From: Gekko japonicus | Lineage: Eukaryota | Direction: 5' to 3' | DNA: 64,000 bases | Assembly: GCF_001447785.1 (NCBI RefSeq) | Contig: NW_015170912.1 | Coordinates: 414,977-478,976 of the forward strand | Shown: positions 1 through 64,000 of the stretch, in pieces | Layout: each line of letters starts with the position of its first letter | How positions within the stretch are numbered: the stretch's first letter is position 1 | Notes under the pieces: generated by a model | The model's input: only the letters and a program-made list of their open reading frames with translations | What the model was told of the DNA's origin: nothing | Databases searched by the model: none | Translations under genes and position numbers: made by a program

Positions 1-521
1 CATTTGCTTGGGTTTAATTCCAGGAGGAAACATATAGTGAAGGAAAGAAATATATAAAAACCAGAGACTGATGGGCAGATGTACCCTTCTCAGTCTTGAA
101 TAAAACTTTGTTGGTCTTAAAGGAGCCACTTGGAATCGAACTTTGTTCTGCTGCTTCAGACCAACACAGCTACCCACCGGAATCTATGTCACAGGCTCGC
201 TGTTAAGATAAAACAAGAAAAGTTGAACCATGTCACAAAGGCAGAATAAAAATGTACCCATTACAGAGTGATGCTTCAGGACACCATGCTAATAATAATC
301 CCTTTCCCAAACACAGGACGTTGGGGGGGGGGGGGGGGGAGAAAGGTTATATGGATGAATATGAGATCTGTCATCCATTAAAATGATCCAGAGAGGCTTC
401 CTGATAATTTCCCCTCCTTTTATGGATGCTTAGCAGTGAGCATCCAGCAGCTCCGGGGAAACTCAAAGGGTTGCCCCAGGCATCTTGAGCGCCATATCGG
501 TCACTCCTTAAGGGCTGCATT

Positions 522-785
522 AGGAGGAGGAGATTGGATTTATACCCCGCCCTTCACTTGGAGTCTCAGAGCTGCTTCCCTTCCCCTCCCCACAACAGAC
601 ACCCTGTGAGGTGGGTGGGGCTGAGAGAACTCTGACACAAACTGCGCTTTTTCAAGGACAGCTGTGCCAGAGCTTGCGACTGACCCTAGGTCACATCAGC
701 AGGTGTGAGTGGAGGAGTGGGGAATCAAACCCGGTTCTCCCAGATTAGAGTCCGCACACTTAACCACTACACCAAACTGGCTCTC
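522..785 (-). mobile_element. Squam3-type tRNA-derived SINE
   Basis: tRNA-like head (TGGTGTAGTGGTTAAG...GGTTTGATTCCC on minus), CCTCACAGGGTG core, (TCC)n tail; several copies in window. Confidence 0.75.
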
Positions 786-1166
786 CCATTAATTCTACTT
801 CTACCATTGTTGCTCGGGGGGATTTTAGTTTGGACCTTACGACGGAGGTTCTTAGCACGCGGCGACAGGAAGGACGGCAGGAAGGAAGGGCCGGGCCTCT
901 GCTTGTGGATCCTGCCGGGCCCGGAGGAGGGGCTGTTGTGATGGCCCCCCGAGCCTCGCAGATGCCCGTCCCTTTTCCGCCAGCCAAAAGTCACACGGCG
1001 CCCGGCGGCGAAGGAGAGGAAGAGACGCTCCCTCTGCCTGACGGCCTGACACCTCCCTCGGCGCTAAAGAGAAGGCGGCAGAGGGAAGGGAAGGGGAGGG
1101 CCGACGTTCCCTTCCTCGTCCGTCCTCCCCAAGAAGGGCGGCGAGAGAAAAGGCTGCCTCACTTAC

Positions 1167-1320
1167 TACATCTGTCAGCGGCACACTGAGGAGAGGCGAG
1201 CCGGGCAGCTGCATGCTCCTCTGCCTCAGGCCAGGCCAAGGGAGCTTCCCTGCGCGCCCCTCAACCAACTGACGCGGCGCCTCTCGGCCTCTCTCTGCGG
1301 TGGTCTCTCTCCGCCTCAAA
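1167..1320 (-). other. UFSP2: Probable exon 1 of UFSP2; rest of the gene is upstream of the window; TSS approximate
   Basis: Strong donor (ATGTA|GTAAGT) in the CpG island, divergent from CFAP96; identity inferred only from the known head-to-head synteny, no recognisable UFSP2 peptide in the window. Confidence 0.5.
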
Positions 1321-1499
1321 CGAGAGGGAAGAGCCGGCTTAGGCGTTTGAACTACATTTCCCGTCGGGCACCTCACGCGTCGCGCAGTGCCGCGCTCTTC
1401 TCCGGGGCTGTACCAAATATTCACAGGCGAAGGGGGGGGCTTAGAAAGCCCCTCTTGGTTTAGCGTTTGGGCTTTTCCGAATCCAGGGCAACGACGTCA

Positions 1500-1631
1500 A
1501 CAAACACTCTCGCTGGCAAAGAGATGTTTCGCCAGAAGAAGAGCCTGGTGGTGACGTGGGCGGCGGCGGCGGCGGCTGCTACTGCAGCTTTGGGGGCACG
1601 TGCACTCGCTCTTGCTGGGGGAGAGAAAGGG
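1500..1631 (+). other. CFAP96: CFAP96 non-coding exon 1 (start approximate)
   Basis: Donor GG|GTGAGT at 1632 just downstream of the X-box/CRE; next exon acceptor ...TCTTTCTAG at 4443. Confidence 0.6.
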
Positions 1632-1789
1632 GTGAGTGGACTCTTCAGAGGCTCCAGTAAAGTAGGAGAATTGGGTAATCCCTTTTCCAGGTGATGCCTG
1701 TTTCCCAGTCCTGAAACTTGGTTCCAGACTCCGGCTCTGAAGTGTTCGACATGTATTTATTTTATATATTTATTTATATTTCACGACGT

Positions 1790-1970
1790 GGCTTATGACA
1801 TCATTCTTTGCTCCTCCGCTTTATCCTCACAACAACCCTGTGAGGTCGGCTAAACCAAGAGAGTGTTAATAGGCCAAGATCACCCAGAGAGCTTTTCTGA
1901 CGGAATGGGGATTCGAACCTTGATCCCACGGATCCTAGTCCAACACTCGAGCCACTATATCATGCTGCTG
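1790..1970 (-). mobile_element. Older Squam3/MIR-like SINE
   Basis: ACAACCCTGTGAGG core and B-box-like GGGATTCGAACC. Confidence 0.55.
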
Positions 1971-2104
1971 GATATATTCCATGCAACCATGATTCATGAA
2001 TTACTCAATTGCTGGAAGACTTCGTATACTTCTTTATAAGCATCAGCTTTAATCTCTTTATTATTCATATTTTGCTATTAATAGGCTTTTATGTGTGCAC
2101 AACC

Positions 2105-2535
2105 TGAAGGATTATTTAGGGTAGCAGAGTGCTCAAGGCTCATAACTCAACAGAGCCAATCTGGTTAGTCACACACGGAGCTTCTTTATCTTTGCAAAAC
2201 TAATAAGAGTCCTTTATTGTAAGGAACTCCATTCTAGACAGGACATAGTAGAGATAGGATTCTCCTAATCAAGTCTAACTAGCTAGGATGGATAGGGATG
2301 CAAGAAAGCATTCCAGCTCTCATGCTGCCAAGATGGAGAAGGGTGGCACAGTGTGGAGAGAAGGTGTCAGACTAGAAGGAAGATTCCCTGAGAGTAGCAA
2401 TCTACACATCAAAAGGATAGTATCAGAGAGTAAAGGGAAGGATAACAAAGCCCTGGCCTCTTCTCTCTGGCTCTCTTATAGACCCCTTCTGAAGTCTGAG
2501 ACTAAGAGACAGCACAAAGTCCTTCACTTCCAACA
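2105..2535 (-). mobile_element. Solo LTR
   Basis: TG...CA ends with 5-bp TSD CAACC (2100-2104 / 2536-2540); minus-strand TATA-like box (~2475) and AATAAA (2213-2218) in LTR order. Confidence 0.65.
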
Positions 2536-2699
2536 CAACCTACCTTCCCCCATTAGCATACGACTCTTGATATTAGTAGTCTCAAGTGTGTGTGTGCATA
2601 TTCTACATGACAGCGTAAGGTCAGCCTGCATGCTGCTAAAATGTACCAGTTGCCCTAAATTGTGGAAATACCTGCCCGTGGAAGGAGTGTTGGCCACGA

Positions 2700-2920
2700 G
2701 CATAGATTGCTCTGAAAGGGGGCTAGATAGTTTAATGGAGGAAGGTCCATCAGTGGCTACTAGCCGTGGTGACTGCCTCCATCGACAGAGGTAGCAAACC
2801 TCTGAATCCCGGTGCCTCTGTGCCTTGTTTGTTTGGGGAAATTGGTTGGCTGCTATGTGAAGCAGTATGCTGGGCTAGATGGACCAGTGGTCTGATCCAG
2901 CAGGTTATGTTCTTATGTTC
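2700..2920 (+). mobile_element. CR1 LINE 3' fragment
   Basis: CTAGATGGACCA...TGATCC 3'UTR motif and TTATGTTC tail. Confidence 0.65.
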
Positions 2921-2930
2921 TGTGTGTGAT

Positions 2931-4233
2931 ATAAGAACATAAGAGATGCCAATGTTGGATCAGGCCAAAGGCCCATCCCGTCCAACACTCTGTGTCACAC
3001 AGTGGCCAGAAATACCAGTGCCATCAGGAGGTCCATCAGTGGGGCCAGGACATTAGAAGCCCTCCCACTGTTGACCCCCCCCCCAAGCACCAAGATGACA
3101 GAGCATCACTTGCCCTAGAGTCCCTATCCTATACCTTGTGGCTAATAGCCACTGATGGACCTCTGCTCCTTATGCTTATCTAATTCCCTTTTGAAGCCGT
3201 CCATGCTTGTAGCCGCCACCACTTCCTGTGGCAGTGAATTCCAAGTGTTAATCACTCTTTGGGTGAAGAAGTACTTCCTTTTATCTGTTCTAACCCGACC
3301 GCTCAGCAATTTCATGGAGTGCCCACGAGTTCTTGTATTGTGAGAAAGGAAGAAAAGTACCTCTTTCTCTACCTGTTCTTTCCCATGCATAATCTTGTAA
3401 ACCTCAATCATGTCACCCCTCAGTCGTCTTTTCTCCAAGCTAAAGAGCCCTAAGCGCTTTAACCTTTCCTCATAGGGAAAGTGTTCCAACCCTTTTATCA
3501 TTTGAGTTGCCCTTTTCTGCACTTTTTCCAAAGCTATAATATCCTTTTTAAGGTGTGGTGACCAGAACTGCACACAGTATTCCAAATGAGGTCTCACCAT
3601 TGATTTATATAGGGGCATTATGATATTGGCTGATCTGTTTTCAATACCCTTCCTAATAATCCCCAGCATAGCATTGGCCTTCTTTATTGCAGTCACACAC
3701 TGTCTCGACATTTTCAGTGAGTTATCTACTACGACTCCAAGATCTCTCTCTTGATCAGTCTCTGCCAGTTCAGACCCCATCAATGTGTATTTATATTTTG
3801 GATTTTTGGCTCCAATGTGCATCACCTTGCACTTGGCCACATTGAACCCATTTGCCATGTTGACGCCCACTCGCCCAGCCTTGACAGATCCCTTTGGAGT
3901 GCCTCACAATCCTCACTGGTTTTCACAACCCTGAACAACTTCGTATCATCTGCAAATTTAGCCACTTCACTGCTTACTCCCAACTCCAAATCATTAATGA
4001 ACAAGTTAAAAAGCAATGGACCAAGTACTGATCCCTGCGGTACCCCACTGCTTACGTCCCTCCACTGAGAAAATTGCCCATTTATACTCACTCTCTATTT
4101 TCTATTAATTCACCAGTTTTTGATCCATAAAAGGACTTGTCCTTTTATCCCATGATTTTTGAGCTTACTTAGGAGCCTTTGATGAGGAACTTTATCAAAA
4201 GCTTTCTGGAAGTCAAGGTAAACAATATCTATT
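2931..4233 (-). mobile_element. 5'-truncated CR1 LINE (RT C-terminal half, one frameshift near 3850)
   Basis: GVPQGSVLGPLLF, FADDTKL, RPHLEYCVQFWSP, LEKRRLRGD; ATAAGAAC tail. Confidence 0.92.
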
Positions 4234-4500
4234 GTTGTTTTGTGTATGTGCACGTGCGCAGTTCATGCAGTAGCCATGTGGCTCTTTTGGTTGATGAGAA
4301 TTCCCAATGTGGCTCTCCAGATCAGTGATACAGACTTCAGCTATCCTGGTTAAATGGTTTATTTTGGAGTGATCATATGACTATTGTAGATTAAGTGGGC
4401 TGAAGACTGAAATCTGTATTTTGATTCTGATCCTTCTTTCTAGGGATCGTAACGCTTCTGCCCATTTGCTAGAGTGATAGGTTATCACACAACATCAGCC

Positions 4501-4597
4501 ATGCCTACGGAAGGGAAAACAGATATGGAGAGGATTGGCCTCTTTACTGAAATGGAATATATTACAATCGGGGATAAATATGTTTCACCCTTTAACC
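4501..4597 (+). CDS. CFAP96: CFAP96 coding exon 1 (exon begins 4444)
   Basis: GCC-ATG context; MPTEGKTDMERIGLFTEMEYITIGDKYVSPFN; donor GTACGT. Confidence 0.93.
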
Positions 4598-7500
4598 GTA
4601 CGTATATTTTCACTATTGTGCGATAGAGCTGGGGGGGGAGGTTGGTTTCTTGAAACAATTTGTAGAAAATGGTTAAAATATTTTAAACATTAAGCAACCA
4701 TATTTCAAATTATCCCATTTTCTGACTGGATAACTTTTTTTTAAAGATTGCTTCATGTATGATCCTTCACTGGCAAATAAACACGCAGAGGGTCAAGGTC
4801 AATACATGAACTCACAAAGTCATGCCAGTATGTTGGATCCTACTAGCTTTCCTGCTAGGAAATTGAGGAGGAGGGGTCTTGTTTTGACCAAGTGGTTAAG
4901 ACGCTGAACTGCAGGCTGTGGAAGATCGGTAGTTCAGCAGTTCGAGACCCGAGTGTGCCGCATGACGGAGTGAGCTCCCGTCTCTAGTTCCAGCTCCTGC
5001 CAACCTAGCAGTTCGAAAGCAAGAAATTGCAAGTAGATCAATAGGTACCACTTCGGTGAGAAGGTAACAGCGTTCCGTGCGCCTTGGTGTTTAGTCATGC
5101 CGGCCACATGACCACGGAAACGTCTTTGGACAGCGCTGGCTCTTCGGCTTTGAAACGGAGATGAGCACCGTGACCCTAGAGTCGAATTCGACTGGCTTTT
5201 GAGCAAGGGAACCTTTACCTTTACCTTTTAGCCTACAGTGGAGTCTTGTAACTGGGCAGCTTACCAGTGCATAGTTGCCCTAAGTCAAGAGTTTATCAAC
5301 TCATACACCAGAAACTCCAATAATATGGAACACCATTTCCCAGTTTTAATAGTCCCACAGGAGTTCAAGGCTGGAGCTTGGTGGATGAACTCATGTAGGT
5401 TCCTGCAATGTCCTTCTTTACGTGTAAGCTAGCTGATTACAAGCCGCGTTTCGCCAGAGGCTTCTTCACAAAGGTGGAACTCTAAGTCTTCTGCTCCAAA
5501 GGGAAAACTTTCACCGACATATTATTTCCTTACACAAAGTTGCTGCCCATCACAAGTCAAAGTGTCGGTGAAAGTTTTCCCTTTGGAGCAGAAGACTTAG
5601 AGTTCCACCTTTGTGAAGAAGCCTTGTGCCTTGCTACATTTAATTCCATTATCTTTGTATTACATTGGACTGTGTCCTCTTTATTATATCCTTATTACAT
5701 TTTGATACAATGGTTTAAGACTTATGGTTGTTTATTGTTGAGCACAGGTTATTTCCTTTGTTTTGCATACTTCTTCTGTGCTGCTCTTTGGTTTTGTTTC
5801 TAAATCAAGTGTTGTCAGATACCTCCAAAAGGAACATCTGTAACAGATGTTCATGGAACCCACTTGAACAAAAGCCACGCAGAACAAGGGCTGCAGTGAG
5901 GAGGGGAAGTGGGCAAAATCAAGCAGGGAAGTTGGTAGGATAATCCAACATTATCGGGACATTTTGCTGGTATTGAAGCATGGGTTGATGCCACAGGGCT
6001 GTCCATGGCCTTCGATGCCTGATGCACCAGAGATTTGCATGCATAGAAGGCTGGGAGAAGTGGAATAATGGGGCTAGGATTGGCTCAGTACACCATCACA
6101 CTAGGCCAGCTACACTAGTGCAACCTGTGAGCCTGATACATTGCCATGGGATTGTGATTGGCAGGCCGAATGGGCTTATATCATTTGCTACATGAAAGGT
6201 GCCACTATAGCTCTGCACCATTGCTGTGCTCCCTAGAGTCTTGGTGAGCAAGTCCCTTTCCCTCTGGTGGCTTTTCTTGCAGAAGTACCTGGGTTGAAGG
6301 CAATTCCAGCCTAAGTCATTACGACAAACATGTTGGATAAATCAGCAGTAGCCTTCAACTGAGCCCAGGTTCTCTTAGTAGATACTTTGCCTGTTCTGCC
6401 ACTTCTCCAGCAATTCCTCCCAAGTCCATTTTGACCCACATGTTGTGTGAAGCAGCTGATGCATTTTGGGTTGCATCAAGCAAATTATTCTGAATCATTA
6501 TCCGGATTCTTGGTCCAAGGACTTTTGAACTACATGCCCTTTGGGGTGGTGGTGGTGGTGGTAAAGAGCTTCTGGTGCTGTTAAAGACTATTCCTGGCAT
6601 CTGTTTCCTGGAAACACTAAAAGGAGAACCCAGAAGCCGAAGCCGTGTAATACCTTCTATTAGGGCCAATCAAAATGACACGAAACAGTGTGCAAGAATT
6701 TCTGGAGAACTTGGAAGCTCGCACGCTCTTTTGGTTCCTTTTGGTTGGTCCTAATGAAACTACATGTCTTTGTAAGGGGGTTTTGCTTTGGAACTACCGC
6801 GACTTCTTAGTACCCCAAGGAGAAGTGGACCAAATGCCTTGAACTCAAACTTTTGCATACCAGTGCTGTGCCTCCTTTGGCACAAAAAGTAATTTTTTCC
6901 CCATCTGCCATGCTATGTGCTTTCCTTTGTGGCCTTCCCAGCAGCTGAGCAGCAGCAGGAAGTGTCCTTAAGTTTCCGTCAGCATGGGGTGAGGGTCTGA
7001 AAGCAAGAAGTGGGGAAGTAGAGATATGCAAATCCATAATGATAAGCAAAAGCCAGGTGGGCCCCTTGGGCCGCGAGTGACAGCACCTACTCATTTTCAA
7101 GGCCCCTTTAACGAAGCTGCAAGCAAGAACAGGCAGATGCTGCCAGGGGGTAACAAACAGATGTCCGCTCTCCAGGCGGGTTACTTTGACCCTGTGTACG
7201 GAAGGATTTTTGAAGGCGAAAGTTATTCAAACCCCGTTCAGCTGCGGAGAAGATATCGCATCGCAGAGTCCAAGAAAAACTTGAGCAAACCTTTCCTTCC
7301 CAGTAATGGAGAGAAGATGCCGTAAGTTCAGGGGGAGAAGGTGTGAACGTTGCGTTTGGTACCGATGTTGCCATAAAAAGCTGGCCAAGAGGGCTTTTAA
7401 AAATTTCCCGCTGAATTAAGCTTTATTTGTTCCCGATCTTTATAGAAAGCCTCTGATGCCACTGCCACCCTGCACACCCAACTCCAAAGCATCCCCTTCT

Positions 7501-10500
7501 CTGAGAGGGGAATGCTCAGCTGTTATAAACGCAGAGGTCATTTCGGGGGGGAACGCGGGGGAACACAGTTCCCCCGGGTGAGGTGCAGGGGGTGGGGCAC
7601 ATGACGAAGCCCCGCCCCCTGCTTCCGGCCGCCCCGCTTCCAGCCCTCATTCAGCCAGGAGGAGGCAGGAGAAGAGGGAGGGTAAGTTGCTTCCTCCCCG
7701 CCTCTCCCCACCTCTGCCTGCCTGGGGCCAGGGAGGGCCTTGGCGGGGCTTCCTCGCACTTCTGCTGGCCTTGCAGGTCCACCGCCGGGCCCCTGATGTC
7801 AGGGGGTGTGGCATATGCTAATGAGTTATGCTAATGAGTTCCCCTAGCTCTTTTTCTACGAAATGACCCCTGTATAAACGGAAGATCCCAATGGATGCAT
7901 GGAGCATTTCTCTCTCATAAAGGTCGTGTGCATGGGGCTCTGGATCACGGGGGGAAAGTCTATGCGACTGTGTTCAGCGTACTGAAACGTGGATCTTCCT
8001 ATGTAATATTTGTGTCATTTATTGTGTCACGTCAAGACTTGTGCTTTTCTTCAGTTCTGTTTTTAGATTTCTGGTTGGTTCTACGGCCCTAATCCTATTG
8101 TATTGTTTATTGAATACCCTATCCTGTTGATTGTCTCGACTCACTCTGTGTAACCTGCCTTGTCCAAGTGAGAAAGGCAGACTATAAATGGTGTAAATAA
8201 AGGAAATAAGAAATATTTTGATGAGAGCAGAGGTGGGGAGTCCTGCAAGAAAGTAGGTCTCTGCTTTCCTACGCCCACGTATTTCTTACGCCCAGGGATC
8301 ATTTCCTGCGGGAGCGCACAGGAGCGGAGCTCCAGCAGTAAGGAACCCAGGGGGCGGGCACATGCAACAAGCCCCGCCCCCTGCTCCCAGCAGCCCTCAG
8401 TCGGGCTACTAGGAGCAAGAAGCAGCCAGTTAAGTTGCAGAGCCCCCCCCCCCGGCCCACCTTCAGGTACAAGCTCTCCCTCCTCTGTGAGGGCAGATCT
8501 GTGCATCCCCCTCCCCATAGCTAGCAATCCAAAACAGTCCAGTGGCACCTTTAAGGCCAAGGTTTATTCAGGCACAAGCTCTCCCTCCTCTGTGAGGACA
8601 GACCTGCACGTCCCCCCCCCAATAGCTAGCAATCCAAAACAGTCCAGTGGAGCCTGAGTGGTGGGTGTTGCCTTCTGACACACTTCTGGTGATGTCAGGG
8701 GGTGTGGCATACGCAAATGTTATGCTAATGAGTTACGCTAATGAGCTCCTGCACCTCTTTTTCTACGAAATGACTCCTGCTTACGCCTGAGAGCAAATTA
8801 GTATATGACCACTTTCTTTTCTGCTAGGAGAAGTAACCACAAAGTGACTTTTTTTCCCTGGCTGCTTGTTCTCACACACACTCACCACATACCCGATTCT
8901 ATGGGGAAATTTGGACAGCGTACCAAGAAATACAGCGCTATTTTTCTGTGGTTGCATTTCTTATGGTTGAATCTCGATTTTGCCACGTCTTAAGGCATTT
9001 ATGAGAAGGAGACACAGAAGAATATTAGAAAAGTGTTACTAGACACTTCTTGATCAAATAGACTAACGAAATATATTCTTAAGAATTTCAAGACACAACT
9101 GTGCTGCTTCCACCCTCCCAGAGAAACCTCTGATTTTTTCACCCTAGTACTCCTTCCCCATAAGCATCTCCAGTTCTCAGCAGTTCTCCTTTACTGCCTC
9201 AACCAGGGTTGGTTCAGCAGCTAAGCCAACTGCTTGGGGCAGCAGAATCAGGGAGGCTCTGATGGACTGCAGGGGGATGGCTGCTTTCCGGCCACGAGCT
9301 GCACACCAGGTGACTGGTATCAGCTCCTGGGTACAGGCTACTGCCAGCCAGGTTCAAGCCAAGTGTTGCCGCAGGGACTTGGCTTGGACCCCTTCTGGTG
9401 GTGGCCTGGGCCGAGGAGGAAATGTGTGTATGTCTTGCTGGGAGGAACCAAACCCCTTGAACCGGTCTGGCCTCAACTGTCCCTTCGTACCCCAAATGCA
9501 CACGCCTAACCTTGGTAACGTCCTTCCTAGACTATGAACTTGAGCAAAAGCATCTTTTGGTATCTTGAAGACCATTCTTGAAGACCAGCTTGGTGTAGTG
9601 GTTAAGTGCGCTGACTCTAATCTGGGAGAACTGGGTTTGATTCCCCACTCCTCCACTTGGACCTGCTGGATGACCTTGGGCAAGCCATAGTTCTGGCACA
9701 GCTGTTCTTGAAAAAAAGAGCAGTTTCTGTCAAGAGCTCTCTCAGCCCCACCTACCTCACAGGGTGTCTATTGTGGGGAGGGGAAGGGAAAGGCTTTTGT
9801 AAGCCGCTCTGAGACTCCTGTGGGTAATGAAGGGTGGGGTATAAATCCAATATCCTCTTCCTCCTCCTCCTTTTTCTCTGGGATCTCCTCATCCAGTAGT
9901 GAGGGAATATAGGTGAAGGAAGGACAAATCTTTCTACTCTACTAGCACACATACCGCTACAGCACACATACCCTCCCAAACCAAGATTCTCATTTTAAAT
10001 ATGTTTCTCACACCTTTTTAAAATTCCTCATTTATATCTGTTTGCATACCCATAACAAAGGATGTTTCCATTTGGGTGGATATAATCCAGGGCCGTAGCT
10101 AGCACAGGATGCACGGGGCAATGCCCCCTCCCAATTTCCCAATGACAGGGGCAGGTGGGACGGAGGCTGACCAGCTGGCTGCTGCCGGGCTCCTCTCTGC
10201 CCCCGAAGCTCGCCACACCTTGTCGGGTGGAGGAGAGAAGGGAAGAGGTGGGGTAGCACTCCAGCTCGCCACCCCCCAAGTGAGGCCACTGAGGACTAGC
10301 CCCATGGAGGGGCGGATCAGGGCCAGCTTCTTTTCCCGGAGCATGGAACAGGGAGGGCCCCGAGCACATCTGTCCTTCACCACCACAGCTCTTCCATTCT
10401 GGCCAACTGGCTGCTGGCAAAGCAAGGGTGTGGGGAGGCTGGTGGGACGGGATGGGGGACACACTTTTCTGGCCTCCGTGGCCAGTCTTTTCTCCTTCGG

Positions 10501-13500
10501 GCCACTGGCCTTTTCTCTGGCTGCTCTATTTTTTAAAATCTTATTGTTTTTGTGACATAAGTGTCATCATGCCACCCCAGCACCAAAAACCATCTAGCTA
10601 CGGGGGCTGATATAATCTGAGAATTCAGCTGTGAAAGCTCAGCATGTTAAAGAGAGAAAAAGGAAGAAAGATGAAGCAATGAAAATGGGTTGTCTGTTGC
10701 TTTGCACTTCCCTAGAATAATTCAGACACTACTCCATGACAGACGAAGAATGAATCTCTGGTCTTATATGATTAACAAAGAAAATGTCCCCAAAATATTG
10801 ATCAAAACAATGATGAAATGCTGATTATTTAAGTTGTTTTTCTGACGCAAACGAGCAGCTTGTATCACTACAACAGATTGCACATGCTGCAAAGAAATAA
10901 CATGTTTTGTCTTTCAGTTGTGGTATAGGAACCTATTATGGAACTATCAGTGGTCCATGCCCCTACTTTAGCGCACAAAGGAAGGACAAAATTGCCTACA
11001 TGCCACCTGGGAAGAATCTATACACCAATCCAGGGAAGAAAGGAACTGGCTATGGGTAAACCATCACAACTATTAAGTTGCAGTTTGTGATCTATCTTTT
11101 TAAAAAAACTTTGAAAACTGTCAAACATTGGCATCAACCGCTGTTTCGTTTTCTCTACCCAGGTATCCAAATGTTACAATAGGTAAACAGTACTCACATT
11201 CAGTTGAATTATATGACATAGGAAGAATAACTTATAAGGTAAAATTCTATTGGATGATTTCCATTTAATGATTACCGGTATGTAGACAATATACCCCCTT
11301 TTCAGATGATTAGCAGTTACCTGACTGTACACCTGCATGGCTGTACATGAATTCTATGATTTCTAAAGAACAGGATATTACTCTTGTTCGATATATTTGC
11401 AGAATCACGGGAGGGAATTGCTGGAAGGCATACATTCAGCTAAGATTTACAAAAAAGTAATTAACAACAATGAGCAGTAAAACACAACTATTTTGTGCCA
11501 GCAATATGTTAGGGAAGCCTGTCCTCTTTTCTCTTTTACTCTGAGGCTGATTCTGCAAGTTTAAAAAGTATTATAACATGTCCTGCAGAGAAGAGTGAGT
11601 GCATGTATGTGAGGCTGCATACATCTGAATTTGTAACCTCAACCCGCCCTGAACCATGTGACATAGAAGTCGGGCCTCACATGTATATGTTTCACCTTAT
11701 TTTATTCCTAATTCAGTTTGAAACTGTATTGGCTGCTTTAGGACCCTCTGGGGAGAAAAGGTGGCCTGAAAAGTTCACATCTTAAAAAAGAAGAAGCTTT
11801 TATGGAGCTAGACTACATAAGGACAGTGCGAACAGTTAGGAGACTCAGCAATCCTTGGCCTAACTATCATACAAGAAGCCCACACGTTTTGTTCTCAGAG
11901 AGGCCCACTGCTGTCTGTTTGCTACATGGGTGGAATAAGGGGACAATAACGGGGGGGGGGATCCAAGCATGCTTTCAGTGCTGTCTCTATTACTTCATAG
12001 AAGTATATATCCCTTCCCCATGTGAAACTATGACAAGGAGGTACAAATGCAGAGCCTACAAGTTCTCCTCTTCACCGCTTCTGGGTATAGTGAACTCTTC
12101 ATAAATATTGATTATTTGCTTTAAGAAAGAGAGACTGTTCTGTTACTTGCTTTCTGCAGCTCTCCCCTTGGGATGTGCATGGCACATATTTTGCATTAGC
12201 AGTCTGGTACATACGCCCACTTCCTATCATTTACTATCAAATTTAACCTCTTTTCATATTATTTCACCAGTAAAACTAATCTGAATTTAATGTATGTAGT
12301 GTAATCTCTTCCAACTCCGGTTTTCATAGAAAATGTCTGAAGAACACCATCGGTTGCTGAAAGGTGGGCCTTTCAAATTGAACCTTTATCCCCGAGAGTA
12401 TTTTGACATGAATCCTTACTATGATGAAGGACCAATGCCGCCACCAAAGAGACTACCCACACAAGTACCACTTCATTCTGCCTTTAAACCAAGTTCTCCA
12501 GGAAAAAAAGTAAGCTTGTAAAAAAAAAATTATATAAAATTTTATTGTATTTAAATAAGAAGTAAGCCAAAGAATATAATTTCTGTAGGTTACAAGAGGG
12601 AATAAAAGGATGGGTTTTAAAACATCAACAGAGCATCTTACTCATCGGCTAACACAACCTCTGTGCACTGGAATTTTCTCATGTAAGCTTGAAGTAAGCT
12701 TGTAAAATGAAGATCTCTTCTTCATTTATCTTATAGAAGGCTAAATATTTTTTAAAACTCATTTTTAACATTGCAAGGTTATTTCCATTTAGCTAGGTAA
12801 ATAAACAGTTATAAACAAAGAAATTTAGGAGAAAAACAGCAAAAAAGCAAGGGCAGAAGCTCAACAGAATAGAATCAAAGTCCCAGAGAATGTCTGCAGT
12901 AGAAACTGAAGATGGGTGGCATTTTTGCAAGCCCAGCATAACCAGTACAAAGTGCCCAGCAGCACCAGTGCAATCACAGAGGGCCCAGCAGAACCCAGTG
13001 CCAATGTGGCCATGCCAGCTCAACAGAACTGATGTCAAGCACAGAATCACAATCCAAGTGAGGGGGGGGTTGGAAGCCCAGCAGGACCCAGTGCCACTGG
13101 CATTTTAAGCTTAAAAGGACTGATCTCAAAGCACAGAATCACAAATCCAAGCAATGGGAGTGGGATTTTGCAAGCTCTATGCAAGAAAATGGGAAGTGAA
13201 CACAAAGGAACCCTGGCAAAAAAACGGGGGGACCCTCTTGAAAGTGACATGACTAGTTTAAAACTGACAGTAGAGTTTCCAAGGCTGTAGAATTCGCCCT
13301 CCTGTTGCTTTGAAGTTTGGTAAACATTTTGTTTGAGTGGAGACAGTCTGTCTACAAACGTATCCATTCACAAATCCACAAACTGCTTGAAAGTCTGTGG
13401 AAAGTTCATGCTGTTTGACCTGCCATGAACTTCAGTTCACTAACCGCCTAAAATTGAGTCAGTTTGTGCCCATCTGTAGCTGTCTATTAGTGACAGATTG

Positions 13501-16443
13501 TGGGAGTTTGCCAAGAGGGACACAAGAGCCAGAAGTTAGTAACTAGTTTGTTATTTTAGAAATTTCAGTATGTACTTGAGCCTACAAATTGTCTAGTGTG
13601 TCACAGATGTACCATATATGATAAAATGAACCCTTTCCCCCCCTACTGTAGAAAGGCAGGATTCTATCTCTGTCAGAGATCTTCAGTGGTGTAAGAGTTT
13701 GTTGATGTTCGTTTTAAGATGGTCTTTCTGGATTTGAATGGCCAAAAGAGAGTCATAAATCTACTAGATCTGCTTATATTTCTTACCCATGCAAATAGGA
13801 TGCACTCTGAATACATTGGCTACTAAGTGATAAGTTTTCTTTGAGCTGGCAGTTAATGCATAAGAGGCTTGCTGAATAACTGTACAATAAAACATTGTTG
13901 AAAGATACAGTCCTTGCAAAAGCATTATTCATATAATGGATATTGTTTTTTCTTTGCTGCTGTTTAGATAAATATGAGTGTTTGGATTTGTGAAAATATT
14001 ATTAGTCATATCCCAAAATTTTGGGAGAAGAGGGGAGAGGACCAGTCTGCAGATAGTTGTTACCATAACTCATTTAAACCCCCTTCGTACATTGGGTGTA
14101 ATTAAAGGTAGTCCTAAAAGCAAGAGGCTCATATCCATGGGAGCTACAAAACATTTCTTCTTTTCTTGGAACTGACCTGTTCCAAACTTTTTCCGTTCTT
14201 TCTGAAGGATACGAAAGCAAATATTTTAAAACGTAATCTGATTGATCAATGCAGCCCTAATAAGTTCACTTTGTAATCAACCAAAAAAGTAACTACCCCT
14301 GATTAGAGGGGTATTGTGTTTAAAAAAATATCTAGGCCCATGAAGGCACCAAGGTGTTCCCTCTTCTCTCTCACACGCAGGAAGGGATGTCTCTTCAAAG
14401 ATGATAGCTGCCACCACATAGGTGCAAATATACCTACAACAATTTTTTTTGAAGCCCACTGGAGACAAGGGAGGGGGCTGAATGGTTCGTGGAGCAAAAT
14501 GCTTCTGGATATGGGCTGGAAGGTCCAAATATCCACACTAACAAAGCCAATTATGATATTCAGAATCATAGACTTAAGGTACAAATGTCTGTCCTCATGA
14601 GCCTTTCGGGATCCAAGGAAGGTAATTTTTAAACATCCGTGTCATTATCAAGAGGAGTTGGGAGTTAAATGTCAAATAGTATTTTTGAACTTCTGTTGGG
14701 TGTCTTTGTATTAACTAAGCATTTTCATCCAGTGCCCTCCAGTTGTTAATACTTCTTTGTCCTTCTAGCCAGGTGGCATGAAAGCAGGCACATTTGACCC
14801 TTATCCAACCCATTCTTCAGACCCATACGTAGTGAAGATGATTAAACCTATCACGACCAATAAACAAGGACGAATATATAACTCTGCTTCTACAACAAGG
14901 AGCAGACCAGTAAGAAGTATTATGGCTGCCAATGTTGAAAAGTAAGTATTACTTCTTGATACGGCTAAATTACTTGGAAGTTATGCCAAGAGCTCAAATC
15001 CTCTCATCCCAGTGGGTTCAGACTCTCTCTTGCTTTACTCCATGGTGAAGGAAATGTACTCAGTACGTTCTAGGGTATTCCAAAGTAGTCTTACTCAATA
15101 TGTTCCATGATTAAGCCCTTGCACTGAAAACAGATGGTTCTTCCTGGCCTAAATTAAATTGAAATTATTATTTCATAATATAATTTGTCCTGCTTTGCAA
15201 CTTGCATGGGGCAAGCATTGTTGTGCACCAGACCCACAAAACCTGCAGTCTGCTGGGCAAGACTAAGCCCAGCCAGTCAAGAGGGCAGCTTCCTGTTTCT
15301 CCTGCCTGGCACCGTAAAAGGATGGAGGTGGGGAGGTTTCTTTAATTACCCGTCAGACCACAATTCATGGTGTAGTTTCAGCTACATTCTAAGCTTCCAG
15401 ATGTTTTGTGCATCGCTTGTTAGTGAGCTGATCTGCGTGGTTTTTCTCTGAGCCAGCGCAAACATCTGAAAGGTTTACACAGCAGTGGAAAAAAATGGCA
15501 CATCAGTGGCTTACTCCGTAACAGCCACCATACAACAGCATCTCATGTGGCTTTAATACAGTGGATGCAGAGTACAGACTGGCTGCATGATTCAGTCTAG
15601 GTTATGAGTTTGTCAGATCTGCCGCTCCAAATGGTCCCTTCTGCCAGCAACTTCCTCGATAATAATAACCTTTCCTTTCTGTGGTACACTCAGTAATGTG
15701 ATTATGAGCTTTAATTAGTGGGATGAGGGTAGAGGGAAGGAGCATCTTTCTGGCATTTTTTTGATCAAGGAACGCAAGCGGTGTGTGCCTCCAGAAGCCA
15801 CTGTTAGCACTGAGCAGAAATTGAATTTCCTTCAAGTAATTTGGAATGATGTTTTGTCTAGCTGTGGCCAAAGACACTGGACAGGGCCAAGAGGATGTAG
15901 ATAGGGTCCAGTCTGTTACTTGAACTTGTTATGTCAATAGGTGAAATCCTGTTATATTACATTACATATGAAGCTGCCTTATTCCAGATCAGACCATTGG
16001 TCTATTGAGGTCAGTATTTGTTTACTCAGACTGGCAGCGGCTTGCCAAGGGTCTTTCCCACCATGTACTCTGTGGTCCTTCCAGCTAGCAATGCTGGGGT
16101 TGAACCTGGAAGACCTTCTACATACAAAGCAGATGTTCTACCACTGATCCATGGCCCCTGCCTAAAAGCTGCGCACTGCTCCCTATTCCCTATTCATTTA
16201 AATCAAAGCTGGATAGATAGTTCTGGGAGCAGTGCTACTGAGTACCCCATAGGCTTCTAGAGATTGCTTGGCCAGGAACAATACCTTACCTAGGGGAAGT
16301 GGGGATGAAATGCAGACATGTCTATGGATTCTTTCAGACAGAGACAGTAAGCCATGCTTCCAGTAAATCTTATAACATTTTCTTTATATTTCAGATCGTT
16401 AAATGTTACAAATTATAAGGATCCACAGCTGGCAACATATTAG
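4501..16443 (+). CDS. CFAP96: Cilia- and flagella-associated protein 96 (C4orf47), full CDS join(4501-4597,7102-7321,10918-11055,11163-11238,12330-12509,14769-14941,16395-16443), 310 aa
   Basis: Spliced peptide MPTEGKTDMERIGLFTEMEYITIGDKY...RPFNEAASKN...YTNPGKKGTGYGY...FKPSSPGKKPGGMKAGTFDPYP...NYKDPQLATY matches C4orf47 as recalled; all introns GT-AG, phases consistent, 933 nt. Confidence 0.95.
4885..5228 (+). mobile_element. Sauria SINE
   Basis: GCCAACCTAGCAGTTCGAAAGCA body and (ACCTTT)n tail; near-identical to 20815-21159. Confidence 0.85.
5458..5624. mobile_element. Foldback/MITE with perfect 62-bp inverted repeats (Harbinger-like GGC...GCC ends)
   Basis: Arms 5458-5519 and 5563-5624 are exact reverse complements; 43-nt spacer; no clean TSD. 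Confidence 0.7.
7102..7321 (+). CDS. CFAP96: CFAP96 coding exon 2
   Basis: PFNEAASKNRQMLPGG...LQAGYFDP...FLPSNGEKM; TTTTCAAG acceptor, GTAAGT donor. Confidence 0.95.
7532..7872. mobile_element. Non-autonomous hAT element (family A)
   Basis: TIR CAGRGGTCATTTCG; 8-bp TSD TATAAACG. Confidence 0.85.
8293..8779. mobile_element. Non-autonomous hAT element (family A)
   Basis: Related TIR; 8-bp TSD CTTACGCC; internal duplication. Confidence 0.85.
9583..9872 (+). mobile_element. Squam3-type SINE
   Basis: Same consensus as 522-785. Confidence 0.75.
10088..10609. mobile_element. Non-autonomous hAT element
   Basis: TIR CAGGGCCGTAGCTAG / CTAGCTACGGGGGCTG; 8-bp TSD ATATAATC. Confidence 0.8.
10918..11055 (+). 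CDS. CFAP96: CFAP96 coding exon 3
   Basis: CGIGTYYGTISGP...PGKNLYTNPGKKGTGY; CTTTCAG / GTAAAC. Confidence 0.95.
11163..11238 (+). CDS. CFAP96: CFAP96 coding exon 4
   Basis: YPNVTIGKQYSHSVELYDIGRITYK; CCCAG / GTAAAA. Confidence 0.92.
12330..12509 (+). CDS. CFAP96: CFAP96 coding exon 5
   Basis: KMSEEHHRLLKGGPFKLNLYPREYFD...FKPSSPGKK; CATAG / GTAAGC. Confidence 0.95.
14769..14941 (+). CDS. CFAP96: CFAP96 coding exon 6
   Basis: PGGMKAGTFDPYPTHSSDPY...SRPVRSIMAANVE; TTCTAG / GTAAGT. Confidence 0.95.
15968..16160 (-). mobile_element. tRNA-derived SINE with CR1-like tail (Squam2-like); second copy at ~60947-61136
   Basis: GAAGCTGCCTTAT...CAGACTGGCAGC...TTGAACCTGG...CTACCACTGA shared by both copies. 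Confidence 0.6.
16395..16443 (+). CDS. CFAP96: CFAP96 last coding exon
   Basis: SLNVTNYKDPQLATY*; acceptor TTTCAG; AATAAA follows at 16511 and 16743. Confidence 0.9.
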
Positions 16444-16510
16444 CTGTACAAAAACAAGGTGAATGATCTTTTCTGGGTTCTGTAGCATTTTAACAACTTG
16501 GAGCTCCTAA

Positions 16511-16748
16511 AATAAATGAAATTTCTGTGGCTGAAATAGGTCAAATATTGCAACACCTTACCACAATTGTATCCCACTTTTGACTATATTTCAACATATA
16601 AACAAGTAAATTGATAATATATTTTCCAATAATGTTTATAAAACGTGAAGGTAGTTTTGATGCAAGTTGTATTTAAGTTGTTAGGTACATGTTTATATGT
16701 TAGGTATGCATTGGGAAAAATTCTATATATATTGTTAGCAATAATAAA
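16511..16748 (+). terminator. CFAP96: Candidate CFAP96 polyadenylation signals (AATAAA at 16511-16516 and 16743-16748)
   Basis: Canonical hexamers after the stop; the second is followed by a GT-rich tract. Confidence 0.6.
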
Positions 16749-17421
16749 CACGTATCCTTTGTTGTGTAACTAACATCAAGGTTTTTTTAAAAGCCATTTG
16801 CCACCCAAACTGAATTGAAATGGAATGTTTCCTTCAAAGGATTTAGTACCTGCTTCTAGTTGATAGATACTAATTTAGATAAATGCAAGTGTTTCACTGG
16901 ATTGTTTTTCATACCAATTGTCAATGTTCTGAACAGCATTAATGTGCGAAAACATAGCATAACAATGAAAATCCCATTATCAAAAGCTCTTAAATATTCA
17001 GATTTTTTTTAAAAAAAATTAAGACTGTTTTTGTATTTTCATTCATTAAAGTTGCTTCATTTTCATTGACTGAACAATGACTGACTATAAAACTCAGTTG
17101 AATACCATATTTCTCAGAATGCAATAATATATAAATAACATCCCAAACTATTCCATTCTTCAGGAAAAGGCAAATGAGGGAAGAAGATAGTAAGGTAATG
17201 TTATAAATATAGGTTTAGAGGTGAGTTTTGCAGTTCACTTGGTTTTCCCTATCCGATCCTCAGGCATGTTTCTCTTCCCAGTTTCATCATTCTTGAATTT
17301 CTGATAGCTCTGCTCCTTGCTATATTTCTTGAGCAGAGACATTGGGAAGATACTTAGCCTCTAATTATCTGGGTGTGTATCGGTTGTGTGTGTAAAACCC
17401 ATGTGCAGAGCCCGCAAAGCA

Positions 17422-17594
17422 CTAAGTTGATGTCCAGAGCCTGCTATATTTCTTCTGCATAGTAGTGTGAAAGCTTGACTCCCTGTTCACAGATGTGGTG
17501 CAGCTGACTGAAACAGTGTGGTAATGCTGCCGGACAACTTTGTGATGCTCCTTCTCTGCCAGTTTCCTTCGGATTTCAGCAATCCTGCCACATT
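17422..17594 (-). CDS. CCDC110: CCDC110 probable terminal coding exon
   Basis: Phase-1 acceptor TTTGCTAG; ECGRIAEIRRKLAEKEHHK...RLWTST*; helical start; alternatives exist (see findings). Confidence 0.6.
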
Positions 17595-20500
17595 CTAGCA
17601 AATTGGAAATTTTGGAAAAGGTTGTTAGGATAGCGTCAGATCTAAATAAGCAGCCAGTTTAAAAGTGATGTTGTCAGAGAAGCCTTTCCTTCATCACAGG
17701 TAAACAGAAACAGAGAAAGTAGAGAAAGGTAAGCAGAAACAGAGAAAGTAACTGGATGACACTGTAAAGGCCTTTCCTTTTCCCCAGGGAGATGAGTTAA
17801 TGGAGTGCAGATGCCTCAAAGGCTGTGATGAGCAAGGTCAAAGTTGTCTTCGTGAGCATGCTGTGATTGATGTTAGGCATCAAGACAGAGGATGCAATCT
17901 ATCGATGCTCTGCTTGATCAGGATTCCCCTGTGCAGCAGTGCACCAAGTTGGGGAAGGGAACTATGGCAGCTTCTTACCTTTGACCTTGGTGTACAGAGA
18001 AGTTCTAAGGAGAGCATGTGAGGCAAAACCTCTGTCCCTGTCCAAAGGGCTGAGACAGCACCTTCCCAATAACACTAATTGGAGCAATTTCATGCAGCTG
18101 TCTTCATACCAGGATGGCCCAGGCTAGCCTGATCTCATCAGATCTCTGAAACTAAGCAGGTTTGTACTTGGGAGACCACCGAGGAAGTCTGAGGTTTTCA
18201 CAGAGGCAAGCAATGGCAAACCACCCTGAATGTCTCTTGCCCTGATAACCCTACCGGGTCACTGTAAGTCAGCTGCGACTTGATGGCAGTTTCGATGACT
18301 ATCTTCATACCGGTTTCACAGATAAATAGGCTGTGTCCTTTCTGACTTGCATACATATGCAACTGATAGTCACAACTAGAAGTCTCCCTCTTACAACCTG
18401 GGAAGTTGGATTGGTTACATGACTGTATGGCTCAACATCAATACAGCCAAGCAACCTCCTTCTGTTAAATTGTCCTTAATTAGCAGTGACTTGCCAAGTT
18501 GCTGTGACAGGGGTTGTTATGACTGTTACAGAAAGGAGCTCTTTGCCTCTCCTTCAGAGGACTCCAAGCCCCCTTTCACTTTGCAGCAACACTGTAGTTT
18601 GGTGACGTCACTCTGTGTTTCTGATGGGCCATAGAATGCTTTGCTGTGGAAACAGCATGCTCTCACCCTTGGCTTTTAAGAGTCAAAGCACCTATCCTGG
18701 GGCAGGGTAGCAGTGTAGGCAACCCACCTATATTGTTGCTTTATCTGCGCTGAAAGATTAAGAGATCAATTCTTTTTTCCCCCCCAAATACTCAGCAACA
18801 TTAGTACTGCCAAGCTGCAATATTTATTTTATCAGACATGCAGATGTTCTTTTTTCCCTCATTTAAAATCTACAGCTACACGGGAAATTACAAAAATGTC
18901 ATGCTTAAATTACAAATTGTGCACATCACTTCACAAATCTTGAAATGCTGCATTTTGTTGGAAGACGTATGAATTGTTTAATTTATTTTTACAGAAACCT
19001 AGAGGATAAGTGTCATTCATAAGGATATAATTTACCTGTAAAAGTTAGGTGCCAATCCAGCCACCCTAATTAGCATTCTGTCCCCCTTGTGTACGTAGCT
19101 TGGTATTGTAGGTAAATGAATGAGTCTGCCCTGACTAATTTCAAAGTCACGTTTTGTCATTCTGATTCTCGACTGCCCCCTACACTTTTTGAAATAGTTG
19201 CTAGCTGTTATCTATATATCTAATAGCCAAGGTCCGCTCTGCGTGCGGATATCTAAATCCGCACATCGGGGGCACCTGGGGGGCAAAGAGATTTTCCTGC
19301 ACACTTGGGGCATTCCCCAGGTGTGCAGAAAAATCTGAAATGTAGAAAAAACGACAGGGGGGATACTTAAATCTCCCCAAAAGTAGGAACTGTGCCTCCC
19401 CTCCGTTGCCATGGGGGGGGGATAAGGCTTGGCTGGTCGGCAGCTGGGAGCTGCACAGGCCTCGGCATCAGTGCCGGGGGGGTGGGGGAGAAGGCTTGGC
19501 GAGCCCAGCAGCTGGGAGCCGTGCGGGGGAGAAGGCTCACCTGCGGCTGCTTCCTCCTTCATGTGGAGCTCCTCCTGTGTCCCCCCCCCCGTGAGTATCA
19601 CAAGTCTCCGCTTCTTGTTAAAGAACACAAAACTGAATTACAGCTGAAGCCTCACTGTTATTACTTGAAGATAGATGCAGGAGGGGTAGCTGTGCCAGTT
19701 TGCAGTAAAATATTGACATTTGAGTCCAGTTAGTGACTTGGAAGCAAGTCTTAACTAATTTCAAGGAGATTTACTTCCAAACAACTATGTAAGGCTTATA
19801 TGATTATTCAAACAAATGACTATTTGGATTGTTTTGTCTGGCCCAGCACAGATGTATTAGTTCCCAATTTTAGAAGAAACTGTTCAAATAGTAAACCCAC
19901 AAACATTTGCTAATTTTGTGAACCAGAGAAAACATATCCAGGCTCCTCCTTTGGGGTGTTGTGGCTAACAGAAGAAGCTACAGTAGGATAAATAGTGTGT
20001 TAATTTAACTGGGAGATTAATAATCAGGAAGTTTAGTTTTTGTAACTGTAAACTGTAGTGAATTAGGATGACAAATAGAGCTATTTATAACACATTTTCT
20101 TGCGTTTGTTAATGTGCATACTCATCCCTCGACCACTATTTCAATTTAAACTACTGTTGACTGCTGGACTAGAGTTAAGGGTAAGGGAAAGTCTAATCAA
20201 ATAGGTGGGGGCAGGGAACATGACTAGCGAACATGAGAGAAGCCAAACAGACTCTAGAGAACACTGCCGGATTCTCCGTTGGATTCAAGAACATTCTGTA
20301 ACGTATAGAATATTGCAGTGCTAGTAGCCAAGTACAATCCAGGCTATTGATTTTTTTTTTTAAAGTTAGCCTGGATGAAGTATTCTTGGAAAGGCCTGGG
20401 GAGGGGAGGGTATATTTGTGAAAGTAGTAGAATCAATAGGCCTCAGCAGTCTTTCAAAACGGTGTGAACTTTTCTAAATTGATTTCTTCTGATCATTTGA

Positions 20501-23500
20501 ATTCATGTAGACAATCACACTACATCACAGTAAGCTCAAATATCCCAGAACAGGACAAATGGAGCTGCATTCTGCTGAGAAGCGAGGAAGAGTTAACTAC
20601 ACAGCAGGTCCGCATGTGATAGCATGTGCTTTCTGTATGGCCTCTGTATTATGCCAATTATCAATAAATTCCATAGTGGCAAACTTTAAGGGCACATGAA
20701 GACATTACCCCATTCTGAATCAGAGCTCCATCTGAAAGCAATCTAAATGTGCACTCTTGTTTGTTGTACAATAATATATTCCCTGGTAAAATTCAGCACT
20801 CCTAATGTGTGGTACTGCGGTGGCTCAAGTGGTTAAGACGCTGAACTGCAGGCTGTGGAAGGTCAGTAGTTCAGCGGTTCAAGACCCAGGTGCCGCAAGA
20901 CAGGGTGAGCTTCCGTCTTTAGTTCCAGGTCCTGCCAACCTAGCAGTTCGAAAGCAAGAAATTGCAAGTAGATAAATAGGTACCACTTCGGTGGGAAGGT
21001 AACAGCGTTCCGTGCGCCTTGGTGTTTAGTCATGCCGGCCACATGACCACGGAAACATCTTCGGACAGCGCTGGCTCTTCGGCTTTGAAACGGAGATGAG
21101 CACCGCAACCCTAGAGTCGGATTCGACTGGCTTTCGAGCAAGGGAACCTTTACCTTTTACTAATGTGTGGTATATGGTGATTTAGACAAAGTGGTTGTTG
21201 GAAAGGCACTCTAGAGATCACAGAATAGACCTTGATTAAAATTTGGTACCACTTAATGTCACTACATTGGCGAAACTTAAATTCCGGTTCAATAACAGGC
21301 TACAGACGATGATGAAGAGCTGGTTTTTATAACCTGTAGTGGTTAAGTGTGCGGACTCTAATCTGGGAGAACCGGGGTTGATTCCCCACTCCTCCACTTG
21401 CAGCTGCTGGATAACCTTGAGCAAGCCATAGTTCTGTCAGAGCTGTCCTTGAAAGAGCAGTTCTTGAAAGAGCTCTGTCAGCCCCACCCACCTCACAGGG
21501 TGTCTGTTGTGGGGAGGGGAAGGGAAAGGAGATTGTAAACTGCTCTGAGACTCCGAGTGAAGGGTGGGGTATAAATCCAATCTCCTCTTCTTTTTCTACC
21601 CTAGGGAATCTCAAAGCAGCTTACAATTTCCTTTCCTTCCTCTCCCCACAACAGGCACCTTGTGAGGTAGATGGGGCTGACAGAGTTCTGAGAGAACTAT
21701 GACTGGCCCAAGGTCACTCAGCTAGCTTCATGTGGAGGAGTGAGGAATCAAACCCAGTTCTCCAGATTAGAGGCTACCACTCTTAACCACTACTACACCA
21801 TGCTGGCCTGAGAACATGAAACCCTAGGAATGTCTACATTAGAAAAAATATGGTGTCTGTGGTAGTCCTAGAAATAAGCAATTCCAATACCAAAAGCAAC
21901 ATCTCTGTAATATTCACAATTAGTTGGATCCCACAGAGAACTTCTGCAGGCAGCAGGGGGTGATTTTCATTACCCCAGAGTAGCATTCAGAGTTTCCATC
22001 AGTGGAAGTGTTCAGGTTATGTGCAGTGTGACAGTTGAACATGCCACAACAACATTCCCATACTAAGAATGTATGTGTTTGCCTAGTAAAATTTAAGATC
22101 AAGCCATAAAGCCTTTAAAATAGCAGTGAGCTTATTGTGAATAGACATAAACACACTTTGCAGCTGTTTACTGGATTCACCTAACAGGATTTAATATCAG
22201 AAGAAAATTTTGGACCTTCTCACCTGACTCGTCACCCAGAAGCAATGAGAAATCCTTTGATTCAAGGAAGATGTTTTTACATAGGTGAATGTGCTAAGGC
22301 TCATGCTATTATGAGCGCAATGCCACTGCTGGTTCATGCTAGTGCCTTCTTACATACTACCAAAATATAAGGGCAAAATGTCTGTGTTTAAAAAAAATGT
22401 GATGTTTCATTATCATTGATTACCTGTGAAAAAACATCCNNNNNNNNNNNNNNNNNNNNNNNNNNNNNNNNNNNNNNNNNNNNNNNNNNNNNNNAAGGTT
22501 TATTACAGTTTCTTTGAAGGACAGATTGCTGCAGTTTGTCTGGGATTGCCTGGAAAAAAAGACAGTTTTATTTAAAACATACACATGTGCACACACACAC
22601 ACAAAGCCAATGGGAAGCACTGTGGTACCTACAAACTCATACAACCATCATGCATCATGAACCAATCCAACAGGCACCTGAAGTTAATCCTAATATCTCC
22701 TTGATGGTAATTCAGTGCTTAAGTTATACTAATTGTAAAAATAGACAGACAAAGCCTAGTGTCACACTTGTAAAAAAATATTTACAGTCTTTTCCCCCTA
22801 TACAGGTTCTTTAGTTAATTTTTCCCAACAATATTTACTTATGCCTTCTAATGAATACCTCTAGACATGTATGTAATATGGAAAAGCTTGAGCTCACTGA
22901 AAGATTAACTATAGTTCTTGATTTCTCAGCATAATATATGTCCCTAAGCATCTAGCAACTGAGGGCATGACTCAGGTACCACCGCAGGGCACAAAAGACC
23001 TCTCCCACTCCAAGAGTAACTTGTGGGTCAAGGCCACATTGAGGAGAGGAGGAGCTGGATGAGTATATGGAAAGAGTTCCCTGAGCTCCCATTAAAAGTA
23101 ATGGCTGCCTTCACGTCCTTGAGAGCCAGACTGGGAGGGTGTGGGAAGGATAAGTGCTTCATGCACACAGTCCTTTCTCACGCAGACAGATTGCACCATG
23201 CCATTTCAGGGATGTGACGATCCCCCTGATTTATTAGTGATTCTGATCTAAGTATTTCATGTCAAACCTTAACCCTAACAAATCCATTATTTTTTCAAAA
23301 CAATTTTGAATTAATCTGAGTCCGGTATATCAAAAGGCAGAACATACCTGGTGAATTATATGTTACAGAAATATGCTGGAAACTAGACATTTCTTCACAA
23401 ATTCCAGTGGGATCTGCAGGATCACCATCTGGCCTTCTGCTTCTTGAATTGGACCTTGGCTTATGGAGTTCATTGAATAAAGCGGTGACGTGGTCTCTTA

Positions 23501-26500
23501 GGCAACCATTATTCCTATGGAGACGATTCACTTCAAACTGCAGTACATCTCTTTCATTCTCCATTGAACGCATTTTATTGTCCATCAGCAAGAGTTCCTC
23601 ACTCAGTTTTCTTATTCTAGCTTTGTACTCTGCAACTTCCAGTTTGTATTCATGCAGTTCCTTTTTAAGACCCCTGTTGTCTTCTGTCAGGCCTCCTACC
23701 AGTGCTGACAGCCTCTCACATTCTCCTTTCATGTTGGACAGGTTGGTTTCTAAAACTCCGGTTTCTATTCTTGTGTTTTTACATTCATTCAGAAGTTTTT
23801 CCTCAGCATTTGCTCTCTCTCTCTGGGCTTCCTCAAGCTCCTTCTGGAGGATCTTTCTTAAATCAGTTGACTCCTGCACAATCTTCTCAAGTTCTAACTT
23901 TTCCTCGTGAAGTGACTGTGTCATCCTAAGAGCAGCTTCCATATTGGACTGCTTGGTCTTTTCATTTTCTTTTAGTTGCTGTATTTCCTTCTGTTTTTTT
24001 TCAAGTTCATTTTCAAGCTGACTTGCTTTTTCTTCTAACACTTTACACTCTTCTTGAAGTGGTGTAATTTGACTCTCCAAAGTTCCCAAGGCTACAAGAA
24101 GATCGCCCTTTTCTTGCGTGAGAGCTGCCAGACTTTCATGGGCTTCCTGGTCCTTCTTCTGAAAATCATCCAAGTTCTGCATTATACTTTGGTTTTGAGC
24201 ATAAAGCTGATTCTGTTTTTCCTCCAGAGTTATCTTTTGCTGTTCAGATTCCTTGCATTTCTTCAGTAACCTTTTAACTTCTTTAATGCATTCCTTGCAG
24301 TCTCTGTCTGATTTCACTAGCCTCTCTTGAATGTTGCTTTTTTCATCGTTTAAATCTTTAATTTGCATCTGGTATTTTGAGTTTTGCTCGGTCAGAGACT
24401 GTATAATGCCAGTCAGAGTCTTTATTTGTTTCTTGAGATCTAGGTTTTCACTCTGAAGATCCACCGCTTTTTTTGTTAAGGGTTCAGGCTCTTTTGGAGA
24501 CATTTCTAGCAATCCACTTTTTTTATAGTAGCTGTCGGATCCAGCATCGATACCACAGGATTCCAGAACTTTCTCTTTTTGAAACTCTTGTTTTGTGTCC
24601 AGCAGCTGCAGGTGGTTGTCCTTTTCCCTTTCCACTGTGTGTTCCAGAATAAAATATTTATCTTCTCCAGTTTTGGGCAAGAAATTTACTTGCAACTTCT
24701 CAAACATGTTACCTTTAGCAAATAATTCTTTGTTCTGTTTCTTGCTCTCAGTATGTGTTTGTACTGCTGTCTGATTGTTTTCTTTTAAAGAAACCATGGC
24801 AATATGCAGGCCATCTACTGAATCCTCCAATTTGGAAGTCCTCTTGGATTTAAAATACTCCTTTGACATACCAATTGCTTTTCCTGTTGGATCCTGTTCT
24901 GATAGGTAACCAGAATCATTGCCTTTACCGTACAAAATAGTGGAAGTATTCTGAACTTCAAAGGTATATGGGAGTTCATGCCTAGGAGTCTTTCTATTGC
25001 CCGCTTTCATGTCCCTGAAGGAAGAACTCATACTCTCTAGCACATGCCCATTCTTGCCTGTGTGGAAGGCCATGGACTCTTTAAATCCAGCATAGTTTTT
25101 AATCTCACTAAGGGCAGTACTTGCTTCTGTTTTGAAACCAACCCAAGGTGGAGAAGAAATGTTGCTGGCAGGATTCTTCAAATTGTGGTCATTTTTAAAT
25201 GCCAGAATAGCTTTCTCTCTAGGTGTTTGGTCAGGGGCTTGAGCTTTTCCAGCTGACTGACATTTTGACAGAATGTGATGTGGAACACTTCCATCTGTGA
25301 CTGGGTCTCCAAAGATTTTGTTGGGATAGGTTTCTGGACACTGCATGAACCTTTTATCAAGATGAAGTTGGTTCTTTAAAAGTGATGCTTCTTGACACTG
25401 TCTAGGCTGAGAGAGAGAGAGAGAGAGAGAACAATCCTGTTGAAATTTTCACTATTTAATACATAGAATGAGGCATAACACAGCACCGTAGATTTGTTGC
25501 ATAGGCTGTGTACTTCGAAAATCTGGTATAGATTTTATGTCCCAGCAGCAGTTTAATGTAAAACATAGAAGAAAAAATGGAGGTGGCAGTGAAGAGTCCT
25601 TAAGCAGGGAATGTGGTTACTTATTTTATTATTATTTCAATTTTCTTATCTTAGCAGTCTTACGCCCTTCTAAGTTGATTGACTCCAGTGGACTCAGAAG
25701 GTTATCACCATGCTTAGAACTGCATTTCTCAGATTTTCAGTTTTCCCTTGAAAACATTAATGAGCACACACACACCCCCCAGTTTTCTGAGTATATATAT
25801 TTTCCATCTAGAAAAGAAAACTAAAGCAATAAAAGTTTAGATACATCTGTGTTTGGATAACCATTGCTCGGGGGGGGGACCTATATTAATTTCAACTTTG
25901 TTCAAAGGATAAAAAGGAGTAAACACTTTAAGAGGAAAGAGTCTGAATTCCATGAAGCTGTAGGGTAGGTTTAGGTCAGTATGAAGCCAAATTTGGGATG
26001 GTGTATTGGATCCTCAAATGAATGAAAAACACTTTTTGAAGAAGAAAAAACTAGAGTAACTAGCTGAAATCTGTCCTCCTCCTAAAGAGCCCTGCTTAAA
26101 CGGTCCTCTGAAGCATTCAAAATATTAGTTTGATTTGTTTAATATAGATGGGAGGATATGCAGGAACATATCCTTAGCAGAACTAATTGAGCAGATCGTT
26201 TTCTTACAAGGCAGGTTCATTTGTTAGACTGCAGATCTGAAAGACCCTGTGATTCTTCTACTACAGGCATGGAGTGCTTCATCTTTAACTATATTGTTAT
26301 AAATTATTCCAGTAATATGGGCAATCTGAGGAAAAAGCACAGATGTCCTCAGCTGTTTATCAGAGATTTCAGTGCCCTACACATTTTGAACCAGTACTTT
26401 TCCTCAGGGACAGAACAAAATCTGGGGGAAAAAGCTTTCATCAATCAATGTGTGGGTAGTTAAAATCACCTATTACGACACAGTTATTTCGTCTAGTTGC

Positions 26501-29500
26501 TATCTTTAATTCATTCATCCTTTTATAATCCTCTATCTTTTGATCTGGTGGGCGATAACAAACTCCCAGTAGCATTTCCAGAAGTGAATCCAATTCTCTT
26601 ACTATATACCCTCTCTGACATACAGAGCCACCCCACCTCCAACCCTTCCCCCCATCCTTCCAATATAATTTATAACCAGGAATCACCGTATCCCACTGAT
26701 TTTCCTCATTCCACCAAGTTTCTGAAATACCCACAATGTCTATCCCCCCCCCGACACCAAGCATTCCAATTCCCCAATTTTACGTTGGACACTTCTAGCA
26801 TTTGTGTATAAACACCTATAATTTCCTATGCATATTAAGCCCACAACCTTCCTCTTGCTGCCTCGAGACTGTTGTACAAATTTCAATCCCAGTCAAGTTC
26901 CTTGTAGAAAAGTAACAGCAACTTGAACCCTTCCCCCCTACACCATCGTCTCATCCACGCATTGATACCCCTGATCTGTGCCTGTCTCTCCGGCCCTGCG
27001 CATGGAACAGGTAGCACTTCTGAGGCGGCTACCTTGGAGGTCCTGGCCTTGAGTTTCCTGCCTAGCAGCCTAAATTTATCCTCCAGGACCTCACGACTGC
27101 ATTTCCCCACATCGTTGGTGCCAACATGTACCATGACCACTGGCTCCTCCCCAGCACTATCTACCAGTCTATCTAGAACACACGTAATGTCCGCTACCTT
27201 CGCACCAGGCCAATGATCCTTTCACACCCTATCTCAAGCATCCAGGACTCTGCAACAACTCACAACTCACCCACACACTCCCAAACACAGTCCCCCCACA
27301 CAGTACCCTCTCAGCTAAATCACCTCAGCTGAAAGTAAATAAAAAATACCCCTCTAGCAGCTCAGAGCTCAGCTGGGTCAGCTTTCCCCCTTATTTTTCT
27401 AAAGTTCCCTCTTTTGAAATCAAATGTTACTGTTTTGGACTTAAGGGGTAACTTTCCATTGACCTGAATGCTGAACTTAATAGCATTGTGGACACTGTTC
27501 CCAACTGGTGTAACAACCTCTAATTCTCTTTAGGATTGCACTGGTAATTCCCAGCAACACCACACACAACTGCTGAAAATGCACTTTCACATACATACCT
27601 CTCATTTGAAGGTAAAAAGAAAACAACATACCATAGCAACACGGATAGGTGTGCTGGTCAAAAGTAAAGGGTCTGGATTAAATTCACGATGTTTCACATC
27701 AGCAATATTTTTATTAAGTATCTCGCTGATTTCAGACTGAACCTGTAGAAACATGCAATAAGATGGTTATCCTCCTCCCTTACTCTTTTTCATTGATTAG
27801 ATTGTAACCTGTTTTAGCAAGTAATTGTTTATACAACACTTGGTAGAATTTCAAGAGTTCAATTTTTTAAATAGCTAATGTACTCGTGGATAAGCAGTCA
27901 TATTAAAGTAAAGAGTGGATAGGTTAACTTAATTTAATTAATGGGGTTAGGATTGGGATGCATAAACGGATTGGGTTATGGATTATTACTGTGCTATTGA
28001 TTGTTATTCCCCAATTAATTATTGACTAATTTGACATATGAATTATTTATATTGAATGCCTTATAGTGAAGTTTGATTGCTTAATTAGTTTTCTATTTAA
28101 ACTTACAAATTAATTAATAGGAAGTTATCTGGGGCTTAAAATAAAACTGCCATAGACCAGTTCAGCCATTAGTTATAGTGACTACTGCCGAGCCAAGGGG
28201 GTGATAGGGTGTGGGGGGGTAAGGGAACAAAGAGGAAATGAAATAAGTAAATAAATCAGCTTCATAGGCTACTGGATTTAATTAGGAGGGTGTCCAATAA
28301 AATTGATAGTGACAGTGTAGGTTGCGTCAAATTTGTATTTAATTTAGGAATGTAATGACTAAGTGTCACTGTTATTGTGTTGCGCATGCTGGTACCCAAT
28401 CATTAACAGCTATAAAATGGTCTGTGGTTTCGCAAAGACCATCAAAATGGTGATGATGGGTCAGGGTTTACCAGTGCTCTTGGGGCAGGGAAAGTATTGT
28501 GGTGGGGCCAGGCAGAAAATGAAGGAAGGGGGCAGAGAAACAGAGAAGCTCAGCCATCTTCAAGTCTGCACCCCATCCCAAAGATGACGGTCAGTGGGGC
28601 TAGGAGGAATGACCCCTCTCAGACACTGGCATTGTGCAATGCCAGGTCCATAAACAGGACTTTCTCCTGGAACAAAATGCTGACCTGGCCTGTATGACGG
28701 AGACCTAGGTATGAGATGGGGAGACAGTAGCACTCTCCCAATTGGCTCCACCTGGGTTCTCCGCCCTCCACCAGTCAAGGACCAAGGGGCGAGGGCGAGG
28801 AGTGGCACTGTTCATACGGGAGGCTTACTTCTTCAGGGCGCTCCCGCCATTGAGGCTCACAGGCATAGAGTGTGCTGGCTTTGTGTGGGAAGCTGGGAAG
28901 AGTTTGGCCATCTGGTAGTGTACCGACCGCCCAACGCACCAGCCGATGGCCTGTCATCCCTGGTTGAGGCCGTGTCTGGCTGGGCATTGGAGTACCCCAG
29001 ACTGATAGTCTTGGGTGACTTCAATGTCCATGCCGATGATGCGGCCTCTCCAATGGTGGTGGACCTAGTGTCGTCCATGGCAGCACTGGGACTCTCCCAA
29101 TATGTAACAGCCCCCACTCACAGAGCTGGTCACACGCTTGATTTGATCTTCGTGGCGGGGGTTACAGTGGACCGGATTACTGCTATGGCAGTTCCATGGT
29201 CGGACCACCATGCCCCGAAGGCCCATGTGAACGTGGCACCCTGACCCTGTTTGGGCCGTGAGCATATTTTAGCTCGCCCGCAGAACCAAATGGACCCACA
29301 GCGGCTTCAGATGGCCCTACAGGATCCTATGCCCCCTGGTGGCTCATTAGATGAGCTAGTTGAGGACTGGCATGGCCGACTCTCAACTGCCATCGATGAG
29401 ATCGCCCCCCGACGCCGTCTGCGCCCTCACTCTAAGCAGGCTCCATGGTTTACTGAGGAGCTGTGGCTGATGAAATGAGGGCTCAGACAACTAGAGAGAT

Positions 29501-32500
29501 GGTGGCGGTGCCCTCGTGACGAAGCAACAAGAGCATCCTATAGGACATTTATGAGATCCTATGAGATGGCAATCAAAGCCACGAAGAGGGAGTTCTACTA
29601 CAATTGTGTCTGCTAGCTCATGCCCGGCACAATTGTTTAGAACTATTCAGTTATTAACAGAGCTGCCTCAGGGCAGACCAAATGCTAGGGAATTGGATAT
29701 TGGCTGTGAGGCTTTTGCGAGCTACTTTGCAGATAAAGTCTTGCTGCTCTGCCGCGATCTCCCTGCCACAGTTGAGACAGAGAGTGAACTCGAGGCCCCA
29801 TGCACATCTTCTAGTTCTATTCTGGATTATTTCAGTCTGCTCAGCCTTGAGGAAGTCGACAGATTGCTCGCAACGGTATGCCCAACCATTTGCAGCCTTG
29901 ACCCATGCCCTTCATGGCTTATAAAAGCTGGCCGTGAGGGGTTGCAAAGTGCCCTCAACAGTGTCCTTCATGGAGGGACTGTTCCCAGGGGCACTCAAGG
30001 AAGCCTCTCCTGAAAAAAAATCTTTGGACCTGGCCGAATTGGCCAACTACCAGCCGGTTTCCAATTTGCCCTATTTGGGCAAATTACTGGTGAGAGCGGT
30101 GGCGGTTCAGTTGCAGAGCTTTATGGATGACACTTCCATGCTAGACCCATTCCAGTCCAGCTTTCAGCCAGGCCATGGGATGGAGACGGCACTGGTTGCC
30201 CTCACAGATGACCTCCGGAGGCATCTGGATCAAGGCAGCATGGCAGCACTGTTGCTGTTGGACCTGTCAGCGGCATTCGACACGGTTGACCATCAGTTGC
30301 TGATCCACTGCCTCATCAACACTGGGATTCAGGGGCTTGCCTTACAATAGCTCGTCTCCTTTCTCCAAGGTTGGGGACAGAGGGTGGCAGTAGGGGAACA
30401 GACGTCCCAGAGGTATCTGCTGGTTTGTGGGGTTCCTCAAGGGGCAGTATTATCCCCGATGTTATTTAATATCTACATGCGTCCCCTTGCCTAGATTGCC
30501 CGGAGGCACAGGCTAGGGTGTCACCAAGACACAGACGACACCCAGCTATAATCTGTTGCTGGGCGGCGAGTCCAACTCTACCCCAGATGACCTGGAGCGG
30601 GCACTTCAGGACGTGGTGGGCTGGCTTAGGCTGAGCCGATTGAAATTGAATCCAACGAAGATGGAGGTCCTGTGCCCGAGTCGGAGCGGTCCAGGGGTAG
30701 GGATCCCACTACCAACACTCAATGGGGCACCATTGGTGCCAGCGCTGAGGGTCAGGAGTCTGGGAGTGCTCCTGGATGCCACCTTAACAATGGAGGCCCA
30801 GGTAGCAGCCACTGCCAAGTCAGCCTTTTACCATCTATGGCTGATCAGGCAGTTGGTTCCCTTCCTCGAACGCAATGACCTGACAACAGTGATCCATGCT
30901 ATGGTCACCTCAAGGTTAGACTACTACAATGCTCTCTACATGGGGCTGCTCTTGTCCCAAATCCAGAAGCTGCAGCTAGTGCAAAATGCAGCAGCCAGGC
31001 TGTTGATGGGTCACATCCAGCCTGTGCTGAAGGCATTGCACTGGCTAACAATAGCATACCGGATTCGTTTCAAGGTGCTGGTTTTGACCTTTAAAGCCCT
31101 ATATGGTCAGGGACCTGCCTACCTGAGGGACCGCCTTTCCCCATATGTGCCCCAGAGAGCACTGAGGTTGGAGACCCAACATTGCCTGACTGTCCCTGGC
31201 ATGAAAGATGCCAGATTGGCCTCTACGAGGGCTAGGGCGTTTTCAGTGGCGGCTCCACACCGGTGGAATGAGGTCTCGGAGGACATCAGGGCCCTGTGGG
31301 ACCTTCTACAGTTTTGCAGGGCCTGTAAAACGGAGCTCTTCCACCAGGCCTTCAGTTAGGAGCCGCCACTGATGAATGAACCATCGTAGATTGAGCAAAA
31401 GAACCATCATAAATTGAATAGGCCATGGCCCCATATTACTACACTGGACATGGCCTTTTCTTATCGGACCATGTATCTGTATATCGCCGCCATCTGTATA
31501 TATTAGCACCTTACGTAATTGTCTTTTAATTGTGAATTTTTACTGTATTTATTGGTTCTATTGCATTTTAACTGTGTAAGCCACCTTGAGCCAGTGCTGC
31601 ACCAGCAAGGCGGGACATAAATTGAAATTAATAAATAAATAATATTCTTCCTGTCTACACAAAAAATATTTACTCCATGGAAGAGAAATCCTTAACAGTA
31701 AACCTTGAGAAAACATTTGTTCACTGAGGATTTTCTCGATACCTGTCTCTGGAAGGGGAACAGCTATATAACCACATGTGGTAGGAGTAGGAGTTCTTGG
31801 AAATAGAAAGAGAGGGTCATCTGAAATTTTAAATATCCTGTCTTGCCACTTCCTGTTGAACCTGGGTTACAGTCATCTAATTTTTTTGGTGTCTTGCATG
31901 ATATATGGAACCTTCATTACTGCCTATCAACAGGGAATCAGTTGCTTTTTAATAGTTTGGTATTCAGAACCCAGAACCTTCTGCAAAGTTCTTTGCAATT
32001 CTGTTTGAGTTTTTTGGAGTACTAAAAGAGCTAACCATTTTTAACCACTCCTCCCTTCTCGCCCCCACGAAGAGACTGCATCTTGCTCTGTCTTTGTGTC
32101 TGCTATCATGAAGCAGGAGATCACTGCAGGTGCTCATTGCAAGAGGTTCTGAGGACACGAAAATACTTTTGAGAGGATGGGACGTGAAGAGACATGGGAG
32201 TGGGCTTTCCGAAGGCTAGCTGTGTGTGCATCTGCCTTTGCCTACTGTTCTCCCTCTGCCTGCCTGCTTGGGAGGGCTCTGTCACGTTACTCTAATGGCT
32301 CATGAACTGGGAACTTTCCATCTATGAAATCCAGCAGGGAGGATTGGTTGGGAAAGGAGTATCCTTGATGATTTCATCCAAAACAAAGTTGTGACAAACT
32401 GGAAATATGTTTTCCATTGAAATAGATAGAAATGAAAAGGAATTGAATAACAACACCCCCACACACACAACGCCCTGAATAACAAATATAACACAAAAAA

Positions 32501-35500
32501 CCTTTTGAAACAACAAAATACCAGCATACCTCTACCGGTGAGAAGATGGAAGTTCTGTGTTTTGCATGTTTTGGTCTCAACCTCCCTTCACTGAAGGCTG
32601 GGGTCAGGAAAGCGGACACTGAAATGTGAGCATGAAAGAAGCCGCCATCCTTTCAGTGGCATGGTCTGGATTTTATTTCCCTGCCCCACTATTCCAAGGA
32701 GTGTGAAGAGCAGCAGGGACAGATAGGAAGAGCAATGACATCGAGATCTGCCAGCAAGACACTTGGGAGACAAAGGAATGGGTGGCCTGTGGGTAACACT
32801 AGTTGCCAATCAGGATTTTATGTACATTTTTGACTCTGTCTGTCTTAGGGTATCTGATGAAGTGTACATGCACACGAAAGTTTATACCCAGAATTAAACT
32901 TCGTTGGTCTTAAAGGTGCCACTGGACTCAAACTTTGTCTTAGGATGAGTTACTGAGGCCCTTTGTTAAAGAGAAGACCTGTGATTCCCCCACCCCACCC
33001 CATGTTTGTGTGACCTTATAGAGGTGGCCTGTGTAATGAGAGAAAAATACAATCAAGGCTTACTTTTCGGGGGGGGGGGGGGGAATCCATAGGAATAAAC
33101 ATGTCTCAGAAGAGGTCAGCATATAAACATTACAGGGATTTCCCAGCTGGTATTGAGACCAGTGTTCCCTCTAAGCTGAGTTAGTGTGAGCTAACTCACA
33201 GTTTTTTAGCCTCTGGCTCACACATTTTTGTCTTGGCTCAGGAAGAATGGCTCTACAACAAGCTAATTTATGCAGTAGCCAAATCCCTTGCTCACAACTT
33301 TAACGCCAGTAGCTCACAAAGTAGAATTTTTGCTCACAAGACTCCACAGCTTAGAGGCAGTATTGATTGAGATTTCTATTTACTTTAAGGTTTCAATAAA
33401 CTTTGGATTAAAAAATACATTCTCCACTAAAACATGACCCAAAATTACCCCTTTATTTTTACAAATATTTAGAATTTGCTCTTACCATGCTTACACTCTG
33501 CAAAGTCTGTTGTCGAAGGGCTTGAAATGATTCCATCTGAAGTTGTAGGATCTACATTATGTACATAGTTAAGTGAAAAGCTAGAAATCTTCAGTGTGCT
33601 GTAAAATTTTCACAGTATGAATCCAAAGAGTTATACCCTTCTAAGCCCATTGAAGGCAATGGACTTTGAAGGGTATAATTCTGCTCAGGACTGCACTGTC
33701 AAGTTTCTTATATCTAAACGTGCATCCCAACTGCTGTTTGTTAGTGTTACGGGGCTCCTTAGATTCACGGAAGTTCCCAAAGAACTGACAAGAGATCCGT
33801 GTTTACTTACAAGGAGATCTTTAATAACCCATCAAAGTTATCAAAGCAGATGTAGGCTAAGCTTCAATCAGCTGGCCTCAAGACGAGCACACGTGCACAT
33901 TGAAGCTTACCCAAACCTCGAGACAAGAGCATAACTAAAACGACATGTCTTATACTCTAAATGCTGGCTGCAAGCCCAAAGAATGATTAATTAAGCCTAT
34001 CCCAAACACTTGGATGAGCCAGGCCATCTTGCACCTGGATTCCAGTGTGTGTGGGGGAACAACCCAGGCCTTGAAGATAAGCACTACTAACAAGCATGAG
34101 AGTGGGAAAGTTCTCCTGAGAACAGCTAATACTGTCCTAATACTCAGAGCAAGTAGATACCACCAGCATATAGCAAAGATGAAGTCACTCAGGCCAATCC
34201 AGTTAGGACATCTATCTATTACATTCTTAGCATGGTTTTCCTGCAAGGAGCTCAGGGTGTCATACGGAGTTTTCTTCTCCTCCATTTTATCCTCAGTATG
34301 CTTCGTGTTATTGTGGCCCTGATCTGCTGATTTAGATATGCAAATGAAGGCCATGCTTGAGAAATAGATATATAGATCTATGGAAACGTGACATATCTGC
34401 TCCATCCTATGCATGGCACGTACATGATTCTAAACTACATGCACTGCGCTGCTGCCAATAAACAGACTGGCATACATTGGGAGCTGGTGATTCAAATGTC
34501 CTGCTAGAAGAACGTGATGGCTTAGACCTGCCTTCTCTTTTTATTCTAATGGAGTGTCAGATGGTTCAGTATATTTTGACTTTTCTTTAAAGAAAAGAAT
34601 CACCATCACCTGAGGTATATTCTAACATTCCTTAGCCAAATGTTAAAAAGAAGCAAATATTCTCAGCCATTTGCCTGATATGGACTAAAGCTAGTGAGAG
34701 AGAGAACTGGTTTCCCCCCCAACCCCAAGATATGAAGGCACCTTGTCAGTCTCACCACTGTGTACGGTGCACACACTCAGTATTTTCTATCCCACAGATT
34801 GTATGTGGCTAAATAAGGGTTTCTAGATTTATACAGTACTTCAAAAGCTTCCAGAATCTACTTGGCCAGAGACAATACTTGGATAAAAGAAATTGTGTCT
34901 ACACAAAGGTTAACAAAGATTCTGCCCTGCTACTTTTAATTCTCTTTCCCCATCTTAAAAAAATGCTGTGTCTCCAGCCTTAGATCTTGTGTCCTGTATC
35001 CTGAAACTTATCAGCGCAAACACTATTTATTTCAGTGGAGACTGAATGGAGGAAGACATGGTAAATCTGACTGCCCCATTACAAAGATAAGAACTTTTGA
35101 CCCAGCTTAATCAACCAAAGCAATATAAATCAGTAGGTGAAGTTTTTCATCACATGGAGATAAAGGTTAATCTACATAAATCAGTAGGTGAAGCTTTTAA
35201 TCAAATCGAGACAGGTTATATCACCTGCTGATGTCTGCAAAGCTGTTGTTAGACTGACAGGAGTTGGTAACAAAAAATGCCTAAAAACATATCATGTAAG
35301 AAGAGGGTAATATCCACAAGAACTTTGGTAAAGTTCAAATATGAACAAAGCCATAACCTTCCTCTTTGCCACCCATTATTCAAGTATAATCACAAACACA
35401 TCACCTAATTATCCAAAATAGTAAACTTACTTTTAATGCTGACTGGGCTTGGCCTTGACCATCTCTTCTTGAAGCAGATTTATCTGGAAAATTAATCCAA

Positions 35501-38500
35501 CAAACTCTGCAGATATAACGTCTATACACCTTGTGACTTTGTCAATAGAAATAACAAGTATACATTACTTAATGAAGGTTCTGTTGCTACCACAGTTAAT
35601 GCCTGGGATGCTACACATCTTTATTGCTTTCCCTGCTTCTGGTGGTTTCTGATGGTACCAGTTTTTCCATTCTTTTGGACAGTCAGCTGTCCAGCAGACA
35701 CTGATGGACCAGCTGAGGCCCAGAATCCCTCAGTGTTTGAACTGCCAATTGACTGAAAGCTTTGGGTGCTTGTGCTACCAATGAGAGCTAGTAAAGGGGA
35801 AAAGGGGACAGCAGAAAAGGGGAAAAGACAAGGAGAAGAAAAAGAGGAGAGGGACAGACAACTAAGAAACAGAAGTGCCAAGCAGAAGTGTAGAAAGAAG
35901 AGAAGAAAAAGAGGGGGACAAGAGATGGAGGTACACTCTTGTGGTGCAGGAAGGCGGGTGGAGACTATGAAGTATAGAAAGGTGGAAGGGCTGATGGAGC
36001 AGGCAAGGTGTCTGAAAAATATATGTTGCTACAGAGAGTGGACTGGGTCTTAAAAGGGTAACACAGGCCCCGGGCACACGGGCCAGATATCGCGAGGGGG
36101 AGGGGTGGCTAATGGCCCCGGCGCAGTTTGATCCACGATTACACGGTCAGACGCGCCACTGGCACAGCATGGGTCCTTCCCTCGGCGCCAGTGGGTAAAC
36201 GAGGGACCGGAGGGGAATGCCGCGCGCCAGTGTGATCACACCACGGGCGTCTGGAGGCAGCCTGTGGCAAACATTTACTAGTACCTTGGAGGTACTAGTT
36301 TTTAAATCCACATTGTCGGCGGTAAGCCACGGGTGCACTCCACTTCCCAGATGTTGGGGTGTGATCGCGCCCGGATAATCCGCCCACCTTCTGTGCCTCT
36401 CCTGCGGCAACTTTGCCGTGTGACCGGGGCCACAAATGCCTTTTCATAGAGGTGCAGCATTGCTGAGTAAATACAAATACAAATGTATCTCTGCACTATT
36501 TCAGTTTCACACCCAGGCACTATCGGATAGTCACTTGCTCTTTGCTATACAAAGCTGGATTTATGCAGAGGCTAAGCAAACTACAGTTTAGGATCTGAGA
36601 TTGTGAGGGGTCTCTAAATACAAATAAATTACTAAATGTGGTTACAGGCCCAGCTTTGCTGAGCCTAGATGGTGTTGGAGTGCTCCTGATAGCCTGGCCA
36701 GAAGAAAACAGGGTGGAAGGGGAACCAGAACACTGGCAAGAGGGCAAGGGCCCACCTGGCCAGCCACACTGGTAAAAAGTGGCCAGGCACCAGAGGAAGG
36801 GGAGGAGAGGCAGAGAAGGCAATACAGGGGCGGCAGATGGGAGCTGAAGACAGCACTGGGGTTGAGGAAGGGGCTGGGCTGATTGGGCATGACATGACCA
36901 GCCAGATGACTGAGGGTGGTCTGCAGGCTGTGAAAGGGTCATAGGGGCAAGGAGTGGCCCAGGAGTGTGACTGGGCCTCAGCAACCTGGACAGAGGACTT
37001 GGAGGCCCCAGAAGGCGGGGTGGTGGTGGTGTTGAAACAGGCTCAGGGCAATGGGCAGAAGCCGGAGGAAGGCCTTGGAGCCCTGGAGCACCAGACAAGG
37101 CATGCCAGCAAGGGGACTTTGGGCCCAGGACAGCTGCTTAGTGGGCAAAGAAGGAGGCTTGTGTTCAGGCCTTCCAGGGACTGGAAGGCACAGCAGTGTG
37201 AGGGGAAGCATGGTGGCAGCAACAGCACTCAACAATCAGCAAAGCCAAGGAAGATCCTGACTGCCATCCAGTGGCTGGGTGCCCGGTCCGAGGCCACAGC
37301 CCACAGTTACACTAAAGATGACTGAGCTACTTGTCTGATTATAACTTTGGTAATACTATGAGGCCTCTTAACCGTGATATAGTTTATGGCCTAAGCATGT
37401 CCTACGGCCCTGGTAGTATGTGAACAGTAAAGAAGTTAAATACTGCTGAAAGTAGGGTTGCAATATCAACAAGTGCCCATATACGTGCATTCTCTGTAGT
37501 GGTCCCCACCTTATGGATTGGTCTGCCTGAGGAGGTGAGGAAGGCTACCACCCTCCTTGGCTTTCAGCAAACTATGCAGAACTGAATTATTCAGGAATGC
37601 GTTTTTACAGAGTTAACAGAACAGATAGTTCAGGATAATGCTTTGATAAAGGGAAAGGGGCTGTAGACTATATTACTTGTACAGTACCTTTTATCTGTTG
37701 TTATTATGTAATTTGTACATTAACATGCCACGTGTTAATACTTATACTTTGTTTCAGATTTGTGCAATCCTAAATCTCTACATGGTTCACTGGATGTCAC
37801 ATCCTGTTCATTTTATTGACTTACATTGTGTAACCCACTTCCAGTCTCAGTGAGAAAGGCGGACTATAAATCCTGTCCTGAAGATTTGTGGGTGGAGTTT
37901 GGGGAGGGAAGAAAGCTTAGCAGTGGTATGATAGTACAGAATCCACTCCCCAAAGTAGCCATTTTCTCTAGGGGACCTGATCCTTGTAAATCTGGAGACC
38001 TGTCCTAATTCTGGGAGAATTCCAGGCCCCACTTAGAGGTTGGAAACCATGGCAGAAACTATTGCTAGAGAAGTAAAACGGCAAATGTGGGCTTACAATG
38101 AGGCGCACAGGTCCCACCACCTGCCAATGATAAATCTCACATTATGAGGGAGGAAGCCTTGGAGAAACGCTCCTCTGGCTCACAGAGAGGGGGACACAAT
38201 GACGTCACGATTCGCGCAGCCTCATGCACAGGTGCGATGACATCACAGCCAAGCACAGCATACACACTAAAGTAGTCGGAAGGGAGAGGAGGGATGGCAA
38301 GGCTCCCCGTCTCTCCCCCCCCCCCCAAAGGCCATGGGGTTTGTTTCAGTGGAAAGCTGGTGTGCCCGGCACCTGTTGTTCCTGCGTCCTGGATCCCCGG
38401 CTCAGAGACCAGAACCGAGGGCGAGATCTTCTCCTTATCCTCCGACCTCCGCCAGCGGCGGCTGCCTCCGTGGACGCATTCCTGGTCGGTTCCTGCAGCA

Positions 38501-38602
38501 ACACAGCCTTGGCGTTAACTCAATTTACTCTCTCCGCCATAATCTCCTCCCGCCCCACCAAGCCTGAACCCCTCCGGGCACGTGCAATTCACCGGCTCTC
38601 AT
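17422..38602 (-). CDS. CCDC110: Coiled-coil domain-containing protein 110, CDS join(38602-38593,38492-38373,35483-35431,33551-33486,27742-27632,25406-23348,17594-17422), ~863 aa; last exon tentative
   Basis: Conserved N-terminal block QSALK|ILQLQMESFQALRQQTLQSVSM|VQSEISEILNK as recalled for CCDC110; one 2-kb coiled-coil exon; phases consistent; synteny between CFAP96 and PDLIM3. Confidence 0.9.
18111..18301 (+). mobile_element. 5S-rRNA-derived SINE (5S-Sauria type)
   Basis: 5S-like head GCCTGATCTCATCAGATCTCTGAAACTAAGCAGG...GGGAGACC, RTE-type tail GCAATGGCAAACCAC; 10-bp TSD TCTTCATACC. Confidence 0.75.
19211..19617 (+). mobile_element. Probable non-autonomous Helitron
   Basis: A|TCTATATATC start, subterminal hairpin GTGA-GTA-TCAC, CTTG|T end, no TSD. 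Confidence 0.5.
20815..21159 (+). mobile_element. Sauria SINE, full length
   Basis: 13-bp TSD CTAATGTGTGGTA (20802-20814 / 21160-21172). Confidence 0.88.
21336..21807. mobile_element. Two Squam3-type SINEs tail-to-tail (+ 21336-21592; - 21605-21807)
   Basis: Same consensus in opposite orientations. Confidence 0.75.
22440..22494. other. Assembly gap (55 N)
   Basis: Run of N. Confidence 1.
23348..25406 (-). CDS. CCDC110: CCDC110 large coiled-coil exon 6 (2059 nt)
   Basis: Contains the 683-aa ORF with E/K/Q/L heptads; acceptor (TC)nAG at 25407; donor GTATGT at 23347. Confidence 0.93.
25409..25430. repeat. (GA)n microsatellite
   Basis: Directly visible; abuts the CCDC110 exon 6 acceptor. Confidence 0.95.
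26443..27215 (-). mobile_element. CR1 LINE internal fragment (ORF1 esterase end plus ORF2 endonuclease start)
   Basis: VHVGTNDVG (SGNH-type ORF1), DIVGISETWW, VCYRPP, GDFNYP. Confidence 0.85.
27632..27742 (-). CDS. CCDC110: CCDC110 coding exon 5
   Basis: VQSEISEILNKNIADVK...TSTPIRVAM; TTCTACAG / GTATGT. Confidence 0.92.
28455..31642 (+). mobile_element. Near-full-length degenerate L2 LINE ORF2 (APE endonuclease + RT), antisense to CCDC110
   Basis: VYRPP, LGDFNVH, GHTLDL, SDHH, LLDLSAAFDTVDH, GVPQG, DTDDTQ (from YADDTQ), LQLVQNAAARL; (AATA)n tail; multiple stops and frameshifts. Confidence 0.92.
32850..32935 (+). mobile_element. Penelope-like element pLTR fragment with hammerhead core
   Basis: CTGATGA...GAAA core then TTGGTCTTAAAGGTGCCACTGGACTCAAAC; flanking direct repeat TGTCTTAGG; related pieces at ~100-180, 8533-8580, 38829-38895, 39922-40105. 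Confidence 0.65.
33160..33365. mobile_element. hAT MITE (second copy inverted at ~42060-42263)
   Basis: TIR CAGTGTTCCCTCTAAGCTG; 8-bp TSD ATTGAGAC/ATTGAGAT. Confidence 0.8.
33486..33551 (-). CDS. CCDC110: CCDC110 coding exon 4
   Basis: ILQLQMESFQALRQQTLQSVSM; TGTAG / GTAAGA. Confidence 0.93.
33745..34205 (-). mobile_element. Possible solo LTR
   Basis: TGTTAC start, candidate GTTAG 5-bp repeat at 33740 and 34202, minus-strand TATAA (~33952) and ATTAAA (~33820). Confidence 0.35.
35431..35483 (-). CDS. CCDC110: CCDC110 coding exon 3
   Basis: DKSASRRDGQGQAQSALK; TTTTCCAG / GTAAGT. Confidence 0.88.
36066..36431. mobile_element. PIF/Harbinger-type MITE (family H)
   Basis: TIR GGCCCCGG(G/T)CACACGG; 3-bp TSD ACA; internal ACTAGTACCT...AGGTACTAGT palindrome. 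Confidence 0.8.
38373..38492 (-). CDS. CCDC110: CCDC110 coding exon 2
   Basis: 120 nt, phase 1-1, open (GTDQECVHGG...DAGTT); TTGCTGCAG / GTGCCG. Confidence 0.7.
38593..38602 (-). CDS. CCDC110: CCDC110 coding exon 1 (ATG AGA GCC G|gtgaat)
   Basis: AAG-ATG in the CpG island, 10-nt phase-1 coding stub followed by a donor. Confidence 0.75.
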
Positions 38603-39921
38603 CTTGTTTTCCGCTTCGCCTCGTTCAAACCGCGACTCTGCCGCCCAAACCGCCGCTCCGCCCAAGGCAGCGTCACGTTGCTACGCAACGAATGTCCCAC
38701 GAGATGAGACGAGTCGGGAGCAGTGGTTTACCAGAGCCCCTACTGCGCATGCGCATCTGTGCGCCACCTAGCGACCGCGGGAGCTTCTGGCAAGATTCCT
38801 TGCCTTTAGGTACATTTAACAGCCTTCGAGTTCAGTGGCACCTTTAAGACCAGCAAAGGTTTATTCAAGGTATGAGCTTTCGTGCACACGCACTGTTTAT
38901 CAAATATATAGCAAGGCTTGGGAAGATTTTTTTTAAAAAAACCTAAACAAGGTGCTTTGGTTTTATTACGGAACGTCATTACTTCAGTAGCTTCCATCAC
39001 CGCGCCCGCGGGAGCTTGCAAACCTGTTAATTCGGGGGGAGTGGGGGGAGAAATCGCATTTTCACCTATAGTTTGTCACCCCAGTACACGCGATGAATCA
39101 GGCTTTGAGGTTATCTCCCATCTGCGACAACAAAATTGCTCCACTTCAGTTCGACAAACCGGATAAAGGATATCGGGGATGTGAGGGCACACAACTAAAA
39201 AGCCCAGGGTCGCCCTAAAGACTAACAAAATGTATCCCAACATTACTGTTCCTGACTTAGAGATCACCGTTCAGTTTCCACGCTGTTGTTTCTGGTCTTT
39301 CATTATTTTAATTAATTATAAAAAAAAGAGAGCTGGCGAAATAAGGTCAGGAGCCTAATACCTATAATTAGATGCTCCTATTCTCCTCCCCATTAGTGTG
39401 TTCCTGGAAAAAAGACTAAATGTGAATGTCATTTGGAGTGCTCCACCGCGTCTTCTCTCCTTTTCCTTTGTACAGATTTGTGCATTGGAAACACAGTATC
39501 AAATGTGTCATCAAGTTCCGACCAATTGAGCTGACATTTTATGCTAATTTGTTTCCACCGAAAGCAGCACATGAAGCAGGGAACAACAAACAAAAGTGCA
39601 GTCCAATATTTTTTAACACAAACCAAGAAGGGAACCATTTGGAAATCTTACTTCACCCCACTCTCATGTCTTTCAGGCACCAGGCTGGTTTCTCCTCTCC
39701 CTTTCATTCCTCCAGCTGATGCTGCTGTCCAGGGCCCATCCCTTCTAGAGCATGTTTAGTCCCCGTAGAGCTCGGTCTTGAGCATGGGAGAGGGTAGTTT
39801 ACGAAGTCATACATTTCTGCATACCTATGTAGTCCTCCAAGTAGATGGCCTTGTTGTGTTGTTTTCACACGGGCTAGCCACTTGACTAACAAATACAGTT
39901 ATAACATTCAGAAATACAAAG

Positions 39922-40105
39922 AAACAAAGTTTGAGTCCAGTGGCACCTTTAAGACCAACAAAGTTTAATTCTGGGTATAAGCGTTCATGTGCATGAACAC
40001 GTCATCAGATGCAAGAAAGCGTATGCCCAGAATTAAACTCTGTTGGTCTTAAAGCTGCCACTGGACTCAAACTTTGTTCCACTGCTTCAGACCAACACAG
40101 CTGCC
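39922..40105. mobile_element. Penelope-like element with inverted pLTR arrangement
   Basis: ~60-bp imperfect inverted arms AACAAAGTTTGAGTCCAGTGGCA.../...TGCCACTGGACTCAAACTTTGTT. Confidence 0.65.
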
Positions 40106-40364
40106 CTGTCCACACTTTTGTGCAGGAGCAAAAAAGAAAGGGGGAGGAGCAGTGCTGGAGGGTGGCTACAGTGAGCAGAGCAAGGAAAGGGACATGTGGA
40201 CCCTGTTTCCATCCATTCCCATCCTGCTTGCAGCTGATGCTGTGGTGAGGACACATTTTTATGCCCCTATGTAGATACAGCCATAATTAAGAGTGTTGGA
40301 CTGGGCTCCAGGGAATCCAGCTACAAATCCCCACTTAACCATGGGGGGGGGGGTGTGCATGCAA

Positions 40365-41075
40365 AGTGCAGTCAAGTGGCTTCCAACTTATGGCGGCCCA
40401 ATGAATTAATGAGCACCAAAACATTCTGTGGTTAACAGCCTTGCCCAAGTCTTGTAAACTGAGGGCTGTGGTTTCCTTTACTGAGCCAATCCATCTCATG
40501 TTTGTTTTTTTCCTGTTACCTTCAACTTTTCCTAACATTATTTTAAATAGTTTTTTAAATTTTTCAACAGTTAAATTAATAACAAAGAAAACTTGAATAT
40601 ATCATGACAGAGTAATAGTGTTTGATAAAATAGTGCAATATGTCAGCATTATATATAACTGCAAGAGATTGGATTTATACCCCACCCTTCACTCACAAAC
40701 TCCTTTCCCTTCTGCTCCCCTCAACAGACACCCTGTGAGGTAGGTGGGGCTGAGAGAGCTCTTTCCAGAACTATCCTTGAGAGAACAGCTCTGACAGAAC
40801 TATGGCTTGCCCAAGGTCATCCAGCAGCTGCAAGTGGAGGAGTGGGGGATCAAAACTGGTTCTCCCAGATTAGAGTCTGCACACTTAACCACTACACCAA
40901 ATGTCTTCTTATAATGTGAGCAAAGTAGGATAACCTCAGTTTAGTCATTTTAGCTTTTAGGGAGAGTTCAGGGTTGATTTGATCTAGAACCCACTTATTT
41001 GTCTTGTTGGCAGTCCTTGGTATCTGCAAAACTCTTCTCCTACAACACATTTCAAAGGAATCCGCTTTCTTCCAT
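40365..41075 (-). mobile_element. RTE-BovB 3' fragment interrupted by a Squam3 SINE (40665-40901)
   Basis: MLGKVEG...RW..SVKE RTE C-terminal peptide; matching RTE sequence resumes after the SINE. Confidence 0.65.
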
Positions 41076-42527
41076 GAGGATTCTCCTTATTATGACTATG
41101 GCCTAATCACTGGAGCCACACTGGGACTCGCACTGTTTTTCAGATATGGCAAACACAAACAAAGGGCATATGTTATCACTCTGATCAGGGCTCCAAGGCT
41201 GGAGAAAACTCAGATAGGGACCTGGGTACAGGGATGGACTTCAGCCAGTGGTGAGTGGGGCAGATGTTTGGGGAGGCAAGCCCCAAAGGAAGGGGGAGGA
41301 GAAGAACAGATCCCTACCGCTGCTTGCATCTGTTTGTTCTGGGGCCCAAGGAGCCAGTTATTATCAGAGAGAAAGTACGCTGAGGTGGCCAAGTAACCCA
41401 TGTGAACACATTTGTGTACAGCTACACCAAGAACTGGAGTTATTTAGAACAGTCCTAAAGGTGCCAGCATTAGTGCTGCTCGTGTATTCTTCCAGATGTC
41501 CTCTCCTCTGCAAGGGATGAGGAGGAAGGGAAGGAACCGAGTGAAATGTCATAACTTTCAAACCATTAGGTCGACCGACACACGCTGCTTCTACAAAGTT
41601 CAAGCAGAGAGAGAGAGCTGTTCCTTACTCCTACATGGGAGTCAAATTTGTCAAATTTTAGATGGCTGTTCATCAAGAGAAGGGCAGAAATAGATAGGAT
41701 AACCAATGCCTGTTTGGTAGGATAACTTTATAAGTGTTGATCAGCCAACATTGACAGCTAGTTTCAGTCTCTGCATTTAATTCAGTGAAGGGCCACGTGC
41801 TAGCTAGCACAAACCTTTGGCAGAGACTTAAGCATAGTTCACATATCTCCTGCTGCTTTGGTCTCTTTAGGGAAACGATACACAGCATGCCCTCACATGG
41901 CCTTATTCTTCAGCTCTCTTTACTTTCCCTGGAGAAATGAATATGCAATATAAGGTTTCTGGCCTTTAGAGATAATGTGAGCATTTCTGGTCCCCCCTCC
42001 CCATGAAGGCAGAGATTACACTGTCTCTGCTACAGTAATACCTGAGGGAGAGTGGAATGAAGTGCTCCCTCTAAGCTGTGGAGTCTTGTGAACAAAAATT
42101 CTACTTTGTGAGCTACTGGCATTAAAGTTGTGAGCAAACGATTTGGCTACTGCATAAACTAGTTTGCTCTGGAGCCATCCTTCCTGAACTAAGCCAAAAA
42201 TGTGTGAGCTGGAGGCTAAAAAACTGAGCTCGCTCACACTAACTCAGCTTAGAGGGAATGCTGAAGTGGACTCTTCTTAACATGGAGACACACATACCTT
42301 AGATCTTGCTGCTGACTTTACTAGGCACAGATAAAACCCTATCTGACTTCAGAAAACTCTTGGTCTTGGAGCAAAATGAATGCAGCTGAAGTGAATTTTT
42401 GTTCCGTACAGGAGTAACTTTTGCTAATTTGAGGAAATTTTCCCCATCCCCTTTTTCAATTTGCAGTATTTACCACTGCTGTCACAAATAGTATGCACAA
42501 AAACTTTTCTGAATAGATCTGCACATT

Positions 42528-42533
42528 TTTATT
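42528..42533 (-). terminator. PDLIM3: Candidate PDLIM3 polyadenylation signal (AATAAA; another at 43040-43045)
   Basis: TTTATT on the plus strand ~1.46 kb past the stop. Confidence 0.5.
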
Positions 42534-43992
42534 GGATGCTAATTAACACAGAAAAAATACTGCTGCAAAATAAATTGTGTGTTTGTTTCGGGGTGTTTTT
42601 CCCCCATTAAGTCATTTAATCACATTTGTTCACAGGATCCCTGATAAAGTACAGTTTTGTTTTGTTTTTACGTTCACAAATATCTTTGGTTGGGATCTGA
42701 AGAGCTACTCAAACATACTTGAGGACTTGCACACACCAGTAAGATTTTTTCTCCTTTGAAGTGCAAATCCTTATGCTAGCTCATAAACAAAGGCCCTGTT
42801 CCAGCAGTGGATGTCCATCAAAATGGACACCAAGCCAGTCCTATCGGACCCAGATAGGCATCATGGATGCAGATGTGTTTTCAGCTGCTAGGCTGTGTAC
42901 AGAAATCTCTACTTACATGTGGGGTAGACAGGTTGCCCTGGAGTCTGGAGGCCTGCTGTCCAAAACAACCCCACCCTACATCTGTTGCGCTTGTGGAAAT
43001 AATCACATTTTGGGGCAGGGATCTTGCCATTTTCATGTATTTATTTCTTCTCCTCAGCATAACGATAAAGACAGGCAGCAAAAATAAACTTACAGTAACA
43101 AAGCAAAATATTTCATTTTGGGGGTCACAATCCTTTCTTCTAATGAAAATGACCCAAGTACTTGCTACATTGGCTTCGTAAGTTCTATGTTTAACATATA
43201 CAAGTTGAGAGGTAAGGTACTAAAAATGAAATCCTATCTCATGGTGTGCATAATATTGTGGGCTTTGTATATAAATGATAAATGGGATTTAAGAAATAAT
43301 GCATAGACGTCTAAGACACACACACTGTCTTCAGAGCACTTCACTGCATTTGATATTAATAAGACAAATAGCTCCGTCTCATCCACATAAGTGAATCATG
43401 TCCAGCTCCACTCCACTCACTCATTGCCTAGTTACTCCTCTTTCTCCAGCCAGGAAAGGTCATGTTGCCAGGTCCCTCTCAGGTATGCCCCCCCCAAGCA
43501 GGATGCTTTGTTTTCCAGAAGGAAGAGAGAACAGTGAGAAGAAGGAACACTGACAGATGATATAAAAACTGCTCACTGTGTGTTCATAGTGCAGTGAACT
43601 CTATAGAATAAGAATATCTTTTTTTAAACCCAAAGGATTTGTTTTCAGAGGTCGGAGTACTCTGGACTGGATTTCTTTCTAGTATTACTTGTAAAAAAAT
43701 GAATCTGAGGATCTGGACAGAAATATAGGTCTCTCACTATAGGTAGCTGTAACCAAAATAAATTCAAAGGCACTTAATCTAATACAGCAACTTATATTAA
43801 CTTTATACGCCATCAGATTACATTGGCGATCGTGATAATAATCCGTAGACAGAGATACAGGATACTAGAAATATTATCCTTCTGCTCCATCCTATCCCTC
43901 CCTCAAAAGCACTATGTTGGATTCAGGGACTGTACTGCTGCTGTAAACTGATAATGGCTTGCGTGCATGCAGGTATGTTTGTCTCCAAACGG

Positions 43993-44182
43993 TTAAGCCC
44001 TGGGATAAACAGTGACCGCTTCATATCCCTCTGGTGGCCTCATGCGGGCTCGGGCATGAGCTTCACAGTATAATTGCCCCTCCACGAAGAAGTAACCTTT
44101 CTGCTTCAAGTTGAGGTTGCAGTCCGAGCACACAAAACATTCCGGGTGCCGGTGTTTATCACGTGCCTTTACAACCGTGCCG
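43993..44182 (-). CDS. PDLIM3: PDLIM3 last coding exon (LIM domain)
   Basis: [46 protein letters not shown]...YPRA*. Confidence 0.96.
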
Positions 44183-47100
44183 CTGCGAAGAGCAAAAGGA
44201 ACGGATAAAACCAAGAGGTTAAATATCAGTCACATACGAGGACGATGATTTAAGAAGTGAGATTAAAACATTACAATACAACTAGAGGCATGCAGCTAAT
44301 GACTTGGTCACTTATTACCAAATCAATATAGAACCCTGGCCCAATCTGCATCTAGCATTTGCTCTGCTGTTTTACCAAACCTACAATGGAAAAAGATGCG
44401 GATCAAAACCACATTCAAATACCCCAGGCCAACACCGTACTGACTGCAGAGTCACCCGTGAATGGCCATAAAACGGCCCTAAATCTATGCAGATAGCTAC
44501 CATAAAACCAAGAGATCAAACGAAGTGAAAGCAGCATGCAGTCAGTCTGGAGACTCCCATAAAATCCGAAAATCAATAAAAGTGAAAGTGGCACTCAATG
44601 CAGAGGGGAATTTCTGTTCCAGCATGGGTTTGGTAAGACAGCGGAGCAAATGCTAGATGCAGATTGGGCCCCTGTCTTGCTGGGGTGGATCCTACTGCTG
44701 TCTTCCCACTCCACTGAGCACAGACCGAAGCCTTCCTCCCCTAAGGGAACTTCCTCCAATTCAACTGGCTTTTCATAGGAGGAAGGGCCACTTAAGTTTT
44801 AGGAAGTATCCTTAGGCTGGAGGAGGGCTCATTGGAGAACTTTGGATTCACGCTCCCCACCCCACCCCATTTTTAGCAATTTCTGGCCATGTGTGTATTT
44901 TTACTCTGTCCATTCTCAGTTTTCCTTCTGTTCTTGAGATTGTTCCCATTCTCCTCTTTCACCTTTCTGAATGTCTTCCTGTTCAGGTCCTTCTTTCTTA
45001 TTCCACCCCACCCACTCCTAGTTTCCTTACTTTGTTGCTCTATCACATTCATGTCTATTCCTATCTAGGTTTCTGCTTGATCTTGATCTTTCTCTCTCTT
45101 TTTTGCCTTCTTCCTGCACTGCCCCCTTTTTAGATTCTCAGAAGTTTAGCCAATGACAGCCAGAAACCCTTCTGACAGCCCAGCCCTTTTCCAATAGGCA
45201 GGCAACTGAATCAATCCCTGCCAGCAGTTTTATCACCACTACTGCAAACTTCTTTAATGCATTACATTACAGGTTTCTTCAATATTAGTAGTTTAGTCTG
45301 GAATTGCCATCATTGTTTTTTCAAAACAGAGAATCTAGATGACCGTGGCTGCTCCCATGGATTCTCCATTTTGTGTTCATCACTGCTGTTTAATGCAATA
45401 TAGTGCGAAAGTAAGGCAAAGTATAGTTAAGTGTATGTGCTGCTAAGGATAAGGGAAGTTCCGAGCAGGCTTCTTTTAGATGTGATACTGGAACTTCTTC
45501 AGATACACAAAAGAGTCAATACGTGTACCATCCTTTACTCCTGTATGGGTCTCTACAAGCCTGAATAACTGTGCAGTTCGCTCTGAGTAGACTACAGGGC
45601 ACATCTCAGGTTTTTTTCCTATTCAAGCCAATGGAACAATTCGATTTGCTTTCATTTGGTAGAACCCAGTGTTGTGATTTTCAAAGACTAAAAGAATCCC
45701 TTTCAAAAGGCTGGGCAAATAACGTAGAATCAATATATAATGGGGAGCAGGATTTCACTCCCTAGATCCTACATTTGAGCTGTTCATATTTAATACTGCC
45801 AGGCACAGCTGTGGGAAAGATCATGTGTTATATGCACGTGTACATCAACTGTTGCATATTGCATCCAGTACATACAGGGAAGGTGAGACGGGAGGCAGGC
45901 ATGACCCAGGTGCCTCACTACACATTGGCTTCATTGCCCAACACTCATACCATAGTTATAGGCCAATCCTCTGCCCTTTCATTTTTGCCCCAGAAGCTGA
46001 GCCTGCTGTGAGGCCACCTGCAGTGCTGGAGGAATGGGGCAGGTGTCCTTTGGCATCACAGTAATGAGCCCTAATCTGGTCTCCTGCTCTGTTAAATCCA
46101 GTCTGCATAGCACAGGGCTATTAGGCTCTACTAAGATCGCATTTCAGTAGGAGCCATGCCTGTCACGTAATAATTCAGCAAGCTTTGCCAACTTTACAGC
46201 GACACAGAATCTGTAGATGTGATTTACAGACTATGCCTTTCCACTTGTAATATTTAAAAAACAGCATATTGCACTGAAGTTTAAACAAACACACTTGTCT
46301 ATCCACATTCATTACCTGGAATTTCGAATAGTTTATGAGTACTCTTAGAACTGTGTATGGTTTGCGTTTTCATTCTCAAGGTAAATCATGCTTTCACCCT
46401 AAGTTTCAGGGGGAGCTTTTGGGTATCTATAGTATGGATTTGTTAAAAATAAAATTAAAATCTTACACAATTCCATTTCCACACTTGTCACACAAGGGAA
46501 CCTTTGGCACACTTCCTGCACCAGCAGATGGCTTTGTCATTGGTGCTTTCACGCTCCTTGTACCAGTTGGCCGTCCATCTGAGGGGGGAAAAGATATTTC
46601 CATTCACAAAACAGTCCAGAGTGCTGGTCTTCTTCTAAATTTCTAGAATCAGAGGCTTAAGCAATAACCTTTTGATTGTAACACTGAACACAACTCCACC
46701 TCCTTACTAATAAATATTTTATGTTTTAGGGCCAAAGACTGCATGCATAGACTGCAAGCATAAATCTATTTCCAACTATTTTTGTGTTTATTTAGATTGG
46801 TTGTCCTTATTACTGGCTTCCCAGTTTCTTCAGTCATCCCTAGTTTATCATTCTTACTGAAACCCAGAAGGACTTTAAACATTCTTTACTTTTAGTCTAG
46901 ATCACATTCATTCAGTTTAACTAACCAAAATGTCAGGCATTCCTTTCACCTCTCTCTTTTTAAAAAGAAAACTCACCAGTTCTGTTTATTACTAGATGCC
47001 TGACATTGGCAGCAATTGACATTTTGTTGTATTATCATGTTGTTGTAAAGCATTAAGATATTGTATGGCTAGATTGTATAAACTTGTGAAAATGTTGTAT

Positions 47101-50100
47101 ACTTAGATACTACTATCAAGTATAAAAGCAATTGTATTAAGCATACATAACTGATGTTTTAGAGTGTATTATTGTACTGATATTGGCCCCTGTTTTGTTT
47201 TCTTTGGAGTATTACTAGATGCAAACATCAGCTCTACAGCTTCAGTTAGTATATCATGACGTATTAAATATTAATTTACTATTATTCCTATCTAACATGT
47301 TTTAATTTTGGTTAAAATGGCATCTCAACAGCTCACTGTCTTGGTATACATCCGTTATTGTTATCAATGTTAATGTTCTTCTTTTACCCACTGAATATAC
47401 ACACCATTGATAGAGTAGTTTTAAATTTCAAAGCTCTTCACGTAAATTCACAGCCCTGTTAGGTAGACCAGTATTACCCAGGGGTCATTTCCTAGAAAAA
47501 GAGGTGCAGGAGCTCATTTGCATAACTCATTTGCATATGCCACACCCCCTGACAAAGGGCAGGCATGTTTAAATTTAGTTAAGGCATATGCAAATGAGTT
47601 TAAATCCCCCACAGAGAGGCTCAGGGGGAAAGGGGCCATATCTGCCCACCTCCCCTTCCCCTGTCCAGCCAACCCACCGCAGCGGGCTGGCTGGAGAAGG
47701 GGAGGGCAGGGAAGCAGACATGCCTGGCTCCCCAGCCCGATCTTCTCCAGGTGCACCTGGAGAAGATTGGGCAGGGAACCCAGGGATTTAAATCCCCCCC
47801 AAGTCTCTCCACCGGTGGCCAGGAAAGGCAGGGGGCGGGGCCTGGGCTCCTTACTGCCAGAGCGCTGCTCTGGCAGGAAATGACCCCTGGTATTATCTAT
47901 ATAACTAATTCTGAAACTGGCCCCAGAGTGCAGATTTTAAAATCTGCACAATGGGGCCAGGGACAGACACAGGAGATATTTCTGCAAAACTTAGGGAGCC
48001 CTCAGGTATACAAAAAATTAAATTAAAAAGGAGTGGGGTTGAAAGAAAATTAAAAATATTTAAGATGGATAAAAACTAGAACTAACCAGATTCTTCAGAG
48101 ACCATATCCTGGAGAATCTTAAAGGAACCAGACTGACGTGGTTGACTCGATCCTTCCTGATTATCATGTAGCATCCTATAAACGTCAGACTTGGGTGCTG
48201 AAGCTGGTACTGGGTCGCTGCAAAGTCAATAAGGGTCAGAAATATGGTTAACCAATAAAGAATGGAAGGAGCAAGCAGTAGCATGTCAACTGATCAAAAC
48301 TGTAATTATTCTCAACTTTTATACATAATTTCATATAACTTTCATATAATACAGGTACAAGTTTTATTTTTTAACGAAACAAATGCTTACCATAACTGTA
48401 TCATTTTATACTAATGAACATTAATAATATTGGTCATTTCCAGTTCTAGCCAAGTGTGGGACAAGACAAGGTTTACATAGAACCAGAGTTTAGATTCTCA
48501 AGGTTAGAGACCTGACCTCCTAGAATAGTTTTTTCCTGTACTTCTGCCAACAGAGCACACAAAACCACTGTCCAGATGAGCTCATTGGTTGTTGCTTAAT
48601 GTCCAGCAGTAAGGGACAAATAAAGTAAAAGTATCTTTGAACACATGCTTAATCTATAGGCACACATTTTAAAACTTTCACTTCTTGCCAAGAGAAGTGG
48701 CAGCTAATGGTTTCAGATTCACGGCTTAATCTTGAGTAGTCATCACAAAGGTGATTGCAGTGTCCCACAAGAAAAGGGATTTGAGGCTACCAGACACAAA
48801 ACACTCTGGCATTACAATAGCTCTTCCAAGTTCATGCCTAGTGAAAATGAAACCCACCGACAGAGATGTCTCAAAGCTCCTTTTACTGGAAGACTTCCCA
48901 AAAGCATGTTACTTGCAATGCAATCAATGCAGATTAGTTCAGGATTCTAGGTAGTGGGTAATGTCACTGGACTTTATATTACCAGGAGTCACTGTCTCGA
49001 CATTGGAACATCTTTGGTCAATGTATTGAAAGTTCCAAATTTTAAGAGAGGTTTTTTATTTTCTAGAAGCTTAATTTAAGTGGCTATATTTGTGTCTCTG
49101 TGGTAATTTAAAGGCAATCCCATGTATGTTGAAAGAGTTTTAGACTGTTAGAGGAGAATCAACAGAAAACCGTCTGATAAGTGAAGTAAAAAAATGTATC
49201 ATATATTATATTTGATGGAACAAGTATTGTCCACTGGTCTATTTTAAGGCATACTTCTTGCTTTAGGAAATGATAGTAAAGCAGAGAACAAAAGGATATT
49301 GTGCTTTGAGCTGCAAAAGTACAAACTGCTAAACTCTGAAAAAGCAAATGTACACCTGCATAAACATTCAATATCTCATACAAAACATTTTAATAGCTGA
49401 CAAATAACTGCACTAGTTAGAGCCACCCCAAATATAAATATATAGAAAAACAGACTCCCTTTTTATCATTTGTGGACTCAGGTAAGATTGACTTGCAGGC
49501 ACATATGCTGAAAGCTCGAGATATAAGTAATATAATAGAGCAGCAACATTTTACCTAACTTTTATGAAGACTAAAATATCCCTCGCTATTAATACTTATC
49601 CATCTGATAGCCACGTTTTGCTATTTTTGTCTTTTGTGGACAGCTAGATGCCATTGCTTTTTTGGGGAGCTTTTATGCAACACTGCGCTTATTTCAAGCC
49701 TGACTAGTGGGGCTCCTAAGTCTTTCTCTTTGAGCCGGAGCAAACCCCCCCCCCCGCCATTTGTACCAGTTCAAAAGTGACTGTGGATGGAGCATCCATG
49801 CGGATACTTTGCCTACAACCAATCTGAGGAGGGTGGTGCAGCTAAGCTCCGCCTTCAGAATAGCAGAGCTAACATATGCTTTTCCTCTCTTCCCTTCAGT
49901 CCTTTAGTAGGCTTTTTTCCCATTCCACAGTTGAATAATGATGTAGTGTTAGCACACAGGCTCAGCTGTGACTGGGAAAAGGATGAGGAAAGGGGTTGCA
50001 CTTGCCAGGCTACAGAGGGACAGCATCCCAGTTATTTGCTCATGCCCCTCCGAGTCAATTGAGACCCTTTTCCATATATTATTCCAGTGTTCCTACTATG

Positions 50101-53100
50101 CAGAAGAAAGAGCCCTTTTAATTACACCTATAATAAGGTCATTCAGACACCAAGGACAATTAGTAATCCACTCTGAGGAACTTTTGCTGAAACATCTATT
50201 GGAGGACAAATCCATTGCAATATCAAGGAATGTTGCCAAATTTCTCTTTATTGCATTTACAAAGCGTAAGCTCCTCCTCAATGTTCCTCATGATATCTCT
50301 TCTCTGTAATGCTTTTTGCTTTTGTTCTGTATGCTATTCTATGGGTCTCTGACCGTAATAAAATGAATGGACAGCATCCCAGCTACTTTCACCCCATTCA
50401 TTGCTGCTCCTGTGGCAGGGGGTGGCACTTCATGCCTCTGTGTGGAACTGGCCCTGATGAAATTTTAAATCTTATATTATGTGACAATGTCATGTACTAA
50501 ACAGAATTACATTTTTGGCTTCAGTGGACTTAGAAGGATATAACTTTGCTTAGGATTGGACTGAAATTGATGTAATTATCATTTGCCTATCTATGGCCCC
50601 GGTCACACGAGCTGGATATCGCGAGGGGGGGGAGGCGTGGCTGTTTGCCCCACAGCGAAATAACGCGCAACTGCATGATCAGGCGTCCCCTCGTAGTCCC
50701 GTCGAGGTCCCGTGGTTAGGAGGGAGGTGCCGATCACACGACGCGCCAAAGAAGCGGCACGGCACGGCAAACGGGGTTGTGGGGTTTTTTTAACCTGACG
50801 TATGCGCATGCCCCGTTGGGTGCTTGTGCGCACCCCTGGAGACTTCGAAAAAACCCCACCTTTTCGCAATGGGGCATGGGCGGGCGCCGGATGCCACTGG
50901 AAACGCGATCAGACGCCTGCCCTTGCCCCGCGATTTCCGGAAACTAGTACCTCTGAGGTACTAGTTTTTAACCGTGCATCTTCGGAGGGAAGCCTCGGGT
51001 TCGCCACGGGAGCTCTACGCTTCCCAGATGTGGAGGCGAGATCGCGCTCGGAAAATCCGCCTATCTTCTGTCGCAGTAGCGTGGCTACTGCTCCGTGTGA
51101 TCGCAGCCTATATTGGATAATGTTATAAAATTTGAAAGAAGGCTTCCCCCATTTTCTAAATATAACTGCATTAAAATACACAGAACAGGCAGCCAATATC
51201 CCACATCATCTGTTTTAAAAATCTGATAACCAACTTTTTCACCCTAAAAACTGCCCATAGATCCAGTTTATCAGTGAAAAACCAGATAACAGAACTATTG
51301 CAAACCTTCCTTAATTTTAAATTGTTCATAGAGTCTAAATTAGGGGACTCCAACCTTTTTGAGGCTGTGAGCACCTTTGCAATTTTGAGACAAGGTGGTG
51401 AGCACCATCCCAAAATGGCTTCCACAGAAGGTAGAGCCAGACTCAAAATGGCTGCTGCAGGAGAAGGAGCCAAATGGAACACCTCCCTGCTCACACCTAA
51501 TAGGAAGAAGAAAATCTTGACGGGGGAACAGAACCATACCCTAACTAAGGAAAGCCCAGCTGTTTACTAGTCCCCCTTCTCATCCAATGGAAAACTCATT
51601 TGAATGAAAGAAGCCAATTAACAATTCCTGCCTAACAATGGTCCCACCCACTTTTTGAAAAGACTGGCAGGCACCAGTGGAAGTGGCAGTCTCCATGATA
51701 CCACAGGTACCATGTTGGGGAACCCTGGTCTAGAGCATGCAGAAATCTACAACTGGATTTATGTTCTGAAATGCCTTTTCTCAGATAAGAGCACATGACA
51801 GAAAGTAGGGTTTCCAAATCCCCCCGGGGGGCGGAATTCCCCCCGGTTTCGAGCCCCGATTCCCGCTCCCGCCGAATCGGGGCCTGGGGGAAACCTCACC
51901 CCTGCGTGTGCATCACCCGGAAGTGACGTCGCACGCTGGGGGCGGGGCGACGCCATTTGAGGGGAAAACAAAGAGTTTTCCCCTCAAATGGCGTGGCCCC
52001 GCCCAGCGTGTGACGTCACTTCCGGGTGACGCTCCGGAAGTGCGGGCGCACGTCCCCGGCCGGCTCCCGGAGCAACAGGACGCTCCCCCGCCGGTAAGAT
52101 TTTTCTATTTGGCAACCCTAACAGAAAGTCATATGGACAAATATGAGAATGAATTCTAGCATACTTTGAATATCATCATTTGCTAATAATCTGTTCAAAT
52201 GTTTAATGATTTGCATGCCATAACTTTAAAATTGCATGCATTCACTGTTTTTAAGTCTTAATAATGAATGGAGCAAGAACAGGTAATCGTAGCAATATTC
52301 ATGCATTAGTAAATATGTCTCTCTCTCTCTCATACACACACACACACTCTCTCTCATTACCTTATTGGGGGTATCTCCCCCAGTGCTGTAGAAACCTGAC
52401 CCTGCAGCGTTTCCATAATATTGTCATCTGAATATAACTGCATAGGTGTGTTAAACTGAGCATGTACAATCTTGACACCGGGAAGTTCCATTTCTAAGGG
52501 AATGTTGGGGGCCATCTTAGCTGCTGCTTTCAACTCAGTAGGGCAGATAGTGCTAACAGTGCTAACTGAAGAGGGTGTGCTACGTCCACTGCCGCCGTCA
52601 ATACCAGAAGGAGTACTGCAAACACTGTGCCAAAAACCAGTATATAAAAGAACATGTGATGCAAACCAGAGAGGAAAACAGAGATGAAGAACAGGAGCAG
52701 AAGCATTTGCAAGGGATTGAGTGAATCAAATGCAAGGGGAAAAAACAACAACCAGAATGTGTCATTTTGTTGTTTACTGCATAATATGCCAAAAAATTTT
52801 CACGGCTTCTTTTTCATCCAAGGTTTAATTAAGCCTCATATTTTGGCACATAATCATGTGAGATTTGCAGACAGGGTACAGCAAAATTTAATCTGACCAG
52901 ATTCAGACACCAATCAAGACCAGAAGAAAAATCCAGAAAGCAAACTTTTTTCCAGTCCTGTGTGCAAAGCAACAACAATCTGATGAAATGCTTTAACTCC
53001 ATCCTCTGTCCTATGTGGCATTGTATTAATGGACAATGTAACCACACATCACTGAATACTGTGCTATTTTTACACCGTAGCAACCATTTGCACCTGGATT

Positions 53101-56100
53101 TTCCTGTGTGGATAAAACAATCCAGTTGTGTTTGACTGCTACAGTGCAACAATAGGGCAATATCTAATGAGGTGTGGATGATCTTTGGTGTTGGCATAAC
53201 ACAGCAGCAACACTGGTAATATGTCTAGGAGGAAAGCTGAAGAACTGGGGCTTTCAAATTTAGAAAATAAAGATGAGCAAGGGAGAACATGAGAAGTTTC
53301 TAAGATGATACATGACATGCAAAAGTGGATGGAGATAACTTTTCTGTAATATTAGAATTCAAGGACACTCAGTTACTATGATGGGCAGTAGACTGAAGAC
53401 AGACAAAATAAAGTATTTCTTCACACAACACATAATTTATGGAACTCACTGCCGCAAGATGTGACAATACTATATAGCTTAGTTGGCTTTAAAAGGAGAT
53501 TAGATAAATCCAGGTGTTGGATTCGCCAGCTGTTATGCTGGCAGAATGGGGATTCTGTTGATGGAAGACGAGAGGGATGGTTTCTATTTCCTCTTCCATA
53601 CTCCACCTCCATGATGGTCCCAAGGGTCATTTGACCCCCCCTCCCCAGAGCATAATTTGAGGGGGCTCAGTGACCACAGCAGAAGTCAAGAAGTCCCAGT
53701 CTGCCAGTTATACTCTGCAGGTGGCAGTCTGGGTCCAGCTCATGAAGGATAAATCTATCAGTGGGTCTTAAATCTATTTATGATAAATCTTATCTGATAT
53801 ATGATAAATCTTATCATGAAGGATAAATCTATTAGCCTTGATGACCAAATAGAATCTCCATAACTACAAAGGAGAGGGCTATTGCCTAATTGTTCAGCAT
53901 GTGGTGGGTCACTGGAGGAAAGGATGCTAGACAAAATGGATTTTTGATCTGGTCTAGCAGGGCTCTTCCTATGTTCTGGTAACAGAGGTACAACTCATCT
54001 TAAACACCAATTCGTTAACAATAAGTATTAGGATCAGGAGGCCACAAATTATTGAGATGGAGGCCACAAATTATTGAAATGTGTCAGATATGTATTCTTG
54101 CATTTGTTTCAAACTGGCAAAAGAGGCATGCTTGTGCAACGTTCAGAAAGTCTCCAATTTAAGCACTCAGTGGTCCCAAACAAAAACTAGATAGGCAGGG
54201 AATGTTGCATAACTGACCTCATTTTTGTGTGTGTATATGATTTGGAATGGCTGTGGGTCTTTTTTGTTTGTTCTTTAGAAAGCCATCAGAATATTTTTAT
54301 ACCAAATGTTACAGCTAGAATCTCCTCAGTGTCATCAATTTGATTACACCTCCCCAGAATTTAAGAAACTCTTTACAGCAATAAATGTCCTCAACAGTAC
54401 TTTCTCCGGGAAAGTCATCCAGTAAAGGTGGTATTATACATGCAGGCTGTCTGTTATTCATTGGACCTTGATAAGGCACTTTAAGAACTCTTTGGTGAAA
54501 TTCTAAATATGCTGTTATGCTAGAAATTAGATGAAAGGATAAGGATGAGTATACTTTGGCCTGTCAGTGGAAACTGTTTCAATACAATAGCTGTGTTGCT
54601 GTATCAGTTTTTCTTGAATAACCCAAACATCCTCTTCCTAAGCACGTTTACAGGAAAGTTAATCTCACTGATTTAACTTAACTTTAGTATGTAAAATTAG
54701 AACTTGGCACCTAAAAATAAATCTGCATGTTGCAGGAAGCAGTGATGGACAGGCCATTAATAAAGGAGGAATGTATATATCACCCCCCATGGTGAGATGT
54801 GCACAGTGAGGTCCTGCCATCTCACAGCAGTAGTGTGTCTACCTCTGGGAACACAACAAAAGAATACCCAAATCATATGCTCATGCTCCATTAACAGTTC
54901 CTGAAATATGTGGAGCCTTACACTGGCATAACACTGCAGAGCAGTGCACCGCCAGACTATTAACCTATGCACACTTACTAGACACTGCACACAAATAACT
55001 ACTTCTGAGTCAGTGTATTCTGGGATTAGCATACAAATGCTACGGTAAGTATCTGCAATTTAGCAAATGCCAATATTCACATGCAAATACCGTTTTGCCA
55101 CTTTTCAGACACATACTAGTCCCTGTTAATTTTCAGTGGTCTACCTCTAATTCTGAGGTTCTTGAAATTCATCTAGGATCACCAGTGTTCACATGTGAAT
55201 ACAACATTCAGCATGGTGTATTTACTGTAACGTAGCTGAGATTTAAATATCACACACAGTTTAAGGCACCAGATTTTTCTCTGTCTAAAGGATCCTGCTT
55301 CAAAATCAAGACAAAGAGGTATCAAAGCTAATTTCCTTTCCTGGATGTCACATGGAATTTATGTCGGACCATATTGTCAAAAGCATTAAGAAAGGCACAT
55401 TCCTTACCATCAAAGGCAAGACAAAGAAAATGAATTCCAGAAGAGGCACACATGTTCCAAAGCCAGTACGTAGTTTTTACACTTGCCAGCTCACCCAGCC
55501 AAATATCCATACAAGGGGACAGCCATGCTGGCACATGCCATTGTTCAGAAATAAAGTGAGGGCCCATGTTCGGAAGAAAAGGGCAACACTTGTCCGTAAT
55601 GGAAGCATGAATGCCTGAAGCAGAACTGAGTTGTTAAAAGCCAAGCATGGACATTGTTACTAGCAAAGAACGCATTGTTACTAGCAAAGAACCTTACCCT
55701 GAACGCAGTTAGCAAAATTATTTCTGACCGCTTTCAGCAGATACCATGGGTTGTTATGTAAACGCTTAAACAGCGCTCAGCACAGAATTTAATTATTCTC
55801 AGTTGGCTATTTTTGCAACAGTCTTTTCCAAGCAAGACTGGGTAATCAATATATCTAATTCTCAACATGGCCCCATATGTGGATACTTAAATTAAAAAAT
55901 GGGGTCATGATTAGACAAAAAAGATCTTGCAACAAACATGAAAAAAGCCCCAGGTTTGCAGAAAAACCTGAAATCTAAATAAATTAAAATGGGAGGGTTT
56001 ACCCCTCAAATAATAGATGTAGCATCTGTATCTTTATAAAATGAATGCCCTCTCAGTGGCCATTGTGGGGGTTGCTAGGCAACCAAAACAGTATTGGCAG

Positions 56101-58795
56101 CCTTCAAGACTTGGCTTTTTTCAGTAAAAGGAGGGCAGAGAGGGCAGGGGACTTCCAAGGCTCTTTGGGCCTTTGAGGAAAAACTCCTCATGCCAGGGCT
56201 GGCAGAAACCACTAGGGGAATTAATATCACATGACCATGACTCATCCAGGAGAGGCTGCTTGCTATTGTTCAACAGCAGCCATCTCACAAAAGTCAGTGC
56301 GGTATAGTAGTTCAGAGTTTCAGTCTAGAATCTGAGAAACCCAGTGTGAATCACCACTCTGTCATGGAAGCTCACTGGGTGACCTTGAGCCAGTTACACA
56401 GTCTCATCCTAACCTCAAAGGGTTGTTTTTAGGATAAAATGGAGGTGAGGAGAATGATCTCTCCATTGTGGAGAAAGGCAGGTTATAAATGAAGTAAATA
56501 AACAATAAATCCAGCTGAAGATGGGGGGGGGCAGATAAAAGGTAGACTAGCTGGTGGGTGGGAAGGAAAGAAAGAAGCAGGGAACAGTGAGAATATGAGG
56601 GTTGCCAGGAGGAAGAAAAGAGGAAGCAGTGTGAGGAGGAGAATACACGGAAAGTGAAGTGCCCTTGGCAAGTTCTTGAGGGTTCCCTGTCACACATCTG
56701 GGTTTACCCTGGCAGCCAGCACTGCACAACTGAACAATTGTTTTTTGTGGTTGGGAAGGAGCAAAAGCTGAAGACAGGGCGGTAGATAAAGGCAGATTAC
56801 CTGGTGGGTGGGAAGGTAAGAAAGGGGGAGAGATCCTACAGGAGCTTTCGGGGAAGGAAGTAAGAAACAGTAGGGGAAGGGAACATGAGACACCCCACCC
56901 CACAAGTCTTTGCAGGTCCTGTGAAACCTTTCATTTAGACTGACGAGCTGAAGGAAGCTCTATGTATGGTTCTCTCAGTCTTCCTTCTGGTCTGAAAGAC
57001 CTCCTGGGGCAATTGAACACATGACATTCTCTCATACTCCTTCCAGCCCACAAGCCCTTTGTTCTCTAAGGCTAAAAAGGAAAGAAGGGGGGAGGAACAG
57101 TAACAGTGCTGCACCAAATCAGTGTTATGGAGGCCATGCATGTGATTTCTTTTCCATTGTTGATTCTAGCACAGGAGGACAGGCATATGGGTTATAATGT
57201 GGACAGACATTAAAAGGTCTGTAAAAATTTCCAAGCAATAAGGTTGTAAATGTTTGATTTACCTTCTGATCTCAGTTCTCCTAGGGAGCAATGCAACAAG
57301 CTGTCCTCTTATAAAAGATACAATTAAATTAACTGTATTTGCAGACTGCTTGGCAGAGTGTTGTAAACTTGCAGGGATACATGGATTATTATATTCCAAT
57401 TTACTATTTATTCTCCTTAATGTAAAAATTAGTGGTCCTAATTAATGCTGGGACATACTGAGGAAGGCAGAGTTTGGGCAGGATGTGATATTCACTTCTG
57501 GATGGCACTTTAGACTGCCTTTCCAAGTCTCTATGGTATTTACCATACAGAACAGGGGAAATTCCTAGAGCGTCAACTGTGTTCAAGTCATTTTTTTCTC
57601 CTGCTCCTCAATTCCTGGGGAGGCTGGAAAAAGGGGTCTGGGGTGGATAATTCTCCATCTGGGACAGGTAAATGGGAGGCCTAATAAGAATTGGGCTCCC
57701 TGGATGTTTGGAAATGGCATTTTGATTTCTGGTTTACTTATGCTGTGAAGCAAGCGTTTTATTCATTAGAAGTCAACATACCAAAGTAGCAGTGTTACTA
57801 TTTTCAGTTGAACTGTGAGTAACCATTAACAAAGAAGATAACAACATGCATCCAGTTACAGCATACAGAAAGAATTTATAACCTGCTCTGGCCTGAGACT
57901 ATGAAAGGTTTGGGACGAATATTATGCTTGTGTTCAAAGTAGCCCAAGTCCTGCAAAAAAAGGAAAGGATTACAAAAGATGATCTTCAACAAACCACTGT
58001 TTGTTCTCAGGTAATGTTTGTTCTCAGGTAAGATTAGTTAACACTCATATTGCAAATTATTGAATTGTTATGTAGTAGTAATAGTGGTAGTGGTAACACA
58101 TTGCAGTTACTGTGAGGAAAAAAAATTAACAGTGGCACAATCCAGCCCAAGTAAAGCACTTTTTAGGCTGCAAGCCTAAACCCACTTACTAGAGTGTTAG
58201 TAAACATGTTTAAGGCCAGGCTGCACACCTTTTCCATTGATATCCATAGGATTTGCAATCTGGTTCTAGACATGTTTACCAGAAGCAAACCCAATCGATC
58301 TTCCAGATTTCAATCCTAAATGTGAATACCCAGGATTTAAGCCCTAAGTGCTTAAATCTGGCCAAATCATGCCCAATATTTCTTGAAAGAGGACTGTGTG
58401 CACGATCTCAGCCAACCTTCTGTAAAGGAAATATTTGTAAATTGGTCCTGCCTACATGAACCTTGACTTGTGAAGTCAATATTTTGAACAGCATTTCTGA
58501 ATGTTTTGGGCATCATGGAAGAAAAAAAAAAAGAACAGCAAGAGCTGGACTCAAGAGCATGAAACCAAATTTTGCAACAGAAGACCATCTTACAACACAG
58601 TACTTACTGGTCAGGAGAGTTAGGAATTAAGCCCCGCAGCTGTCCATGAAGAGCATCTTGTATATTTCCAGATGAATACAGCCCAATGGGAGAGTTATAG
58701 GAAGAACTCACTACCTGTCTTTTGTCATCAAGGTTTGCTGCTGCAACAAAAGGCTGGGCCTTTCTGTTGTGAGCTGTCCCAATAGGCTTGAACTC
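43993..58795 (-). CDS. PDLIM3: PDZ and LIM domain protein 3 (ALP), partial (PDZ exons outside window); exons 58795-58608 (alt), 57950-57883 and 52624-52361 (alt pair), 48217-48087, 46578-46467, 44182-43993
   Basis: ZASP-like motifs YNSPIGLYS and [25 protein letters not shown] and C-terminal LIM domain CDKC...[10 protein letters not shown]...C..H as recalled for PDLIM3. Confidence 0.96.
44338..44670. mobile_element. PIF/Harbinger-type MITE
   Basis: ~44-bp TIR GGCCCAATCTGCATCTAGCATTTGCTC...; 3-bp TSD CCT. Confidence 0.8.
46467..46578 (-). CDS. PDLIM3: PDLIM3 penultimate exon
   Basis: [12 protein letters not shown]...[11 protein letters not shown]; CCTCAG / GTAAGA. Confidence 0.94.
47479..47889. 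mobile_element. Non-autonomous hAT element (family A, opposite orientation)
   Basis: TIR CAGGGGTCATTTCCT; TSD GTATTACC/GTATTATC. Confidence 0.85.
48087..48217 (-). CDS. PDLIM3: PDLIM3 constitutive exon
   Basis: [20 protein letters not shown]...[11 protein letters not shown]; TTTGCAG / GTTAGT. Confidence 0.94.
50032..50368 (+). mobile_element. 5'-truncated non-LTR retrotransposon 3' end (CCHC-type C-terminus; RTE-X or L1/Tx1-like)
   Basis: CSCP...[10 protein letters not shown] peptide, GACCGTAATAAA end, 14-bp TSD GGACAGCATCCCAG. Confidence 0.75.
50595..51108. mobile_element. PIF/Harbinger-type MITE (family H)
   Basis: TIR GGCCCCGGTCACACG / CGTGTGATCGCAGCC; 3-bp TSD TAT; same internal palindrome as the 36066 copy. 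Confidence 0.8.
51341..51727. mobile_element. hAT-Charlie-like MITE (related copy at 61703-62122 with TSD GGTTAAAG)
   Basis: TAGGGGACTCCAACC / TTGGGGAACCCTG ends; flanks GTCTAAAT / GTCTAGAG. Confidence 0.65.
51806..52120. mobile_element. hAT MITE with internal palindrome
   Basis: TIR TAGGGTT(T/G)CCAAAT; 8-bp TSD ACAGAAAG. Confidence 0.85.
52361..52624 (-). CDS. PDLIM3: PDLIM3 264-nt alternative exon (skeletal isoform)
   Basis: [19 protein letters not shown]...[40 protein letters not shown]; phase 2-2. Confidence 0.95.
53225..53975 (+). mobile_element. Old, interrupted CR1 3' fragment
   Basis: Degenerate AAGTATTTCTTCACACAA...TGGAACTCACTGCC...TTAGATAAAT and ...CTTCCTATGTTC tail. Confidence 0.55.
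57883..57950 (-). CDS. PDLIM3: PDLIM3 68-nt alternative exon (skeletal isoform)
   Basis: [22 protein letters not shown]; phase 0-2; TTTTTGCAG / GTTATA. Confidence 0.92.
58608..58795 (-). CDS. PDLIM3: PDLIM3 188-nt alternative exon (smooth/cardiac isoform)
   Basis: [21 protein letters not shown]...[26 protein letters not shown]; phase 0-2; GCACAG / GTAAGT. Confidence 0.93.
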
Positions 58796-61700
58796 CTGTG
58801 CATAACAAGCAGACAAAATACACAAAGCTACAATGCACACTGAAGCCAGTAATGAGCAAAACTGCCACGCCACTGATTATTAATGAAATGCGTCTCACTG
58901 CAAAAAGTGGCAAAGGCTTTGATTTAGTAGGCCGCTGAAGCAAGCATCCTGTGCTTCCCCATTAAATTTTTACCAGTTCTATGAAGCAGAAAGGAGGAAG
59001 TATGCTTATGGAAAAGAATAATGTCATTGACTATAATAGGAGCAGTCAGAATGTGATCAGAACTTGATATTAAGAAGGAAGTGTAGTTATTGCTAAAACC
59101 CAATAGCTGTGTATGATATCTTCTGTTTTCTCCTGGTATGATCTTGTAATCCAATAATATGTCTTGCCATTACACTGAGGATTTTCTCGCAACAACACTA
59201 AATACTTTGTGATGGGAAGGAGGAGTCAAAAAGCCTCATGTTTTCACACGTATCACACTTCCTCAATAACATCTAATTCCAGTCTTTCTGCTAGACTTCT
59301 ATTATGATTGCCATCCTATGTACACTTACTTGGGAGCAAGTCCCACTGAACTCAGTGAAATGCACTCCTAAGTGAGCCTATTTAGGATCAATGGTAAAAA
59401 TAATTTTTCCAAATATGATAACTGAAAGTTTAATTCATTGTATATCAGTTATATCATCCGTTATGTATTAAAAATCAGAAATATTTCTATGAACTACCTT
59501 GAAACCAAGAAATATATGGAGGCCCAGTTTGCCTGCTGAATACACTTCTAAAAAACGGTTTTGTCAGAAGAATCTAAGCAACATAAAAATGAAAAAGGTT
59601 TAACACAAAGGCAAATCTAGGACATTTGCAATGTAGCGTTGTCTCTCTGTAGAGAAAATGCAGCACAGTTTGCCAGTCCACATTGGTTTGGTTCACAAGG
59701 GTAGACACAAGAAAGCACAGCAGAGGCACAAAAACCCATACTGGGCACATCATTCAGTATCCTAATTGTTATTTATGTATAAGGAATCTTGTTTTTGGAT
59801 CCTATGGCTGAAGAAATTGGATGGAAAGTATGTGAGCATGACAGCAGGATGCACTGCCTGACAGCATTTTAAAAACCAGATGAGAACTGAGCAGGATTTT
59901 CAGTGATGAAGACTGGGGTTTCAACCTTCTCCATAACTTATTGTTTGTTCCCATGACTAGCTAAAGGGGAATAAATTACTTGATGTAAGAACTTTATGTG
60001 TCCTTTTGTTTACTTTGCATACTTTATATACTGCAGTTTTAAGCTTTTTACAGAATTTTGTACATGCACATAGTTACAGCTAAAACTATAATTTGGAGGA
60101 TATGGGTTAATCAGTACTATGTAGATATGCTAGGATAGGATCCTTCCATGAGCAATGGAATTAAACAGGACTAGGAATTAACTAAATAATAACTAGGATT
60201 CTTCAGGAGAGATTTACATAGTTACGAAAAAATTGTGGCACAGATTGTTCAGATGTGCTCCACTTAAAAAGATCTTTTTTTTTTTTTAACAAATTAGATG
60301 TCCTTGTATGTGGAAAACTAGAAGGCCAGGAAAGGGACTCTATCCTAATGTATTAGTTTTGTATGAATCAGCAGAGCATTTAAATTGGCAGTTCTACTGC
60401 CTACAAACCGAAATGGTGCTAATTCAGAAAAAAAGGGGTTGGACACCCTTCCTAACTATGAGGATCAACTCTGACTATTTAAGACTATTGTGCTGAATTA
60501 AAGAAAAGTTCAGGCTTTTCATGACTAATAATCAACCTCCTAATACTACCAAGTGGTATCACAAAAGCAACGCTACACTGCTGTCAATGGGACTTGTGTT
60601 TAGGACAGACACTGTTTGAAGTCAGGATCCGAGTCAAGTTAACCTCATAAAATCATGTTCTATTTCAGTTACATTTTCAAAGTTAACTTCATCCAGTTTT
60701 AGAAGTTATATGGAATGAGGAATTGGAGAAAGAGTATATGATGACTTATTGCAAGATGACTTATTGTCTTCATTGCTGCAATGAGTTTTAATTAATTTTA
60801 GCTTATCTGAATATCACTAAGTGCACAGAACAGAAGTGGCAAAGCAAACAGCAGCAGAAAAAAAACTATATAGTCCAGCTCTTGTGTTTTTGTATCCTGG
60901 TACAATGGAAAGCCTTGCAATCAATTTAGGTCACACTTGGACACAGGAAGCTGCCTTATACTGAATCACACCATTGGCCCATCAAGGTCCATTGTCTACT
61001 CAGACTGGCAGCAGCTCTCCAAGGTCCCAGGGTGAGGTGTTACCTGGTACTTTTACACTGGAGGGGCCAGGGTTTGAACCTGGGACCATTCTGCATGTCA
61101 AGCAGAGGCTCTACCACTGAGCCATGGCCCCTCCCCTAGGTTCAACTAAGCCAATGGCAAATATCTTTGGTCCTTTACAAACATCAAAAGAACATTTTCA
61201 AGGAATTAAAGACTGGACTGCCACACAATTTTTTAAAGGTTAAGACGTTTGTTTTGAAAATACTGTTTTTACTTGCAAAATATCATTGTGCCTCTGGTAT
61301 ACATCACTGTTTTACCCCAAATGAGTTTGTCTGGGCTAACTACTGGACTTCAGTGTAACCAGAATATCTAACTGTCTTACACTCTATCAATAAATACCCA
61401 TTGAAAGAGTGAGAGATGCATCCTGTAATGACACAAACTATTTTACCTTGGCCCAACAAAGTTATATATGCTGATGCAAACAACTTCCACATAAACATCC
61501 TCTCCTAGACTGGCCAGTAAAGGCATTAAATCAGATGTACCGGAATAAGGAGGCAGTTTCTTTGCATACTGTATTTCTTTAAATGAAACACATAAATTCA
61601 GGGTTGCATTTAAACATATACCATCCAATTGAACTGCAAATTATTTTAAACTGTGATCACAGCTAGACCACAGCATCCAACTTTACCCTGAAAAGGTTAA

Positions 61701-62853
61701 AGCAGGACTCCCCAGGGTGTTGCCTTTAGGCACCACAGCACCCAACAATAATCCCTGGCTCCTGACAGGCTTTTCAGAAAGTAGGTGGGGCTGCTGTAAG
61801 GCAGGGTTTATAATTTGCAGCCATCATTCAAATGAAAAGGCTTTTAATGGCCACAACAGCAGGTTTTGAAGAATCCGGAGGACTGGACAGTTAAGTATTC
61901 CCTCTTCAGGCTTTCCTTCTTTTTATCTATCATCTTTCTTCCATCCTCCCCATTGGCTTTCTTCATTTATTTATTATTCCTGTTCTGTGGTTTGTTGGCA
62001 GCAAGGAAGGAGGTATTTGGCATGGTTCCAACTCCTGTGGTAGCCATTTTGGGTTTGGAACTCATTACATCCTCCAAAAATTCCAAACGTGCCCCCAGGA
62101 TCAAAAAGCTTGAGGACCCATGGGTTAAAGCATGGGAAAGATTAGTCTGCATTAACCAAGTGAACCCTAGAGGATGCCCTGCCTACACGGGACTCCAAAG
62201 ATCTTTGTGCATGTTTCTGTCCATTACACATTTAGATTAGAGTGCTGGTGCTGTGTAGTGGTTAGAGTTCTGGACTAGGAAGCAGCGAGACCTAGGTTCA
62301 AATTCCCTCTCAGCCAAGAAGCTAACTGGGTGATGTTGGGCCCTATGACCCTCTCTCAGTCTAATCTACTTCACAGGGTTGTTGTGAGTACTATTTTGTA
62401 GGAGAACCCAGCCCACTGCCCTGCATGTAGAATTGAAGTGTGGCAGATATTTATCCTGCTCTTTGACTAAGAAGACACAGGCAGATACGTGGCCCTCTCC
62501 TCCTCCATTTTATTCCTACTCCACCCTTTGAGGAATTTTAGGCTGACTAAATGTATAGCCCAAAATTTAAATGGAAAATTGAACCCGAGTCATATTCAGA
62601 CACTTCTGTATCACACTCTGTCTTCTGCTTGTGCCCAATCATATTCATGCACAAGAGATCTTTCACCCATCTTCACTTTTGACTGCATTTTCTCACACTG
62701 CAGGTGAAGCTGTTCCCAAGAGTCCTCCTGAATTTCCAGATCAGCTTTTCAGGGATACCAGGACAGTAGTGAGATGGGATCTGAGCAGCCCCAGTATGTC
62801 CTACAGATATCTTGTATGCTGACCTGAATCTTGCTCATTGGGTTGGATACTAT

Positions 62854-63285
62854 GGCCCTGTCCATACGAGGCGGTTTGGGCCGGGAGGGGGACGGAACGG
62901 GGGCGGAGCAAACGGGCGCGATCCCACGGCAACATCTGGGAATCGGTGCCTGCCCGTCCCTGTTCCGTCCCAAACGGCGATACCGCGCTGTAAAAAAGAA
63001 CCACCTACCTAGGTGGTTGTATCCCTTCCAGCGCTGCAAGCCGGGCCGTGGGATTGGGCGGCGCGTCCTTGCGCCACCGCATCCCGGCCCCCGGCCGTAC
63101 TGCGCATGCTTGAGCATGCACAGTTCGGCAGCCTCCCCCTCCCATCGGACTTTCCTCCCTGGCATCTGATCGTGCTGGGGAGCGATGCGCCGCGGCTGAG
63201 GGGATCCGTGGGATCCCGCCGCGGCGTCTCAAGTTCGGTGCGGCTCTGCTTAGCCGCGTTTCAGCCGTCCCGTGTGGCAGCAGCC
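62854..63285. mobile_element. CpG-rich Harbinger-like MITE
   Basis: Ends GGCCCTGTCCATACG / CGTGTGGCAGCAGCC resemble family H; TSD not clean. Confidence 0.55.
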
Positions 63286-63444
63286 AAAGACTGTCTTCCA
63301 CCAAGTCTTGTCTTCTTTCAACAGAAAAAGACTTGCTTCACCAGAGAAAGATTGTTCTCCATAAGAGAAAGTCTGTCTTGTGAAAGAAAACTTAGCAGAA
63401 GAAAATTATAGGATCCACATGGAGCTCCCCACCCCCCACCCCCG

Positions 63445-63690
63445 CTTTCATACTATGAGTCCTTTCATACTATGAGTCCTAGGATCTTTCATACTTTGAG
63501 TCCTAGGATCCAACTCATGGTATTTTTTTATGTTTCCTAAATAGAAGATGGTTGGCTTTCATACTTTCATACTATGAGTCCTAGGATCTTTTATACTATG
63601 AGTCCTAGGATCCAACTTTCATACTATGAGTCCTAGGATCCAACTCATGGTATTTTTTTATGTTTCCTAAATAGAAGATGGTTGGCTTTC
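63445..63690. repeat. Complex tandem repeat of TTTCATACTATGAGTCCTAGGATC with a ~130-bp higher-order duplication
   Basis: At least 6 partial or full units; CAACTCATGG...GTTGGCTTTC occurs twice. Confidence 0.85.
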
Positions 63691-64000
63691 CATATAAATA
63701 AGAATATAGGAAAAGATGCCATTAATTACATCAGAAAACATATGCCATACTATATGTTAAAACTACAAGAAAACCCATAGGTTAAATAGGTTAGGTAGAT
63801 TTAATTTTGAAGAGAACATAAATCAGGGATCCAGTAACTTTGAGTAAGTCTAAGGGAAAAGCACAGGGAAAAGAAGGTTAGAGCATTTCAGTCTATTAAA
63901 AGTCTAAAACAGAAATATGTAACAAAAGCAGCATGCAAGATCTCTTCTGGAGAGAAGTATTTTCTCTACAGATAAATTAAATTACAATCAAATGTTCAAT

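What the first reader, a model, noticed from the sequence alone, without database searches (positions are those of the whole stretch)
51806..52120. hAT MITE carrying a mirror-symmetric housekeeping-promoter cassette (ETS-CRE, Sp1, YY1) beside a regulated PDLIM3 exon
Seen: inside the TIRs and TSD, 51913-51969 and 51975-52029 form a near-perfect hairpin. Each arm carries the composite ETS-CRE CCGGAAGTGACGTC (51917-51930; inverted copy with perfect CRE TGACGTCA at 52011-52025), a GC box (GGGGCGGGGC at 51939-51948) and a YY1-type CGCCATTT (51951-51958). A third CCGGAAGTG (52034) and a plus-strand donor-like CCG|GTAAGA (~52094) follow. CpGs are intact. Established: CCGGAAGTGACG is a GABPA/CREB composite typical of CpG-island promoters. 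Inference: this may be a portable bidirectional promoter or unmethylated-island seed, sitting 240 nt from the donor of the skeletal 264-nt exon, able to fire antisense or internal PDLIM3 transcripts.
Basis: partly seen in the sequence, partly recalled or inferred. Interest (0 to 1): 0.7.

Follow-up and report, generated by a model that had tools for sequence, protein, structure and literature searches.

The report
Promoter-mimic mini-transposon in a PDLIM3 intron
A 315-base jumping element in an intron of the muscle gene PDLIM3 is one copy of a very large transposon family whose best-kept internal words match housekeeping-promoter motifs, but its sister copies lose those motifs as fast as the rest of the element, so this copy is likely a silent passenger and not a working promoter.

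Summary
The anatomy is real: 14-bp TIRs, 8-bp TSD, a 123-nt hairpin, an exact ETS-CRE 16-mer, 240 nt from a PDLIM3 exon donor. The reading as a working promoter or unmethylated-island seed is not supported. In 41 copies picked by their end sequence, CpG transitions run 8.5 times above other C/G transitions (10.3% vs 1.2%), and motif positions decay like the rest (CpG 82/791 vs 213/2067, p=0.95). The window copy decays likewise; its third CCGGAAGTG is itself a CpG-decay product. Three shallow RNA runs show no start pile-up or donor use. The cassette belongs to the element, not the locus: the ETS-CRE word occurs 35,585 times here with CpG decay allowed (control 302), 3,289 intact; human has 226. 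Across diverged MITE lineages with the same TIR, the two most shared internal words are the ETS-CRE core and ACTCTATG, which resembles a ZNF48-bound promoter motif; the YY1-like site and GC box are lineage-specific. This hints at selection on the element itself, untested. No matching transposase was found. The scan noted similar promoter-plus-donor hAT MITEs elsewhere in this genome, also judged silent.

The parts
51798..51805 (+). Left 8-bp target-site duplication ACAGAAAG
   Evidence: identical to 52121-52128
51806..52120 (.). Non-autonomous hAT-type MITE, 315 bp, 66% GC, 33 CpG
   Evidence: 39 other near-full-length copies at 89-94% among the 40 scored
51806..51819 (+). Left TIR (14 bp; private C>T at 51813)
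51910..51969 (+). Left hairpin arm
51917..51930 (+). ETS-CRE composite, left arm; core shared across MITE lineages
51939..51948 (+). GC box; found in only some lineages
51951..51958 (+). YY1-like CGCCATTT (imperfect); only in this lineage (1 of 16 clusters)
51970..51974 (.). Hairpin loop; occurs in both orientations among copies (32 forward, 18 inverted, 1 variant, 11 unscorable of 62). Sister lineages carry AAAACTCTATGG at this centre
51975..52032 (-). Right hairpin arm (inverted copy of the left arm)
52010..52025 (-). Exact ETS-CRE 16-mer CCGGAAGTGACGTCAC
   Evidence: motif as printed in the PMC4555227 abstract start and PMC3464117 passages
52034..52042 (+). Third ETS word; consensus CCGGAAGCG, T at 52040 is a CpG transition
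52091..52099 (+). Outward-facing donor-like CCG|GTAAGA, antisense to PDLIM3; no use seen in RNA
52107..52120 (-). Right TIR
52121..52128 (+). Right 8-bp target-site duplication
52236..52310 (-). Host intronic motifs between exon and MITE: TGCATG 56 and 121 nt and ACTAAY 51 nt after the donor (RBFOX/QKI labels recalled); untouched by the insertion
52361..52624 (-). PDLIM3 alternatively spliced exon (264 nt; likely the 'exon 6' of the muscle isoform); a second possible acceptor gives 255 nt
   Evidence: translation; length; the gene's LIM exon best matches alpha-actinin-2-associated LIM protein, E 3e-27; isoform scheme from PMC3983107 passages

Best explanation
This is a young copy of a non-coding hAT-type cut-and-paste mini-transposon that landed 240 nt into a PDLIM3 intron, and its promoter-like hairpin was inherited with the element and is likely methylated and silent at this site. 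Shown: TIRs, an 8-bp TSD, many dispersed copies with their own TSDs, CpG-biased decay that does not spare the motifs, and a hairpin loop found in both orientations. Inferred: an unidentified hAT transposase moves it in trans; the hairpin arose by one fold-back duplication and its loop is flipped by exchange between the arms; after insertion the copy is methylated, which would block ETS and CREB binding. The ETS-CRE core, the CTCTATGG word and, in some lineages, an outward donor likely descend from a promoter/first-exon module of the family's ancestor (its own promoter or a captured host one). They are kept better than their spacers between lineages, which points to a role for the element while it is multiplying and not for the host gene beside it.
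For: TSD with at most 1 mismatch at 38 of 48 copies found by the right-end 28-mer. In 41 of those 48 (6 lacked a left end, 1 dropped as right end only): CpG transitions 295/2858 (10.3%) vs non-CpG C/G transitions 53/4395 (1.2%); motif vs non-motif CpG decay 82/791 vs 213/2067 (p=0.95); non-CpG substitutions 43/1860 vs 141/5158 (p=0.35). No low-decay subset among 34 near-complete copies (chi2 23.5, df 33); window copy typical (P=0.18); both 11-mers intact in 14 of 34, neither in 11. Genome-wide 3,289 of 35,585 degenerate ETS-CRE 14-mers are intact. Methylation inhibits ETS and CREB binding (PMC3464117 passage). RNA: no start/end pile-up, no joint at the donor; reads on the element mostly carry other copies' letters; RNA/DNA depth on the hairpin bin 0.06 (X21) and 0.04 (X24) vs 0.35-1.4 and 0.08-0.28 on neighbouring repeat bins. 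Family trait: ETS-CRE in 20 of 35 TIR/TSD-defined elements and 11 of 16 clusters; top shared internal 8-mers GAAGTGAC and ACTCTATG, 8 of 16 clusters each, shuffle maximum 6; cross-lineage identity 0.74-0.81 at ETS-CRE vs 0.61 mean, 0.57 at the YY1-like site, 0.64-0.66 at the GC box.
Against: CpG decay reports germline history, not somatic chromatin; this copy still has both ETS-CRE 11-mers and could be open in muscle. The RNA runs barely express PDLIM3 (downstream exon depth 1-3), tissues are unknown, GC-rich hairpins clone poorly, only the best-supported loose ends were listed, and in X23 the hairpin ratio (0.03) was above its neighbours (0.01-0.02) because of 19 reads from another copy. With about 2% non-CpG divergence, weak selection on a few copies would be invisible. 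No autonomous partner was found, so hAT membership rests on TIR and TSD. The cross-lineage sample is small, includes 200 kb chosen for being rich in this family, and forgives CpG transitions; an unbiased 392-kb replicate gave only 3 elements (1 with ETS-CRE, 2 with CTCTATGG). The outward donor replicated weakly (3 of 22 held-out elements, 0 inward).
Confidence: 0.75

Rival explanations
1. One reading: this copy is an unmethylated, GABP/CREB-bound bidirectional promoter that fires antisense RNA (spliced from the 52093 donor) or internal PDLIM3 transcripts.
For: Exact ETS-CRE 16-mer plus a second 14-mer, GC boxes, CpG o/e 0.97; 60% of human 11-mers lie in housekeeping DHS (PMC3464117 section 17); another family copy seems transcribed in run X23 (19 reads).
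Against: Family-wide and in-copy CpG decay, motifs not spared; 3,289 intact sites here against 226 in human means most are not promoters; no start pile-up, no donor joint, zero depth in the bin next to the donor.
Confidence: 0.07
2. The element acts at RNA level: its 123-nt near-perfect stem in the pre-mRNA alters inclusion of the nearby exon, or is edited or cut like a miRNA precursor.
For: Sense-strand stem folds at -116.8 kcal/mol; it starts about 330 nt from the donor of a regulated exon (isoform scheme in PMC3983107 passages).
Against: The stem pairs only within the element; the TGCATG and ACTAAY motifs lie between exon and insertion and are intact; all 11 Rfam matches are far below gathering score (best 40.5 vs 92 bits).
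Confidence: 0.1
3. The conserved words are subterminal transposase-binding sites, or plain shared ancestry, and only happen to look like host promoter motifs.
For: The lineages are related throughout their arms; hAT transposases bind short subterminal repeats (recalled); the abundant 220-bp family and 4 other clusters with the same TIR lack ETS-CRE, so it is not needed for mobility.
Against: The words sit 70-170 nt inside, not at the ends; two separate top words both match published vertebrate promoter motifs, the second found de novo before the paper was read; sequence diverges right after the 11-mer that PMC3464117 calls the core.
Confidence: 0.3

Closest known systems
Non-autonomous hAT elements / MITEs of vertebrates (e.g. 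MER1, MER30, MER107 as derivatives of Charlie elements; PMC5753468 passages)
   Same: Short, non-coding, TIR-bounded, 8-bp TSD, dispersed high copy number, decaying after insertion.
   Different: No autonomous partner identified; the subgroup (Blackjack-like by recalled TIR resemblance) was not tested; the interior is a CpG-rich hairpin built on promoter motifs.
ETS-CRE composite motif bound by GABPA and CREB1 (PMC3464117 passages and section 17; PMC4555227 abstract start)
   Same: Exact 16-mer in the right arm, 14-mer in the left; the 11-mer core is the part shared across lineages.
   Different: In human the 11-mer occurs 226 times, mostly in open promoters; here the 14-mer occurs 3,289 times intact and 35,585 times with CpG decay, and 10 of 11 sampled sites lay near a MITE TIR (random 27%).
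ZNF48-bound promoter motif TCTCTATGGT (PMC13017510 passages)
   Same: Sister lineages carry ACTCTATGGT (9 of 10 letters) at the hairpin centre; AAAACTCTATGG occurs 34,096 times (control 293).
   Different: This copy's lineage has lost the word (AAAACTCTTTG); binding was not tested; the first letter differs.
Multicopy Pack-TIRs, e.g. Pack-hAT-N8_XT carrying the CAPSL 5' UTR (PMC8277862 passages)
   Same: A hAT shell around promoter/5'-end-like sequence, amplified by transposition.
   Different: No host parental copy identified; the interior is palindromic, old and present in thousands of copies.

Membership tests
hAT superfamily | 8-bp target-site duplication | tested here: met
   38 of 48 end-defined copies with at most 1 mismatch
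hAT superfamily | Short TIRs beginning (T/C)AG-G (pattern recalled) | tested here: met
   14-bp TIR TAGGGTT(G/C)CCAAAT
hAT superfamily | A hAT transposase-coding element with the same ends | tested here: inconclusive
   None in 30 of 150 PF05699, 20 of 131 PF14291 and 30 of 131 PF02892 match loci, nor in 40 extended loci; the families whose ends were found have other TIRs; most candidates were not scored or fetched
MITE | Short, non-coding, TIR-bounded, many dispersed copies | tested here: met
   315 bp; 983 exact matches of an arm 25-mer, control 0; 48 exact right ends
CpG-island housekeeping promoter | Over 200 bp, GC above 50%, CpG o/e above 0.6 (criteria recalled) | tested here: met
   315 bp, 66% GC, o/e 0.97
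CpG-island housekeeping promoter | Unmethylated in the germline (no CpG hypermutability) | tested here: not met
   CpG transitions 8.5 times other C/G transitions; window copy typical
CpG-island housekeeping promoter | Factor sites conserved relative to flanks among host copies | tested here: not met
   p=0.95 (CpG) and p=0.35 (non-CpG)
CpG-island housekeeping promoter | Transcription starts and open chromatin | tested here: inconclusive
   no pile-up in three shallow RNA runs of unknown tissue; no CAGE or ATAC available
ETS-CRE composite site | Overlapping CGGAAGTGACG 11-mer / 16-mer | tested here: met
   51918-51928 and 52010-52025
ETS-CRE composite site | Bound by GABPA and CREB1 in vivo | not testable with these tools
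   needs ChIP or footprinting
Pack-TIR | Interior traced to a host parental locus outside the TIRs | tested here: inconclusive
   of 30 loci fetched from 1,761 ETS-CRE..CTCTATGGT matches, 22 had TIR pair plus TSD and 7 more at least one TIR-like end; 1 had none and was not followed
miRNA precursor (Rfam) | Score above a family's gathering threshold | tested here: not met

The most novel reading that the evidence does not exclude
A lizard hAT MITE swarm evolves as a promoter mimic: lineages that keep the GABP/CREB site, a ZNF48-type word and sometimes an outward 5' splice site recruit host housekeeping factors to fresh copies, delay their methylation and keep them open to transposase, so host-factor sites are selected at the level of a non-coding DNA transposon, seeding tens of thousands of latent promoter motifs.
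Probability: 0.3. Interest if true: 0.72.

Novelty: new member of a known kind. Interest (0 to 1): 0.38.

Why it matters
For PDLIM3 it probably does not matter: this looks like one ordinary insertion among thousands. The family is the interesting part. It has multiplied a motif that is rare and promoter-bound in mammals by one to two orders of magnitude, which gives a large natural pool of latent promoters held down by methylation, and a warning that motif scans in this genome will mostly hit transposons. If the motifs are kept because they help the element move, it would be a testable case of a non-coding DNA transposon selected to bind host housekeeping factors.

Tried and rejected
Autonomous partner: searches with PF05699, PF14291 and PF02892 and 40 extended loci found hAT families with other TIRs and domesticated ZBED-like genes, none with these ends or motifs. 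Longer derivatives: the 7 copies with a right end but no matching left end are 5'-truncated, not long elements. Unmethylated subset of copies: rejected, decay is not overdispersed. YY1 and Sp1 as family-wide parts: rejected, CGCCATTT-type in 1 of 16 clusters, GC box in 4 of 16. Outward donor as a universal part: rejected; strong in the discovery set (GGTRAG in 10 of 51 end types, 0 inward, shuffle mean 0.66; the wider pattern was chosen after seeing the data) but only 3 of 22 held-out elements. Unbiased replicate: 392 kb gave 3 elements, too few. miRNA: below thresholds. A recalled likeness to human MER53 as a hAT element was not borne out: PMC5753468 lists MER53 under Mariner. PMC9250109 passages gave no TIR sequence; the CTCTATGG hits in PMC6035183 are sequencing adaptors.

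Full report
1. Observation. The element spans 51806-52120 with 14-bp TIRs (13 of 14 complementary) and the 8-bp duplication ACAGAAAG on both sides. Arms 51910-51969 and 51975-52032 form a hairpin; the whole element folds at -126 kcal/mol as DNA, z = -12.9, 0 of 100 shuffles as stable. All listed motifs are at the stated places; the right arm holds the full 16-mer CCGGAAGTGACGTCAC that PMC4555227 (abstract start seen) and PMC3464117 (passages) define as the ETS-CRE site. The YY1-like word is one base off the recalled consensus. The host gene is PDLIM3 on the minus strand: its LIM exon best matches alpha-actinin-2-associated LIM protein, two other exons match LIM and DUF4749, and the exon 240 nt from the element measures 264 nt. 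Its label as the muscle-type exon follows the isoform scheme in PMC3983107 (passages) and recalled exon sizes. The organism label 'lizard/gecko' comes from earlier scan notes and recall and was not tested.

2. It is one of many copies. A DNA search of the own genome had 3,974 candidates; the 40 scored were this copy and 39 near-full-length copies at 89-94% identity. A 25-mer from the left arm matches exactly 983 times, control 0. The right-end 28-mer defines the narrow subfamily: 48 exact matches, all examined; 38 have a TSD with at most one mismatch, 4 have a left end without a TSD, 6 have no left end.

3. Test of the 'intact CpG, conserved motif' claim. I used those end-defined copies so that the interior was not selected; 41 of 48 were scored, with the two ends and the loop excluded. 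CpG positions show 295 transitions in 2,858 (10.3%), other C/G positions 53 in 4,395 (1.2%): the signature expected from germline methylation. Motif CpGs decay at 82/791, other CpGs at 213/2067 (p=0.95); non-CpG substitutions are 43/1860 in motifs and 141/5158 outside (p=0.35). Its high CpG content reflects youth. Genome-wide, 3,289 of 35,585 degenerate ETS-CRE 14-mers are intact (controls 35 and 302); some variants may be ancestral, so 9% is not a pure decay figure. PMC3464117 states that methylation inhibits ETS and CREB binding.

4. RNA. Three raw RNA runs of one study and one DNA run were laid on 47900-52430 at 96% likeness. There was no place where many molecules begin or end and no joint at the donor; the listed loose ends include none at 52093 (100 further rows were not shown). 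Reads on the element mostly carry other copies' letters. Hairpin RNA/DNA depth was 0.06 in X21 and 0.04 in X24, below neighbouring repeats (0.35-1.4 and 0.08-0.28), but 0.03 in X23, above its neighbours (0.01-0.02), where 19 reads come from one other copy. PDLIM3 is barely expressed in these runs, so this is weak evidence.

5. The cassette is a family trait. In 810 kb of genomic sequence (including the window and 200 kb picked for richness in this family) 35 elements had this TIR type with a TSD; 20 carry the ETS-CRE word (shuffles 0.05), 4 of 9 in the stretch not picked for it. They fall into 16 clusters; 11 carry the 11-mer with at most one mismatch. The two internal 8-mers shared by most clusters, found de novo, are GAAGTGAC and ACTCTATG (8 of 16 each; shuffle mean 4.9, maximum 6). 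Aligned to this subfamily, the other 15 clusters match best at the TIRs, then at the two ETS-CRE sites (0.81, 0.74; interior mean 0.61), with the GC boxes near the mean (0.64, 0.66) and the YY1-like sites below it (0.57) (CpG transitions forgiven). The second word resembles TCTCTATGGT, a motif in 57 human promoters bound by ZNF48 (PMC13017510 passages); AAAACTCTATGG occurs 34,096 times here, control 293, and follows an intact ETS-CRE within 20-50 nt 1,761 times, control 0. This copy's lineage has lost that word. Human has 226 ETS-CRE 11-mers, 60% in housekeeping open chromatin. An outward GGTRAG lies just inside one TIR in 10 of 51 end types of ETS-CRE-bearing elements, 0 inward, 0 of 16 in motif-free elements, never at both ends of one element; in a held-out set it was in only 3 of 22 elements. 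A replicate on 392 kb of unselected sequence yielded 3 elements, 1 with ETS-CRE, CTCTATGG and donor together: consistent but too small.

6. Hairpin. The 5-nt loop is forward in 32 and inverted in 18 of 62 distinct sequences, and by eye both forms occur on three different right-end backgrounds. This suggests repeated exchange between the arms, which would keep them alike without any regulatory selection (inference).

7. Mechanism. Shown: TIR/TSD insertion, dispersed copies, CpG-biased decay that ignores the motifs, loop inversion, motif sharing across lineages. Inferred: mobilisation in trans by a hAT transposase that I could not find; fold-back origin of the hairpin; methylation after insertion; descent of the motifs from a promoter/first-exon module, either the ancestral element's own or one captured Pack-TIR fashion (PMC8277862 passages). 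For this locus I put silent passenger at about 0.75-0.8, an RNA-level effect at 0.1 and a working promoter at 0.07. For why lineages keep the words: selection through host-factor binding about 0.3-0.4, shared ancestry or transposase sites about 0.3, the rest undecided.

8. Novelty. A new member of the non-autonomous hAT/MITE kind. Six paper searches found no description of this family or of ETS-CRE-bearing MITEs; the library lacks most subscription papers, no supplements were read, and Dfam/Repbase could not be searched, so the family may already be catalogued. Earlier scan notes hold no look-alike by sequence or by words, but describe promoter-plus-donor hAT MITEs and Pack-type hAT elements elsewhere in this genome; those are unchecked notes and not independent support.

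9. Verdict. Observation largely right, locus-level interpretation not supported, family-level pattern worth a proper genome-wide test. Interest 0.38.

Noticed in passing
L262-L291 and end list; window 52095-52106: The 10-20 nt just inside one TIR differ almost completely between otherwise similar MITE lineages, while the other end is nearly constant: a hypervariable subterminal patch, cause unknown.
   Followed up: partly
L141:2309-8457, L150:1986-6894, L139:4676-7578, L093/L132: Two abundant GC-rich hAT transposase groups; where ends were found the TIR is TAGGGATGGGCAC-like with an 8-bp TSD; one copy has a 791-aa open frame.
   Followed up: partly
L174:3263-5539 (G000:C16346) and G000:C1132:790146: A young-looking 2.3-kb hAT element with TIR CAGGGGTGGCGAAC, 8-bp TSD and a 643-aa open frame; a second place shows the same frame length.
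   Followed up: no
window 52615-52624, minus strand: Two possible acceptors 9 nt apart give an exon of 264 or 255 nt in the same frame.
   Followed up: no
window 50028-50480 and 50500-51200: Two other multicopy repeats in the same intron, the second CpG-rich; both draw more RNA reads per DNA read than the MITE in two of three runs.
   Followed up: no
window 701-1800, 36001-36500, 38201-39300, 62701-63400: Further CpG-rich patches in the window without this TIR.
   Followed up: no
run X23, loose end at 51913: 19 RNA reads with one uniform flank match the left arm: another family copy appears to be inside an expressed transcript.
   Followed up: no
G000:C16:100001-300000, C11202:200001-400000, C3384 and C8942 1000001-1200000: Density of TIR/TSD-defined MITEs varies widely: 20 and 9 per 200 kb against 3 per 392 kb; the first stretch was picked for richness.
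   Followed up: no
window 51410-51480: Repeated AAAATGGC words upstream of the element, also seen in the abundant 220-bp MITE family.
   Followed up: no
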